From NCBI GenBank assembly GCA_030295235.1, contig AP026173.1, positions 124,001 through 188,000 of the forward strand: 64,000 nt of DNA, read 5' to 3'. Position 1 is the stretch's first letter. Each line of letters opens with the position of its first letter. This stretch comes from Fistulifera solaris. Lineage: Eukaryota. The notes beneath the pieces were generated by a model, which worked only from the letters and a program-made list of their open reading frames with translations, was not told the origin of the DNA and did no database searches. The position numbers and the translations under genes are program-made. This document shows, piece by piece, positions 1-64,000 of this stretch.

Positions 1-955
1 CTGCCGAAACGGGTGCCATACTGCGGACCCAATCGCTGGCGGACGCGGTTGTGCTTGAAGATGACTTTGACATGCGGGGCAAGGATCCCTCCCGCTACGT
101 CAATGCGCTGGGTGGGCCGCCGACCTTTCCCAACGAAGATCCCAATCATCCCTTTTGGGATGATTTGGAAGAAGTGGTTGATTATCAAATCATTCGACGA
201 GAAAACGGTACCACTCCGTTCACACTTCCCATGATCTGGGATGGCTACGATATTAACGATGTTGCCGATGCCGTTCACAACAAATATCCAGGAGGTCACC
301 AAGCGACACTTTTGGGATGGCTGTACAAGGATGGTTTGGAAGTAGACTATGATGTGATGCCGTTCCGTTCCAACCGCGACATTGTCAGCTTGCAATTCCG
401 TTTTGCCTACTTGAACACGTGGGCCATCGAATGCGTGGGAGCGGTCAATTTCTGCATCAAATGGGCTTACGGACGACCCCGTCCCGAAGAAGTGGCGTAC
501 CAGATTGCCACGGGACAAATTACGCAAGGTGTCTCGGAGGAATTGCAAGGCAAGATTGCGTCGATGAATTTGGAAAACGCCACGAGTTTCACCGCGTACC
601 CCGAAGGTTCGCCGTCGCATCCCGCCTGGCCGGCCATGCACTCGGCCGCCAGTGCGGCTTCTTTTGGATTTCGGTCGTTGCCAATTTAACGCCCGAACAG
701 TACTGTGAAGCACTGCGGGTGGATTACGCGGTGGCGTATGCCCGAACGGTCGCCGGTGTCCATTACCCGACCGACAACATTATGGGCTTGAATTTAGGTC
801 AAATGATCTTGGCCGATCGTATGCCCGATCACTTTGCCGAAAGTTTCGGTACGGATAGAGCCAAAATACAAGCGAAGATTGATCGCATGCGATTTGATTG
901 GAATGATTTCAATGTCGATGATTGTTCGATTGCCGGAGTTCCCATTGTGGCGTAG
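1..955 (+). CDS. Vanadium-dependent haloperoxidase / PAP2-superfamily protein, 5'-truncated by the window edge; frameshift at T-run ~662-665
   Basis: Three PAP2/VHPO motifs: KWAYGRPRPEE, EGSPSHPAWPAMH, ARTVAGVHYPTD. Frame 51..689 is open back to base 3 and joins frame 419..955 (AS-FWISVV) if one T is added. Confidence 0.8.
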
Positions 956-1073
956 AACGATGGATGGAACCGTACCATCTTTTGAGACGTCGTAAGACGT
1001 TTTGAACAGGATATAATTCTTAAAAGGAGATTATATTATATAACTACTATTCAAGCGCTGCTTCTTGTCGCTT

Positions 1074-1711
1074 TTATTCCCTGGTAATCGAACTCTTTTG
1101 GTAGTCATCATTAAATTCATTGCGTTTTTTCATATGCTCGACCGTCAATTGACTGAATGCTTTGAATTGAGGATGATCGGCTGTTTGCATCAACATGAAG
1201 GCCGCCGATTGTGCCGTCGTGAGAAAGGCCCCGGCCTGTTGCATTCTTTGCAAAGCAATTTCTCGATCGTACGGTTGTTGCGACGAAATGCCATCGGCCA
1301 CCAAATGGACCTCTTTTGGAGGGCCAATAAGTCCAAACAAGTTTGTTGCACACAAACGTGGGCTTCGATTCCTACCAACACAAAGGTATCACGCTCCGGA
1401 TACTGTTGCAATTGCTGTAACAAAGGCGGTGTCAACATACTGAATTGTTTCTTTTCAAAGACGTGCGCTGTCGAAGGAATTGTGTTCTCTGCAAAGCATT
1501 CGGCAATGGTAGGACCAAAAGCTTTCTTGTATTGTTCCGTCACGACGACGGGAATGTCCAAGAGCGCCGCTAGACGTGTCATGTATTGTGTCGTTCGCAC
1601 GACCGTCTCGCAACGCCAAATCAAGGAACGAAAGCGTTCTTGGACATCGCACACCAACAATACGGTCTTGCCGGGATGCAGTTTGTTTCCAAGAATGCGC
1701 GGGGCGGACAT
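1074..1711 (-). CDS. Isochorismatase domain-containing protein (ISOC1/2-like); frameshift ~1314-1317
   Basis: TVLLVCDVQERFR, VTEQYKKAFGPT, FEKKQFSM and GIEAHVCVQQT, continuing in ORF 1074..1355 (EVHLVADGISS...LMQTADHPQFK). Confidence 0.9.
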
Positions 1712-1802
1712 TTGTTGTTGTTGTGTAAGCAATGATGGAATAGAAGGAGAAGGAAGAATTAAAAAGGAATGAACGATCACGTTGAAAGGAAAACGCGGGT
1801 TT

Positions 1803-1974
1803 TGTTTTCACGTGTCCAGAAAAAAATGGGAGAGAGCTGTTTTCACTTGTCCAGAAAATGTGGGAGTGTGCTGTTTTTACGTGTCCAGAAAATGTGGGAG
1901 AGTGATGCTTTCACGTACCCAGAAAATGTGGGAGTGTGACGTTTACACGTACCCAGAAAATGTGGGGGAGTGTG
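1803..1974. repeat. Tandem repeat, 5 copies of ~34 bp, consensus TGTTTTCACGTRYCCAGAAAATGTGGGAGWGTGM
   Basis: Units start at ~1803, 1838, 1872, 1906 and 1940, directly abutting with no unique spacers. Confidence 0.9.
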
Positions 1975-2518
1975 TGTGTCAACCTGGCTCCAACGGGCGA
2001 TGCCAGACCAGAGATATCAACCCTCACGGGGACGTGTTCGTTCACTCGACCTGGTTTTTAGGTCGTTCATTCTTGGTACAGTAGACTAGGGCAACAGGAA
2101 GTTCATAGGCACGATCCGCGACAGGGACAAGGCGTTTGCGAGCGTGACGAAGCGTCCGGGACTCCATTTAGATTGAGTCAGAGAAAAAGTAATCTACATT
2201 GCAGGCGATAGTCAGAGGAGCAGTCACATGAATACAGTAGCAGTCCGTCAGTCGCTCCGCTTACCTTTCAGCACGCGCACCGCTCGTAATTTTTGTTGTT
2301 GTTGACAATGATGTTGTTGATGTTGTTCATCATTCCCTTACTGATCGATCATTCATTCATTAATCAACAATCATCGATAATCAGCAAGCTTTCTTTTGAC
2401 TAATTGTTCCTTCTTTATCTCGTTTTTTCTGTCGATTTCGATCAAGATTTGTCTTTTATCAACTCTTCTTCTTCTTCTGTCCTCATCATTCTGCTTTGCC
2501 ATTTCACACAAGAACGCC

Positions 2519-3713
2519 ATGACAACTCCTCTTCCTACCGTCCACAGCCTTTCCTGTCACGATTTACAAAAACCAGCTGGTCCTTTACAAACGGGGATTG
2601 GATTTCTCGATCATATGCTCGATCAAATCAACAGTCATGCGCAAGTGGGAATTGCTCTCGTATTAGAAGGCGATATTGAAGACAAGAACCGTCACGCTTC
2701 TCTGGATCCGGTCACCTTTTTGTCTTTTTGTGGGCAAGACCGTCGGGACGGCGTTGTTGCCTTTATTAAACGATAAACAACAACAATTACCAGTTACCTT
2801 TTCGTGTCCCCTCGATGAAGCCTTGGTGGAATGTAAACTATCTTTTTCTCCCGAACACGCGGGTTGTGAGTATTTGCACTTTACACCGCTCGGAAAATAT
2901 GCCCGCACCCATTTGGGACAGTTGAATGTTTCTCAATTGCCAGTATTTTGGGAAGCACTGGCGCAAGCGGCGCAATTGCAACTGATTTTCACCAAAGTAC
3001 GAGGAGACAATGCACATCATATTATTGAAAGTTCCTTCAAGGCTTTTTCGCGGGCGTTGCGCAATTTCATCGATGCCAAAGATTTGTATACGGCCGAAGG
3101 TGCAAATGCGCAAGCGTCTACAGCCTTGCAACGACAGGCATCCTTGCAACGAAGTACGAAAGAAACGAGCATTGCCGTGGCACTCCAATTGGATGGAGGT
3201 TCGGCCGGCACGAAGATTGCGACCGGTTTGCCGACGTTGGATCGATTTTGGACGCGCGTCGCCGAGGCAGCACAACTTTCTTTAAAGATTGAAGCTGCGG
3301 GTGATTTGTGGATTGATGAACATCATACGGCCGAAGATGTGGCCATTGCCGTCGGACAATGCTTCGATCAAGCGTTGGGGAGTAAAGCCGGCTTGAATCG
3401 AATGTGGAGTTGTTCCACTGATGGCCTTCAAGTGATCATGGATTTATCGAACCGACCGTGTTTGGTACAAAATCTGCACTGGGACACGGAATTTGTGGAT
3501 CCTGCTGCCGGCGACTTGTCGTGTGAAATGATGGAACATGTTTTGGAAAGTTGGGTCGTCAATGCCCGATGGACGGTGCACATTGTGCAGTCAGGTCCGG
3601 TAAGAGCGGATGATTTGGCCGTGGCGTTGGGTACTGCCGTACGGTATTGTTGCAGTGTCGATGTCCGACGCGCGGGAGCGACCGCATCGAGTAAGGGAAC
3701 GCTGTCGGTGTAA
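2519..3713 (+). CDS. HIS3: Imidazoleglycerol-phosphate dehydratase with two tandem IGPD modules; frameshift at T-run ~2725-2729
   Basis: QTGIGFLDHML, PLDEAL and GDNAHHIIESSFKAF in module 1; RSTKET, GDLWIDEHHTAEDVAI, MDLSNRP, EMMEH and ASSKGTL in module 2. Confidence 0.9.
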
Positions 3714-4093
3714 TAGGAATAAGGTAGCAACCGAGGCTAACGAAGAAAGGCTAAAATTATAACCAAAGCTAGTTAGAAGGAAATTCAGGGGACTTATTTG
3801 TTGACGGGAAAAGGACGACAAGGATCATTGTCTTGTAAGATCAAGAAAAGACAATCTCTCTTTCGTTCATGACTGAAATGCAGTCGTTTCGAGAATAATC
3901 TACATTATTATTTTTAGGTATAGTTGATGAGTCCCGGTACGACTGCGATTTTGTGAAAGTGCAGGTGTCACAAAATCCGGTGTCAAAACTTCGGCTCGCC
4001 GTTTCATAGCAATGAGAAAACTTTCCCAAAAGGGCTTTGAAGGAGAGTCAACAAACGACAACTCTATTATATTAGACGCGATTGAATCCTAAC

Positions 4094-5017
4094 ATGACAA
4101 TGCGGGTGTTACTGCGAGTCATTTTCGTTCTTTTTATGGCAACAATGGCTCAAGGCAACCCGATTCCTCCGATTCCTCATCGCAGATTCTCGCACTCGTT
4201 ATTTCGGCAATGGCGACAACGTCGGATTGCCACACGACGGCGTTTGTCTACCAAACAGCCATCTCTCAGTCCCATGCTGTCGTGGCGCCGTCCGACGACA
4301 CAATCCTTATTGCAACAATGGAGTCATAAGATTCCTTTGTCATCCAAATTCAATCATCCGAATGTCGGTATGACGCATCCGTTCTTTCAATCCTCCGATC
4401 TCCAAGCCACCAATGTCGCGGCTTCATCATCTTCGAATGACGACAACGACGACGAATGGTGGCCGGCCCTCCTGGCATCCCCGCGGCAATGGAGAATATT
4501 GCGCTATCGACAAACGGTCGGACACGGATGGGAGTGTTATATTCGAGTCCGGGATGCCGCCTTGCAATGGGATTTTACGACCCCCAATCATGGCATTTGT
4601 ACGTTGCCGCAACGACAACGCGCCGAAATCTTTGATCGGTTGCCCGCAACGTCGGTGCATCCAATCAGTCACGGTCCCGGACGGCGGCTCGTCACGTACG
4701 CGCGGGCTCCTTTCTTGCGATTTCTGTTTGCGATGAATCCGGTGCAAGTCATTTACGATATTGTCGATCAACGAGAATATCCGGCGATTTATTCGGCGAC
4801 CGCATACGCGACGGGGGATCGTCACTTGTTGCAAGGCGAAGAACGCGTGACGGTTGCTTTTCGGGAACGAACGGGGGCGGTGCAAGTGGAAGTCGTATCG
4901 TGTTCCCGACCGCATGGTTGGAAGGGAAAATGTGTGTGGCCGTTCTTGACGAAAACGCAAGATCAATTCTTTCGACAACAAATGGAAGCCTTGCGGAAGA
5001 TTGCGACTGGTAAATAG
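4094..5017 (+). CDS. DUF1990-family protein with N-terminal signal peptide
   Basis: Hydrophobic leader, then VGHGWECY..VRDAALQW, NPVQVIY, AYATGDRHLLQGEERVTV and VEVVSCSRP, resembling DUF1990. Confidence 0.7.
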   Translation: MTMRVLLRVIFVLFMATMAQGNPIPPIPHRRFSHSLFRQWRQRRIATRRRLSTKQPSLSPMLSWRRPTTQSLLQQWSHKIPLSSKFNHPNVGMTHPFFQSSDLQATNVAASSSSNDDNDDEWWPALLASPRQWRILRYRQTVGHGWECYIRVRDAALQWDFTTPNHGICTLPQRQRAEIFDRLPATSVHPISHGPGRRLVTYARAPFLRFLFAMNPVQVIYDIVDQREYPAIYSATAYATGDRHLLQGEERVTVAFRERTGAVQVEVVSCSRPHGWKGKCVWPFLTKTQDQFFRQQMEALRKIATGK

Positions 5018-5391
5018 TAGTAAATCAATCATCATGACAAACGAATCAGTAAGAAGGGACGAATCGGCAACCACAGAACCGACTCGGCGCTACGGTCGAC
5101 ACCCCCACATTACAGTACCACGAAACGTTTCGCAGCCAATTTTTTAGGAAATCACACGGGAAAAGACTTTCTGCACACAACAATTCCCAGCGACAAAGCG
5201 CTGTCAAAACGGTCCGCGACCTAGCCGAACGTGCATTGCTTTAATTAAAATTAACATGATACAATAGAACTACAGTTGAGCGTCAAAAGTATTCCCTTCG
5301 TCGGCAGGGCAGAGCCTGTTAGCTGGTGGCTCTTTGTATGATAAAGTAGCATGGAGCGTCGACAAGTAAATCATTACCGTTTCCATCCGTC

Positions 5392-6899
5392 TCAGGAATC
5401 ACTGGTGGTGTCCGAGGTGGCATTTTCGACAAGAATAGCGTTATTGACTGTTGTTGTACTGTTCTGGTGCAGCTCTGGATGAGACGTCGAATTATCTCGT
5501 TCAATAGTTGTAGTGCCATTCGTCAGAGAATTCTGCGAGAAACTTACTAGGACCTGGTCGTTGTTGAGGTTGTCGCGTTTCCATGTTTTATTTGCATCTA
5601 TTTCAACCAATTCGTTGATAGTCACAGACTCGTCTTGCTTTGTCACATTTTTGTTCTCATTTTCTATGAGATCTCCTTTTTCAATTCATCCATCCTATCC
5701 GCGTCATCGAAATCATTCTCCTCCTTTGCCTGTTTTGTCGAGTCGTCTAATATTATTGTGTCGATGACAGAATTGTTGTTTTTTACTGTAATGACGTTAC
5801 TCTTCGAGTTGGTCACATCATCTGACACCTTGTACAGTTCATGTCGGTTGGATTGTTCCAAAATCACTGCATCGCTTTCCGTGGTTGTTGCTTCCGTGAT
5901 GGACTGGTTTCCATGCAGAGTGATATTTGCTGTGTTGACTTTGATGATCGTGCGATTGAACTCTTCGACTGCGAGGCCTTGCGCTTCGTCTACGTCGACT
6001 CCTTCCGTCTCCTTAATGTTGTTATTCTCCTTGTTTTCGGATACATCTTCTCCTATCGCAATGGATGGACTGAATTCCTGCTTCGTGTCACTCGTTTCGT
6101 TCTTCTCGACAAATGACGTTTCCACAATCGTATTGTCTGGACTCTCCGCTGGCGTGTCCTTGTTGGTTATTTCGTTTCGAGCCGCCGTAGTGGTCGAATG
6201 AATTGCGATAGTACTGTTCGAGTCGTCACGTAGTTCCCCCATCTCCATTGCCTCCTTTCTCACGGTCGTGTCGTCCATTATCGAGTTGTTGGTAAGATAC
6301 TGCAATGCACTATGATCCTTTTCGCTCTCTGGTGATTCGGTGTGGACATCTCCTCCTCTTCTTTCTTTGTTGGGTGGTATGGTCGGAGGCAAATGTCGAT
6401 CCCCGGTCGTTTCTTCCTTGGCGAAAGGAGGAAGGGTGGGTTCAGATGTCAAAGTGAATTGCTTTGTGGTTGCCAATGTTAGCGTTAATTGCTTCGTGGG
6501 TGCCGGTGTTAGCATTAATTGCTTTGTGGGTGCCGGTGTAGGAGGTAACTTTAGAGTAGGCGCCGGTGTGGGTTGTTTTAGTTGTCTCAAGAACGAATAG
6601 TGTCGCTCATTATTTTCGGAAATCGAATCATTATCTCGTCTTTGCGTAGGAAGTACCGAATCGGACAATTCTTCGATCAGGCGATCGTCTTGTGCGGTCT
6701 GCCAGATTCCGACGCCGAGCAACCAATAACTGATACAGAAGCACAATCCTCCGAACGCTACTTTGACAAGTCGACTGCCTCCTCCTCTTTTATGGGAAGA
6801 ATAACGCGTATCGCGATAGGTCAAAGAGGCCGTCGTGTGCCGCGAGCGGGCAATGAAAGGATTAAACGGACGTCGATGTTGTTGTTGTGAAGGAGCCAT
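5392..6899 (-). CDS. Hypothetical membrane-anchored protein with P/T-rich repeats and acidic low-complexity tail; frameshift ~5677-5681, 3' end uncertain
   Basis: 411-aa ORF with one hydrophobic segment (VAFGGLCFCISYWLLGVGIW). Composition continues in ORF 5392..5646. Confidence 0.65.
6436..6573 (-). repeat. Coding 30-bp (10-aa) tandem repeat, TPAPTKQLxL-like, ~5 copies
   Basis: PTPAPTLKLP-PTPAPTKQLM-LTPAPTKQLT-LTLATTKQFT-LTSEPT in the translation. Confidence 0.75.
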
Positions 6900-7024
6900 T
6901 GGTTGTTAAATTGGGGAATTGAATTCGAAAGAAAGACGTTATTGAGCAAAAAATGACGATAATACAGCCATCGCCGTTGGCGTCATTGCGATAGTTCAAC
7001 GTCGTTGGGAGCTTATTTTGCGAC

Positions 7025-7277
7025 ACTTTCACGTATCCAGAAAATCTGGTGTCTGGGGTAGATTTCAACAGTTTTCACACTCACAGAAAATTTGGGTGGA
7101 AGGACGTTAAAATTCTGCCTCTCAGTACAAGTTTCTACGTAGAGCCTACGGCGAGGCAGAATTTTAACGTCGTTTGTGCGTTGTTTTCAGTTTTCCCGAA
7201 AATCTGTTAGTGCGTTGACTTGTCCAAAAAATCTGGGAGTGCGGAGTTTACACGTTCCCAGAAAATCTGGGTGAGTC
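7025..7277. repeat. Degenerate cluster (~5 copies) of the same CACGT-CCAGAAAAT-TGGG motif as 1803-1974
   Basis: ctttcacgtatccagaaaatctgg (~7026), ttttcacactcacagaaaatttggg (~7072), ttttcagttttcccgaaaatctg (~7184), gacttgtccaaaaaatctgggag (~7217), tttacacgttcccagaaaatctggg (~7247). Confidence 0.75.
7103..7171. repeat. Perfect 19-bp inverted repeat with 31-bp spacer
   Basis: GACGTTAAAATTCTGCCTC (7103-7121) and GAGGCAGAATTTTAACGTC (7153-7171). The spacer contains the palindrome TCTACGTAGA. Confidence 0.9.
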
Positions 7278-7469
7278 GTCATTATTGTTCACGGCAAGAC
7301 CGCAGAAACAGAAACGAAAAGCATTCCCCGCGCTGCGAGGACGAGCGCGAGGAGACGACGCGATGAAAAATGAAAAATAATGAGAGTTCAAAATGGAAGG
7401 ATAAGCCACGAGATCCTTTTGTTTAAAACATATTGACATCCTTTTCTAAAGTTGCTTTGATTATTGATA

Positions 7470-10400
7470 ATGTCAAATAGCGCAACTCGCAAACGCAAAG
7501 CCACGCGCAGTGGATTGAAGCGATTGATGGAATTGGATCATGTGACGGTGCAAGAAACCTTTCAATTTGCTTCCGCTAACAACAATGACGAAGCCATCGG
7601 TCACGGGGCGTACATTACCGCCGTCGTGCACAACAAACGCTATTATGGGGCCATCATGGATCAAGCGACCTTACAAGTCGTAGCGCAACAACAAATGCAA
7701 GAGGAACACGACAGTTTGGCCTTGAATGAACGCATGAAACAGGCGCAAACGGCTCCCACCGCCGACTATGACGATGCCATGCCCCCGAAACCAATTCAAA
7801 AATTTCGTTACAAAGATGGATTGCGGTATCTGCTGGCAACGTATACAAACGCGGCCGCTTTGGATGTCAATCGTGACGAGATTGTCGCGGTTTGTGACGA
7901 AGGGGGTGGAATGGTGGGGCCGTTCTATTATCATTATGAAGTACGTGTGTGCTCATCGTTTGTGTGCGTTGGCTTGGTTGGCATTTTCGTACTTTCCTCG
8001 AACTTTATACTTACACCCCGCTTTCATCTCCTCGTACACAGACTCCTCCACCATCCTTGAAAGCCTCCAATGGGACTCCCGAGACACTCTATCATCCTTC
8101 CGTGGCCTTTCATTCGTTCTTGCAATCCATTTTATTGCCACCGTGGTTTCCGTTAGCTTCACAGAAAGCAACATTACCTACTTTAACAGCTCCTACGATT
8201 GTCACGAAAATGACGGCCGCTCCTTCCGTCCCACCCGATCTTTCCTTGCGTCCCATGCAACCACGTTCGCACTACAAAATTGCCATTGTGGGAGGAGGAT
8301 TAGCGGGATTGTCGTGTGCGAAACGATTGCTGATTCAAGCCAAAGAGCGGGGGATTGCGGTGCACGTTACCGTTTTGGAAGCAAGGGATCGGTGGGGTGG
8401 ACGGGTGCACACGATGCGCAGTGCGACAGTTCACAATGACGAACCTTTGATTCCACTGGATTTGGGCGCGGCGTGGATTCATGGTGTTGATCACAATCCA
8501 TTGACGCATTTGGCTTCCACATTAAATTTGGAAGTGTGTCGACCCGTGTCGGAAACGGTACAAATGTTGAATGCCAAGGGCCAACCGGTCGATAAAGCAC
8601 TCGATGAACACGTCAATCGACTATTTGATCAATTGTTGGATGTAGCTGCCGATGATTGTTGGGGAAACCCGGAAGATGCAGCGTTTTCACCCAAACCGTG
8701 GCATCCAACGGCCGTCCGTTGGTATGCACAAACCTTGCGGCAATGTACCGATAAGTTGGATATTCCTTTGGTTCCCGTTCCACCGCATCGAGAGTCGAGT
8801 GATATTTCCTTGGATTGGAGCATTGGACGAGCTTTGGTGCAAAAGAAATTGCGTGCATTTGAAAAATTGTCCGCTGAGGGTCGTTCATTGCTGTTGTGGC
8901 ATGTCAAAAACTTGGAGTACGCACTAGGAGCTAACGTCAGTGATTTGTCTATGCAGTACTGGGATATTGATGATCGGAACGCGTTTGAGGGAGATCATGT
9001 CCTCTTGCAACGTGGATTTGGATCATTGGTGGATGCATTAGTGCACGATTTACAGACGTTGGCTCCCAATCAATTCGAAGGACGTTTGTCGTGTCCGGTT
9101 CAAAAGATCGAATACGGACGGAAAACTACGACCGCACCCATTACCGCGGTCGCAACGTCCCTGCAACAACACGAACAACCACCGTTGGTGCCTTTGTCGG
9201 ATACATGTAGTGTTACGTTGGCTAATGGCGAGACGATAAATTGCGACTACGTAATTTCGGCCATACCATTGGGTGTTTTGAAACAAGCAGTGAAAGCACA
9301 GACGGCGAAAAAACCCATGATAGATAGTAGCGAGGAGAATACGATCGCTTTCGATCCGCCGTTGCCGTTTTCCAAAGAAGACGCTATTTCGAACATGGGA
9401 TTTGGCTTGCTGAATAAGTTATACTTGCATTTTGATCGAGCATTTTGGCGTACATCTTCCTCCAAAGATGTTGCCATGTTTGGGAATACCTCTTCGGTTC
9501 ATCCGCAGCATTACATGTTCACTGATGTCGGGCACATCTTGTCTCCGACGAGCAACAAGGAGGATGCCCCCGCTGTTTTAGTGTCGCTCATATCCGGACG
9601 GGATGCTGCGTTGTCGGAGATACTTCCTGAAGCTGAAGTGGTAGAACAAGCCATGGAAGTATTGCGCACTATTTTTGCTACAGATGAGGTCCCTAATCCC
9701 GCTCACTTTAAGCTAACTCATTGGGGGAAAGATCCTTATTCAAGAGGTAGCTACACATTCCTGCCACCGGGCACCACGGATCAAGACTTCACAGTGTTGC
9801 AGTCTCCGTTGAATCAGAATGGTGATTCTGTCACGCTTTCCAGCGTAGGAGAAACGATGCGCTTATTTTTCTGCGGAGAGCATACTACAGCACTACACCC
9901 CAGTCTGGCACACGGTGCCTGGTTGTCAGGCGTGCGAGCTGCCGAGCAAGTTGTGCAAACTATGACGATGGAGTTCGGAAACACGAGCAATGCAACGAAT
10001 ATAGACCGTTGGATCCCTCTGTCTTTGTATCGACACGACAATCCACAGACGGACTTAAGTTGTCATCTCTGCCACCGTAGTGGCACGACGGTTCGGGAAG
10101 GAACCCTGTTAGCCTTCGCGCGCGGGACGCGACAAGTGGTAGTCCATAACGCTTGTGCGGAATGGAGTCCGGAAGTAGAAGTAATGGAAGAACAGTGGAA
10201 GAACGTTGTGTCCTGTGTTAATCGTGCACAGCGCTTTTTGTGTTCTTTGTGCGAACGTACAGGGGCGAGTATAGGATGCTCGAATGGGAATTGTCATGCT
10301 CAGTATCATTTTCGATGTGCAGAAGATACCGGTTGGCGATTCGAAACGCAGGGAAAAGAATTTCTTTGCGGTAGACACCGAAGTGGTAATGACTGTGTTC

Positions 10401-11419
10401 GAGTGTCTCTTTCCTATTACAAGCAACAGAATCCCTGGGTATCCCATGAGCTTGTTTGCTGTTTGTGCAAGAAAATCCGGGGTGAGATGCTAGCGTTCCA
10501 ACTCAGCACACCCTCATGGTCTGCACCGCAATACGCTGTTGCTCATATCACGTGCGTACAGCACAGCAATCTGGTGGATTTGGAACTGGATCGCAGCAGT
10601 CGATTGGAGTTCGACTATCGTAAGATTGGTACCTTGCTCGAATCGGCGAGGCCTTGCAGCTTGTGTAAAAATGCAGGGGCTACGATTCGATGTCGACATT
10701 GCCATCAATGTTATCATTACGAGTGCGCTGTTTCAACCAAATGGAAATTTCACAAAAAGCGCTCGTTCTGTTGTCCGGATCATCGCTCGAATCGAATTAA
10801 TGGCACCAACCCGGCGACCCGCGCCACTTTAACTTCAGATACAGAAACACCGGCCTCGTTCTTTCAACACGCTCTCTTCTCGATGAATGACAGTTCACAT
10901 CCCCAAGAAGATATCCCTGGAAATCTTGACATTACCAATACACGATTGGAAGACATTTATGACGACAAGGAAGACGAGGATACGGAAAGTTCTTGGACGA
11001 GTGATGACGAAAGCGAATCCGATAAGAGCGAAAGACAGGAAGAAGCCGGAGAGGAGTTGCAAACGACTGCTGAAGACTCAAACGGCGGCGGTAATCCTGC
11101 GCAAAACTTGGAATGCAGTGATATTTTAACCGTGCCAGAAGAGGAGGGTCAAAGCCACTTATGTCGTCTACACCGCCAGTCGATTGGCGCTCTGTGGAAC
11201 GTCGATTTTATCGTCACACGCCGCACGGGCGGTGCATCGCTACTGCAGATTGCTGCTGCGCGCACGGATCCGTTCGACAATTTGCGCGACGGTGACACGG
11301 TCTTGGCCATTAATGGTTTACGCATTGGCGAGGCAGGATTCGATACGCTCGACCAAATTCTAGCGCGTCTTGGACAGGAAGTGGATACACTGATGGAGGT
11401 GCAGCGAAAGTCGTGGTAG
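7470..11419 (+). CDS. LSD1-like flavin amine oxidase (putative histone demethylase) with two extended PHD-type zinc-finger regions and a C-terminal PDZ-like domain; intron 7941-8041
   Basis: IAIVGGGLAGL...EARDRWGGRV FAD motif, DLGAAWIHG, GFGLLNKLYLHF, WGKDPYSRGSY, FFCGEHT...HGAWLSG. HNACAEWSPEV...CSLCERTGASIGC..C..QYHFRCA occurs twice. LRDGDTVLAING near the C-terminus. The GT-AG intron keeps frame. Confidence 0.85.
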
Positions 11420-12042
11420 CCAGTCATCAGGTTAATGGAGTAAGATGATGATTGAACAAGATGTTGTTTAGGTTACCGTCAAAGGACTCCGGACTTTTCT
11501 AGCTAGAGAGAGAGAGGGTCTCCCTAGTTTTGTGTTTGTGATATGCTACTCCGCGTTCATTACCGCTCGGTACCCGTTCCTACAAATTTCGGTCACAATG
11601 ACTGTTCTTTTTCGAGGAGAAGCACTGGAAGCTGGAAGGTTCGGGAAAAAGTGTACACTCACGTAGGCTCCCCTAGAAAAATGTACAAAGCAGAGGTGCG
11701 TTCCCGTGTCTCCCTGAACTGTCAACCCAAATGTAGTGTATGTACCGGAGAGCCTTCTACGCACTTCGTCAAGTTCCGTTTGTCTGCCTCGAACATTGGA
11801 GATTCACTCATGCGCATTCCTGCGCCGAATGCGAAAACCGACCTAGTTTGTATCGAGTGGGAAGTAGAAAGATTGACGAAAGAGAACGCACGAGAAGAAA
11901 GGGAAGGTTTTGAATCCGAACCCATCGAATAGGCCAAAACGATCCACATCCGATCAGCATTCTCACTGATCACAAAAATCAATCAACGATTTCAAGAAGA
12001 AGAAAAAAGAGAAGAAAAAAGAACGCAATTCAAAGAGCTACC

Positions 12043-15000
12043 ATGTTCAAGCCCAAGACTGTCTTGTCGCACAAAGTCCGACTATCCTACTCGGACTCCA
12101 ATCGTCTCGATCAGAAAAGTGCACCTTGGCGAAAGAATTTTGGATCCTTTCCGTCGCTGCGATCGGATGAAGACCTGGAACAAATGGGGGATGAATGGAT
12201 CATCGGCGACGCCTCCAAACTGCCAAGACTGGACGCTCCGGAAGCCTTTCCGGGCGATTGCAACGTGAAGGAGTACGTTCTGGAGCATGTGACGCCCTAC
12301 GACGGCGATGCTTCCTTCCTTGCGCCCGCGACGGACCGAACCAAGAAAACCTGGGCCCGCTGCGAAGAGCTCATGGAATTGGAACGCCAACGAGGCATTT
12401 TGGACGTAGACACCAGGATACCTTCGACGATTACAAGCCACGGACCTGGTTATGTACTGAGCAAGGACGAAGATGTTATTTACGGGTTACAAACGGAGGA
12501 GCCTTTGAAACGGGCCTGCAAGCCGTTGGGTGGCTTTAAAGTGGTGCAAGGAGCTTTGGAAAGTTACGGATACAAGGCGGATCCGGAGATGGCCAAGATT
12601 TACACGACGCAAGTTTCGACGCACAACGATACGGTCTTTAGTATGTACACCAAGGAAATGCGCGCGGCTCGTCACAGTCATTTGTTGACCGGATTACCCG
12701 ATGCCTACGGACGAGGACGTATCATTGGCGACTATCGTCGACTCGCTCTTTATGGAACCGATGATTTGATTCGACGCAAGAAGCTGGACTACGATGCACT
12801 CAAAGGTACCGCCACGGAAACAATGCAACTCCGATCGGAAATCACACAACAAGTGAAAGGGTTGAAAGAGCTTACCGTCATGTCCGATGCGTACGGTGTG
12901 GATGTTCGAAAGCCCGCGAAAACGTTTAAGGAAGCGGTTCAGTTTATGTGGTTAGGTCATACTGCGGCATTGAAGCAGCAAGACGGAGCTGCCATGTCCA
13001 TTGGACGTTGGGATGCCTTTTGGATATTTATGCGGAGAAGGATCTAGCAGAGGGAATCGTGACGGAGCAGGAGATACAAGAGATTATTGACGATGTGGTG
13101 ATCAAGATGCGACTGGTCCGCCACTTGCGTCCTCCTGCATACAATGAGCTGTTTTCCGGCGATCCGACTTGGCTGACGATTGCTTTGGGTGGCTGCAAAG
13201 AAGATGGCACGAGTCTAGTCACCAAGACTTCCTATCGCTTCTTGCATACCCTTACGAATTTAGGTCCTGCTCCTGAGCCCAACTTGACAGTGCTTTGGTC
13301 TCAAAACTTGCCTAACAACTTCAAGGAATACTGCGCTCAGCAATCCATTGACACGTCGTCCATTCAGTACGAGAACGACGATATGATGCGACAAGTATTT
13401 GGCTGTGACTACGGCATCGCGTGTTGCGTGTCAGGTATGCGTATTGGAGTTGACATGCAATTTTTCGGTGCAAGAACCAACATGGTGAAGCTTTTGCTCA
13501 TGTGCTTGAACGGCGGTAGAGATGAAATGCACGGTGATAAATTGTGCCACGATCTTGAAGCCGAATGCGCGAAACTGGGAATTGGAAAAGGCGACGAAGA
13601 CAGACCCATCAGCTATGAGCAAATTGAACGGCTGTACTTTGACATCGCTATGCCGTGGATGGCCAAGCTGTACGCTGAGACGATGAATACAATCCACTAT
13701 TCACATGATCGTGCTTGCTACGAAAACTTGCAAATGGCATTACACAACTCCAATGTGAACCGCTTGATGGCTTTTGGATGCGCTGGACTCTCGGTTGTCG
13801 CGGACTCCCTGGCCGCAATCAAGTATGATGACGTCTTCCCCGTTCGTAACGAGGCGGGTCTTACGGTCGGCTTTCGCCGTGCACACCCCAATCGAGAGAT
13901 TCCTCAGTTCGGCAACGATGACGACCGTGTGGACTCTCTGGCGGTCCGTGTTTGCTCTCGATTTTACGATGAACTGAACAAGCAACCTTTGTACCGCAAT
14001 GCAAAAGCCACGCTTTCTATTTTGACCATTACGTCCAACTTGGTCTACGGCAAGGCAACGGGGGCGAGTCCAGATGGACGTGTCGCTGGAGAGTCCTTCG
14101 CGCCTGGTTGCAATCCAATGCACGGTCGTGATAAGAACGGAGCTTTGGCATCTCTAAGTTCGGTCACAAAGATTCCGTACGCCAAGTGTATGGATGGAGT
14201 TTCCAATACATTCTGTCTGTTGCCGAACGCGTTGGGACAACCAAAGAATCGGAAATCCAATTTGGCTACCCTCTTGGACGGCTACTTCGCGCACAACGGT
14301 CATCACATCAATATTAACGTCTTGAGCCGAGATATATTGAGGGATGCACATCTTCACCCCGAGAAGTATCCCAATTTGACCATTCGGGTGAGTGGTTACG
14401 CCGTTCGCTTCTGCCGTCTTACTCCCGAGCAGCGTGAGGGAAGTGATGGCGCGCACCATGCACTCCTCCAGTGTCGTCACCATGGCCCACACCGACAAAA
14501 ATCACGAGTTGTACGGCTTCGATGATATGGAAGAAAAGAAACAAGAAGAACTTCACATCGAAGAGATGGAAGGTGTGATTGAAGGCAATGCAGTATTGGG
14601 TAGTGTTTACTCGTTCGAAACGTTTTCGACAACGGATGGACCTGGAATTCGAACGAACGTCTTCTTGCAAGGTTGCCCCAAGAAATGTACCTTTTGTTGC
14701 AACCCAGAGACACAAGCTCTGGCCAACCCCAAGGATCATCCGGAATTTGCCATGTCTTCGGCAGAAGTGGCTTCGTTGGTCAGCAAATACTCGGAATGGC
14801 TCAAGCCGCGCGGTGGCGGAATCACCGTTTCGGGAGGAGAAGCTTTGGTGCAGCCTGATTTCGTCAGCGACTTGTTCCAAAAGATTCACGAGGAAGGCTT
14901 GACCACTTGTTTAGACACAGCCTGCTTTGGCAACAAGGCCCGTTGGGACAAGGTGCTACCTCACACCGACAACGTCTTGTTGTGTATGAAAGGCATGGAC

Positions 15001-15366
15001 AACGATGTGGCTGCCAGTGTTGCTCGGGTATCCCCTGCGGAGATGCAGAAATCGAAAGACTTCGCCCGATACATCCGAGACTCCTATCCCAACATTCGCA
15101 TTACGTTACGTTGGGTGCTGTTGAAGGGTATCACCGACACGGATAGTGAATTGGACGCGCTCGCAGCGTTCGCGAAGGAACTCGGGCCCGTGTTCCATAC
15201 CATCGAGTTGATTCCTTACCATGAGTTGGGCCGCGAAAAGTACGACGCGTTGGAGTGGGAGTATCCTTTGCAAGATATGACGTCCTACAAGAAAGAAGAC
15301 GCACAGCGTGTTCAAGAACGATTGCTGAATGCACAGGTGGCGACTATTTTGAGCAACGTTGCTTAA
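12043..15366 (+). CDS. pflB-pflA: Pyruvate formate-lyase fused to PFL-activating enzyme (radical SAM), ~1100 aa, intronless; apparent frameshifts at T-run 13018-13021 and G-run 14438-14440
   Basis: [28 protein letters not shown], catalytic IACCVS, glycyl-radical loop [10 protein letters not shown]. Activase: [20 protein letters not shown] (CxxxCxxC), [26 protein letters not shown]. The PFL terminal helix (EVMARTMH) lies in the activase frame with no stop between. Confidence 0.88.
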
Positions 15367-15518
15367 CAAGGCGACGACCAATTTGAAGTGTAGTTATTGT
15401 GGAAGTAATGCATATAAATATTGAAAACAGACTTTCATTTAGTTGATAACCTCTGTTTCCATCCCATGCATGTTTTTCTTTATCATTACATCCTTTTCGT
15501 ATTCTGATCTCAGTTCGA

Positions 15519-16418
15519 CTACGCATTCAAAAACGCCGCATCTTCGTTGAGTTCGCCTTCCATAAGCACCGCATCTTCCATATCCTTGTGCATGGAAGCA
15601 TCCCGGAACAGAGCGTGCATGAACACTAAGAAGCCCGATGAAAACAATGTCCACCAGAACACATTCTGGAACACCCACATTAAGTAAAAGACGGAAACAA
15701 TACCCAAACCGACGGCCGCCGTTTTCTGAGGAATTTGAACGGCTGCAGCAAGGTGTGAGTGAAAGAAAGTTCAAACACCTTTGACACAAGCAAATCGCCT
15801 TGGAAACTCGATTGCCCGGTTACGGCAAAAAAAACAACCTCACGAAAGTTACGTACATCCCAATGCCAGCGTTCCATTCGAAGATGCTCGAATGAACCAC
15901 ATGCATCCCGCGGCCCAAATTCCTACCAAAATCAGTGTCGTTGGGCTGGTAATGACCGTCAAACAAAAGAGCAGGATCGTCATGAGGAAATAATTCAAAT
16001 AAAAGAACGTAATATTGTGACGCAACCGTTCCACCAACAACGAAATATTCTTTTCGACATAGAATCCTCGTTCTTCTCCAATCCCGAAAAAGATGGCCGG
16101 AGTGCGCAATTGATCGCGTCGGAAGATCGTCCCTACGTATTGTTTGGTGCTATCCGGAATCGAAGCCGATACGCGTCCCATGGCTTCGTTGGCTCCACTC
16201 GAGTCCCATTTTTCTTTCTGAATTCATGAGGAGAAGTATTAAGAGTAAAGAGAGAGAGAAAGTGGTAAGAAAAAAGTCATTTCTTTTTCGTGAAACAACA
16301 TGGACCCCACAGCGGGCCTTTATAACTCGATGTGCACGTACGCGGAAGTCATCAAGCCCATAAAAGAACCGACGGAGCTCGCTCCTCCCGCAGCATCACC
16401 CGTATTCAAGTGTGACAT
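15519..16418 (-). CDS. PRA1 (prenylated Rab acceptor) family protein, 3 exons
   Basis: RLRHNITFFYLNY and HALFRD motifs with hydrophobic segments. Introns at ~16218-16341 and ~15752-15856. Confidence 0.8.
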
Positions 16419-17118
16419 TGTGAATTGTTTGATTGGTGCTTGAGAAAGATGGTAATTATAGTTCGATGTTGGTGAATTACAGAAGACAAGAATGACAGCG
16501 CTGCAATGGGCGTCTTTTATTCTTGGCGAAGAGGGGCGAGACGACCGTTGCAACTTGCAACACGAGTCATTCTCGCAAAGACTGTGTGTTTGCGTTCTGT
16601 CATTCGAGAGTCTCTCCAGTTCACGAATATGACATCACTTTTGGGGGAGCGACTGGCTGGAACCTACAGTACTTAATACGCGATACTCTGAAGAGTTGCA
16701 CTTGCATCGGCTAATTCGAAAACCTCCGGCACGCCAGTCTCGCTTTCAAATACGCCATCGGTCGCGGAGTAGCGCACCAGTGATGGCCCAACCGTTAAAG
16801 TTTCATCCTCCTTCTCGCGGGAAACTCAGTGGATGACGATGACCTTGTTGCTTGTTGAGTGTTGAACCTTTGGATGCAAGTGAACATGATGACGATATCA
16901 TTAAAGATGTAAGGAACAAAGCTTCTGAAGATTATTAAAAGAATGTTTAATTTTGTGGTTGTGGGTTCTATATCTCTATTTCAAATTTTCTTATGATAGT
17001 AAAAAGGTCACCAAACGCCGAGGAGACAGTTCCCTTTTGCTGGGTTGCTTGACAAAAAACGATTATCTTGAATACTTTTGGATGACAGGTTCATCCCAAA
17101 AATTTCTCAATATCACTC

Positions 17119-17397
17119 TCAGTACCCATTGCTCGATGCGTCTACAAAAAATCCCCACTCCGAGTCGGTCGAGGATGGTGATGGGTCATAGCATATGGAA
17201 TCACCAAGTACCATGATTGGTGGATCGGAAGAATGGAGCAGTAACTTTGGTATGGCATCCACACTGGAAGAAGTCGTTGTCGTGGTGGTAGAAGAGGCAT
17301 TGGACAAGGACGAGCTAAACCGCCGGCTCAAGACCCTGCCTTTTTGTCGTTGTTTGCTGTGATTTAACAGTATACTCCGGTTGTAAATAGAAGGCAT
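17119..17397 (-). CDS. Small Ser-rich hypothetical protein ending in a WGFFVD motif
   Basis: ATG in an AC-rich context (caacaccATG), 92 codons, low complexity. Confidence 0.5.
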   Translation of the reverse strand: MPSIYNRSILLNHSKQRQKGRVLSRRFSSSLSNASSTTTTTTSSSVDAIPKLLLHSSDPPIMVLGDSICYDPSPSSTDSEWGFFVDASSNGY

Positions 17398-18373
17398 GGT
17401 GTTGTTGACGTTTGACGTAAAGAAATGGATTCTGTGTTTGTGTGAAATAGGAGAATGAACGCAATGAAAGTCAAGTATTGCAATCAAGAGCGTGCTTTGA
17501 ATCTTCGTCGTCGTGTGAGCGAAAATAAATACGGAGTAATGGAAAATCATCGAGAGAGCGAAACAGCGAGAAAGTTTCGTTGATGGGAGAGGGCCGTACC
17601 CCGTAGAATTTCCACGGAGCGCAGTCTGTGATCGTCGGCTTCAAGGTGCATTTTCTTCGATCGAGCGAGTAAGTCGTGGAATAGGATAAGTACACGAATT
17701 GCGACAGTCACGCTGTGACTGCGATACAAGAAAAGTAGTCCGAGGATTTCATTTTCTACTGAAGCGACAGCCGCGTCATGTCGCATCCGTATACGTGGCC
17801 AATATTTGCTGCAACTCTCTAATTGCGGATACGGCGTCATGTCCTTGCCACGTACAACAACGATGTCCTTTCTGAGGGACATCGTACTTCCTATTACAGT
17901 CTGGACAACTTGTATGGTTCTAATGAGTAGTCTTGTGTGTCGATTGTGTCCGACGTCATCATATAATTTCTAAATTCATTCGTGATCTTGAAATGCTACT
18001 ATTTTTCGTACAGTTAATTGATCGTTTGGCTCGGACGCGAGGAGAAAGCGGAAAGGCATACGTCATGTATTCTTGGTCTTGCTCAGTCAGTTTGAGTCGA
18101 CCTTCCCATCTTCAACGTTCACCATTTACTCTACCTTTTAGTGTAGGAGACGTTTGACCCGAGGAGGACCTTTTCGCTCGTCCGCAGCGTCGCCGCCACG
18201 AAACACGAAACAGCAAGAAAGGCGCGGACGACGACGTTTCTTCGTTTCGTTTCGTCAATGCACACCAAGTCCGTTCATATTATTTTTTTATCGACGAAAC
18301 ACGAAACAAAACAGATTTCTGCAACCTAAAACAAAGTTGTTTATTTCACACTACAAAATCAACATCACCACAG

Positions 18374-18859
18374 ATGGCTCTTCCACTCCCAGTGTTACGG
18401 CTTATTGCCGAGGCAAAGAGCGTTTGTATAGTCACAGACAATGCCGTTGCGCCGGCCGCACCCGTATCGACTGCGTCGGTCAAAGTTCTTCGCCGGCATC
18501 ATAGTTCACCTCCTGTTGTTGCACCAAGTTGTCGCTGGAGTAGCTCTTCTCCGTCGCCGTGCCGTTGGACGAGCTCCGATGGAAAAGAAAACACGAATGC
18601 TTCACACAGAGCCATGCCTGTGAAAGGACGGATATCGTGTTCATCGTCGCTTCCACGAAAGCCCGAGCGAACCCCGGCAAGTCCTGACGAAAAACTTTCA
18701 CCCATATCACCCATGTCCATTCAAAGTTTGTGCAAATCAAACCACCTGATGATCCAGCACCTCCCGTCGCCCATAGCTTCGCCGCAACGGCGGAGGAATA
18801 GTTTGAGGAATTCTACCATTATCTTATCCGAAGCTTTGGCTACAGCTCTGACTTTTTAA
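18374..18859 (+). CDS. Hypothetical S/P/R-rich disordered protein (MALPL...IVTDNA family)
   Basis: 161-aa ORF sharing N- and C-terminal motifs with the ORF at 21563. Confidence 0.65.
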   Translation: MALPLPVLRLIAEAKSVCIVTDNAVAPAAPVSTASVKVLRRHHSSPPVVAPSCRWSSSSPSPCRWTSSDGKENTNASHRAMPVKGRISCSSSLPRKPERTPASPDEKLSPISPMSIQSLCKSNHLMIQHLPSPIASPQRRRNSLRNSTIILSEALATALTF

Positions 18860-19708
18860 TTTCATTTCTACGACCTCCCTCGCTACTCACATGCTTGCGT
18901 GTCCCCTATTTCAGCATTCATAATGGCATCGCCTCCTTTTCGCGCTTCACAACGATATTTCATACGGATTATAATACTACTAATTAACTCATCCCTTTTC
19001 ATAAGTAGACCCCCTTTAAGTAATTTGGAACACAATCTTTGTTTTTTGCCTTGGTAAGCGCGTCGCAATCATCCCTTATCTAAAACGTAACGAGATACCC
19101 CGACTTGATTATTTGCGACGCGAGTGACGATATGTCAAATTCGATGATTCGCTCGCTTGTGTTGACATAGAAATCGATTCTTTAAAACGCACTACCATTG
19201 CTTGATGCGCCAAAGGTCAGCAGATCCATAGTGGCCACAAACTTGCTTTTTGTGACCAAAAGCACTTTGAATCTGTTGGGTTTCAATTTTACTATAGACT
19301 ACAAGTGTATATTACTTTTTGCCCGACTGGAATGCAGTCACGAGTCGCAATTGCTGTGTATGATGTTCAAAAGAAGTCTCCCACCAGCGCGGAACGCATC
19401 GTCTTTCGATACTCAAGCAAATACCATTCTATACCTACGATTCGCATTTGCTATCCATCTCCTGATTTCTGAGTCCAATCGCTCGCCGATCCTGTTCTTC
19501 CCTATTTACTATAGTTGTAGAGTGTAGTCCGTTTTCGCCACGACTGATTTTCAAGTTGAGTGAGTCATGAACGATCTGTCACACTGCGACACACGCTGCT
19601 TTCAATATTGACGTTGTTTATCGACTTCATTCATTGCAGCCTTTGTAACCCTCATAGAAAGACTCTTGCTGCTTCATTGTTGCACATTAATTTTATCAAC
19701 AGAGAAGA

Positions 19709-20633
19709 ATGGAGAAAGAGAATCCTTCATCCCGATCGGCGAATGTGAGCAATCCGTATGCTTCACAGAAGAAGGAAGCACCGTCATTGCCGCCGAATTT
19801 ACCCACGACACCTCGTGATCTTTTTTCTTGCCCATTTGCCGTCTTCTGTGACTCAATTAGACAAAGAAACAACTTCCGAAAAGTCTACGAGTGAGTCTGC
19901 GGCCAAAAGCAATAACGCCGACAATGACGTGCCTTGGGCGCAGCGCTTGTTAAGCAGCCAAGTGCCCATGTTTGCGGAAATACAAACTGTAACAGAATAT
20001 TACAATTTACAACCCAAACACGGACAGTTCTATCGAATCACTGGAAAATTGGTTCACAAAACAGTACACAGTCCTACTTGCGTTTCGCTGGTGCTCGAAG
20101 ATCCGCTTACGTCGCCACCCACCCGCAAACGCCGCGTCAGTTTTCCCCTGGGACCCCGTTCGAGCCGAACACCGGGAAACAACGCGGATCCTTCGACGCC
20201 CAAATATTTGGGCGGCAAAGCGCCGGCTTCGGTGATTCGACGAAAATCATCTTTGCTGCGAAAAACACCGGTTGCGGCGCCGCCATCGGCACTCGACAGT
20301 CTCGTGACAGCTTTGAAAGGACGTGTGTGGGTGATTGTTCGCCATATTCCAATCAACAACATCACTGTGGGTGATCTAGTCATGATTATGGGAAGTACAC
20401 AAATCTTGACAGAAACTACATTTTTAAATGAGGAGGACGGAGAATTCGTACGTGACGTGCAGCAACGCTGCACCGAACGGACTCACTTTCTTCAGGCTCG
20501 CATTGTACGGAGTGCGGCCGGTACGGATATGAAACTCTATGAACAAGCATTAAAGGCGCGTCGTACGTACATGACGCAGAGAGAAAAGTCGGCAACTACA
20601 AACTTAGATCGTGAAGAGCATCGTGCCAATTAG
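19709..20633 (+). CDS. TEN1-like OB-fold protein (CST complex), with N-terminal extension; frameshift at T-run ~19821-19826
   Basis: GQFYRITGKL...VGDLVMIMG...LQARIVRSAAGTDMKLYEQALKARR resembles my recollection of TEN1 (G..LRTFGRL...VGSLYIVLG...KARVLTCVEGMNLPLLEQAI). Confidence 0.6.
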
Positions 20634-21562
20634 GAGTCGTTCTAGTTTTCCACGAACGTGACTGATATTAGCGTCACTGTTTTTGATCCCATTTCATTCT
20701 AAAAACAACAAGTTCTGCCTTTAGCTGAGATTGGTTCTTAATGACACTGCACTCCACATCTTGGGATCTTCGAGCGAAGTTATTTCTTTCGACACAAGAT
20801 ACCTTTCACAAGACGCTCAGAAGTCCCAATAAATGCTCTGTTCACAGTTGACGTTTTGCTGCGTTCGTACTTCTCTTTGTCTCCCTAGATCTCTGAGTTT
20901 CGGGACTTTATCTGGTAACAGGTCCGAGTTTGAACCAAGAAGCAAGACCTCGACGTACTCGAAATTCCGGAGCTTGATTATTGAGATTCAAATGAGATTC
21001 TAGTTGCATGTACACCACTTTTTCTTTTCGGCTCTTTTCGATCTTGAATGTTATAATTTCTAACTGAATGACAGAAAGACGGGACTTAGAACTCTTTGTT
21101 TCCAGCTCGTTGTTGCTCTCACTGGAAATTGCAGCGTTCGGATGAATCGCGCTTCGCCCTAGCCGAAGCAGTAGAATCATGATTGTCCATGTTAATTCAT
21201 TGGGCACAGAGCCGAACTCCGTCAATAAACGATAAGAAGAATTCACACATGCTAAAGTTCTTCAACCCTTAATTCTGAAAACAAATCAACGGGCATGTGT
21301 AACTTTATAAGGAAACCGTGGTACATTCTATGCGATACTCATTTCACTGGATCCGTAAAAACGCAAAGATGAAAAGTGCGCATTTCGCATTCATCTCGTG
21401 CGGCTTGTTTCTTGTTTCCGATGTCTCCTCAAACCGGATGCAAAGCATGAGACGGCGAAAGATGGTGGATGTATGTTTTGCTTCCACAGATTTATTGAGC
21501 CTCTTTTGAAAATCATCGCATCTTATAATTTTTATTCTTTTCTCTTCTTCTTCTTCTTCATC

Positions 21563-21901
21563 ATGGCTCTACCGCTCGCCCTTTGGAAACATCTCGCTGC
21601 CGATAACATCACGATTGTCGTGGACAACGCCCGCGCCCCCAAACATCCTCAGTCGTCGCGAAACAAAAGTCCTCCGCTCATCAGGGCGTGGCCCCGTTCC
21701 ATGTCTCCGCCTCCGTGCGTTGCCAAATTGAGCAAGGAAGAGAGTGTCGATCAACCAGCGCTTTCGACCATCAAGTTGATTGATGTTTACACAACGCACA
21801 GTTACCGACCCACACGCGCCGTGAGCCGACCGTGTCGATCTTCTTCGTCGGCGAGCGCAGCTCGAATACTATCGGAAGTGTTAGAAAAAACGATGAGTTA
21901 A
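21563..21901 (+). CDS. Hypothetical disordered protein, paralog-like to 18374-18859
   Basis: MALPLALW...ITIVVDNA...RILSEVLEK, compared with MALPLPVL...VCIVTDNA...IILSEALAT. Confidence 0.6.
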   Translation: MALPLALWKHLAADNITIVVDNARAPKHPQSSRNKSPPLIRAWPRSMSPPPCVAKLSKEESVDQPALSTIKLIDVYTTHSYRPTRAVSRPCRSSSSASAARILSEVLEKTMS

Positions 21902-22037
21902 TCGAAAGGAGTAGCTTTGGCGCAGCTCTTGTAAAAACTATTTATATAAAATGGTAAATGTATATACGTAATATCAATTTTATTTTAACTCATTCCGATC
22001 TTTAACACGTGAACACGCAATCGCCAGTACTCTAGTC

Positions 22038-24200
22038 TTACGAACGAATTCCCAATTGAGCTTCGAGCTGCGCAATCTTGGCTTCAAGTTCCGCCACGGC
22101 CGGGGTCTTGGGGGCGGCCGCCACAATCGATGCCACGGACTGCGTGCCAATTTCATCCGTCACGCATCCCTCACTGGCGGTAGCGACCGTTTGAATATAG
22201 CGGAACAACGTTCCTTGTGTTGCACGGAGGGGTGGAGGGACCCATTCCCGACGTCGCTTCTCCCATTCTTCGTCAGAAATCAACAAATCAATCGTTCGTT
22301 GGGAAGGACGAGCATCAATGCGGATCGGGTCTCCCGTCTTGACAAGAGCCAAGGGACCGCCCACTTGTGCTTCGGGAGTGATGTGTCTTTAATAATATAC
22401 AGTTATTAGATTATTCACTTTCGTTGACACAATCACAAAAAGGGAAACACACACTTACCCGATACAAAAACCGTGACTTCCGCCACTGAAACGACCATCC
22501 GTCAACAAGGCAACTTTGTCACCCAGTCCTGCTCCCATAATCGCACTGGTCGGTGTCAACATTTCGGGCAATCCAGGTCCTCCCTTGGGTCCTTCGTAGC
22601 GAATAATCACGACATCGCCCGGCACAATTTCTTTGTTTTCCAAGCCGCGCATCATGCTAGGTTCGTTGTCGTACACACGTGCCGTACCCGTAAAAGTCTC
22701 TCCTTCCTTACCGGTGATTTTAGCGACACCGCCACCCGGACACAAGTTTCCGTACATCATCAACAAGTGGCCCGTGGCCTTGATGGGATCCGAGAGTGGA
22801 CGGATGATGTCTTGTCCAGGTTTCAAACCGGGATGGTAAGCAAGGTTCTCGGCATGGGAATACCCCGTAACAGTCATTTGACTACCGTCCAAAAAGCCTT
22901 CATCCAGCATGAATCGGAGCAAGCCAGGCGTTCCACCTATGTTCTGTACATCTTCCATGACGTACTTTCCGGAGGGTTTCAAATCGGCCAAAAAGGGAGT
23001 CTGATCACTGATGCGTTGAAAGTCTTCCAAAGTAATGTACGCACTGGGATTTTGTGTCGATCGACTCATGGCCACCAAGTGCAATACGGCATTTGTGGAT
23101 CCACCCGTAATCATAATCATGCGAATCGCATTTTCAAACGCTTCTTTGGTCATAATGTCGCGCGGTTTCAAATCCATCTCCAACAGTTTGCGCATGGCCG
23201 CACCCGCTTGGAAGCATTCATCGGCTTTTTTCTTTCGAATCGGCGGGCGAAGAAGACGAATACGGTAAGGACATTCCGAGAGCCTCAATCGCCGTAGCCA
23301 TGGTGTTGGCCGTGTACATGCCTTTGAAATGGTAAACGAAGGAGTGAGTGACTGAATGATGTAAACAAACCTTGAAACCCCCAACGAACCAACCAACGCA
23401 CCTCCACAAGCCCCCGGCCCCGGACACGAATGTTGAATGATTTCTTGTCGTTCCTCTTCGGAGATTTTGTCATACACATACTGTCCGTACGACTGAAAAG
23501 CACTGACAATATCCAAGGGCTGACCCGTCGAAGGCTGTTTTCCCGCACGGATGGTTCCACCGTACACCATAATCCCCGGACGATTCAATCGTCCCATGGC
23601 CATGATACATCCGGGCATATTCTTGTCACAACCGGGCAACGCAATCAATCCATCGTACCACTGACCACTCATGGTGGTTTCCATCGAGTCAGCAATCAAA
23701 TCACGCGACTGCAAGGAAAATCGCATCCCCGACGTTCCCATACTAATGCCATCCGAGACACCCACCGTGTTGAAACGGAATCCGACACAGTCAGCTTGTT
23801 CGACGCCCCGTTTGACTTTTTCACTCAAATCCAGAAGGTGCATATTGCAGGGATTTCCTTCGTACCAGACACTGGCAATGCCCACTTGTGGTTTGTTCAT
23901 GTCTTCTTGTTTCAAGCCGGTAGCGTACAACATGGCTTGGGAGGCGCCTTGTACTTTGGTCTGTGTCAATGTTCTGCAAAAGAGTAAAGGAAGGCAACAA
24001 AGAATCGAATGAAGCGGTAAGAGGTTTGTTGTTCAATAGCAAGCTACCCTAACGTTTTCGTCAGACACGCACCGACTCCATTTGTTCAAAATGGGTCCTT
24101 CTTCCGACATGGAGAGAGCCGTAGAAGAACGCGTTCTTGACTGGGTAAGAGCAAAGCCATGAGCGGCTCCTGTAAGAGAAAGAAACAAGACGAACTTCAT
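22038..24200 (-). CDS. ilvD: Dihydroxy-acid dehydratase, plastid-targeted, 4 exons; frameshift ~23226-23231
   Basis: [74 protein letters not shown]. Leader [16 protein letters not shown]. Introns 23974-24072, ~23323-23401 and ~22388-22458. Confidence 0.95.
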
Positions 24201-25537
24201 CTTTGTGTGGGAAAAGAATGACACGTGATTTCGTTTTATGACAAAGAGAGCCAATCACTCAAAGGTAAATCTTTTTCGTCGTCGGCTCGTCGGAAAAATA
24301 TCAAAAGAGGCTTGTTGTTGTGTGATGGGAGAGTGTCGTGCGCCGAGGATGGACGGACGAACGATGGCAAAGGCCGACGTCTGACTGTCTGTCGAAGACA
24401 ATGTGTCAAACCAAGGTCAAACACACAATATTTTTATTAGAAGTAAACAATCTCTATTGTAATTCAAAATATGCTACATTGTGATTGTCGCTTAATGATT
24501 GAAGAATCGAATATTTTGTTATGGTGTCAATTTAATACGCGAAAGGCAGCTCATGAAGAAGAGCGTCGTTCATTGCGTAAATCGTCAATACAGAATTTCC
24601 GTCTGATTAAAAATAACGATTGTATTTACTATGGTAAAAAGTGTCATGTCACTTATCCACGACTGCACTTCAGTCATGAATTAAATATCTTTCGGAGGAC
24701 ATTGCCGCCTACAATTCGTTCGTCAAGCAAAAATCTTATGCTCCATTTGTCATCGGCGCAATGAAACAGGCTTGAGCAGAGTTTGCATTACACATCATAG
24801 TATTTGTACGTCGAAAACCCTGTGAAACGCTGTCTGCCGAATATACTATGAACCAAAGTGTTGTCCTATTTCGCCTTCAGTCACGAACTAGTATACTTCC
24901 GAGCAACAATGCTGCCTACAATTCGTTTATTTATCAAAAGATGTTCAGCTCCATGTATCGATGTTGCAATAAAGTAGTAGTGAGCAACCTTTCATTACAC
25001 ATTGTTGTAATATATGGCGATGAACCGTGCGACACATTGTCTGCGAAATTTACTATACCCAAAATGATGGTTTAGAGACACCACGATTGGATTTCAGTCA
25101 TGAGTCAAGAATCGCTATTTTTGTCCGAGCCAGAATGTCACTTCAACGCCATTTTCTTTCGCTACTGCCAAAAAGACGTTCTATATTCAAAATATCAGGT
25201 CAATCACTTTCTCGCCTCATAAGGCTCTCTAGCCAACAATCGCATATCCAGCCAGATTATTGCTTCACTTTTAGTATCATCTCAAAGTGTAGATGACTTT
25301 TTCTGCAGTAAGTCATGAACGGTGTCGGTTGCGCGCCCAAATGGCGAAGAAATTTTGCGTTCAAAATGTACTGATTCCTACGTAGGAAAAGTTCGGGCCA
25401 GCATTTTTGCTGCCGACCTGGCCGCTTCTTTCTTGCGTTGCTGCTGAACTCATTGCATTGCTTGTGCTTTCTCTTTCTTTTATTGACGCTTCTTTGTTTC
25501 CTTCCTTTCGTGCTTTCTACAAAACTGGACTATTATC

Positions 25538-26764
25538 ATGACTGCTGTTGCTCAGAACTACGAAACCGCCATGACCGAGACCGAACAAGGTGACATGATG
25601 GAGGTATGTGAAGAACGCTAGTTGTTGCTTGTTGCTCAGCAATGCGTTTTTATTTATTTCTCATCTCACTCCACATTCTTGTGCATGACAGATTGCCGTT
25701 GCCTATCAGACACTCGAAGCCTTGCAAGAACACGGCATTGCGGCCGGTGATATCGCCAAATTGCAAGCGGCCGGGTATCACACCGTCGAAAGTATTGCGC
25801 ACGCGACCGTCCGCAAACTTACCGAAGTCAAGGGAATTTCCGAGGCCAAAGTCATGAAACTCAAGGAATTGACGAAATCAATGGTGCCCATGGACTTTAA
25901 GACGGCCGCGGATGCTTTGGAAGATCGAAAGTACGTTTGAAGCCTGTATTATTTTAGGGATATACGAAGAGCGGGATTGATAGCGGGTTTACTCATTCGG
26001 TCTTGTTTTTATCCTACTTTCTACTTTTTACAACAGGTCTTTAGTGACACTCACCACGGGATCGGTCGAACTCGATAAGCTTTTGGAAGGAGGTATCGAA
26101 ACAGGTTCTATCACGGAAGTCTTTGGAGAGTTCCGTACGGGAAAAGACGCAATTGTGTCACACGCTTTGTATTACTTGTCAAATGGCGATTACCGATGGC
26201 GGAGCCGAAGGCAAGGCAATCTACATTGATACCGAGGGAACCTTTCGTCCAGCGCGTTTGCAAGCCATTGCCGAACGATTCGGTTTGGATCCGGCAGTCG
26301 CTTTGGAGAATGTCGCCTACGCTCGTGCGCACAACTCGGAACATCAGATGGAACTGTTGAAGATGGCTGCGGCTATCATGGCGCAGGATCGCTACGCTCT
26401 GTTGGTCGTCGACAGTGCTACGGCTCTCTATCGTACGGATTATACCGGCCGCGGGGAGCTGAGCGAACGTCAAATGCAAATGGCGCAGTTTCTTCGTCAG
26501 CTCACGCGCTTGGCAGAAGAATTTGGTGTCGCGGTCTTTATCACCAACCAAGTCGTCGCCTCTCCCGATGCCATGTCGTTTGCGAAAGACTCGACCAAGC
26601 CGATTGGTGGGAACATTATGGCGCACGCGAGTACGACGCGTTTGCGTTTGCGCAAAGGTCGGGGTGACAACCGCATTTGCACTGTGTTTGATAGCCCCAC
26701 CTTGCCCGAAGCGGACTGTCAGTTCGCTGTGGGAGCACAGGGTGTCTGCGATGCGACGGATTAA
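25538..26764 (+). CDS. RAD51: DNA recombinase RAD51, 3 exons; frameshift ~26139-26146
   Basis: [30 protein letters not shown] (Walker A), [43 protein letters not shown]. Introns ~25604-25691 and ~25931-26036. Confidence 0.95.
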
Positions 26765-27287
26765 AGCCCGTGCATTCTAGGAAATATTGATGTTGCCTTT
26801 TTTAGCATTCGCTGTGGGGCACTACATGCCTGCGATGCGACAGATTCCAGCTCGATTATTATCTTGGGAGATTGTATCTCGTCTTGTCTGATTTAGTAGC
26901 TTTTCATAACAATATCAATGATTGTTGATTGTTCATCATTATTTGCAAATTGCACGTGTCGTTGACATAGTATTTAGTCGTGAGTATTCAGTCGTTTGTA
27001 ATTGTCGGAAAGGGAAAGAATTCTACAGTTTACAGTATAAACCTATTTAGTAGATTACTTTTTCCTGGAACGTCAACAAGAGAAATAATACGCCCCGGCT
27101 TTTTTTTTATATGACGGTCGCGACGACGACATTTTGCTGGAATGCATGGCTGCTCTGTTGCATGAATACTCTAACGACGATTATTCTGACATTTGTATCA
27201 AAACGTGAGAAGAAAAGCTAAACAGACTAGTTTTAAGAGCCTTACTAGTAGTAGTTCTTCGTTTATGGAAGCAATCAACGACATGAA

Positions 27288-29943
27288 ATGAAGATTCTTT
27301 CGATCCTTGCCGTTGTATTCTTCGCCGTGTCATCTTTCGCGCTGTCATCGGATGACAGCAATTTGTCGACGTACCAATACAGTACTTCCGATGATATGCT
27401 GGGGAGGAAACTTCAAACGGAACCGGACGATACATTTGCCGGCGAAGACATGGTAGTAATGGTATCCTTCGGAGACATTTGTAAGTTCTACGTTACGTTG
27501 TTACTTTGTGTTATTTTCCTATTTTCTGCTGTAATCGCGTCTCACAATATATTCAACAACAGACAAAGTCATTTTATTCATGGCGGTAGCCTGGCTCTTG
27601 GGCTCATTGTCAGCGTTTGCGGGTCTTCCGAGTTTGGTAGGAGAAATTGTGGCGGGTTTCTTGCTTGGGCCTCCTCTCGCAGATTTTGTGCCGTATCCGG
27701 GTGCTCTTGTGTTACTGGGAAATATTGGATTGATCGGTTTGATTTTGGAAAGCGGAATATCGCTCGACTTGCCGCAATTGAAAGAAAACGGTCACCGCGC
27801 GCTCCTCATGGCGACGGCGGGTGCTGTACTTCCTTTGGCGGTTGGTTTCAGTGTGGGTCGCTGGATTGGTCAAGACGTGCCTTCCGCGATTGCGGCGGGA
27901 GCGTGCTTCGCTTCAACGTCGTTGGGCGTTGCGTCGAATGCGCTAAATACAGGAGATGTCATTAATACTCCTCTGGGGCAATTGATTGTGACGAGTAGTG
28001 TCCTCGATGATGTCTATGGTTTGATCATGCTCAGTCTCTTGCAAGTCATTGGCGATCCCGATTCCCAGGCCTTTGACTTTGTGCTCCCTTTCTTATCATC
28101 GTTTGGGTACCTTTTCGTGTTGGGTGGTTTGGGTCTCACCATTTTTCCACGCATCATCGAGGAAAAGATTCTTCCCGTGGCTCCCGAGACGATTCGTGAT
28201 CAAGTTGCCATGGTTCTCCTGCTTCTATTCGTGACGGCGTACATGCTTCTTTTGAACGAATCCAAGGCGAGTTATTTGACGGGAGTATTCTTGGCCGGTT
28301 TAACGTTCTGTAAGATTCGCAGCGTGCATGCGTTCTTTGTCAACTATGCTCGGCCCATTCACGTATGGCTTTTGCGAGTGTTCTTTTCTGCGACGATTGG
28401 CTTTCAAGTCCCGATCACTCGCTTTCAAGATCCTTACGTGCTCAAGTGGGGAACGGCCTTTCGTAAGTGGCTTGTTTTTCTTGTGAACGACATTTCCTGT
28501 TGCTCTCTATCAACTTCTTCCTTACTCACGGTAATGACTTTTCATGCTACTAGTGTTTGCTACTTTTGCAAAAGTCCCCATTGGGCTCATGGTTCCTCGC
28601 AACAAGAAGCGCGAAATCCCGACCGACTTTCCGTACAATCCATATTTCAGAGATGTAATTGTAACATCGCTTTCCATGGCTTGCAGAGGGGAATTCAACG
28701 TGATTGTTGCCGCTTATGCTCTGAGTCAAGGGCTCTTTGTTCCAGATGTGTACTCAGCGGTGATGTTTGCCATCATGTTCGGATGTATCATCGCACCGCT
28801 TGTGCTCACTAGGGTGCTTAAGTACTACAACAAACTCTCGGCGGGATATTTGAAAGGCAAGCATCGCATCGAACGAATTGGCAACACGGATGATGGCTAC
28901 CGTCCTCTCTTTCTGGCGATTCAATCGCGTACACCTGTTCACTGGAATTTACACGAAAGCTTTCAGAATGTGTTGGAAGAAATGGGTTTAGTTATTATCG
29001 ATCATCGGTCGTGGCACACATTGGACCGCACCGAGCAAAGCGCAGTTGACATTACAGAACTGTTCGTACAAGACACAAAAATGAAGGTTCGAATAAAGCA
29101 TTGTTTCGGAAAGTCAGCCGACAGTGACCAACTTGAGAATGGGATGTCAGTGCGGAGCGTCCAGTCAGATGGCGTTGTGGACGAGCTTAAAACGGAAACT
29201 TCTTCTATCGAAGGTCTTGGCGAAGAAAGAGACATTGAGGAGCGCTGTGTGCAAATCAAAGAAGGTAAGCATGATGTTGCCAAAATATTTGCTGTCTCAT
29301 ATTTCTGTCTCGTAACTCATCCTGGCTGTATTTGTCGTGAGCAGCTCTGTCCCAAATTTTCAAAGAATACAGTCCCGACGACTACGCAATTCAAGTCTCT
29401 CAATGGATGGCGTTTGTTGTCGACAGTACAGGTGTCAACTCAGAGAGAAACGTATCAAATCGCGATAGATTTTACTCCTTTCAAGTCAATCACGATTTCG
29501 ACGGAAAGTCAGAGAAGGAGGACGCAGGTGATCTTACAATTGATGCGAAAAATATTCAACTAGATTCCTTGGAAACCTCAAAACGTCCATCGACTCTTCG
29601 TAGAAGCTCAACCGTTGGTAGCACTGGAGCTCAACACGCATTGGAAAACAGACCTGCTCTTACTGCGAACGATTTGTGGGAATTCGATGATGGATGTTTC
29701 AACGCTGCGATGGAAGGCGACTTTCTTGTCCCTGTTTGCGATGGAACAGGTGATCGTAAACTTGTCGAAGGTCTGCGACAATCTATAGGAGGTGATACCC
29801 CGAGACGACATCGGCGATCTGTTACTTTTGATGCGAGTCAGCTTGTTTCGGAAGAAATCGATAGAGAAAAAGAAGTCTTCAATGAACGGCTCCACGGTTA
29901 TGTCCGACAGACTTCACTGCAATCACCTCCACCCGGCGTGTAA
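27288..29943 (+). CDS. Cation/H+ antiporter (CPA2 family), copy A, 4 exons, with cytosolic C-terminal domain
   Basis: LPSLVGEIVAGFLLGP, FASTSLGV, SSVLDDVYGL, GVFLAGL, MACRGEF. Introns ~27481-27561, 28463-28552 and 29264-29344. Confidence 0.88.
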
Positions 29944-30690
29944 TATAGACTACTCCTGTAGCAAATCTAAAGCTTTGTTAGCATAGTAATGTCAATTTGT
30001 TTCCGAGGTTGCTATGTCGAATAGTTCGTTTGTGATTCACAGTATAGTCTAGGTGCTGCCCGACGATAAGTTTCGAAGGAATCTTAATCTCGTTGCTTCC
30101 GCGTAAGCCTTTCTTTCTTGACTCTACTCGTTGAATTATGATGACCGATTCTATATTGTTGTTAAGAGTTGCTTTGCACCTGCAATCATACGGTTTTTAG
30201 CTATCTCATAACGCAGCGTAGCTGTCGCGTCCGACTCGAGTGATTTTCAGTCCCGAGCGGTTGCTGATGTAATGCTAGCGTTGTCACGTCTCGCCCTTCC
30301 TGGTAAATATTAGCCTTTATAGTCGGAGACGTGTAATTAGTTGAACCTGGTAGATGGATCAACAGTTGCTTCATTAAAACACTCGTTATGAAGCATTTCA
30401 AGAGTGTATATAGTCAATGTTCAATGTACAAGAGCTGTATTAAGGTCAAAATTAACATCCGTCATCGTGGTCCGCTGGCTATCGCCTACTCTTTACTATA
30501 AAGGTTAGTGCCGTGTGATCTCATCCGTTATCTTTGCGGTTATACAGAAAAACTCCGCCGATCGAGCGCGAAGTTTTCGAAATTCGAAGTCATCGCACAT
30601 TTTTTACGAGCTCCCCATCATCGCAAAACTTGTCCCTTGTTAGAATCTTGACATGGCAAGAGAAATCATTATATCTTAAACGCCACGCTT

Positions 30691-33474
30691 ATGAAATTTC
30701 TAACTGTATTTTCTCTACTGTTAGTGGCGTCTGGCTCGTCACGGAGCGAGCCGCCGCCGAACGAGAGAACGGAAAATGAGGAACATCACAGAATTCTTTC
30801 GTTCCGTAACTTCTGGACTTCTCGGGAAAAGCTGACGTTTCAGGAAACAATAATCGCCCAATGGGACGGAGAAAGCGGGTCTGCACAGAAGAGAGACTTG
30901 CAAACGGAGCCCGAAACGGAGCGCGATGAAAGCTTCGCCGGCGAAGATATGATTGTGATGGTTTCTTTTGACGAAATTAGTGAGTTAAACTATACACTTC
31001 GGGAGACTCGTTTTGCGTCTACCACTCAATCTTTGTTCACCTGTTACAGACAAAGTCATCATATTTATGGCGGTAGCCTGGCTCTTGGGCTCACTATCGG
31101 CGTTTGCGGGTCTCCCGAGTTTAGTGGGTGAAATTGTGGCGGGTTTCTTGCTTGGGCCTCCTCTCGCAGATTTCGTGCCTTATCCGGGTGCACTCGTGTT
31201 ACTGGGAAACATCGGATTGATCGGCTTACTTCTCGAAAGCGGAATATCGTTAGATTTGCCGCAATTGAAGATTAATGGCCATCGAGCCCTGCTTATGGCG
31301 ACGGCGGGTGCCGTGATACCGTTGGCCGTTGGTTTCAGTGTGGGTCGCTGGATTGGTCAAAACGTGCCCTCGGCGATTGCGGCGGGTGCATGTTTTGCTT
31401 CTACATCCTTGGGAGTGGCGTCGAACGCGTTGAATACGGGAGATGTCATTAACACGCCCCTCGGGCAATTGATTGTGGCGAGCAGTGTGCTAGATGATGT
31501 GTATGGGCTGATTATGTTGAGTCTCCTGCAGGTAATCGGAGACCCAGACTCGCAGGCTTTTGACTATGTGTTGCCGTTCTTGTCTTCCTTTGTGTGTCTT
31601 ATTGGCCTGGGGGCGTTGGGTCTTACGGTGTTCCCCCGCATCATTGAAGAGAAGATTTTACCTTTGGCCCCCGAAGGTGTTCGTGACCAGGTTGCAATGG
31701 TATTGGTACTGATGTTCGTGACGGCTTACATGCTCCTCTTGAACGAGTCCAAGGCAAGTTACCTGACGGGTGTGTTCTTGGCCGGTTTGACGTTCTGTAA
31801 GATTCGCAGCGTACATGCCTTTTTTGTCAAGTACGCCCGGCCTATTCACGTATGGCTTTTACGAGTATTCTTCTCTGCGACGATTGGCTTTCAAGTTCCC
31901 ATTACTCAGTTTCATAAACCCTACGTGCTCAAGTGGGGGTTCGCGTTTCGTAAGTGACATCTTCGCCACTCGGCCAGTCGCCTGTCTGCGGTATTTTCGG
32001 TTGCAGCGTACCTCACCGGTGTCATTCGTTTATTCAACTATCTCAGTGTTCGCCACCTTCGCCAAGGTTCCTATCGGGCTCATGGCACCCCGACATAAAA
32101 GCCGAGAGATTCCAAAAGATTTTCCGTACAATCCTTATTACAGAGATGTGATCGTAACGTCGCTTTCGATGGCTTGCAGAGGGGAATTTAACGTCATTGT
32201 TGCAGCTTATGCGTTGAGTCAAGGCCTGTTTGTTCCGGAGATATATTCGGCGGTGATGTTCGCTATCATGTTTGGATGCATCATAGCACCTCTTGTACTC
32301 ACAAGGGTGCTGAAGTATTACAACAAACTATCGGCGGGATATTTGAAAGGCAAGCACCGCATTGAACGAATTGGCAACACTACCGACGGATACCGACCTC
32401 TCTTTTTGGCGATTCAATCTCGTACTCCTGTTCATTGGAACTTACACGAGAGTTTCCAGGAAACCTTGGAAAATATGGGGCTCGTCATCATAGATCACCG
32501 ATCGTGGCACACACTGGATCGCACCGAACAAAGCGCCGTTGACGTCACAGAGATGTTCGTGCAAGATACAAAGATGAAGGTTCGGATAAAGCACGTCTTT
32601 GGAAAGGGGACCGACAGTGAGCGCCTAGAGAGTGGGACCTCAGTGCGCAGTGTTCAATCAAGCGGCGCTAACCAGACTTCCGTGCGAAGTATCTACTCAA
32701 ATGCTGTTACGCAGACTTCATCTAGCACGGAACTACCCTCTGTTGAAGACCTTTGTGAAGAAAAAGGATATCGAGGCACGTTGTCTTGAGATCAAACGAG
32801 GTAAGGAAGTGATGTCATGATACGGGGTTTCTTGCATTTCCGTTTCTCAAAGCACTCTTGTGTTTTTTTCTGCAGCGCTGTCGCTTATTTTCAAAGATTA
32901 CAATCCCAACGAGTATGCAATCCAAGTTTCGCAATGGATGGCGTTTGTTGTTGACAATACTGCTCCGAACTCAGAGAGAAGTGGTTACGAGGAAGGGATG
33001 AGAAACACTTCTTTCCGTGATCGATTCTATACTTTTCAATTCCATCCTTTTGAGGAAGGTCCAAAATCGGGTGTTGCGGAGGGAGACATTGCGACGGCTG
33101 GTTTCTCGGATATTCCACGTGCTACACAGTCTATGGATAGTGCAGTAGTTCCTTCACACTCCAGCGAGAATAGACCTGCTCTTGCGTCGAGCGATTTGTG
33201 GGAAATCGATGATGGTTGCTTCAACGCCGCAATGGAAGGTGACTATCTCGTCCCTGTTTGCGATGGAACTGGTGATCGTAAACTGGTCGAAGGCCGTAAG
33301 CATCCGGTGGATAATAACGCTGGTAGAACGGATGCGGGACGACATCGACGTGCATCGAGTGTTGAAGCCAATCAACTGGCCGCCGAGGAATTGGAGAGAG
33401 AAAAGGAGGTTTTCAATGAACGCCTGCATGGTTACGTCAGGCAGTCTTCGATCCAGTCGCCTCCGCCGAATTAG
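30691..33474 (+). CDS. Cation/H+ antiporter (CPA2 family), copy B, tandem paralog, 4 exons; frameshift at A-run ~32761-32766
   Basis: Membrane domain nearly identical to copy A with the same intron positions (~30979-31049, 31950-32046, 32801-32875). Confidence 0.88.
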
Positions 33475-34363
33475 GTTTTAGGTTTTTGCTCGTAGCTTTT
33501 GTAATTCATTTCATCTTGTATAGATTAAGGTGTTATTGCGACGTTATTGTTCATGCTCTTTTTCGTATCTGGAACGTCGTTTGTGGACAAGCCGACGAAT
33601 GACGAATTATGGAGAGGACCACTTATTATTCGTGACCCATGAAAGAATTACTCCAGGAGTGGGACCTTCAGCAATGGCTCAACACCTTTAGCTAGGTAGC
33701 ACCGCTCACAACTTACTTCCGTCTTTGTAATGAAAGCAAATCAGCAAACTAAAGAGTCACGGAATAACACTTCCATGATTTGAAAAAATTGTTTGCTTCA
33801 TAATTCATATTCTTGACGATAACGATAGAAAAACATCAAGCATCGAACCATGGTAACTCACGATTCAAGATCCCTAATAATACAATTGAAAATTGAATGC
33901 TCTAAAATCAGCGAGCTCCTTAGCAGTTGTATATTACACCATCACAACGGAACATTATTTATAGCTGGTATAGAAATGCAAAGTCGGAGAAGGGAACAAG
34001 ACGTCGCCGACTTTTGCTGGAACATTGGTCGTCGCCGTCAGCCAAAGAATAATCACCCACTCCTAGCATTTTCCTAGTGCACAGATGATTCATTTTCCTA
34101 TGAAGCAAAGCTTGAATCATCATGAATGAAGGAACGCTTTTTTGGAACGATTGCGTTCAATTGCATTCTTGTCATACATCGACGTGGCAGTGTCTCATGA
34201 AAAGTGAATGACGTGGAGATTATTCGTTTCAGAAATCTCGCATTAAGATCCGTCTTGCTTTTTGTCTTGGTCGAACGTTGTCCAGACTCCGCACGACTCA
34301 AATCTCAAATTTTCTCACTTCTCCGCAATACCTTACGCATAATTATTGATAAGTCCGCCGTTC

Positions 34364-35056
34364 AAAGTTGAAAGTTGGCAGTTGGCAGTTGCCCATTGCC
34401 CATTGCCCATTGCCCATGCCAGATGCCAGTTGTCATTCGGTTTAGACTTTAGACTATTAGACTACTGTACCGCATATCGCATACGAATTACGAATCGTCA
34501 TCGTCAACCGTAAACTGTCAACTGTCGACACTACAGTACATGTCCGTAACTGTCGTTGTCCATGGTCATGGTCCATGGTCCAAGGTCCAAGAATCATGCA
34601 TCATGCGTCATGCGATGCATTGATGTCTACGGAACATGACACATGACACAGAATAAATGACAAGGATGAAGGATGTAAAACTTATCAGGCCCAACTGGGT
34701 AGCAGTAAGCTGATAATATCTAGTGACTAGTGACTTTACATGATATGACGTAGATTCATTCGACATATTTGACATAAAACGGAAGTCTACAGTCTACATC
34801 TTGCGGATGTGCGAAATTCGAGAAATGAAAGTTCGAAGGGGATGACGGAATAGGAAATCCCGTTAACAGCAGGGTCAAGTGCTACTTTTTATTTTTTATT
34901 TCATAAAAATTCTATTGAAAGATTTAAAGGCGGCTGGAGTCTGGAGTCTGGAGTGACAAAATTTGGACCCCAATCCCCAATTCACGAATTCATGCAGAAA
35001 AGCAGAAAGTCCAGAAGGAGGTCCTCGTTCCTCGTCCTCGGTCTTCGGTCCTCGCT
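34364..35056. repeat. Tract of chained, mutually unrelated 7-bp tandem duplications
   Basis: aaagttg x2, gcagttg x2, cccattg x3, tttagac x2, tacgaat x2, aactgtc x2, catggtc x2, atcatgc x2, catgaca x2, aaggatg x2, tagtgac x2, agtctac x2, ctggagt x3. Confidence 0.85.
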
Positions 35057-35335
35057 CATCATACTGAAATGTACTATGCAGTACACAGAACAAAAACATA
35101 AAGTTGTGACTGTGCTCTACTAAAATCTATTGGAATTCATTTTTACGATCAAACCCACACCAGACGAAAGCAACATAGGCCCCCGCCCCTTTTTTTTGCT
35201 CTTGTGTGTGATTATGGTGTGACTCCATGCATTTGATTGATAAAAACAAAACGGCAATCAACAAGAACATCATCAACAACAAGAAAGCAACAACTCACAT
35301 CAACTTCATTAGAATATAACTCATAAAATGCAACC

Positions 35336-36568
35336 ATGGGCTTCGTAACAGTCAAACAAGCTCCTGACCCGAGTCAGTTCGAGAAGAATGAACCGACTTC
35401 GAACTCGCAAACGTCCATGAGCGCCACCATCGAGCTCAGCAAATTGGACTATAAACTCGATGGAAAGACCGCCAAACAACTAGTACGCCACATGGAAAAG
35501 ACCTTGGGAATCCGTCGTAACCAAGATCTTTCGGAAGCATCATCGGCTCGCACACTGAAACGACCCAGCCGTTCGCTGTTCTTGACGCGTCAAGAACTCC
35601 AAGTCGGAAAGCCCATTGCACGGGGAGGCTTTGGTGTGGTCCATCACGTGGAGTCGTCCCAACTTCATCCGGCCCAACAATATGTCATCAAAACCGTCTA
35701 TCCCTGCAAATCGTCGCGCAGCGTTCTCCAAGCCATATCGCAATTGTATAAGGAAGAATATTTTCTGTCCCAGCTCAAACACAAACACATCATCCGTTTG
35801 GAAGGATGTTCGCACGATGGCTTTCACAGTATCTATCATGAGAAACAAATGGATGCCTTCTTCTTGGTGTTGCCGTATCTACCGGAAACACTGACGGAAC
35901 GGATTGCGAAATGGAAGAAACAAAAACAAGATTCACCGAAACGAAGTCCGCTCCGTTTGACATTGAAACGGAGAAGTGAGTTCGAACTGTACCGAGAAAT
36001 GTATGCGGAACAATTGCAAGTGGCCATTGATATTGCTTCGGCGATGGAGTATTTGCACGAGAATCGAATCGTCTTTCGTGACCTCAAACGTAAGTTTCAA
36101 ATGTCGACGTCTCTTTATTTGTTCTTGCCATCATTCTCATTCTTTCTGCCGATTGCAGCGGACAACATTGGTTTCGACCAAACGGGTTGTGTCAAACTGT
36201 ATGACTTTGGATTGGCGGTGCAGTTGGCACCCGACAGTGACTTGGACGATGTTTGCGATCATTTGGTCGGCCGGGTCGGAACACACCGCTACATGGCGGC
36301 CGAAGTTTTGTGTGGACAAAAATACAATGTGAAAGCCGATGTGTTTTCGTTTACCTTGTTGTTGTGGCAAATTTTGACGTTGGAGAAACCCTTTGGTACC
36401 ATGTGCGAAGGTACGGTGTACGGCGATCGTCCCAAAGTTCCCAAAGAGTGGCCCACGGATTTGAAGCGCATTCTCGAGCGCGGCTGGTCGACGGATTTGT
36501 CGGAGCGGCCGCACATGAAAGAAATGGTGTACGCATTGGAGGATTTGAAACGACGGATCTATGAGTAA
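35336..36568 (+). CDS. Ser/Thr protein kinase (TKL-like); intron 36090-36158
   Basis: ARGGFGVV, YVIK, IVFRDLKP-DNIGFD, VKLYDFGLA, GTHRYMAAE, ADVFSF. Confidence 0.9.
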   Translation: MGFVTVKQAPDPSQFEKNEPTSNSQTSMSATIELSKLDYKLDGKTAKQLVRHMEKTLGIRRNQDLSEASSARTLKRPSRSLFLTRQELQVGKPIARGGFGVVHHVESSQLHPAQQYVIKTVYPCKSSRSVLQAISQLYKEEYFLSQLKHKHIIRLEGCSHDGFHSIYHEKQMDAFFLVLPYLPETLTERIAKWKKQKQDSPKRSPLRLTLKRRSEFELYREMYAEQLQVAIDIASAMEYLHENRIVFRDLKRKFQMSTSLYLFLPSFSFFLPIAADNIGFDQTGCVKLYDFGLAVQLAPDSDLDDVCDHLVGRVGTHRYMAAEVLCGQKYNVKADVFSFTLLLWQILTLEKPFGTMCEGTVYGDRPKVPKEWPTDLKRILERGWSTDLSERPHMKEMVYALEDLKRRIYE

Positions 36569-36650
36569 ATGTGACGTGGGGTTGAATCATTGTATAGTCT
36601 ACAGTCGTTTGTAACGCGTTTAGAATTTGTAAAAATGGTTGTTCATCGTT

Positions 36651-37575
36651 TTAGTTTCGATTTCGACGATAGGGCAGTTCCACTTTGTACAGTTCGGGCC
36701 ACCATTTTCCGGTAACCCAATATTGATCTTCGGTACCCGGAACGAGCGCAATGCCGTTCAAGGCGCCCACATTGGAATACTGTTCCGTTAATTTCGTATA
36801 AAGGGGACGAAGATTGTATTGTGCCAAGACACGTCCCGTCTCGGGATCGATGCGGACAATCCGTTTCGTTCCCAACACATTCGCCAGCAGCGTGTCGGAA
36901 AGGGGATCGTATTCCAATTCGTTCAACAAAAGGCACCTGTAGGGGAAACGGAAACAATTGTCCGACACGGACGCGTTTGATTTCTTGCAAAGTAGACTTG
37001 TCCCATATATGCAACACACGAGAACCGTCACTGACAATGAATGTATTCTTTCGTACCGTGATTCCCCATCCTTGATTTCGTTTGGTGGAAAACGAGAAGG
37101 ATGACACTTGTGTCAAGGTATCTCGATCATAAATAAATCCGGTTTTTTCTTTCCACGTCAATTGAATGATGCGTGAATTGTTGTTTTCGTCCGAATACAG
37201 CGCAATCCCTTCTCCAAAGTATTGTTCCGGCAACGTCGTGGATTGTTGGACAATTTGTCCCGTCGTGACATCAATTTTCCGCAGGTTGGATTCCCCGTAC
37301 AAGCCGGTCCCTTCGTATAACGTCAAACCATCGGCAGCCGCCACCAAGCCTTGCGTCCAGGCATTCGGGTCATGTGGTATTGTTTGCAATACAGTAACTT
37401 GATGTCCGAAGCGGAGCAGTGATCGATCTTGTGGCGTTGTTCGAGAAGTCGTTGAGTCATTTTTGGGTGGAATAATGAATCCGCCGACGATGATGTAGAA
37501 TACCAAGATGACGACAGTTGTGGTCAACCAGATGATCTGGATAACGTTACGCGGCGGTTGTTCCTCTTGTTTCAT
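36651..37575 (-). CDS. Glutaminyl-peptide cyclotransferase (plant/bacterial beta-propeller type) with N-terminal TM anchor; frameshift ~36928-36931
   Basis: PHDPNAWTQGL, YEGTGLYGES, FGEGI, QLTWK, QGWG, SDGS, LNELEY, LNGIA, VTGKWWP. Confidence 0.9.
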
Positions 37576-38179
37576 AATGCTGGTCCTTCGGAGTTCACTG
37601 ACGTTCCTAGAAATGAAATAATGACAGCCTTCTTCGGCAATCTGTTTGAACGAACATGCCGAATGTGATATTTTGTGTGAAACGATGATGTTCGCGGAAA
37701 ACTCGACCGTTCGAAGTTTTAGCGATTAAACGATTCATGTCGTTGTGGCACTGTTTGGCGCTCGCGCTTGGATCCATAATCTATATCTCTTTTGCGTGTC
37801 GCAAAGTGATTGAAATCCGCCGGCAGTTTCTATGTTCGTGCGACACTTTGAATACCGTTTCCTATTCTCCAGGGTACATTTTGCATTGGAGTTCGTTCGA
37901 AACTTCCGGAATTTCTTAGGGCCGGCGATGACGTGGCTTCTTGTACTACTGCGCGCAGTGGACCCCGTTCCTACAGTATAGTTCACAGTATGGTCTTTTT
38001 TCGTCCTCGCTTTTCTCCTTCCAAAACCTTCGGCGTTTACCAGGTACCTTTGTGATGCTTTCTCATTATCTCTCACAAACACACCGACATCCACAATTGT
38101 TCTAAAAGCGAGAATAAACTGACTTATTCTCTCTCTTCTATCTATCTATCTTGTCTTTTTGTCGCTTTTTTCAACAAGA

Positions 38180-39991
38180 ATGATTTTCCGAAGACTTGCT
38201 TTATTTCCCATCACGGTGACGGCGTTCTCAGCGACTGTGATGACGAAAAAACCGACGGGCACGTCGTTTCTGCCGGAAGAGACCATCGCACGGGCCAAAA
38301 CCGGTTCTCCCATTGAAAAGATTAAATTAGAAAAAGATGGGAGTGCGGCATGGGTGGATGTATATGAATATGCTCGTAAGATACGAGAAGGAGAAATGAC
38401 TTGGGAAGAAGTCGAAAAGGCCGATTTGGATACGGTAAGGTTTCTTTGATTTCGTCGTCGTCGACATGACACACCCGCTTGTTTTTTCTTTTTTGTTTCT
38501 GTCTCTCACACACACAATTCGTTTCATACTTACAACAGCGCCTCAAATACGTCGGCATGTTACATCGCAACAAACGAACACCGGGACAATTCATGATGCG
38601 TCTCAAAGTACCCAACGGTATTGTCAATAGCGATCAAATGCGCTTTTATGCGTCGTGTGTAGAGAAATACGAAAATGGCTGTGTCGATATCACGACGCGT
38701 CAAAATATACAGTTGCGGGGCGTCCGATTGGAGCATGCCGATGCCATTATTGAAGGACTGCACGCCCGGAATCAAACGTCCTTTCAAAGTGCCCTCGACA
38801 GTGTCCGCAATGTCGTTGGCAGTCCCTTGGCGGGCATTGACGACCAGGAACTGGTCGATACGCGCGCCTTGTGCAACGCCATTAACGACTTGATCAGTTT
38901 GGATCCGGTCACACAAACCCGCGGCAACCCCGCGTACGCCAATTTGCCCCGCAAATTCAATATTGCCATTTCCGGTTCCCGGGATGATTATGCGCATACA
39001 CACATCAATGACATTGGCTTGGTTCCGGTACCGCACGCACAAAGCGGTGTCATGGGATTCAATGTCGTGTTGGGTGGGTACATGTCCATTAAACGGGTCG
39101 CGGAAAGTGTGGATGCGAATATGTGGATTCCGGCGGATCGGAACAGTGTCGTGACACTCTGTGAAGCCGTTTTACGTCTCTTTCGGGATGAATCCGATCG
39201 AAAAGATCGTCAAAAAGCGCGCCTCTTGTGGTTAGTGGAAAAGTACGGTGTCGCAGAATTCAAAGAAGCTGTCGCCAAGGAAGTCCAAAGCTACCAACGC
39301 GGAGTGACCATTGAAGACGCGCAACCATTGCCGACGACACCCTTTCAACGCCGAGAATTGTTGGGGGTTCATCCGCAACCACAAGAAGGAAAAAATGCGC
39401 GTCGGGATCCTCGTCCCCGTAGGGCGTTTGAGTGCCACGGAATGTCGACAATTGGCCGATCTTGCCGATCAATACTCGGGTGGTGAAATCCGATTGACCG
39501 TGGAACAAAATGTCATTTTGCCCAATGTCGATGCCACCCAAATCGATGCCTTGTTACAAGAACCGGCATTGCAGGACGACTCGCGCTTTCGAGTGAATCC
39601 GGGTTTGATTGAAGGCAATGTGGTGAGCTGTACCGGTGCGGAATTCTGTGGCCTCGCATTGATTGAAACCAAAGCCAATGCGGTCGCCATGGGTCAAGAA
39701 CTCGAAAAGTTGGTGAAAGTGGATCGTCCGATTCGCATTCATTGGACCGGCTGTCCCAATTCGTGTGCCCAAGTTCAAGTCGCCGACATTGGCATCATGG
39801 GAGCCCCGGCCCGAAAAGAAATTGACGGTAAGAAAGTGGCCGTCCCGGGATGCAAGATTTTTGTCGGTGGACGCATCGGGGAAGATGCCCATTTGGCCAT
39901 TGATCCGGTCCAAGAGGCGGTACCACTGGAAGACCTGATTCCGGAATTGGTGAAAATCTTGAAGAGTGAATTCGGTGCCGTGGATGTTTAG
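38180..39991 (+). CDS. nirA: Ferredoxin-nitrite reductase, plastid-targeted; intron 38435-38538; frameshift at A-run ~39390-39395
   Basis: EKIKLEKDG, RLKYVGMLHR, FMMRLKVPNG, DITTRQNIQ, NLPRKFNIA, and siroheme/4Fe-4S ligands CTGAEFC and GCPNSC. Leader ends VTA-F. Confidence 0.95.
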
Positions 39992-40250
39992 GAGATTACT
40001 AAGTTGAGTGATGACATGTATAAGCTTATAATGCGACGGTTCGTGATGAACTAAGTGTTCTAGTTCGTAATGTGGCTGAGGAGACAGTCAAACCCGCACT
40101 GCCTATCTAGAGATACTTCAACCGTAGCTTCGACATCACTACATACACAAAGCGCTCAATGAGTCTTACTATGTTAGTGAAAAGATGATTCCGGAACACT
40201 AGAATCACTAGAGCATTGCCGTGTACCTCATAGTAGTGCTCATCGTTTCG

Positions 40251-40819
40251 TTACGCCGCATACTTTCGCGCTTCTTCTTGCACGCGTCGCTTGTACTTTG
40301 GTCGATCTTTGACGTAGAGATTATAGGCTTCCGACTGTGCCGGACTATCGGGATTGGGTTCATCAAGCAAGTCTTGAATCCCCGTCAAAATTTGTCGAAT
40401 GTTAATGCCTGGACGCCAACCTTCTTCTTCGTTCAGAATCGACAAACACACGGTCCCGGAGGGATACACGTTGGGATGAAAGAGCGGGGGCGTAAATTTA
40501 CCTATTGAAAGTAGGGCAAAGAAAAGAAGCATGATAAGAAGAAGGATGGGTTTTAGAACGCACCGAGTCGCCTCAACTCTTCATTGTAGACCTTACATTT
40601 CGGAGGACGCGCCGGATAATCTTCCGGAAATTCCATAATCACTTTATAGACACCGCCTTCCCAATCCGTATTCTTCTTTCCCGGAATTCCCGCCGTCCAT
40701 CGGAACATATTCATCGATCCATCCGCCAACGTGTCGGGTTTCGCCCAAAAGCCCACGGGATGATTGCGTCGCCAGTCTTTGCGTTCTTCGCGCAAGCGTC
40801 CCATGGCAATGCCTGACAT
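40251..40819 (-). CDS. UBC9: SUMO-conjugating enzyme E2; intron 40502-40596
   Basis: [59 protein letters not shown]. Confidence 0.95.
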
Positions 40820-41952
40820 TGTAAATGAGTAGTAGTGAAGAGAATACACGAATTAAAGAAAGGAAAGAGAGAAAGAGGTAGTCTTTCAAGAAGGAATGAT
40901 GATAAATAATTTTGAATGACAATAAGCAGCGCAATGCGACGATGCTTTCATCCGCTTCCGCCTCTTGCTTATTCATCCGCCGTTTGCCGCCGTTTTTGCC
41001 ATTGCGCGCTCGCGTGTCCGCCGCCGATCGATTTTCGTACTGCTTCAATCATCGTACCGGTACCCGAAAATATGTACAAAACAGAGAACTGGTTTTCAAA
41101 AGGGAGGTGCGTCGCGACGGTCCGTGTTCTTGTCCTTGTGCGGATGATCGGCTGGAATACTCTGGCTCACATTGCTTTTTTGTCTCCTGTAAAAAATTCA
41201 ACCTAAACAAAGCCGAACTGAAGAATACGGAGTATACTGGTATTACAGTCTGTTTTGGCAAAATCATAATTCATGACTGAGATGCAGTCGCAAGAAAAGG
41301 TCGTCTTCACTTTGGGGCCATAGTGAAAAAGCAGACAACGGTCCGCCAGGCTTTCGAGTTAAATGATCGACGCGTGCATTGCAGCGTATGCTTATCTTCA
41401 TTTCATCGCTGATTTACAGCTCAGCAAACGAGCACCATAATTTAGGTTTCACTCTGTGTCAAAGAAACTTGATTCGTGACTGAAACGCAGTCGTGGTATT
41501 GTTGAGTCGACACGTTCGGTCTAAATAGGAAAGTAAAACGATGATTCACAATATTTTTCGACGTAAAAGGTCGAGGCATGAATTGCTAGCGTTGCTGAAG
41601 ATTAAAGGATTGTGTTCAAGATCAATGTAGATTACTAGACTTGAAAGGTGACCGGAGGTAGCAATCATGTTGGGCAAAATCATAGATGCGTGACCGAAGG
41701 GCAGTCGTGGCACTAAATAATGGAAAACTCTTGTTGCGGTCGAAGACGATGCAAGCAAGCTTCTTACGCCAACAGATGAGCCAGACAATCGCATTGTATT
41801 TTGTAGTTAAAGAGGATTAAGAAAGGATCCTGGAGAGTAAAAAATATGGGAAGTAACACCTCTCTTTATTGGTGGATAAACTTTCTATTATTCTTCAAAA
41901 AATACTGTAACAAACAAGGTTTATATTTAAATAGCTAAAATGCAATCTATGA

Positions 41953-44491
41953 TCAAGCGACTACCGGATCACGAGGAGGATCAACGACTAGCGCATCCTC
42001 TTCTTTCGTCTCTTGAGTAGTGGGATCGTGGTTGCGGAGAATAACAATATCATTCATGTCATCCGAAAGTAGATTGCTACTACGCCATCCATACGGAGCG
42101 TGGCCTTGTTTCTGCTGTTTCTGAGCCTCGGCTCGCGTCATGACCATGACCGTGTCACCTTCTTGTAATGAACCTTCCAGCAGTAAATAACTCAGTGGAT
42201 TTAACAATTCCTTGTTTAAGGTGCGCTTCAGTGGACGGGCTCCGTAGCGAATGTCGTATCCCATTTCGGCTAAGGCGTTCTTGGCATTCTCACTGATGTG
42301 TAGCTGCATGTTCTGGTTATTTTCGAGTCGTTCTGTGATTTGTGTCAAATTCATGTCCAAAATGGCGTTCATATTGTCACGTTGCAAACGATTGTAGATC
42401 ACCACTTCATCCATACGATTGAGTAGCTCCGGACTAAGTGTACCACGAACCACTTGCATAATAGCTTCTTGCACGGAAGGATCTGTGCTTTGCACTGAAT
42501 CGGGCAAGCCAGCGAGTGTCTGTGCTCCCATGTTACTCGTCATGATGCAAATCACATTGCGAAAATCCACCCGCCTCCCGTGAGCGTCCGTCAATCGGCC
42601 TTCATCGAAGAGCTGAAGCAGCAAATTCCACACGTCCGGATGTGCTTTTTCAAATTCATCCAATAGTAGCACTTGATAAGGTCGTCGGCGTACGGACTCC
42701 GTAAGGAAACCCGCCTCATCGTAGCCAATGTACCCGGGAGGTGCTCCAATGAGACGACTCACGGTATGCTTCTCTCCGTATTCGCTCATGTCAATACGAG
42801 TCATGGCGTTTTCGTCGTCGAATAAGAATTGCGCCAACGCTTTGGCTGTTTCTGTCTTACCGACGCCAGTAGGTCCCAAAAACAAAAAGTTGCCAAGCGT
42901 TCTATCGTGAGCTTGCAATCGGGTACGCGCCAAGCGAACGCAGTTGGCCACGGCTGTCAATGCGTGGTCTTGTCCCACGACACGTTGACGTAATTCATCT
43001 TCCAAATGAAGTAGTTTTTGAGATTCTTCTGCACCAGTTATTTTCGAAACGGGGATTCCGGTGTGTCGTGACACAATCGCCGCAATTGCCTCGGCTGTCA
43101 CGGCATCAGCGAGCATCTTGGGATGGGACGAGATGGTTTGTTCGACACGTTCTAATTCATGTTGCAAATTTGGAATGGTGGAATGCATCAATTCACCCGC
43201 TTTGGTAAAATTTCCTTGTCGACGAGCTTGTTCCAAGGCCACTTGAGCATCCTGCAAATCCGTTTGTAGCGTTTTGACACGTTCCAATTCCGCTTTTTCT
43301 GCTTCCCATTCTTGCGTCAATCGCGCTTGTTCGGCTTGAAGTTCTTTTACCTGCGCGGTTACTTCTTTGAGACGAAGAACCGATTTCGCGTCCTGCTCTT
43401 GTTCCAAAGCGCTCTTTTCAATTTGCTTCGTCAACAAGTTGCGTTCCACATTCCACAGCACTTCGGGTTTGCTTTCTTGTTCCAATCGAAGCCGGCTCGA
43501 CGCTTCATCAATGAGATCAATGGATTTGTCAGGTTGTTGTCGATCCGTCAAATAACGATCCGACAAATGCACCGCCGCCACCAAAGCTTCGTCTTGAATC
43601 CGCAACCCGTGATGCAGTTCATACGATGTCTTTATGCCACGCAAAATGCTCAATGTATCTTCAATATTGGGCTCGTTGACGTACACCGACTGAAACCGGC
43701 GCGCCAAAGCCGCATCTTTCTCTAAAATCCGATATTCATCCAAAGTGGTAGCTCCGACTAATTGCAAATCCCCACGCGCTAATGCCGGCTTCAACAGATT
43801 CCCCATATCCATACTCCCCTCACCTTTACCAGCACCCACCATGGTATGCAATTCATCCAAAAACAAAATCACATTCCCTTGGGCTTGCTCCACATCCCGC
43901 AAAACTCCTTTCAAACGTTCTTCAAATTGTCCCCGAACTCCCGCTCCCGCCATGAGTGCCGCTAAATCCAACGACAAGACTTTTTTGTGTTTCATACTTT
44001 CCGGTACATTCCCCGATTGGATGCGCGCCGCAATCGCTTCGGCAATCGCCGTTTTGCCCGTCCCGGCATTCCCAATCAAGACCGGATTATTTTTCGTCCG
44101 ACGGGCCAAAATTTGCAAACAACGTCGGATTTCTTCCTCACGACCAATTACGGGATCGAGTTTGTTTTGTGCCGCGAGTGCCGTTAAATCGACGGTGTAC
44201 TGTGAATAAAAAAAGAAATGAATGAGTGCGTGCGAAAACACTTTTCATAATTCTACAAAGTAGATTGACACAGAAGTAGTAACGTACCTGCTCCAAATAA
44301 TGACCCGCTTTGTTACTTTCTGGATGCATCCACGGAGGAAGCATGCCATTGTTGGAGGACAGGCATCGTGATGCGACTACGTGCGAAGACGGAAGCAATA
44401 AGCCATCGCTGTGAAGGATCCTCGGAGCGATCATTTGACAGGAAACCATCCGCACTGTGCGGGGGTTGCGAACCAGTCGCGACAATAGCAT
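41953..44491 (-). CDS. clpB: ClpB/Hsp78 disaggregase, probably mitochondrial; intron 44200-44287
   Basis: Two AAA+ modules ([16 protein letters not shown]), [23 protein letters not shown] and a coiled-coil middle domain. No N-domain; Arg/Ser-rich presequence. Confidence 0.93.
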
Positions 44492-44744
44492 TCTTTTCGT
44501 TGGATGTGATGAATAGGATCCTCAAAGACTGAAAGAATGAGCAAAACAATGAAGGAATGTATTCATGATCTTCAGGAGAAGTCGTGGAAATAATAATGCG
44601 AAGCCTTGTCGCTTGTCGTCGCAATCATGCGTGCGGGTGTCAAAAGGTGCGAACTGCCACGTGGAAGGTGGCAGTATAAGTAGTGTAGTAGTCATTAGCT
44701 TCCATGCGACGTGAGCACGGATCGTCCATTTCGCCTGAAAACCT

Positions 44745-46004
44745 TCAAAACTCATCATGCCGGAGGGCGTCTTCGTTCTCGGAACACAACTCACACGTCT
44801 TTCGACATTCTTCTCCCATGAACACTGGATTCTTTCGACATTCTCCACGACTTTTCCTATTAGAACAAGAGAAAATAGAGTGAGTATGAGATGTTCAACC
44901 TTACTCTGAACAATATAGAACGCACCAAAAACCACAATGCCCCGACAAATCATAGCACGTCTTTCGTTCAATGATCATGACTTGTGGACTAGTGTCGTTG
45001 GTAATCTTCCAACTCGCCAAACACGTATGGTCGGTCAACTTGTAGCGTCCGGGGGAGTCGCGTCGCGTATCGACCCGCGCATCGCGAATCCACCATTCGT
45101 GGGACAACATAGATCGATGATTCGCTTGTTCTCCCGCTGGCAACGTCATTTTGATGTGAGCTCGATTGCCGTGGATCCAATACACTTCCACCGGATGATC
45201 GTGTTGATTGATGAATTGAATGTCTACTTCGAGTTGTTCCCATACCCATTTGTCGAAAATTTGTCGATTCCGCGTCGTGAGTGTTTGGAAGGAACTGAGT
45301 TGAAGCGGCACGCCGCGTCGGGCCAAAAAGAAGACCGGTTCGGTGAGTGGTGCCGTGAGGCCAAAAAACTGTGCTAGGGGATGTTTGGGTGTATGATACC
45401 GAATTTGTACCGTCTGTAACAAATCTTCCCACCAGATTCCTTGACTCGACATACCGGCAAAGGGATACGGAAACACCATTTCATCATTGACGTGTGTTTC
45501 AATCATTCCGGGTTGTACGAACGAAATCAACAAACTACGTTCGAGAACATCCGCATCATTCAAGATGATAGTTTGCAATTGTTCCAAACTAACGACGTGC
45601 AAAACCCGTGATTGGGCCTGTTGGACATCGAAGCGATCTTTTAATCGTTGTGGACGAGCATAACTCCAAGTAAAGGTCCATTGATGTTGTTGTTGTTGTT
45701 GGCGTTCGGACGTTCGTCCCGTTCGGTCGTAACGTTGTCGAGAGGATGCGTCACTCAAAATTTCAAACGCCCGAGCGACTTGACGAAAATTTTCCGCCGC
45801 TTCTTCCGCCGGCAAGTGCGTATTCTTGTCGGGATGGGTATCCAAGGCTTTCCGGCGATAGGCTTGCTTGATTTCTTTCGTGGTGGCATGGCGTGTGACT
45901 CCGAGGATTTCGTACAAGTTGGTGTCTGGTTGTGCGAGGATGGGAAGTATTAATAAAGCGGTTGCGATGAAGCCCTGGTAGCAAAAATACAATAACGACT
46001 TCAT
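44745..46004 (-). CDS. ER-lumen J-domain protein with C-terminal ShK domain and HDEF retention signal; intron 44857-44925
   Basis: Signal peptide and J domain (LYEILGV...HPDKN). Splicing gives CYDLSGHCGFWKSRGECRKNPVFMGEECRKTCELC...HDEF*. Confidence 0.85.
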
Positions 46005-47480
46005 CTCGATACTATGGTTGGAGAAAACAAAAAGATAATTTCATGATGGGGTTGTTCTGTGCTCTATTTTTCAGTTTGTGCCGATCTCATCGCGTTTTTT
46101 TTGGTCCTTTCATCGGCGCGGGTCTTTTGGCATTCCGTCGTCCGTATTCTGGCTTTAAGAAAACCCGGAGGCGGTAAATTTTAGGATGGTCAATTGCATT
46201 GTTGCTTCACGAGCATTTCATTCCATATCAAGCACTTTTTTAAAAACAGTAGAAACTTAACTTGTTTAACCAAAAGGAAAGGCAATGGCGTTCACGAGAA
46301 TGACGATTTGACGTCGACTATGAATTCATGATTCATGACTGAAATCCAGTCACTCTAAAGTTGATATACACTCTGGCTTTATAGTGGAGTAAGGACAACG
46401 ATCCGCAGGATGTTCGCCCCATAACGAAGCCGTGCGTGCAATGCAAATGGTGCTACATGAAGTTTTCGTTCTTAGTTCAACTTTTCATGTTTATCAATGT
46501 AGAAGAATGGGCGGAACTGAGTGAGAAAGGTCTACTCTATCTTCAGATGAGTTTACAGGTGATCCGGAGCGCATCATTAATCTCTAGTGCACATGGCTTA
46601 TTGTTCGATGAACGCTCCCTAAAGAGTGACCATCGTTCCGTCTGTAGAAAACGAGATGAATAGAGAAAGAGTTGAATTTGAGATCACGAGCGTTTCCAAA
46701 AGAACGAAACATTAATCTGCAACCACGCGCATCCGACGACAACACGAATGACAACATCAGGGTATATTAAAGTTGAATTTTGTTAAAAGTCTTCAAAAAT
46801 CTTCAGATGCCAGTAGTCAATGGTCACAATAAGATTTTCGTCATTTGTTGTCATTCATTGATTCATTCGTCGCGCGTACAGAGAGAGATAATTCCATCAG
46901 ACAGTACGAATAACAACAGGGTTCTTCTCATAACACTGATAGTGTTCTGAAGGTGTCCTAAGATTTCTATCTTCCTTTGGAATCATCTCTCTTGTTTTGC
47001 GAGGATCACTCACTGTAAACGAAAAAAGCAATTGTCCACATACGCTGGATTCAGGCTCATTATATCAGTGTGTTTTGTTTCGATCCTTGTGATCCTTTTC
47101 GCCGTTTCTCTGTGTCAAAGACACAGCAATGAATGACTTACAGTTAACAAGACCGTATCGATCGAAATAGCAACCAAACCGATTCGATCAAGTCAAGTAG
47201 CGCATCGATAGCATTTCGTTGTTTGTTGTCGATCGATCTCGGAGGTCGGAGGGAAAGATTTTTGAATGGCGGCTTCCATCTGTGCCGTACAGCGGCCAGA
47301 CGCCAAAGATCCTTCCGTTTCCCTGGCCGTCTTCCGTGTTTTCGTCAGCAGCTCCGTTCATTTTTTGCGACAGCTGCTTTTTTCTGCCGCGACATCGACA
47401 CTTTTCGGTTTCATAGTTCGTTCGATCAATCCATAAGGGCAGTCCTATTAACAACTGTTTCCAACAATATACACAATAAC

Positions 47481-48123
47481 ATGTTCTTCAGTAGTAGTCT
47501 CGCCGTATTCCGTCGTACGATCCCTCAATTCCGTTCATTTGCGACAAAAGAATCCGGAACGGTCAAATGGTTTGATGTCAAGAAAGGATTCGGTTTCATT
47601 ACACCACAAGATGGTGGAAAAGATGTCTTTGTGCATCAAACTGTAATTCATGCGAATGGATTTCGATCTTTGGCGGTGCGTATTCTCGTTACTGTGAATG
47701 TCAAGGAAAAATATGTCTCTCAACCTTTCAATACTGTCGTCTATATTTTCTCTTCTTTTCCGCCGTGTGCTTTTTTAAAATTGAACTCGCCACCTTTGCT
47801 ACATTTCCGATTTTGTACACTACAATCATCACACTATCCATGCTGGAATTTCTCAGGAAGGCGAAACGGTCGAGTATACGGTGAATCACGACGAAAGCGG
47901 TCGTCTCAAGGCGACTTTGGTGACGGGTCCGATGGGTGCCTTTGTACAAGGAATGCCCAAACCCAGTTTCCGCGACAATAGAAACAATTATGGTAATACA
48001 TCGAGGACTGGCGGTTTCGATGATGAGTGGTTGAATGATGAAAGTCCGGCGGATTACGAGGAAACAAAAGTCAGACAATTTGCACAAGAATTAAATTATG
48101 AGCTGTTTGAAGCTTCTGAGTAG
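47481..48123 (+). CDS. Cold-shock domain protein, probable mitochondrial presequence; intron 47676-47856
   Basis: [15 protein letters not shown]...DVFVHQT..GFRSLA|EGETVEY...VTGPMG. Confidence 0.9.
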
Positions 48124-49000
48124 AAAATGATACGCCGATTCACCTTTATTTTTTTCTTTGTTGCCATTCATTTGTATCGTAGCTAGGCGAGAAGTGATTG
48201 CGTCGAAAGTCTGGTTGATGGCAACCAGATCGATTAAAAATATCTAAAAAGCATCATTTAGTGGGTGAATTGACCTCATTAAAAATGATGACCATTCACA
48301 GTTGGATCGGCGGCTCTAGCGCGGGTCATTCTTTCCGAGGAGGGGGGAGCTTTGAGGATATTTAGCTTTTAAGCCAAGGAAAAATAAGTCTTGCATTTAG
48401 CTGGGCGTCCATCCTTCGTCGGCTCGTAGCTCGTAGCGGTACTGCGCTTCTAGTAGAACACGAAACGCGAATAAAGAAGACGCACTTTTTTGACTATGAC
48501 GTCGGACTACTCTTTGATTGAGTGTTCAACGGTGCGCCATTGCGCGACGCGCCACGTCGTGAAAACGACTGGTTCTCGTGGTCGAACGACACTCCAACGT
48601 CATTTTGAACGCGCGAAAAGTGCGCGCGGTAACACTGTCGCGGAAAAAGTGCAATGCCAACGACACGCCCACCATTCAACTCTCTTTTTCGCCCAGCCAT
48701 TCTTCCATTATTTTCTCGCATCACGTGAACGAGGTATGTCTTTGGAAAGAGCTTGCTATGGCTGCTGTATTTGTGTTTATGAGTCGGCGTTGAGACTGGG
48801 AAGGATAGAATATGACATTGATTGGCGCTTTTGTCGGAAGCGTTTGCGGCCGGAGATGCTTTTTCGGAGGAACGACGAATCTTCTGTCATTTTGCGCGTT
48901 CTGTACCCGATGGTTCTAACGTCACTTGTCTATTTTTTATTCTTCAATTGCTTTCGATTTTTAGAAAAGTTCAGATTTTGAATATTACTTGTGAATCATC

Positions 49001-52000
49001 ATGTCTTTGGAAGATAAGTTTAGTGCTTTAAGTTTGTCCGATGTGCCCTCGGTCATCGAGACCGCCAAGAAGGACTTGAAGGGCGTGGCCGCTGGAATCG
49101 AAGCCTTGAAGGCCCGGTGTGAATCCAAGGAGGACAGCGAAGCCATTGCTGCCTTGAGTTTGGTGCAGAAAATGATGGAAGAAGTTCCGGAGGCTCAGGC
49201 GTTTGTCAAGGAATGCCTCGGGGCATGTACGTAACGTTGTGTTCTTCGCTTTGTCATCGGCGGCGACATGAAATGCTCACTTTTATCCTTTTCTATCGAA
49301 TTCAGGCTTAATGCAAACCCTTCATAAGAGTGCCGAGGTGCGAAGCCAGGCCGAAGCGACCGCGTTCGCCATTTGCGAGAAAATCAACCCGTTCGGTATG
49401 AAATCGCTCTTGCCCCAGATTTTCGCGGCCATGCCCGTGGAACAAAAGTGGCAAGTGCGAGAATTGGCGCTCAAATGCTTAGCCAAGTTCAACAAGACTG
49501 CGCCGAAGCAGCTCGGAGATGCCCTTCCCGAGGTCATCCCCGAAGTCACCGCTTGCATGTGGGACACCAAGAAGCAAGTCAAGACGGCGGCCAATGAAGC
49601 TATGCAATCTGCGTTGGAGGTCATTGGAAACAGAGATATTGAACACATGACGGACCAGATCCTGAAAGCCATCACCACCCCCAAGGAAGTGCCCGAGATT
49701 ATGCACAAAATGGCTGGTGTCACGTTCGTCCAATCCGTCGAATCGCCGGCTTTGGCCATGGTTGTGCCTTTGTTGCTTCGTGGACTTCGAGAAAAGAACA
49801 CCGCTACTAAGCGTCAGTCGGCTGTCATTATCAATAACATGAGCAAGCTTGTCGACAATCCTCTGGATGCCGCTCCTTTCTTGCCCCTATTGTTGCCTGC
49901 TTTGGAGCAGAACGCCGCGTCCATTGCCGACCCCGAGGCTCGTGAGACCACCGAATTGGCTGTCAAGCAATTGCAACGTCTCAAGGGACTTGCTGATAAG
50001 CAAATGTCTGTCCGTGGTGACATTAGCAAGCTTGAAAACGAGTTCAAGTCGGCTTTCGGTATCCAAGATGGTGATGCTAGCACCGATCTTATTGTCAAGT
50101 TCGCCTCTACCATTGCCACTACCATGATGGACTTGCATTACATGGAAGACATGCAATGGAAGAAGCACGTTGCCGCTCAATTTACGGCTTTCTTTGATAG
50201 TGCCAAGTGCGAAGCTGCTACAGAAAAGGTTCGCGAGGAGGCCGAAAAGATGCTTGTCGTTCCCGAGGAAGACGATGAGGATGACGATGCCGAAGAATTG
50301 TGCAACTGCACGTTTACTTTGGCTTACGGTACCAAGATCTTGCTCCACAACACCAAGATGAAGTTGCTCCGTGGTCGTCGTTACGGTTTGTTGGGAACCA
50401 ACGACTGTGGTAAGACTACGCTAATGAGAGCTATTGCTAACAACCAGGTCGAAGGTTTCCCCGACACCGAGACTGTCCGAACCGTGTTCGTTGAAGCCGA
50501 TATTCAGGGTGAACAATCGCATCTTTCGTGCGTCGAGTACGTCTTTATTGATCCCAAGATTCAGGCCATGGGCATTTCCAGAGAGGAGGTCCGAACCGTT
50601 TTGGCTTCCGTTGGTTTCACTGAAGACGGAAAGGCCAAGCCCGACCACGCTGTGTCGACACTCTCTGGTGGATGGCGCATGAAGCTTGCCCTTGCCCGTG
50701 CCATGTTGCAAAAGGCCGATATTCTTCTCATGGACGAGCCGACGAACCACTTGGATGTCATTAACGTTGCTTGGGTAAAGAAGTACTTGAACTCGTTGAC
50801 CGACGTCACATGTATCATCGTCAGTCACGACAGTGGCTTGTTGAACGACTGCTGCACGAACATTTTGTCTTTTGATAACCTCAAATTGAACACATTCAAG
50901 GGTAACTTGGATGAGTACGTCAAGGTCCACCCGCATGCGCGCGCGTACTTCACTCTCCAGACGTCTTCCAAGATGAAATTCAAATTCCCTCAGCCCGGCC
51001 CTATTGAAGGTGTCAAGAGTAGAGGAAAGGCTCTCATGAAAATGACCAACTGCACGTTCACGTACCCCAAGAACGAGAAGCCCACTCTCTTTGACATTAC
51101 TGTGCAAGTGTCACTCAGTTCCCGTGTTGCTTGCATTGGTGAAAATGGTGCTGGAAAGAGTACCATGATCAAGTTGTTGGTCGGAGAGATTGTTCCCCAA
51201 GTCGGTGAGGTTTGGAAGCACCCCAACGCCCGTATCGCTTATGTTGCCCAACACGCCTTCCACCACATTGAAAGCCATTTGGACAAGACCCCGAACGAGT
51301 ACATCCGCTGGCGTTTCGCGAACAACGGTGAAGATAAGGAAAGTTTGGTCAAGGTTTCTATGCAGTACACCGATGAGGAGATTGAGTTGCAGAAGAAGCC
51401 ATTCGAGCTGCAAATTGTCGATGAGGCCAGTGGAAAGATCACCAAGGTTAAGAAGGTTGTTGCCGAATTGGTCGGTGGCCGTAAGCAGAACAAGTCGAAG
51501 GAGTATGAGTACGAAGTTCGTTACGCCGGATCCACCGTCGAGAACGGTGAATACTTGCCCGCCAAGACTTTGAAGAAGATGGGTTGGGAGAAGGCCATGA
51601 AGGCGGTCGATTTGAAGCTCGCTCAGCGTGCCGGTATGTTCGTCAAGCCCCTTTCGACCAAGAACGTCGAAGAGCACTTGGAGGGCTGCGGTTTGGCCCG
51701 TGAGTTCGGTACGCATTACCGAATGAGCGCCTTGTCGGGTGGTCAGAAGGTCAAGGTCGTTTTGGCCGCGGCCATGTGGATGCAACCGCACATTGTGATT
51801 TTGGACGAGCCGACCAACTACTTGGATCGCGAGTCTCTCGGTGCTTTGGCTGGTGCGATTGAAGAGTTCGAGGGAGGTATTATCATCATTTCCCACAACA
51901 ACGAGTTTGTGGGCAAGTTGTGTCCCGAGACGTGGTTGATGGATGCCGGACACTTGGAGACCAAAGGTGACGCCGACTGGATGTTGAAGCAGGACACCAA

Positions 52001-52193
52001 GATCCAGGACCAAGTCCAAATTACCGAAATGACGGATGCTGCCGGTAACAAGATTGAAATTCAGCAAGACAAGAAGAAGCTTTCGAAGAAGGAAGAGAAG
52101 GCCCTTATTAAGAAGATTAAGCAGAAGGTCAAAGACGGCGAGAAGTTGGACACGGACGAAGAAGAGTTTGCCTTTGAAAAGGATCTGTTGTAA
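49001..52193 (+). CDS. EF3: Translation elongation factor 3 (HEAT repeats plus two ABC domains with chromo-like insert); intron 49227-49305
   Basis: TFVQSVESPAL, LCNCTFTLAYGTKILL, LSGGWRMKLALARAML, YVAQHAFHHIE, LSGGQKVKVVLAA, and a Lys-rich tail. Confidence 0.93.
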
Positions 52194-52255
52194 ACAGAAA
52201 CACTATTAACTACTATTATAAGGTCTCATTACATGTTATTTCTTTCTTTTCGTTA

Positions 52256-53086
52256 TCATGTGCTCGGCGAGTAGTACACCGTCGTAACAAATTTGGTTTT
52301 GTATCGTTGCGTGATCCCCAACACCATCATATTGTCTCGAATGGCCGTACAATACAAATGATTCAATGCCACATGCTGCGGCACCGGCAAGGCGGCCGTA
52401 TCTTGCAATTGCGGCGGTTTATTGAGAATAATGTGTCGCAAATGAGGCGGCAGCGGTGGCGGTTCTTTTGTATAATCATCGACATCGGGCATGAGATTCG
52501 AAAAGACTTCTCCATCTTGATCGGGTTGCTTCTTGAGAGAGCCCGTGGTCGCATTATCATCACTGAGATCGCCGTCGGAATCAGCCGACGGCACGGACAC
52601 AATCGTTTTGCCGTACATGGCGGCCGTCCGTTCTGTTTCAAAGGTTTTATCGCCGGTATAGGCCTTGAAGCCGGTGACATCAATGAAATTATTAATGCGC
52701 CCTTCAATATCGGCGACCGTCGGTTGATCCGGTGCGAATCGCCATTCATCATCCACAATGAATTTGAAGGCGTGTTTGCCTCTTTTCAAATTGTGAATGT
52801 ACGTAAAGTCATTGCCGGACCGGTGCATGGGAATTTGTCGACTCCAATTGTTAAAGGTACCCGTTATATACACTTGTCGACCCCCGTGTTCCCAACGAAA
52901 GACGGTCGGGACGGCATCATCGTCCAACCAATTGTCGGGCTCGGTCGTATCCATCATGACGGTATCGCGGTATTCTTCGACCGGCGGCGCCGGGGTGTCG
53001 CCGTAACCCACGTAACTGCTGCCGGGAATTTGTCGTGTTTCGTGTGGTTGTCCTCCCGCGTTGGCTTGCAGTGGTGCATTTCCCAT
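52256..53086 (-). CDS. AMPK/SNF1 kinase beta subunit
   Basis: MGN myristoylation-type start, CBM (PTVFRWEHGGRQVYITGTFNNW, FKFIVDDEW) and ASC domain (PPPLPPHL, HVALNHLY, RYKTKFVTTVYY). Confidence 0.93.
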   Translation of the reverse strand: MGNAPLQANAGGQPHETRQIPGSSYVGYGDTPAPPVEEYRDTVMMDTTEPDNWLDDDAVPTVFRWEHGGRQVYITGTFNNWSRQIPMHRSGNDFTYIHNLKRGKHAFKFIVDDEWRFAPDQPTVADIEGRINNFIDVTGFKAYTGDKTFETERTAAMYGKTIVSVPSADSDGDLSDDNATTGSLKKQPDQDGEVFSNLMPDVDDYTKEPPPLPPHLRHIILNKPPQLQDTAALPVPQHVALNHLYCTAIRDNMMVLGITQRYKTKFVTTVYYSPST

Positions 53087-53491
53087 TATTTAATTAGTGT
53101 GTATTGTAAATTATAACGAAGGAAAGACACAGAAGGGGAAGGATGATTGATTGATGAAAGGATAAAGACTCTTGTTGTAACGCATTAATCGTTACATAAA
53201 AGAGAGAACGAGACGGCGTATTTTTTTGACACCGCTGTTCGTCCGTCATGACGGTCCACAGTATGCGACGAGTTGCCTGACCGGCACTAGTCTGACAGTC
53301 CATCCGGATAGGCCCCCACGACGACGACGACGACCTCGATGATCGTCCCGTCATTTTTTTTTGGAAAGTTCAACGCGTGTGTGTTGACTTTCCTTGATAT
53401 TCTAGTCTATTGTTTGATTTCATTCTATTTTTCGTTGCTGCATCAATCCTACTAATAACTTCTATTATACTATATCAAAAGACACACAGGC

Positions 53492-53812
53492 ATGGATCGT
53501 ATATTCGCGATTCAACAAGAACGTCTGTATCAATGGGATACCGTGTACCGCTTACTGCAAGCCTTACCTGTATTAGGCCATCCGGCGGAAGCCGTCGAGC
53601 GTCTGCAACAGCATTTGCAAGAACTGGATGCCCACCAGGATTTATTCGACAAGCTACAGACACTACCGCAGACGACTCCCCAAGATCACTGGATCTGGCA
53701 GCAAACGATGGTAGCACTGTTGCAAAAAACGTTGCAACAAGAACATGAAGCCTACCTTACAATCAACGATCGACCCGTCAAGAGAGCGCGGTATGCCGTG
53801 ATCGACCGATAA
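53492..53812 (+). CDS. Hypothetical 106-aa helical protein
   Basis: ATG-initiated ORF with Q/L-rich coding-like composition; no recognisable family. Confidence 0.5.
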   Translation: MDRIFAIQQERLYQWDTVYRLLQALPVLGHPAEAVERLQQHLQELDAHQDLFDKLQTLPQTTPQDHWIWQQTMVALLQKTLQQEHEAYLTINDRPVKRARYAVIDR

Positions 53813-54199
53813 AACTGTACTCTCGCTACTGTCAGTGATCCTTCTATGTGTTTTCTTTGTTGTGGTGAATTGTTCAAGTGCTTCTCAGTCATCACTACCT
53901 TGCCAGAGATACTCATCTCTTCGCTACATTGAGAATGATTCGACTCTGAATAATATAATAGTTGTATGAATATCGCTGTCTACTTTTCTTCTTTTCATCA
54001 GCTAAGCGGAAACACTAAATCTTGAATATATTTGAGAAAATCAAAAAAAAGAAAAAAGCGGCATCATTTCTCATAGAGCAATGCATCAAAAATAAATAGT
54101 TAAGAGTAGTAGTAGTCTAGTACTATGGATTTCACAAAGTTTCGGCCCGCACATAACATCTTCTGATCCCCAATAACCTAATATCCACACAAAACACTT

Positions 54200-55739
54200 T
54201 TACGAGCTCCAGTCCCAGGGCTCTTTCCGGGAACCATTGTCATTGGGTGACAAGGGCGATCGCCAGGACGAATACGAGCCGGGGGCACCGAGATCCGAAC
54301 GATACGTGTCGGGACGCCAGAATCCGTCGTAGCCACCGTAATAATAGCGATCGTCGTATCGTGGGGGAGGATAGTTGTAATTGTTGTTGTACTGCGGTCG
54401 CCCCGGAGGATACATTCCATTGTTGTTGTAAGGTGGTTCCCGGTAGTAATAGTTGTCTCGTGGTGGTCCATAACCCTGTCCGTTTCTTTGACTCTGCTGA
54501 CCGTAATCATATCCGCCATTGTTGCTGTACCGCTGTGTATCGTAATTTTGACCGTATGGCTGATTTCGAGAACCGCCATATTGCTGAAAATCGTTGTCTC
54601 GATTGTATCCCGACTGTTCCCTCCGAGAACCTTTGGATTGTTGCGAGTCACCGTCACGCGAATTTCCCGTCTGATCCGTTCTCGATGGAGAAGAATTACT
54701 TTTGCGGCAGGCCAAGAGGCATATTTATCATCCACCATTCGGCCATTATACCTGCCGGATCTGATATCATACTCGGGCGGTCTCTGATTGTACCCTCGCG
54801 GATCCATTCGGGGATCCATTCGAGGGTCCATGTAGGGATCTCTAGCGTAAGGACCCGGTCCATAGGGGGCATCAAAACCCCGGTCGTACGGATTGTTCGG
54901 GATTCTCGCCCCTCGTAAAGCATCACCTCGATTGAAATTGGCCGCGTTATCCGACCACGAATTTGTTTCTTTGATCCTCACCCCCTTGAGCGTATCCGCT
55001 GGATTGAAGACGGCGCCTTCTTCCACATTGAGTGAAGATCGCTGACTTGGTGACCGATTCTCGTAATATCCATTGCTCTCTGGTGGTGCATTTGCATTGT
55101 TGTAATTGTCAGATGACCTTCGTGGATCAGGTCGAGGTCCATTTTCCCGGGGTCCATTCTCCCGTCGTTCCGACGAAAAGATATCTTCGGTCACACCGCG
55201 GGCAAAGTCAAATCGTTTTCGTTGCGACGGTGCTTCACCGGGAACACCGATCCGCGTAAAGCCGCGATCCGAAGGCGGCCCCATGTTGGGGCCCGGAGGT
55301 TCACTGTCGTCCACCATTCGCGATCGCGGATCCCAGGTCGCCCCGGAGGCGGTGGACCCGGCGGTGGACGACGGGGTCCGCGACTTCCGGGTCGTGGCAT
55401 AGGAGGACTCACATTGCGTGGCGTTGGTTGTTCTTTGGATCCTTTCGGAGTTGGTTCTTTCCCTAAATTCGCGGCGAACGGGAGAGGATCGCCTTCGGGA
55501 GACGACCGTCGTCGCGGCGAATTGTCACTGCTTGATGCCTTTGACGAATTGTCCTTTTTCTTTGACGGCCCTCCCTTGGAAGCATTGTTCTTCGAACTCG
55601 AATTATCGTTATTGTTGTCGTCGTTTTCCGCATTTCTCGCTAAACTCGTCCGTTTTGACAGCCGCCCTACTCCTGTTGTAGTGAAGGACGATCCGCCGTC
55701 GAGCGCTAATAATATTAGCAGAAGACGATACACCTTCAT
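54200..55739 (-). CDS. Signal-peptide-bearing (possibly plastid) disordered G/R/P/Y/N-rich protein, ~510 aa; two frameshifts (~55332, ~54700)
   Basis: MKVYRLLLILLALDGGSS-FTT leader. Three overlapping ORFs join by adding one base in a G-run and one in an A-run. Confidence 0.7.
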
Positions 55740-56381
55740 GTTTATTACAAACGAGTCTGTTAAGAGAGAATGATAGGCAATCAACGAGACGACTTATTGG
55801 TTTCTCAACAAAAACGGAATGAAGCAAACGAGATGTCATCCTCGTTTTGAAAAAAAGAGGCGCGGGCTCGCTTTCCATCGCCAAAGGGAAGCCCGGGCCG
55901 CGACTCTGGTTCTTATTTGGTTCGCTAATAAACTCCACTATAGCACTAAATAATAAAAGAGCGGGACTTATCCTCGAACGCAAAAATGCATCGATTACGT
56001 CATACGCGGATGAAAGTGACGTACGGAAGAAATCCAGAAACGATACTACTCTTCGCATTACAGTAGAATGCGGTACTGGGCCAAAGGCTATCCTTATCCC
56101 TTATCCGATTGCTGATGAGAGTTTCCAAAGTGACGTCGCCTTAGCATTCAACCTTTAATCTCTAGAGGTTGCAATTGATATTTTGGAGCACTAAATAGAT
56201 TTAAACGGTTAAGATAAACAACTGGTAAGGTAATGGATGCCCATGACTATCATTCCGTCGACTTCTATTCCCTGTATTGCTCCCAAACGGTCATGCAGAA
56301 GAGACAATTCGACGCTTCCTGCATCCTTTTTGTGGACCAGAGGCCCTTCATTCTCGCTCGTCAACTAAGGCGGTGATATGG

Positions 56382-56725
56382 TCATGGTGAACCCCGCCGT
56401 ATTGGGAGTGAAGGCTGATCAGAGACAGGTGCCACGAAAGCCCAGTCCACCTTGATAGTTTGCCGCAAAATTGTGTTCCGTGCATTCGATTGATCGCATC
56501 TTGAGCATCGGATTGCTCCTGGAACTCGATGAGAGCGTATTCTTTGGCTGTTCCGTTCAAATTACGATGCAATTTCACGCTTTGTACGTATCCAAAGTCG
56601 GAAAACGCGTCGAGTAGATCCGACTCTCGTGTCTCGCGAGGCAAACCCCGAACAAAGAGGACCCAGCCATTGCGCGATCGTATAGGACCTGGCCTCAATC
56701 GTTCCGGTTGTTCATGGCGAGACAT
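56382..56725 (-). CDS. RBM8A: RNA-binding protein 8A / Y14-like RRM protein; frameshift ~56459-56461
   Basis: PGPIRSRNGWVLFVRGL...KEYALIEF...AI..MHG, then IKVDWAFV after the frame correction. Confidence 0.8.
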
Positions 56726-57419
56726 GCTCGGGAATTGCAAGCAATCGAACGGCACCGCTAAAAGTATTTGCTTCGAATGGTGCCGAGGAAATCGTCTTCG
56801 GTCGAGATGATGACGGTGTGTTTTGCGTTGACGTAGTAAACCGAAAAACAAGTCAGTCGCAGCAGATGGCCAACCCCTTGTCTTCAATACCCATTTCCGG
56901 CTGCCACGTACAAAACTGCAAGCAGTTCTCGATGAATACTACAGAGTGTAGATGAACTTCAATGTTCCGTACTGACAAAATTTATGTTTCTGGTTTCCAG
57001 TTCCAACTTTTACATGGCACTCTAGCGTAAAATGTACCAGTCGGAGTATCATCGGAATACTTGAGGACCGAGGACCGCGACCGAGAAACTAAGGTGCTGA
57101 AGCCAATCCGGATTTTTGTGCGTCCCCTGACCCTGCAGCTCTCTTTGCGCTTCAACAATGTTCAGCTGAATGCCTTTGTTTTCTCTTTTTGGAATGTTAC
57201 GGGTACTTGTTTCAAGTACAATCCTGTTACGGTTTATTGTTTCGCCTTGTTTGGATGTTAATCGCATTCCCACTCTTTGAGATGAGATAAAAGATTTCGA
57301 CAAAACAAGAAGTTGGTACTTTGCCTTATTTAGTAACTTTTCTGAATTTTATGTTAGTGCTAGAAGTTGCATTTGAGATTCTTAGTGCATGTCTCGAAAA
57401 AATGAACGAGACGGATTTC

Positions 57420-60241
57420 TTAACGCCACCGCCCGGCATCTGAGCGGCCCTCTTGACGACTTCCACTACTTCGTGCATCGTATCTACCGCCGCCAGGGTA
57501 TCCGCCGGCATCGCCTCCGCCAAATCGACGTTGTTCACCTGTTCCTCCACTGCTGCCGCCAGTATCACCAGACCGGCCGCGCAGCGGGCGGCACGTACTT
57601 GCCCACTTTCTTCTTACGATCCTCGTCCATTCGTTTGAGCTCCGCCTGGCGCCCTTTTTCTTCGGCGGCTTCTTTTTCGCGTTTCGCTTCCTCACGCTTT
57701 TGTTTTTCTTCTGCTGCTTTGCGTTGCTCTTCTTCAGCTTTTTGCCGAGCCTCTTCTTCGGCTTTGCGCTTTGCCTCGTCTTCTTTGCGCTTACGGGCTC
57801 GTCGGAATTTAGCACGTTCGGCCTCCGCTTCAGCATTTCTTTCCGCTTCTGCGCACAAAACGCTGTGCTCTGCTTCGCGCCAGGTCATGACCATGTCCTC
57901 GAATTTCTGACAGTAAGAAAAGACTGAATGCGCCTCCAGTGCCTTCTTGGCTTCAACATCCTCTTCCCACCGCTTCTTTGCAATCTTGACTTTCTCTTCG
58001 TTTTCCTTTTCATAGAGATCCCGGTCGTGGTTGACTTTCTCTTCGTATTTCTTTCTAATGAGTGGCAGTTCTTCAATTCGGATAGCCCGTACCAAATAAT
58101 CCAGCTTCTTCGCTACTTCTTTTGTTTTGCGCTCGGCTTCTTCCTTCTTCTTGTTGAGCTTTTCTTGATGCTCTCGCTGAAGCGCTTCGGTGTCAATCTG
58201 TGAAATCTGTTCATCTGTCATAGCTTCAGTGTCCTTGCCCATTGCGGTCAAAAAGCGTTTCTTTTCTTGATTGTCCAATTCCTGCTGAATCTTGCGCTGC
58301 TTTTCCAACTCACGCAATCGCTGTTCACGGGCAATACGCTTTTCTTCTTCCGCTTTGCGCGCCGCGTCTTCCTCGGCCTTGCGCTGTGCAGCTAGTCGCA
58401 ACTTCTCCTGTACGTCACGTTCCGCCTGTTCCTTGCGCTTTTCAATGAGCTCTTTACGTTTCAACAATCCGGTATGATCATCGTCAAGAGATTCACGAAT
58501 GCGCTGATATTCACTCAAACGGTCTGTCGGTGCGGGAGGGTGAATGCTTTTAGCAACTTGTTCCAGCGACTTGCCCAAAACCGTCAATTGTGATGAATTC
58601 CAATCGGTAGTGGCGCCAAAGCGTAAGCAACCCGCACGGTGGTCAATGCGGACGGTGATGGCCTTAGTCTGGGTAAATTGCACCAAACTCTTTTCAATCT
58701 GATGAAACGTCATACCGGTGGTCAATCGTTGCAAGTAGTCCAAGCTTACAGTATGGTAAGCTTGATTGAGATTGACAATTAACCGAAGAAGCAAGACGTT
58801 TTCCAATGGCTTGACGTAACGTCCCAAAGTATTGTCTGCAATACCAGTATCCTGATCGTACGTGGAACCGACTTCTTTCTGCAGACGCTGTAGCAACGGT
58901 TGTGTCTGCTCGACCATGATGACAGGATCCTGAGTTTGTTCCAAGAGGTTGTAAAGATCGCGCAGATAGTCAGGAACCTGGTCCAACAAGTTCTTGCTCT
59001 TAATTTCTTGAAGGAGAACCTCGCGAGTGGGATGGCGCGTGTGGAATCCAAGCAAAACGGCCATTCGTGACATCTTTTGCTTCATAACGTCATCCTGAAA
59101 GACCCCGCCACCATTCGAGTTGTAATTCGGAGGAATACACAAGGCAGCCAACAAGACAGCGCTCGCTTGACGCTGTTTTATTTCTTCGCTCATACCTCGG
59201 TGAAACTCTCGGCACAAACTGTAGTACTTGTACCAAGCAAAGGCGTGGAACAAGTAGTTTTCGGAAACCCAAAACAAGGTAGTAAGCTTCTCGTAGTAGG
59301 CAGCCATCAACTTGGCCTTTGGAGGTGTCTTGCCACGACCAATCTGTAGAATGTTGTAAATATCCTCAACTGTACGAAAGCCTTCAGTGTAGCGATGTAA
59401 CACACTAGCCGTTTCAAGCTGTGCGAAGCGCGTCTGCAGATGCAATTCGACACTGTCTTGCGACCATCCTTCCCAACCTCGTATCTGAAGTAAGAGGAAA
59501 ACGTAAGGAAGTGAGAACACTACTCATATTAAATTATAAGATCATGTCAAGTCGCCTACGCACCTTATTGGATTTGATGTCATCGTCCCCTCCGTACTGA
59601 CGCAAGTTTCCTAGATGAAGACGAAGCATGTCACACAAATGACGGAACTCCATGCGACGTTTGTACGTCTGACAAAACTGCAAAGCGTTTTGAGCAGCAG
59701 CATGATAAACGAACTCCAACTTGGAGTTGGATCGCAAAATATCAAGGATCGCTCGATAAGTTTCCCAGAGGAACTTGAGCGAAGGCAGCAACACCGTAGA
59801 ATCACGTTGCGATTTCGCCGGGTCCGTGCTCATAGTACTCAATAGAATGGCTTGTGGGCTAGCCGCGAACCCCTCCTCTTCGTCATCTTCTTCGGCGGTT
59901 CGACTTTCTAGCTCCATCGCAAACTTTTGTGCTTCATCGCATTTGCGCTCCGCTTGCTCCATCAAATAACGAATCACCTTTTCCAAGGAGCCCGGTGCCT
60001 GCGACTGACTCAAGTTACGGTATTGGTGCAATCCATCCTTTGCTTCGCGCGATTTGTGCAGATCTAAACACAAATCGAGATAAGTGATCATGATTTGCTC
60101 GTAAGCGGGGCTCCAGGTGCGGTTGCGACGATTGCTCAAAACCTCATGCAACAAAGCGAGTGCAGCGTCTTCCTGCCGAATTTCCCGTAACTCCTGGGCC
60201 CTTCGGAGGGCTAGCTCCGGCTTGTAATGAAAGCTGGACAT
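57420..60241 (-). CDS. EIF3A: Translation initiation factor 3 subunit A; intron 59485-59563; frameshift near the 3' end (~57575-57600)
   Basis: KPELALRRAQEL, AKDGLHQYRN, LKFLWETYR.ILDILRSNSKLE, PCI region, KKLDYLVRAIRIEELPL, KYVPP and an RG-rich tail. Confidence 0.93.
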
Positions 60242-61119
60242 TGTTGCGCTTGTCAAAAGATCCAACAAACAAATAATGCAACTGCGTAAAATGAAACCGC
60301 TTTGAATTTCATTATTTAGTTTCATGGCGGCAAAAGCAAGCAGCGCGGGTTTCCTCGTCCGCTCGTCCTCTTTTAGGCTCATAGCCTGTCTAGTTCTCTT
60401 ACTCTATGTCTGACAGTGAAACATTGGGTCACGGAAAAGCTGCAGTCACGCCTCGGATTTTGTTTGGATGTTGCATGTTGCTGGAATGCTAGGTTTTTTT
60501 CTTTATAGTCAACTGCTTAAGATGATCGAAAAATATAATGCTTTCCGCTCTCCAATTCCAGCTGAAAACGCGGAAATGAAACGCTGTTTTGTAGGCGAAT
60601 ATTTGTTGTGATCAGAGCACGAATGCCCTTTTCACTTTATATATGTACATGGTACTTCGTTCTCATAGGAACGCGAGAAAGCCGACACGGCATGGAGATT
60701 TTCGCAATCTTTAATCTGCTTTCAGGTTTGTTGGAAGCATATTGCTAAACGGTCAGATGAGGTCTTTAGGAATGTAGCTGGTAAAACAAATTGTTAGTTC
60801 GTGTCGCCGGGAGAGGCAGAAAAATTCACGATCAATGTACTTATGCAACTCCATTCAACCAAACCTCTGAACTTTGCCATGACATGAAAACGAGGGCCAC
60901 GGAAACGTGTTTGAGGGCAAAACATCTGAAAATCTGTTTAATGGGCAAAACATAAGATTAACACAATCCGAATTCACCAGCCGAAGTCAGGCGGAGTAGT
61001 TACGAAGTACCAGTAACACTTGTCACGATCTCTTTGTTTCCTTCTCTCTGTAGAATAAGGCAAAAAGGTAGTTTGTTTGAGTTAAGGACGTTTAAAATTT
61101 GGTAAATTTTATACGCCCT

Positions 61120-62330
61120 TAGTCTAGTCTGAGTCTCTGTCGTCTGACGAAAGCACAAAACCGGTATCGAAAATCGAGACTGAGTCTTGGACGTGGGATA
61201 TTTCGAGCAACTATAGATTTCGAGGCGTCCGCAATTTATCCTCGTCCAGCGTCGTAAGACCTTAAAGGGGCCCCAAAGCTCAGCTGCTCATTAGTATGGA
61301 ATTAAAAGAATTGAATAGCAAGGTTTATAATCCGCGATCTGTAAAAAGTGTATGTGTAATGTGTAATTGTGTAATGTGTACATCCTACGGCGAAGGTCTC
61401 TCAAGACTCAAGAAAGGCTAAGAGCTAAGAGTCTATAGAGGGGCGTAAACAATAACGACCACAATGTCCGTAAGTTACATATGCAATTTGCAATGCTAAA
61501 TGCCACGTACGTGGTACGTCTAAGGTGCAAGCTTGGGTATAAGATGAAAGAAAGTGGTTACTTGTATAGAAAAGAAAATGGTGTTCTTGATACCAAAAAC
61601 CAAAAGTCCTTCTCTTATTCCATCCGCAACAAATGCCCCATGACCCGTGACTCAAATCTCAATTATCGTCCAAATGTCGAATGTTATTGACAATAGGCGT
61701 AGTCTAGAGAGGTCTATTTAGCGCAGCAACGATCTACGATCTAGAGAGAGCCTCTTGTAGCCTCTAGCCTCTCTAGCACTCTAAACTCTAAACCTTATCG
61801 CACCAATTATCATTCCCGCTGTATTTCTTGATGTCCATTGTAGCTTGTAGGTAGTCGGATATCGGATATTCGCTGTAAAGTCAAATCGCATTATTTCTTA
61901 GAACACACAGCAGTATAGATTACGCCTTCAAGACTAACGATTAGCGAGACATTCGGCCATTTCCGCTGCGTGGTTCTAAGCTAACGATTGGGCAATTTAG
62001 CTTGTCTTCTCCTGTATCTTGTGCCCTTTCCTTTCTCTTGAATTCCCAAATATCAAGCGGAGTATTAGGTTCTACATACAAAAGTATATCTCTAAAGAAT
62101 ACATCCCTGCAAGAACAAAGGCGTCAGTAATGATTTGCGTCTGTTAAGTCCAATGTCCAATGTCATGAAACTTCGCCGTTTTCCGCTGGCTGGAACGCTT
62201 GGGACTTGGGATCAATCCAAATACGCGTTTACCTTTTTGTGCTATATGGCAAAAAAAGTACGGAAGGCGAGACCCCCGAACCGACTTAAAGCTTAATTAA
62301 AGCCGCGATCAAGTTAATAGCTAAAATTCT
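61120..62330. repeat. Second tract enriched in 7-bp tandem duplications
   Basis: tgtgtaa repeats (~61353), ctcaaga x2, gctaaga x2, acgatct x2, tagcctc x2, ctctaaa x2, cggatat x2, gtccaat x2, cttggga x2. Confidence 0.8.
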
Positions 62331-62786
62331 AATACTGTGTACGTTCTGAACCATAGTAACAATTAGAGGACATCACAGGCTTTATACCACCTGCATGGCG
62401 GGATTACGACTCTTGCCAAACGCCAAACGTTCTTTCGTGCACTTTGTACGACCATTCGTTCCGTACAATTACACACACAGACAGTGTTTTTTCGGCAGAA
62501 AAAGCGGAGGCCCAACAAAAAAATCGTTTGGCAGGTCAAATCAATCAATCGACGCAATCATCCTCTTTGTATTTATTACATCGCTACCCGTTCGAGATCT
62601 TGCACGACTATGGCACCACTATCATCAACTCGAAACGACAAACGCATCGTATTAAGCCACGAGAAGAGCTCTCATGCAACAGTCAACAAAAGGACGCCTT
62701 CCCAGTTTCTGTCGAGGATATCCAGCAAACGATTCGATTGCGGTCTTACAAGTGAAGTTACTGACTCTCAGTGCACGTCTCTTGAC

Positions 62787-64000
62787 ATGGATGCTAAAGA
62801 TCTCAGTCAACATCGGTTCTTTGTCGATCGTCTAATTTCACCGTCTCGGGATGGAAGCCGAAGACAAAGTGTTTCCTCTCCTCCCAGCAAGCCGGTTCGC
62901 AGAAATAGTAACGAAAGCGGTGAAAGCCTCGGTGCGCATCAAGACGGTGATGATCGTTTAGACAGCCTCAGCTACGACAATGAAGAAAATTCGTTATTGT
63001 TTCTTTTCAAGGATGAAGAGGAAAGCGTTCCGAGCATGCCAGATCTCATTCGACGCTCAACCTATCCAGAAGTACCAACCCGGAAGCCTTGCAGTCCATC
63101 TGCGTACGAGACGCTTTCGTTTTCTCCCAAACAAAAGAAGAAGACTTTTCAAATTCAGAATGCTCCACCAAGAATCATTTATATTACACTACAAGATCAA
63201 GCTCCGCCCAGTGACGACGATACCTTGTCATCCGGAAACACAGGTACCGAAGAAGGCGTTTCGAATTCGATGCCTATTGTTATAAAAACCAAGTCTTATT
63301 CCATGATGAGTGAAAAGAGTTCAGCGCAGTCGCCTTCCAAACCAGTCCGAAGATGCTTTGAAGATGATCCAACTCCAAGAAATGCGTCCTTTGGATGCTT
63401 CCAAGGCTTTACTTCCCCTAAAATGCTTCCTGGAATTGCAACCACCGCTATCAAGCCTACTGTTTCGAATGCTGAGAATGATATCGCATGTATGCACCAT
63501 GTAACAGAGAAGATTAGCCTACTATCATCTTCCTCGAATTCACCAATCGTTAAAAAAGACGCAACGCCGTCGCCGAAAGCTGATCTTCGAGAACCCACTG
63601 CCAAACTCAACGGTTCAAATCGAGAAAACCCTTCAACACCTTCCGATGACGAACTGGGAAGTCCCCTCCTCGAAAAGCCTCGCTTGTCACGCAAGAACAT
63701 GTTCTTTCAAAATTTAAAATGGGACGATAGCAAGGCCAAGCAATCTAGCAAGGCCCGGCGAAAGCGAAATACGAAGAATCCAAGACTACCGAAAGAAGGA
63801 AAACCCGAGTGCTCGGCATTGCACATTCCAATGCGATCTGTCGATCCCGGTCGCGCAGATGTGCCATGTAATAAACAACGACACGACAGAAAGAAACAGA
63901 TTCCAAGGGATGAATTAGTACCCGCTGTTTCACTTGATCCGCCACCACAATCTCCGGCTCTTTCTGAGGTGACTGGCAACTCGCCCCTGGAACACTGCTG
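62787..64000 (+). CDS. Hypothetical S/P/K/R-rich disordered protein, runs off the 3' end of the window (absent from the ORF track because no stop is reached)
   Basis: My manual translation from ATG 62787 (MDAKDLSQHRFFVDRL...) stays open for ~400 codons. The motif PSKPVRR occurs twice. Confidence 0.7.
   Translation, partial: MDAKDLSQHRFFVDRLISPSRDGSRRQSVSSPPSKPVRRNSNESGESLGAHQDGDDRLDSLSYDNEENSLLFLFKDEEESVPSMPDLIRRSTYPEVPTRKPCSPSAYETLSFSPKQKKKTFQIQNAPPRIIYITLQDQAPPSDDDTLSSGNTGTEEGVSNSMPIVIKTKSYSMMSEKSSAQSPSKPVRRCFEDDPTPRNASFGCFQGFTSPKMLPGIATTAIKPTVSNAENDIACMHHVTEKISLLSSSSNSPIVKKDATPSPKADLREPTAKLNGSNRENPSTPSDDELGSPLLEKPRLSRKNMFFQNLKWDDSKAKQSSKARRKRNTKNPRLPKEGKPECSALHIPMRSVDPGRADVPCNKQRHDRKKQIPRDELVPAVSLDPPPQSPALSEVTGNSPLEHC

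Follow-up and report, generated by a model that had tools for sequence, protein, structure and literature searches.

A tandem imidazoleglycerol-phosphate dehydratase in Fistulifera solaris whose two modules carry complementary parts of the active site

Introduction

Can a dehydratase of twice the usual length, in which neither half carries a full set of catalytic residues, still be a working enzyme, and how would its active site then be put together? This question is raised by a coding region on the forward strand of the window (the whole 64,000-nucleotide stretch of Fistulifera solaris DNA analyzed here), which encodes two modules of imidazoleglycerol-phosphate dehydratase (IGPD), the enzyme of the sixth step of histidine synthesis. 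We propose, with a probability of roughly 85%, that the gene encodes a working IGPD, and that a canonical IGPD gene would have been duplicated in tandem and fused, after which the copies would have lost complementary residues.

Canonical IGPD (HISN5, His3, HisB; PF00475, EC 4.2.1.19) is represented by structures of Arabidopsis IGPD2 (4MU4, 4QNK), the Acanthamoeba enzyme (6FWH) and Medicago HISN5 (7OJ5). According to the accessible parts of the papers cited here and below, the active site adjoins the two-fold axis of a 24-mer and is built from three subunits (PMC4509728, PMC6029752, PMC5828572), as restated in bioRxiv 2023.06.20.545697. Mn1 is bound by H67A', H40A, H162A and E166A, and Mn2 by H66A', E70A', H138A' and H163A; other chain labels are K170A, H48A and D101A as well as R92C, R114C, S191C and K193C (PMC6029752). 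In Arabidopsis numbering, which is used throughout, chain A supplies H47, H169, H170, E173, D108, Q51, H55 and K177, chain A' supplies H73, H74, E77 and H145, and chain C supplies the phosphate residues R99, R121, S199 and K201 (PMC6029752, PMC4509728). Two printed labels deviate from this scheme. His169A' appears once in the extracted text of the PMC4509728 supplement, against H162A in PMC6029752. E21 is assigned to chain A in the Fig. 2B legend of PMC4509728, yet the doubled enzyme keeps E21 in module 2. Since E21 is the counterpart of D108 under the internal symmetry of the monomer, it should belong to A'. The C-loop is essential (PMC4509728), and the reason for keeping the 24-mer cage is stated to be unclear (PMC10978614, section 5).

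Gene structure and reading frame

The coding region spans positions 2519..3713 of the window (forward strand), consists of a single exon and encodes 397 amino acids, with no N-terminal presequence ahead of the first strand. In the assembly it appears as two overlapping frames, 2519–2776 and 2667–3713, which jointly encode the two IGPD modules and both match PF00475 (29.2 and 167.1 bits; Pfam cut-off 27), so that the doubled IGPD of about 400 aa described in an earlier note on this DNA is borne out. The frames part at a run of five T with one extra base (2725..2729, forward strand). A database protein of F. solaris (P0124, GAX28269.1, 397 aa) comprises both frames: residues 1–70 equal the first, and residue 71 to the end equals the second exactly. 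Four sequencing runs were compared, two of which cover the site. In run X1, which possibly shares its source material with the assembly, the single contig over 2725 is one letter short there and has 0 other differences; in run X2, one contig over 2725–2729 is one letter short as well, and the contigs of X3 and X5 do not reach the site. Such contigs say nothing on expression. Because the intact P0124 matches both frames and the run contigs lack the extra base, the frame change is an assembly error, and the real frameshift around 2727 that the earlier note had named as fatal to its reading is not present.

The genome holds a second copy on contig C29 (protein P0004), which is intact, 87% identical to the window copy and itself identical to an F. 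solaris database protein, and both of its modules exceed the PF00475 cut-off. Together with the frame change in the assembly, this copy could be taken to mean that the window holds a dead homoeologue whose frameshift is real, the C29 copy alone being functional. We find this hardly credible, as P0124 is intact and otherwise identical to the window copy, the extra base is missing from the contigs of both runs that reach the site, and dN/dS between the two copies is low on either side of it, at 0.19 before and 0.16 after the frameshift site in module 1 and 0.14 in module 2. Purifying selection acts on both modules.

When the genome was searched with the Pfam model and with a canonical plant IGPD, two IGPD loci were found, both doubled, and no single-module IGPD; these numbers are lower bounds, with introns ignored. 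A review of diatom amino-acid pathways treats the step, in its accessible text, as plant-like and credits Phaeodactylum with two ORFs for IGPD (PMC3901274). A second IGPD enzyme may therefore exist in other diatoms.

The neighboring genes assigned with Pfam are unrelated to histidine synthesis. They comprise a PAP2-like gene (353–955, forward strand), an isochorismatase-like gene (1190–1807, reverse strand), a DUF1990 gene (4076–5017, forward strand) and a flavin amine oxidase with PHD-like fingers (7940–11419, forward strand). At 1803–1990 of the window, in the region that separates the IGPD gene from the divergent isochorismatase-like gene, lie five copies of a 34–35-bp repeat with the core TTCACGTRYCCAGAAAA; two more matches are located at 7028 and 7249, and the 7 found compare with 0.10 expected. 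It is possible that this repeat is a promoter element. A search of the 1.5 kb that precede the C29 copy yielded no member of the repeat family.

Division of the active-site residues between the two modules

Mapping of the residues in Arabidopsis numbering assigns the role of chain A to module 1 (2519..3068, forward strand). The codons of H47, Q51, H55 and D108 are found at 2612, 2624, 2636 and 2814, those of H169, H170 and E173 at 3015, 3018 and 3027, and that of K177 at 3039. Two motifs are kept, FLDHML (H at 2612) and NAHHIIE..FK (3015–3039); the RxTxET hairpin, DxHHxxED, R99, R121, H145 (ExH) and the C-loop are gone. A linker (3069..3131, forward strand) stands in place of the C-loop of module 1, with a short predicted helix (209–216 in the model of the C29 copy). 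Module 2 (3132..3710, forward strand) combines the roles of chains A' and C. It contains E21 (3162), H73, H74, E77 and D78 (3321–3336), R99 (3399), R121 (3453), H145 (3537), S199 (3687) and K201 (3693), with the motifs DEHHTAED (3321–3336), GLNR (3399), DLSNRP (3453), EMMEH (3537) and SSKG (3687–3695); TLDRFW replaces FLDHML, and H47, Q51, H55, PLDE and NxHHxxE are absent. Where a canonical IGPD domain has two (D/N)xHHxxE motifs, each module has one and the chain has two.

Each chain thus presents all eight Mn ligands, four in either module. The motifs and losses that the earlier note had listed for both modules are all present, and its central claim, that the losses follow the division of the Mn site between subunits, agrees exactly with the A and A' labels published for the eight ligands (PMC6029752, PMC4509728). 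The note also saw a bearing on triazole inhibitor sensitivity; an altered sensitivity is left without support, since all residues reported to contact triazole-phosphonates in the accessible text of PMC5113775 (R99, R121, K177, S199, K201, Q51, H55) are retained.

The two modules are identical at 26 of 144 aligned positions and sit on long branches in the tree described below, as might befit a degenerate pseudoenzyme, or an enzyme with a new substrate, in an organism whose histidine synthesis is served by another enzyme. Such a reading is very improbable. All 18 active-site positions scored are retained in one or other module, the whole phosphate site included, and the genome search, a lower bound as stated, yielded no other IGPD. 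The chemistry would very likely be the canonical Mn(II) imidazolate mechanism, unchanged.

Conservation among doubled homologs

The closest homologs were taken as the 120 best of 984 matches. In their first modules, H169, H170, E173, K177 and D108 are conserved in 120/120 and H47 in 111 (8 gaps, 1 N); in their second modules, E21, H73, H74, E77, D78, R99, R121 and H145 are conserved in 120/120 and S199 and K201 in 119. A wider set of 261 proteins, made up of these 120, 140 further representatives and P0124, was reduced to the 161 that cover both modules, a choice made by coverage and not by motif; 100 fragments or single-module proteins were left out. HHxxE..FK is found in 161/161 first modules and 0/161 second modules, DxHHxxED in 0/161 first modules and 160/161 second modules. 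H47 is present in 143/161 first modules, and the other 18 either start too late (12) or are cut by the 260-residue window (6). The acid-base residues are likewise divided, with E21 in 160/160 aligned second modules and D108 and E173 in 159/161 and 161/161 first modules. Among the phosphate residues, R99 and R121 occur in 161/161 second modules and S199 and K201 in 156/156 aligned; Q51, H55 and K177 sit in module 1. These counts measure conservation and not independent events, as the 161 are mostly related diatom-like sequences. The split pattern among doubled homologs is not chance. The earlier note had proposed a survey of stramenopile and haptophyte orthologs for the complementary pattern; the pattern is present in 160–161 of 161 doubled homologs, and no haptophyte is among the doubled proteins named.

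The complementary losses are not absolute, since module 2 retains H47 in 4/161, H55 in 16/161 and, at the position of K177, a K in 32 and an R in 38 (70/159). Counts by profile column which seemed to show module 1 with parts of the lost motif (H73 36/135, H74 51/137) were discarded as an artefact of setting a variable insertion against the canonical profile. When positions are instead numbered backward from the conserved glycine, His stands at the H74 position of module 1 in 14/161 and Glu at the E77 position in 12/161, with the intact motif in 0/161.

Several residues of P0004 outside the catalytic set, namely C109, C118, C400, T368/H370 and N58/R59/Q65, are lineage-specific and invariant or nearly so.

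Predicted structure and assembly

The C29 copy was modeled with AlphaFold2 using 119 aligned sequences (pLDDT 92.1, pTM 0.91). In the model, a short helical linker connects two IGPD folds, and module 1 appears without the first strand. A four-helix bundle lies between two beta-sheets, and 29 fold matches were obtained at E ≤ 0.001, those listed being IGPD chains; the best is IGPD 6fwh (TM 0.87 by target). A complex prediction of two P0004 copies with four Mn, run without an alignment, scored 0.58, and one control scored 0.69; we give this result no weight in either direction.

In the canonical 24-mer, A and A' face each other across the two-fold axis, where they make up a pair of equivalent di-Mn sites, each finished by C. 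Carried over to the doubled enzyme, module 1 would act as A and module 2 as both A' and C. Of the two sites at an interface between module 1 and module 2, one would then be complete and the other stripped of ligands from both sides. Module 1 would contribute H47, H169, H170, E173, D108, Q51, H55 and K177 to the complete site, module 2 would contribute H73, H74, E77, H145 and E21, and a second module 2, belonging to another chain, would add R99, R121 and the C-loop. The two modules that share the Mn ions are taken to lie within one chain. A single module 2 should be unable to fill A' and C in the same site, since all canonical structures described place A' and C on separate chains and the fold of module 2 is canonical. 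Each site would therefore need a module 1 together with two distinct module 2s, which means that the enzyme should still have to form an oligomer. The pseudo-heterodimer with one site per chain, as pictured in the earlier note, consequently needs amending: the split does imply a single complete site for each chain, and this count stands, but the chain would not be self-sufficient, as the sites take three modules.

It is also conceivable that complementation takes place only between modules of different chains, with the linker joining neighbors of another kind, which would again give one site per chain. Canonical sites do need three chains, and the linker span is variable (38–107 residues between the anchor motifs HHxxE and RxTxET, median 49, in 165 proteins). 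Against this, the two-module chain has a pTM of 0.91, which implies that it packs confidently in one way, and an alignment of the Atlas model with that of a chlorophyte cluster extends over 408 residues (TM 0.90), although neither value specifies the kind of interface. We regard complementation between chains only as unlikely and retain the pairing of Mn-sharing modules within one chain.

A further reading concerns the second, emptied site, which by analogy with mammalian adenylyl cyclase might have turned into a regulatory pocket. Diatom first modules do have new conserved residues before the lost motif (N in 114, R in 100 and Q in 113 of 120), and second modules have D/E at the position of H170 in 112/159 and K/R at that of K177 in the 70/159 given above. 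However, the N-R..Q residues were not seen in the Pyramimonadales proteins, and the new residues may merely hold a metal-free interface; a regulatory role thus seems improbable, still more so than complementation between chains only.

With one complete and one emptied site per module pair, two assemblies may be considered. In the first, a cage of 24 modules would be lowered from octahedral to tetrahedral symmetry, with 12 chains, 12 sites and alternating trimers of module 1 and module 2; this would work only if C is the three-fold (or face-diagonal two-fold) neighbor of A'. In the second, three or four chains would form an open ring held by module 2 contacts. From sequence and symmetry, we give cage and ring roughly equal odds. 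The open form would be favored by two traits of module 1: it tolerates long insertions, and several invariant residues that are not ligands are lost from it but retained in module 2 (profile columns 5, 11, 13, 16, 61, 65, 90, 111 and 153). A strict homo-24-mer with 432 symmetry and 24 sites should be impossible for the doubled enzyme because its two modules are unlike.

Distribution and origin

Doubled IGPDs were found in the diatoms Cylindrotheca, Nitzschia, Mayamaea, Odontella and Amphora, and also in the dinoflagellate Yihiella, a pelagophyte, Chlorophyta clusters, and Cymbomonas and Pyramimonas. Four pelagophyte-type proteins (P0153, P0165, P0169, P0178) carry 250–800 aa of low-complexity N-terminal sequence, which is either a real extension or the product of merged gene calls. 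A scan of genome contigs gave one full-length doubled match among 80 of 197 confirmed loci, at L011:534-1895, where the contig is 3.6 kb long and belongs to a Flavobacteriales bin; a bacterial gene was dismissed here, as the protein is diatom-like, and the contig is probably a mis-binned eukaryotic one.

A tree of separate modules was computed from 76 rows under LG+C20, leaving out two P0176 rows with an incomplete module 1. In this tree, 14 algal first modules form one group (96/91) and 14 algal second modules another (100/99), with those of Pyramimonadales least diverged. A separate origin of the Pyramimonadales form was abandoned in view of these two groupings, which include its modules. 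In AU tests, for which the groups were picked after a quick tree had been seen, a clade of all algal modules was not rejected (p-AU 0.34); joining the second modules of two other doubled proteins, the metagenomic P0218 and a gene model of Canna indica, to the algal ones was rejected (p-AU 6.7e-5; P0218 alone 4.1e-4). A single duplication for the algal form of diatoms, pelagophyte, dinoflagellate and prasinophytes fits these results, with long branches in play. Plant IGPD is of cyanobacterial origin (PMC3518814, accessible text), and the algal duplication probably started from a plant/cyanobacterial-type gene.

The same split with the same polarity is seen in Pyramimonadales, in the Canna gene model and in the bacterial-type P0218. 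Both modules of P0218, a metagenomic protein with two cluster members, fall among Lachnospiraceae-like proteins. In 165 canonical sequences sampled, many of them cyanobacterial and firmicute-like, the position of H145 holds Glu in 121 cases and His in 42; the Glu of P0218 at this position is therefore not a loss. A further doubled relative of P0218 was not found among the best 120 of 3360 matches. P0218 and P0294 are bacterial-type doubled IGPDs from metagenomes that show the same split.

In the Canna gene model (P0429, 426 aa), both modules sit with the ordinary Canna enzyme (87/90). The 7 losses of module 1 all fall within the 10 A'/C positions, and the 2 losses of module 2 both fall within the 8 A positions (chance about 0.0007). 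The modules are near-canonical with early complementary losses, and the normal single Canna gene, P0461, is on a contig equal in length to that of P0429. This one gene model may represent a young independent case, or two adjacent genes merged in annotation. By the AU tests (p < 0.001), the Canna and P0218 doublings appear to be separate from the algal origin, and the split-site doubled design seems to have arisen several times independently.

The fixed polarity may be understood from the C-terminus. The last module would retain the role of C because the essential C-loop needs a free C-terminus. A bolder reading, which we regard as doubtful and put forward tentatively, is that at least three independent fusions (algae, Canna, bacterial-type) all placed A first and A' plus C second, channeled by the three-subunit geometry; that the algal enzyme is free of the cage, a ring of three or four doubled chains and the first such IGPD; and that Canna offers a snapshot of the first step.

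Comparison with known systems and significance

Taken together, the two modules resemble a canonical IGPD in fold, the eight Mn ligands, E21, D108, E173 and the phosphate site. Unlike the canonical enzyme of about 200 aa, the doubled one has about 400 aa, two folds and one HHxxE motif per module. Of 19 sequence matches in the PDB, 18 are IGPDs; these are all 176–221 aa long, and none is doubled. An older doubling is known within the family, as gene elongation made the 200-aa monomer itself, with both motifs in all 535 sequences (PMC7284861). There, too, duplication and fusion yield pseudo-symmetry; that monomer keeps both HHxxE motifs, whereas the present case would be a later, second doubling of the whole monomer with one motif lost per copy. 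The accessible text of PMC7284861 mentions no doubled form. Another long IGPD chain is the bifunctional HisNB, a HAD phosphatase fused to IGPD (PMC10978614, section 8, accessible text). HisNB likewise exceeds the normal length, at 350–460 aa, but the extra domain of the doubled enzyme is a second IGPD fold and not a phosphatase: the Pfam search gave no HAD family match, and the N-terminal half is PF00475.

Parallels in design come from other folds. Mammalian adenylyl cyclase C1/C2 and the asymmetric ABC proteins are pseudo-heterodimeric, with one degenerate shared site. By analogy, the doubled IGPD would share with them duplicates of a shared-site homo-oligomer, complementary losses, and one live and one dead site; it differs in its unrelated fold, in having three contributors per site and in its descent from a 24-subunit cage. 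A description of a doubled or split-site IGPD was not found in the open-access literature, which was the scope of the search. The doubled IGPD is a real, conserved and apparently undescribed variant of a well-known enzyme, and its novelty lies in the architecture and repeated origin, not in the chemistry.

For annotation, motif-based checks would wrongly label each half inactive. Diatoms are among the major groups of marine algae that use the doubled form. It offers a clean, repeated example of how a shared-site homo-oligomer becomes an obligate pseudo-heteromer, with old, intermediate (Pyramimonadales) and possibly very young (Canna) stages open to comparison. Every IGPD structure solved is a 24-mer built from a single small subunit. 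A natural form in which complementary loss has deleted half of the sites makes the question of why the cage is kept testable.

Follow-up and report, generated by a model that had tools for sequence, protein, structure and literature searches.

The locus studied here raises the question of whether pyruvate formate-lyase (PFL) and its radical-SAM activating enzyme are produced as one protein in Fistulifera solaris. In the assembly, the analyzed stretch of 64,000 nucleotides (contig AP026173.1, positions 124,001 to 188,000; hereafter the window) contains three overlapping plus-strand frames, at 11914-13047, 12930-14525, and 14392-15366. These frames match, in order, the N-terminal third of PFL, the remaining PFL with the glycyl-radical domain, and the radical-SAM activase. 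A sequence-only reading of the window had proposed that they encode a single chain and that removal of one G at 14438-14440 mends the frame. The motifs it named are present where it put them, with IACCVS at 13416-13433 and RVSGY at 14385-14399; in the activase part, CPKKCTFC lies at 14674-14697.

Short-read contigs from four of the eight listed runs (X1, X2, X3, and X5) were examined over 13018-13021 and 14438-14440, the two sites at which read mapping had been suggested. In the contigs of all four runs, a T is inserted behind 13017 and one base is dropped at 14438, and the depth with the deletion at 14438 equals the total depth in each run. Because a 488-nt X1 contig that carries the extra T is otherwise identical to the window, the T correction is valid for the window copy of the gene. 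The 51.7-Mb genome (62 contigs) also harbors a second copy, on contig C29, with 93% identity. It is likewise missing the T, but the extra G is absent, and a frame of 834 aa stays open from PFL, across the linker, until the activase ends. The letters of the X5 contig spanning 14438 fit neither copy, which points to a third allele that is also without the extra G. In addition, the protein record GAX28273.1 (Fistulifera solaris, 1,107 aa) shows no mismatch to the three window pieces (325 + 472 + 307 = 1,104 residues). As the gene extends over 3,324 nt in the window, exactly the coding length of GAX28273.1, the coding sequence contains no intron. The two single-nucleotide errors lie in homopolymers and compensate each other. 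Together, the reads, the C29 copy, whose frame is unbroken over the junction, and GAX28273.1 show that both frameshifts are assembly errors and that the gene, a nuclear one, is real and contained in one reading frame, in agreement with the proposed single chain and the proposed removal of a G. The lack of introns, to which the sequence-only reading had also drawn attention, is correct for this gene and is not distinctive, as the upstream neighbor has an unbroken frame of 1,159 codons. Other genes in the assembly, such as AdhE, are shifted likewise.

Runs X1 to X3 are taken to be RNA by guess, and contigs omit rare variants and cannot prove a single transcript. In X3, A-tails are found behind 15427 and 15437, and both X1 and X3 skip a CT..AC stretch in the adjacent minus-strand gene. 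Cover of the presumed RNA runs begins near 11990, and the DNA run extends farther upstream. Between the two gene copies, the ratio of synonymous to non-synonymous codon changes is 59:8 and 86:9 in the PFL half, 44:11 in the activase half, and 3:4 in the acidic part of the linker; both halves are thus under purifying selection. The features of the locus are collected in Table 1.

Table 1. Features of the PFL-activase locus (positions are those of the window)
Feature	Position	Strand	Remarks
Single-chain PFL-activase coding sequence	12043..15366	+	Intronless, 1,107 aa, 124 kDa; two 1-nt assembly errors inside; pieces correspond to GAX28273.1
N-terminal extension, aa 1-66	12043..12240	+	Low pLDDT; conserved motifs LSYSD (aa 14-18) and RKNFGSFPS (aa 30-38)
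PFL domain, PflB type, ~aa 71-810	12253..14472	+	TIGR01255 positions 13-742 of 744
Assembly error 1	13018..13021	+	TTTT short by one T per short-read contigs; C29 copy has the error too
Catalytic Cys461-Cys462 (E. coli C418/C419)	13422..13427	+	In 72/72 aligned fusions
Glycyl loop RVSGY, Gly785 (E. coli G734)	14385..14399	+	Predicted O2 cleavage site
Assembly error 2	14438..14440	+	GGG, one G too many relative to short-read contigs, C29 copy, and GAX28273.1
Linker, 40 aa, acidic, aa 811-850	14473..14592	+	Low pLDDT
PFL-activase domain, aa 851-1107	14593..15363	+	DGPGIR, CxxxCxxC, GGE
CxxxCxxC, C878/882/885	14674-14697	+	GGE within 14830-14844
Poly(A) addition sites	15427..15437	+	~60-70 nt past the stop; X3 A-tails

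The PFL half scores above the cut-offs of Pfam PF02901 and PF01228 and adopts the PFL fold in the predicted model. Residues C461, C462, G785, R478, W377, and F475 are kept in all 72 aligned fusions, and R226 in all 71 rows having a residue at that position. R226 and R478 presumably correspond to the pyruvate-binding Arg176 and Arg435, and W377 and F475 to Trp333 and Phe432 (E. coli numbers and roles). In the activase half, D865, R870, C878/882/885, and G931/932 are found in 72 of 72 fusions, and position 933 is Glu in 68 and Asp in four. This half has no ferredoxin-like insertion; a single stretch, residues 851-1092, matches residues 2-234 of PflA. With TIGR01255, the bacterial PFL1 equivalog, the window protein scores 958.8 bits, which is under the cut-off of 994.2, although this is still the best family by far; the Euglena fusion, at 1013.8, lies above the cut-off. 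TIGR02493, the PflA equivalog, is the best activase family, with 199.5 bits over positions 2-231 of 235 (cut-off 231.75). Instead of the two proteins of the canonical PFL/PflA system, enzyme and activase occupy one frame. The chemistry of the fused enzyme is expected to be of the known PFL/activase kind.

Searches of the genome returned two activase and two Gly_radical (PF01228) matches, all from the pair of fusion genes. No free activase gene was found in this search of 51.7 Mb, nor was a GrcA/YfiD-type spare part, the PF01228 matches being the two fusion copies only. The genome also has AdhE pieces, a PFO-type gene, formate/nitrite transporters (FNT), and a CoA-transferase-like gene. For acetate kinase, nothing was recovered from the genome, a result that does not prove its absence.

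A database search for single-chain orthologs, as the sequence-only reading had suggested, was carried out with the junction and activase as query and subjects of 429-1,365 aa. It gave 1,949 matches, 120 of which were listed, and 103 of the 120 are fused, with a glycyl motif followed by CxxxCxxC (102 under a stricter motif). Eight further matches pass through the linker and end inside the activase start; the truncated calls P0104-P0108, P0110, P0112, and P0113 end there as an intron would cause. Named fused diatoms are Epithemia, Seminavis, Cyclostephanos, Thalassiosira spp., Cyclotella, and Conticribra, and the named non-diatoms are Prymnesium parvum, Chromera velia, Polarella glacialis, Euglena gracilis, and E. 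longa; one fused cluster contains Amphidinium fragments. Identity to the fused proteins of other diatoms and relatives is 76-82%. Among the 54 short top matches, 26 have the PFL tail motif, and most others begin mid-linker or mid-domain (partly assessed by eye), and the short fusion-type activase matches are tentatively read as fragments and not as stand-alone activases. The fusion is hidden in the named records covered here, which are titled "formate C-acetyltransferase" or "hypothetical protein," or are split. PFL-activase fusions have perhaps been noted in passing for a few algae. The fusion is older and more widely spread than the sequence-only reading supposed.

Phylogenies of both halves, also suggested in that reading, were computed. 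For PFL, a FastTree tree of 67 rows and an IQ-TREE tree of 45 of those (22 were removed for run time, including a long viral branch) agree. In the IQ-TREE tree, the fusions form one clade (100/100) within a eukaryote-type clade (100/99) that also holds unfused proteins of Monoraphidium, Caulerpa, and Bigelowiella, and all 16 bacterial rows lie outside. A PFL-only protein, P0114, is nested in the fusion clade and looks like a secondary loss of the activase half. For the activase, a quick-search tree of 57 rows places all 24 fused halves in a single clade (SH-aLRT 99), which is joined (96) to eukaryote-type activases that stand alone. Among the latter is P0217, a protein labeled bacterial beforehand. 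The single fusion clade in both trees indicates a single origin of the fusion among eukaryotes. As far as these trees go, they show a single fusion event within eukaryotes that joined a separate PFL gene to a separate activase gene, both of which trace back ultimately to bacteria. The bacterial origin put forward in the sequence-only reading therefore holds as remote ancestry only, since each half clusters with its unfused eukaryotic counterpart; the title of a 2011 study by Stairs et al. is in line with deep bacterial ancestry. A recent bacterial transfer into this diatom is rejected on the trees and on the identity to other diatom fusions. The fusion occurs patchily, in Euglena, haptophytes, alveolates, and diatoms, a pattern suggestive of eukaryote-to-eukaryote transfers or many losses.

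A structure of the whole chain was predicted with AlphaFold2 from a 72-row alignment (pLDDT 84.5, pTM 0.87). The N-terminal extension and the linker are disordered in the model, and the PFL half is modeled closed, with an rmsd of 1.6 Å to 2pfl. For an unplaced activase, the TM formula gives a pTM of ~0.69, and the value of 0.87 thus implies that the activase is placed to ~4 Å in the model. When the two halves were folded as separate chains, the complex received a score of 0.75, compared with 0.00 for the best of three controls; the complex runs share at least 94% of contacts, with a partner pLDDT of at least 86. Among microbial pairs, 116 of 157 solved and 2 of 215 mismatched ones reach the score mark; among eukaryotic pairs, 39 of 65 without a like complex and 2 of 126 unrelated ones do so. 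These rates are rough here, given that our own alignment was used, and the halves of a textbook pair may score by resemblance to known structures. The predicted interface comprises PFL residues 626, 699-706, 730-751, and 807 and activase residues 858-871, 915-923, and 1102. Since His807, at the PFL C-terminus, directly precedes the linker, a tether in cis can reach this dock. Gly785 is outside the predicted interface, and the model thus represents a docking or parked pose and no activation complex. The core residues of the interface are also conserved in bacterial PflB and PflA. As they are no more conserved than background (0.76 against 0.80; 0.70 against 0.69), the pose itself says nothing on cis versus trans action. 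The docking pose is probably ancestral, and a fusion-specific innovation of the interface was rejected on the same comparison. From the placement of the PFL C-terminus, we infer that the dock of the activase on closed PFL, obtained with both predictors, would fit activation in cis.

The N-terminal extension had been described as basic over ~65 residues. This is true of the first 41 residues (9 Lys/Arg versus 2 Asp/Glu) and not of the whole (11 versus 10 over residues 1-66). The highest 9-residue hydropathy in the first 35 residues is 0.32, compared with 2.0-2.9 in the orthologs P0050, P0079, P0089, and P0135. The diatom bipartite plastid presequence, a hydrophobic signal peptide with an ASAFAP-like site behind it, is not recognizable in the window protein, which lacks the hydrophobic part. 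Among 31 long extended proteins, close relatives of the query included, an RxNHGSFP-like motif is present in 13 and an LSYSE-like motif in nine. In P0050, the RxNHGSFP-like motif sits behind a signal-like leader and is therefore probably part of the mature protein, which suggests that a conserved extension motif is kept after processing. The cytosol and the mitochondrion are both candidate locations of the window protein. The extension may be a targeting peptide; a mitochondrial presequence, which is a basic amphipathic leader cleaved on import, would suit the basic first 41 residues and would suit the conserved internal motifs less well. The linker was likewise described as acidic, which applies to the 40 residues of the window protein and not to the family: across the 103 fusions listed, linkers span 21-135 aa (median 34), and their net charge is acidic in 64 and basic in 23. 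Acidity as a functional feature of the linker was rejected on this ground.

Based on these results, the fused protein is proposed to be a self-activating enzyme, a reading to which we assign a probability of roughly 0.6 and which holds that activation takes place in cis or inside the dimer, that switching is fast, that the enzyme is coupled to AdhE, and that O2 cleavage yields two products. In the established chemistry, a flip brings the glycyl loop into the activase, the radical is installed, and O2 cuts the chain at the glycine (PMC8683613 and PMC13450708, in the parts available). In the fused protein, the flexible linker would hold the activase, which may park beside the glycyl-radical domain, against the outer helices of PFL in its closed form. 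Upon a drop in O2, the [4Fe-4S] cluster would be reduced and SAM cleaved. The glycyl loop would then flip into the activase site and the radical would form on Gly785, for the most part in cis or inside the dimer. PFL would convert pyruvate and CoA to formate and acetyl-CoA via Cys461/462, and AdhE would convert acetyl-CoA to ethanol. The tether would permit quick activation at each oxic-to-anoxic shift and would bring both halves to the same compartment. By analogy with the E. coli chemistry, O2 would cut the activated chain at Gly785 into pieces of ~88 and 36 kDa, the smaller consisting of the PFL tail and the activase. Cut PFL would need replacing, as no GrcA-type spare part was found. Tethered self-activation is plausible from the model, and it would carry a cost: in E. 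coli, a 1:1 ratio of activase to PFL gives faster radical installation and also faster radical loss (PMC13450708, in the part available). The variable length and charge of the linker and the nested PFL-only P0114 count against self-activation. So do the anoxia data for Thalassiosira pseudonana, in which PFL abundance is little altered and alanine fermentation is termed central (bioRxiv 10.64898/2026.07.20.739533, seen in part).

A fuller version of the proposal, in which a single-origin family found in diatoms, haptophytes, chromerids, dinoflagellates, and euglenids installs the radical in cis, the parked pose spares the enzyme the radical loss seen at a 1:1 ratio in E. coli, and the 36-kDa activase freed by O2 cleavage serves surviving PFL, is tentative, and the odds run against it. 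If it were true, the protein would naturally capture the enzyme-activase complex, whose structure has yet to be solved. The variable linkers and P0114 bear as well on an account in which the chain is real and the fusion serves co-expression or co-targeting only, through one promoter and one presequence, the activase acting in trans on whichever PFL subunit with no kinetic gain from the tether. This account is also favored by the probably ancestral docking residues and by the signal-peptide-like leaders of several orthologs (KD 2.0-2.9). It is opposed by the retention of the fusion from Euglena to diatoms, by a shortest linker of 21 aa among the 103 listed, and by the position of the PFL C-terminus at the predicted interface; overall, we consider it unlikely, though a serious contender. 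The low pLDDT of the linker would further agree with a polyprotein that is cut in its disordered linker after translation or import to give ordinary PFL and free activase, and a permanent 1:1 activase would shorten the life of the radical. No conserved cleavage-like motif was seen, however, in the linkers compared by eye, and such processing is improbable.

The assembly as given, with both shifts, and the in-frame ATG codons at 14446, 14458, 14482, 14527, and 14566 would fit separate genes or a pseudogene, in which case the GGG would be true, the PFL frame would stop at 14525, and translation of the activase would begin at an internal ATG, for example that at 14527. This explanation has almost no probability left: it is refuted by the four read sets, in which the G is absent and the T restored, by the in-frame C29 copy, and by the identical, unbroken GAX28273.1. 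It is further opposed by the 103 fused homologs listed, 44 of which have no Met in the linker.

In the literature covered, no mention of a PFL-activase fusion was found in the available parts of the sources, and some likely earlier surveys of eukaryotic PFL fall outside that coverage; the odds of a prior mention are about even. The sources concerned are PMC3660698, PMC8003979, PMC6683858, PMC12924338, PMC6732389, PMC8051059, PMC6856725, PMC5715807, PMC8683613, PMC9326890, PMC10407231, and bioRxiv 10.64898/2026.07.20.739533, and no functional study of such a fusion was found in the parts covered. The words "fused," "fusion," "linker," "algae," and "diatom" do not occur in a June 2026 review of glycyl radical enzymes (PMC13450708). 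In the part available, this review describes a complex with a 7-mer peptide as the sole structural view of glycyl radical enzyme activation and the return of the glycyl loop as not understood. Attempts to dock the entire PFL onto the activase are reported not to have produced a reasonable activation complex (PMC9326890, in part). A natural covalent 1:1 pair that occurs across several algal phyla would be a tool for cryo-EM and for the kinetics and stoichiometry of activation, and a one-gene, self-activating PFL may be of use in engineering formate assimilation. The spread of the fusion also suggests that formate fermentation genes are far commoner in diatoms than in a four-genome survey that found PFL in T. 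pseudonana only (cited in PMC10407231, seen in part).

Several known systems can be compared with the window gene. The T. pseudonana PFLA model Thaps3|263830 is listed as stand-alone with a Met-less start (PMC8003979 supplement, seen in part); by eye, it resembles the activase half of the fused centric-diatom proteins P0135 and P0086, and it probably represents part of the fusion, split off in annotation. The nearest unfused relatives in both trees are the stand-alone eukaryotic proteins encoded by separate genes in Chlamydomonas (PFL1/PFLA), Caulerpa (g5734/g5733), Monoraphidium, and Bigelowiella. Chlamydomonas PFL is established in dark-anoxic formate fermentation (PMC3660698 and PMC8003979, in part), and its activase is expressed far below PFL (PMC6732389, in part). 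In Bacillota pflB-pflA operons, the gene order is that of the fusion: among the best 80 of 577 prokaryotic loci, pflA lies downstream on the same strand in 57, on the opposite strand in two, and is not found in the fetched flank of 21, and none of these 80 loci encodes a PFL-activase fusion. Bacillota PFL has 53-59% identity to the fusion and the activase ~29-44%, and bacteria are placed outside the eukaryote-type clade (100/99). Among the 40 matched PDB sequences, none spans both halves. The PFL half matches E. coli PflB (PDB 1h16/2pfl) over residues 71-808 (E 5.8e-237, 50% identity) with like catalytic residues, and the activase half matches E. coli PflA (PDB 3c8f/3cb8) over residues 851-1092 (E 2.4e-41). 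In E. coli these are two proteins, whereas the window gene encodes one chain, in which enzyme and activase are held at a fixed 1:1 ratio.

Leaders resembling a signal peptide followed by ASAFAP are present on four orthologs of the PFL-activase fusion (P0050, P0079, P0089 and P0135), and on this basis plastid targeting of the O2-sensitive enzyme is suggested for some diatoms. In the window's own protein, the N-terminal extension is variable and disordered outside two short conserved motifs (Table). As a guess, these motifs could possibly provide a phosphorylation or binding site.

Features located in the window and elsewhere in the F. solaris genome (G000)
Feature	Location	Strand	Remark
Unbroken frame, 1,159 codons	window 7940-11419	+	
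LSYSE-like motif	window 12082-12096		N-terminal extension; conserved, short
RxNHGSFP-like motif	window 12130-12156		N-terminal extension; conserved, short
L091, AdhE-like bifunctional aldehyde/alcohol dehydrogenase gene	G000:C10:124797-128165		split over many frame pieces
L092, AdhE-like bifunctional aldehyde/alcohol dehydrogenase gene	G000:C9:109032-112427		split over many frame pieces

The frame breaks in both AdhE-like genes probably reflect further assembly indels together with introns. At L089 and L090 (contigs C34 and C35), a GNAT (Pat-like) acetyltransferase domain comes after a CoA-transferase/acetyl-CoA hydrolase-like gene. By eye, the product of the 1,159-codon frame resembles an LSD1-like flavin amine oxidase that also carries PHD-like fingers rich in Cys and His. 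In the wetland metagenome of run X5, some contigs are identical to the window copy of the fusion gene and others differ by ~7-10%; therefore, a very close relative of F. solaris is present in that wetland.

Three PFL proteins of 776-778 aa from MMETSP and JGI (P0114, P0277 and P0278) have no activase and are placed within the algal fusion clade, where their sister is the Amphidinium-cluster fusion. The activase has apparently been lost secondarily in these proteins. In Caulerpa, the consecutive numbers of g5733 (activase, P0206) and g5734 (PFL, P0467; species inferred from this numbering) suggest that unfused eukaryotic PFL and activase genes adjoin each other, an arrangement that may represent the precursor state of the fusion. 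The PFL of Tetraselmis virus 1 (P0298) forms a long branch in the PFL tree and has the glycyl loop CVSGN, versus RVSGY in the window's protein. Finally, P0111 (1,000 aa), the sole member of its cluster and derived from a 98,990-bp ENA contig, is predicted from its sequence to be a fusion with the reverse of the PFL-activase order. Its aa 6-291 score above the TIGR02494 cut-off as a glycyl-radical activase of the ferredoxin type, and this part precedes a PFL2/dehydratase-type enzyme (aa 385-998).
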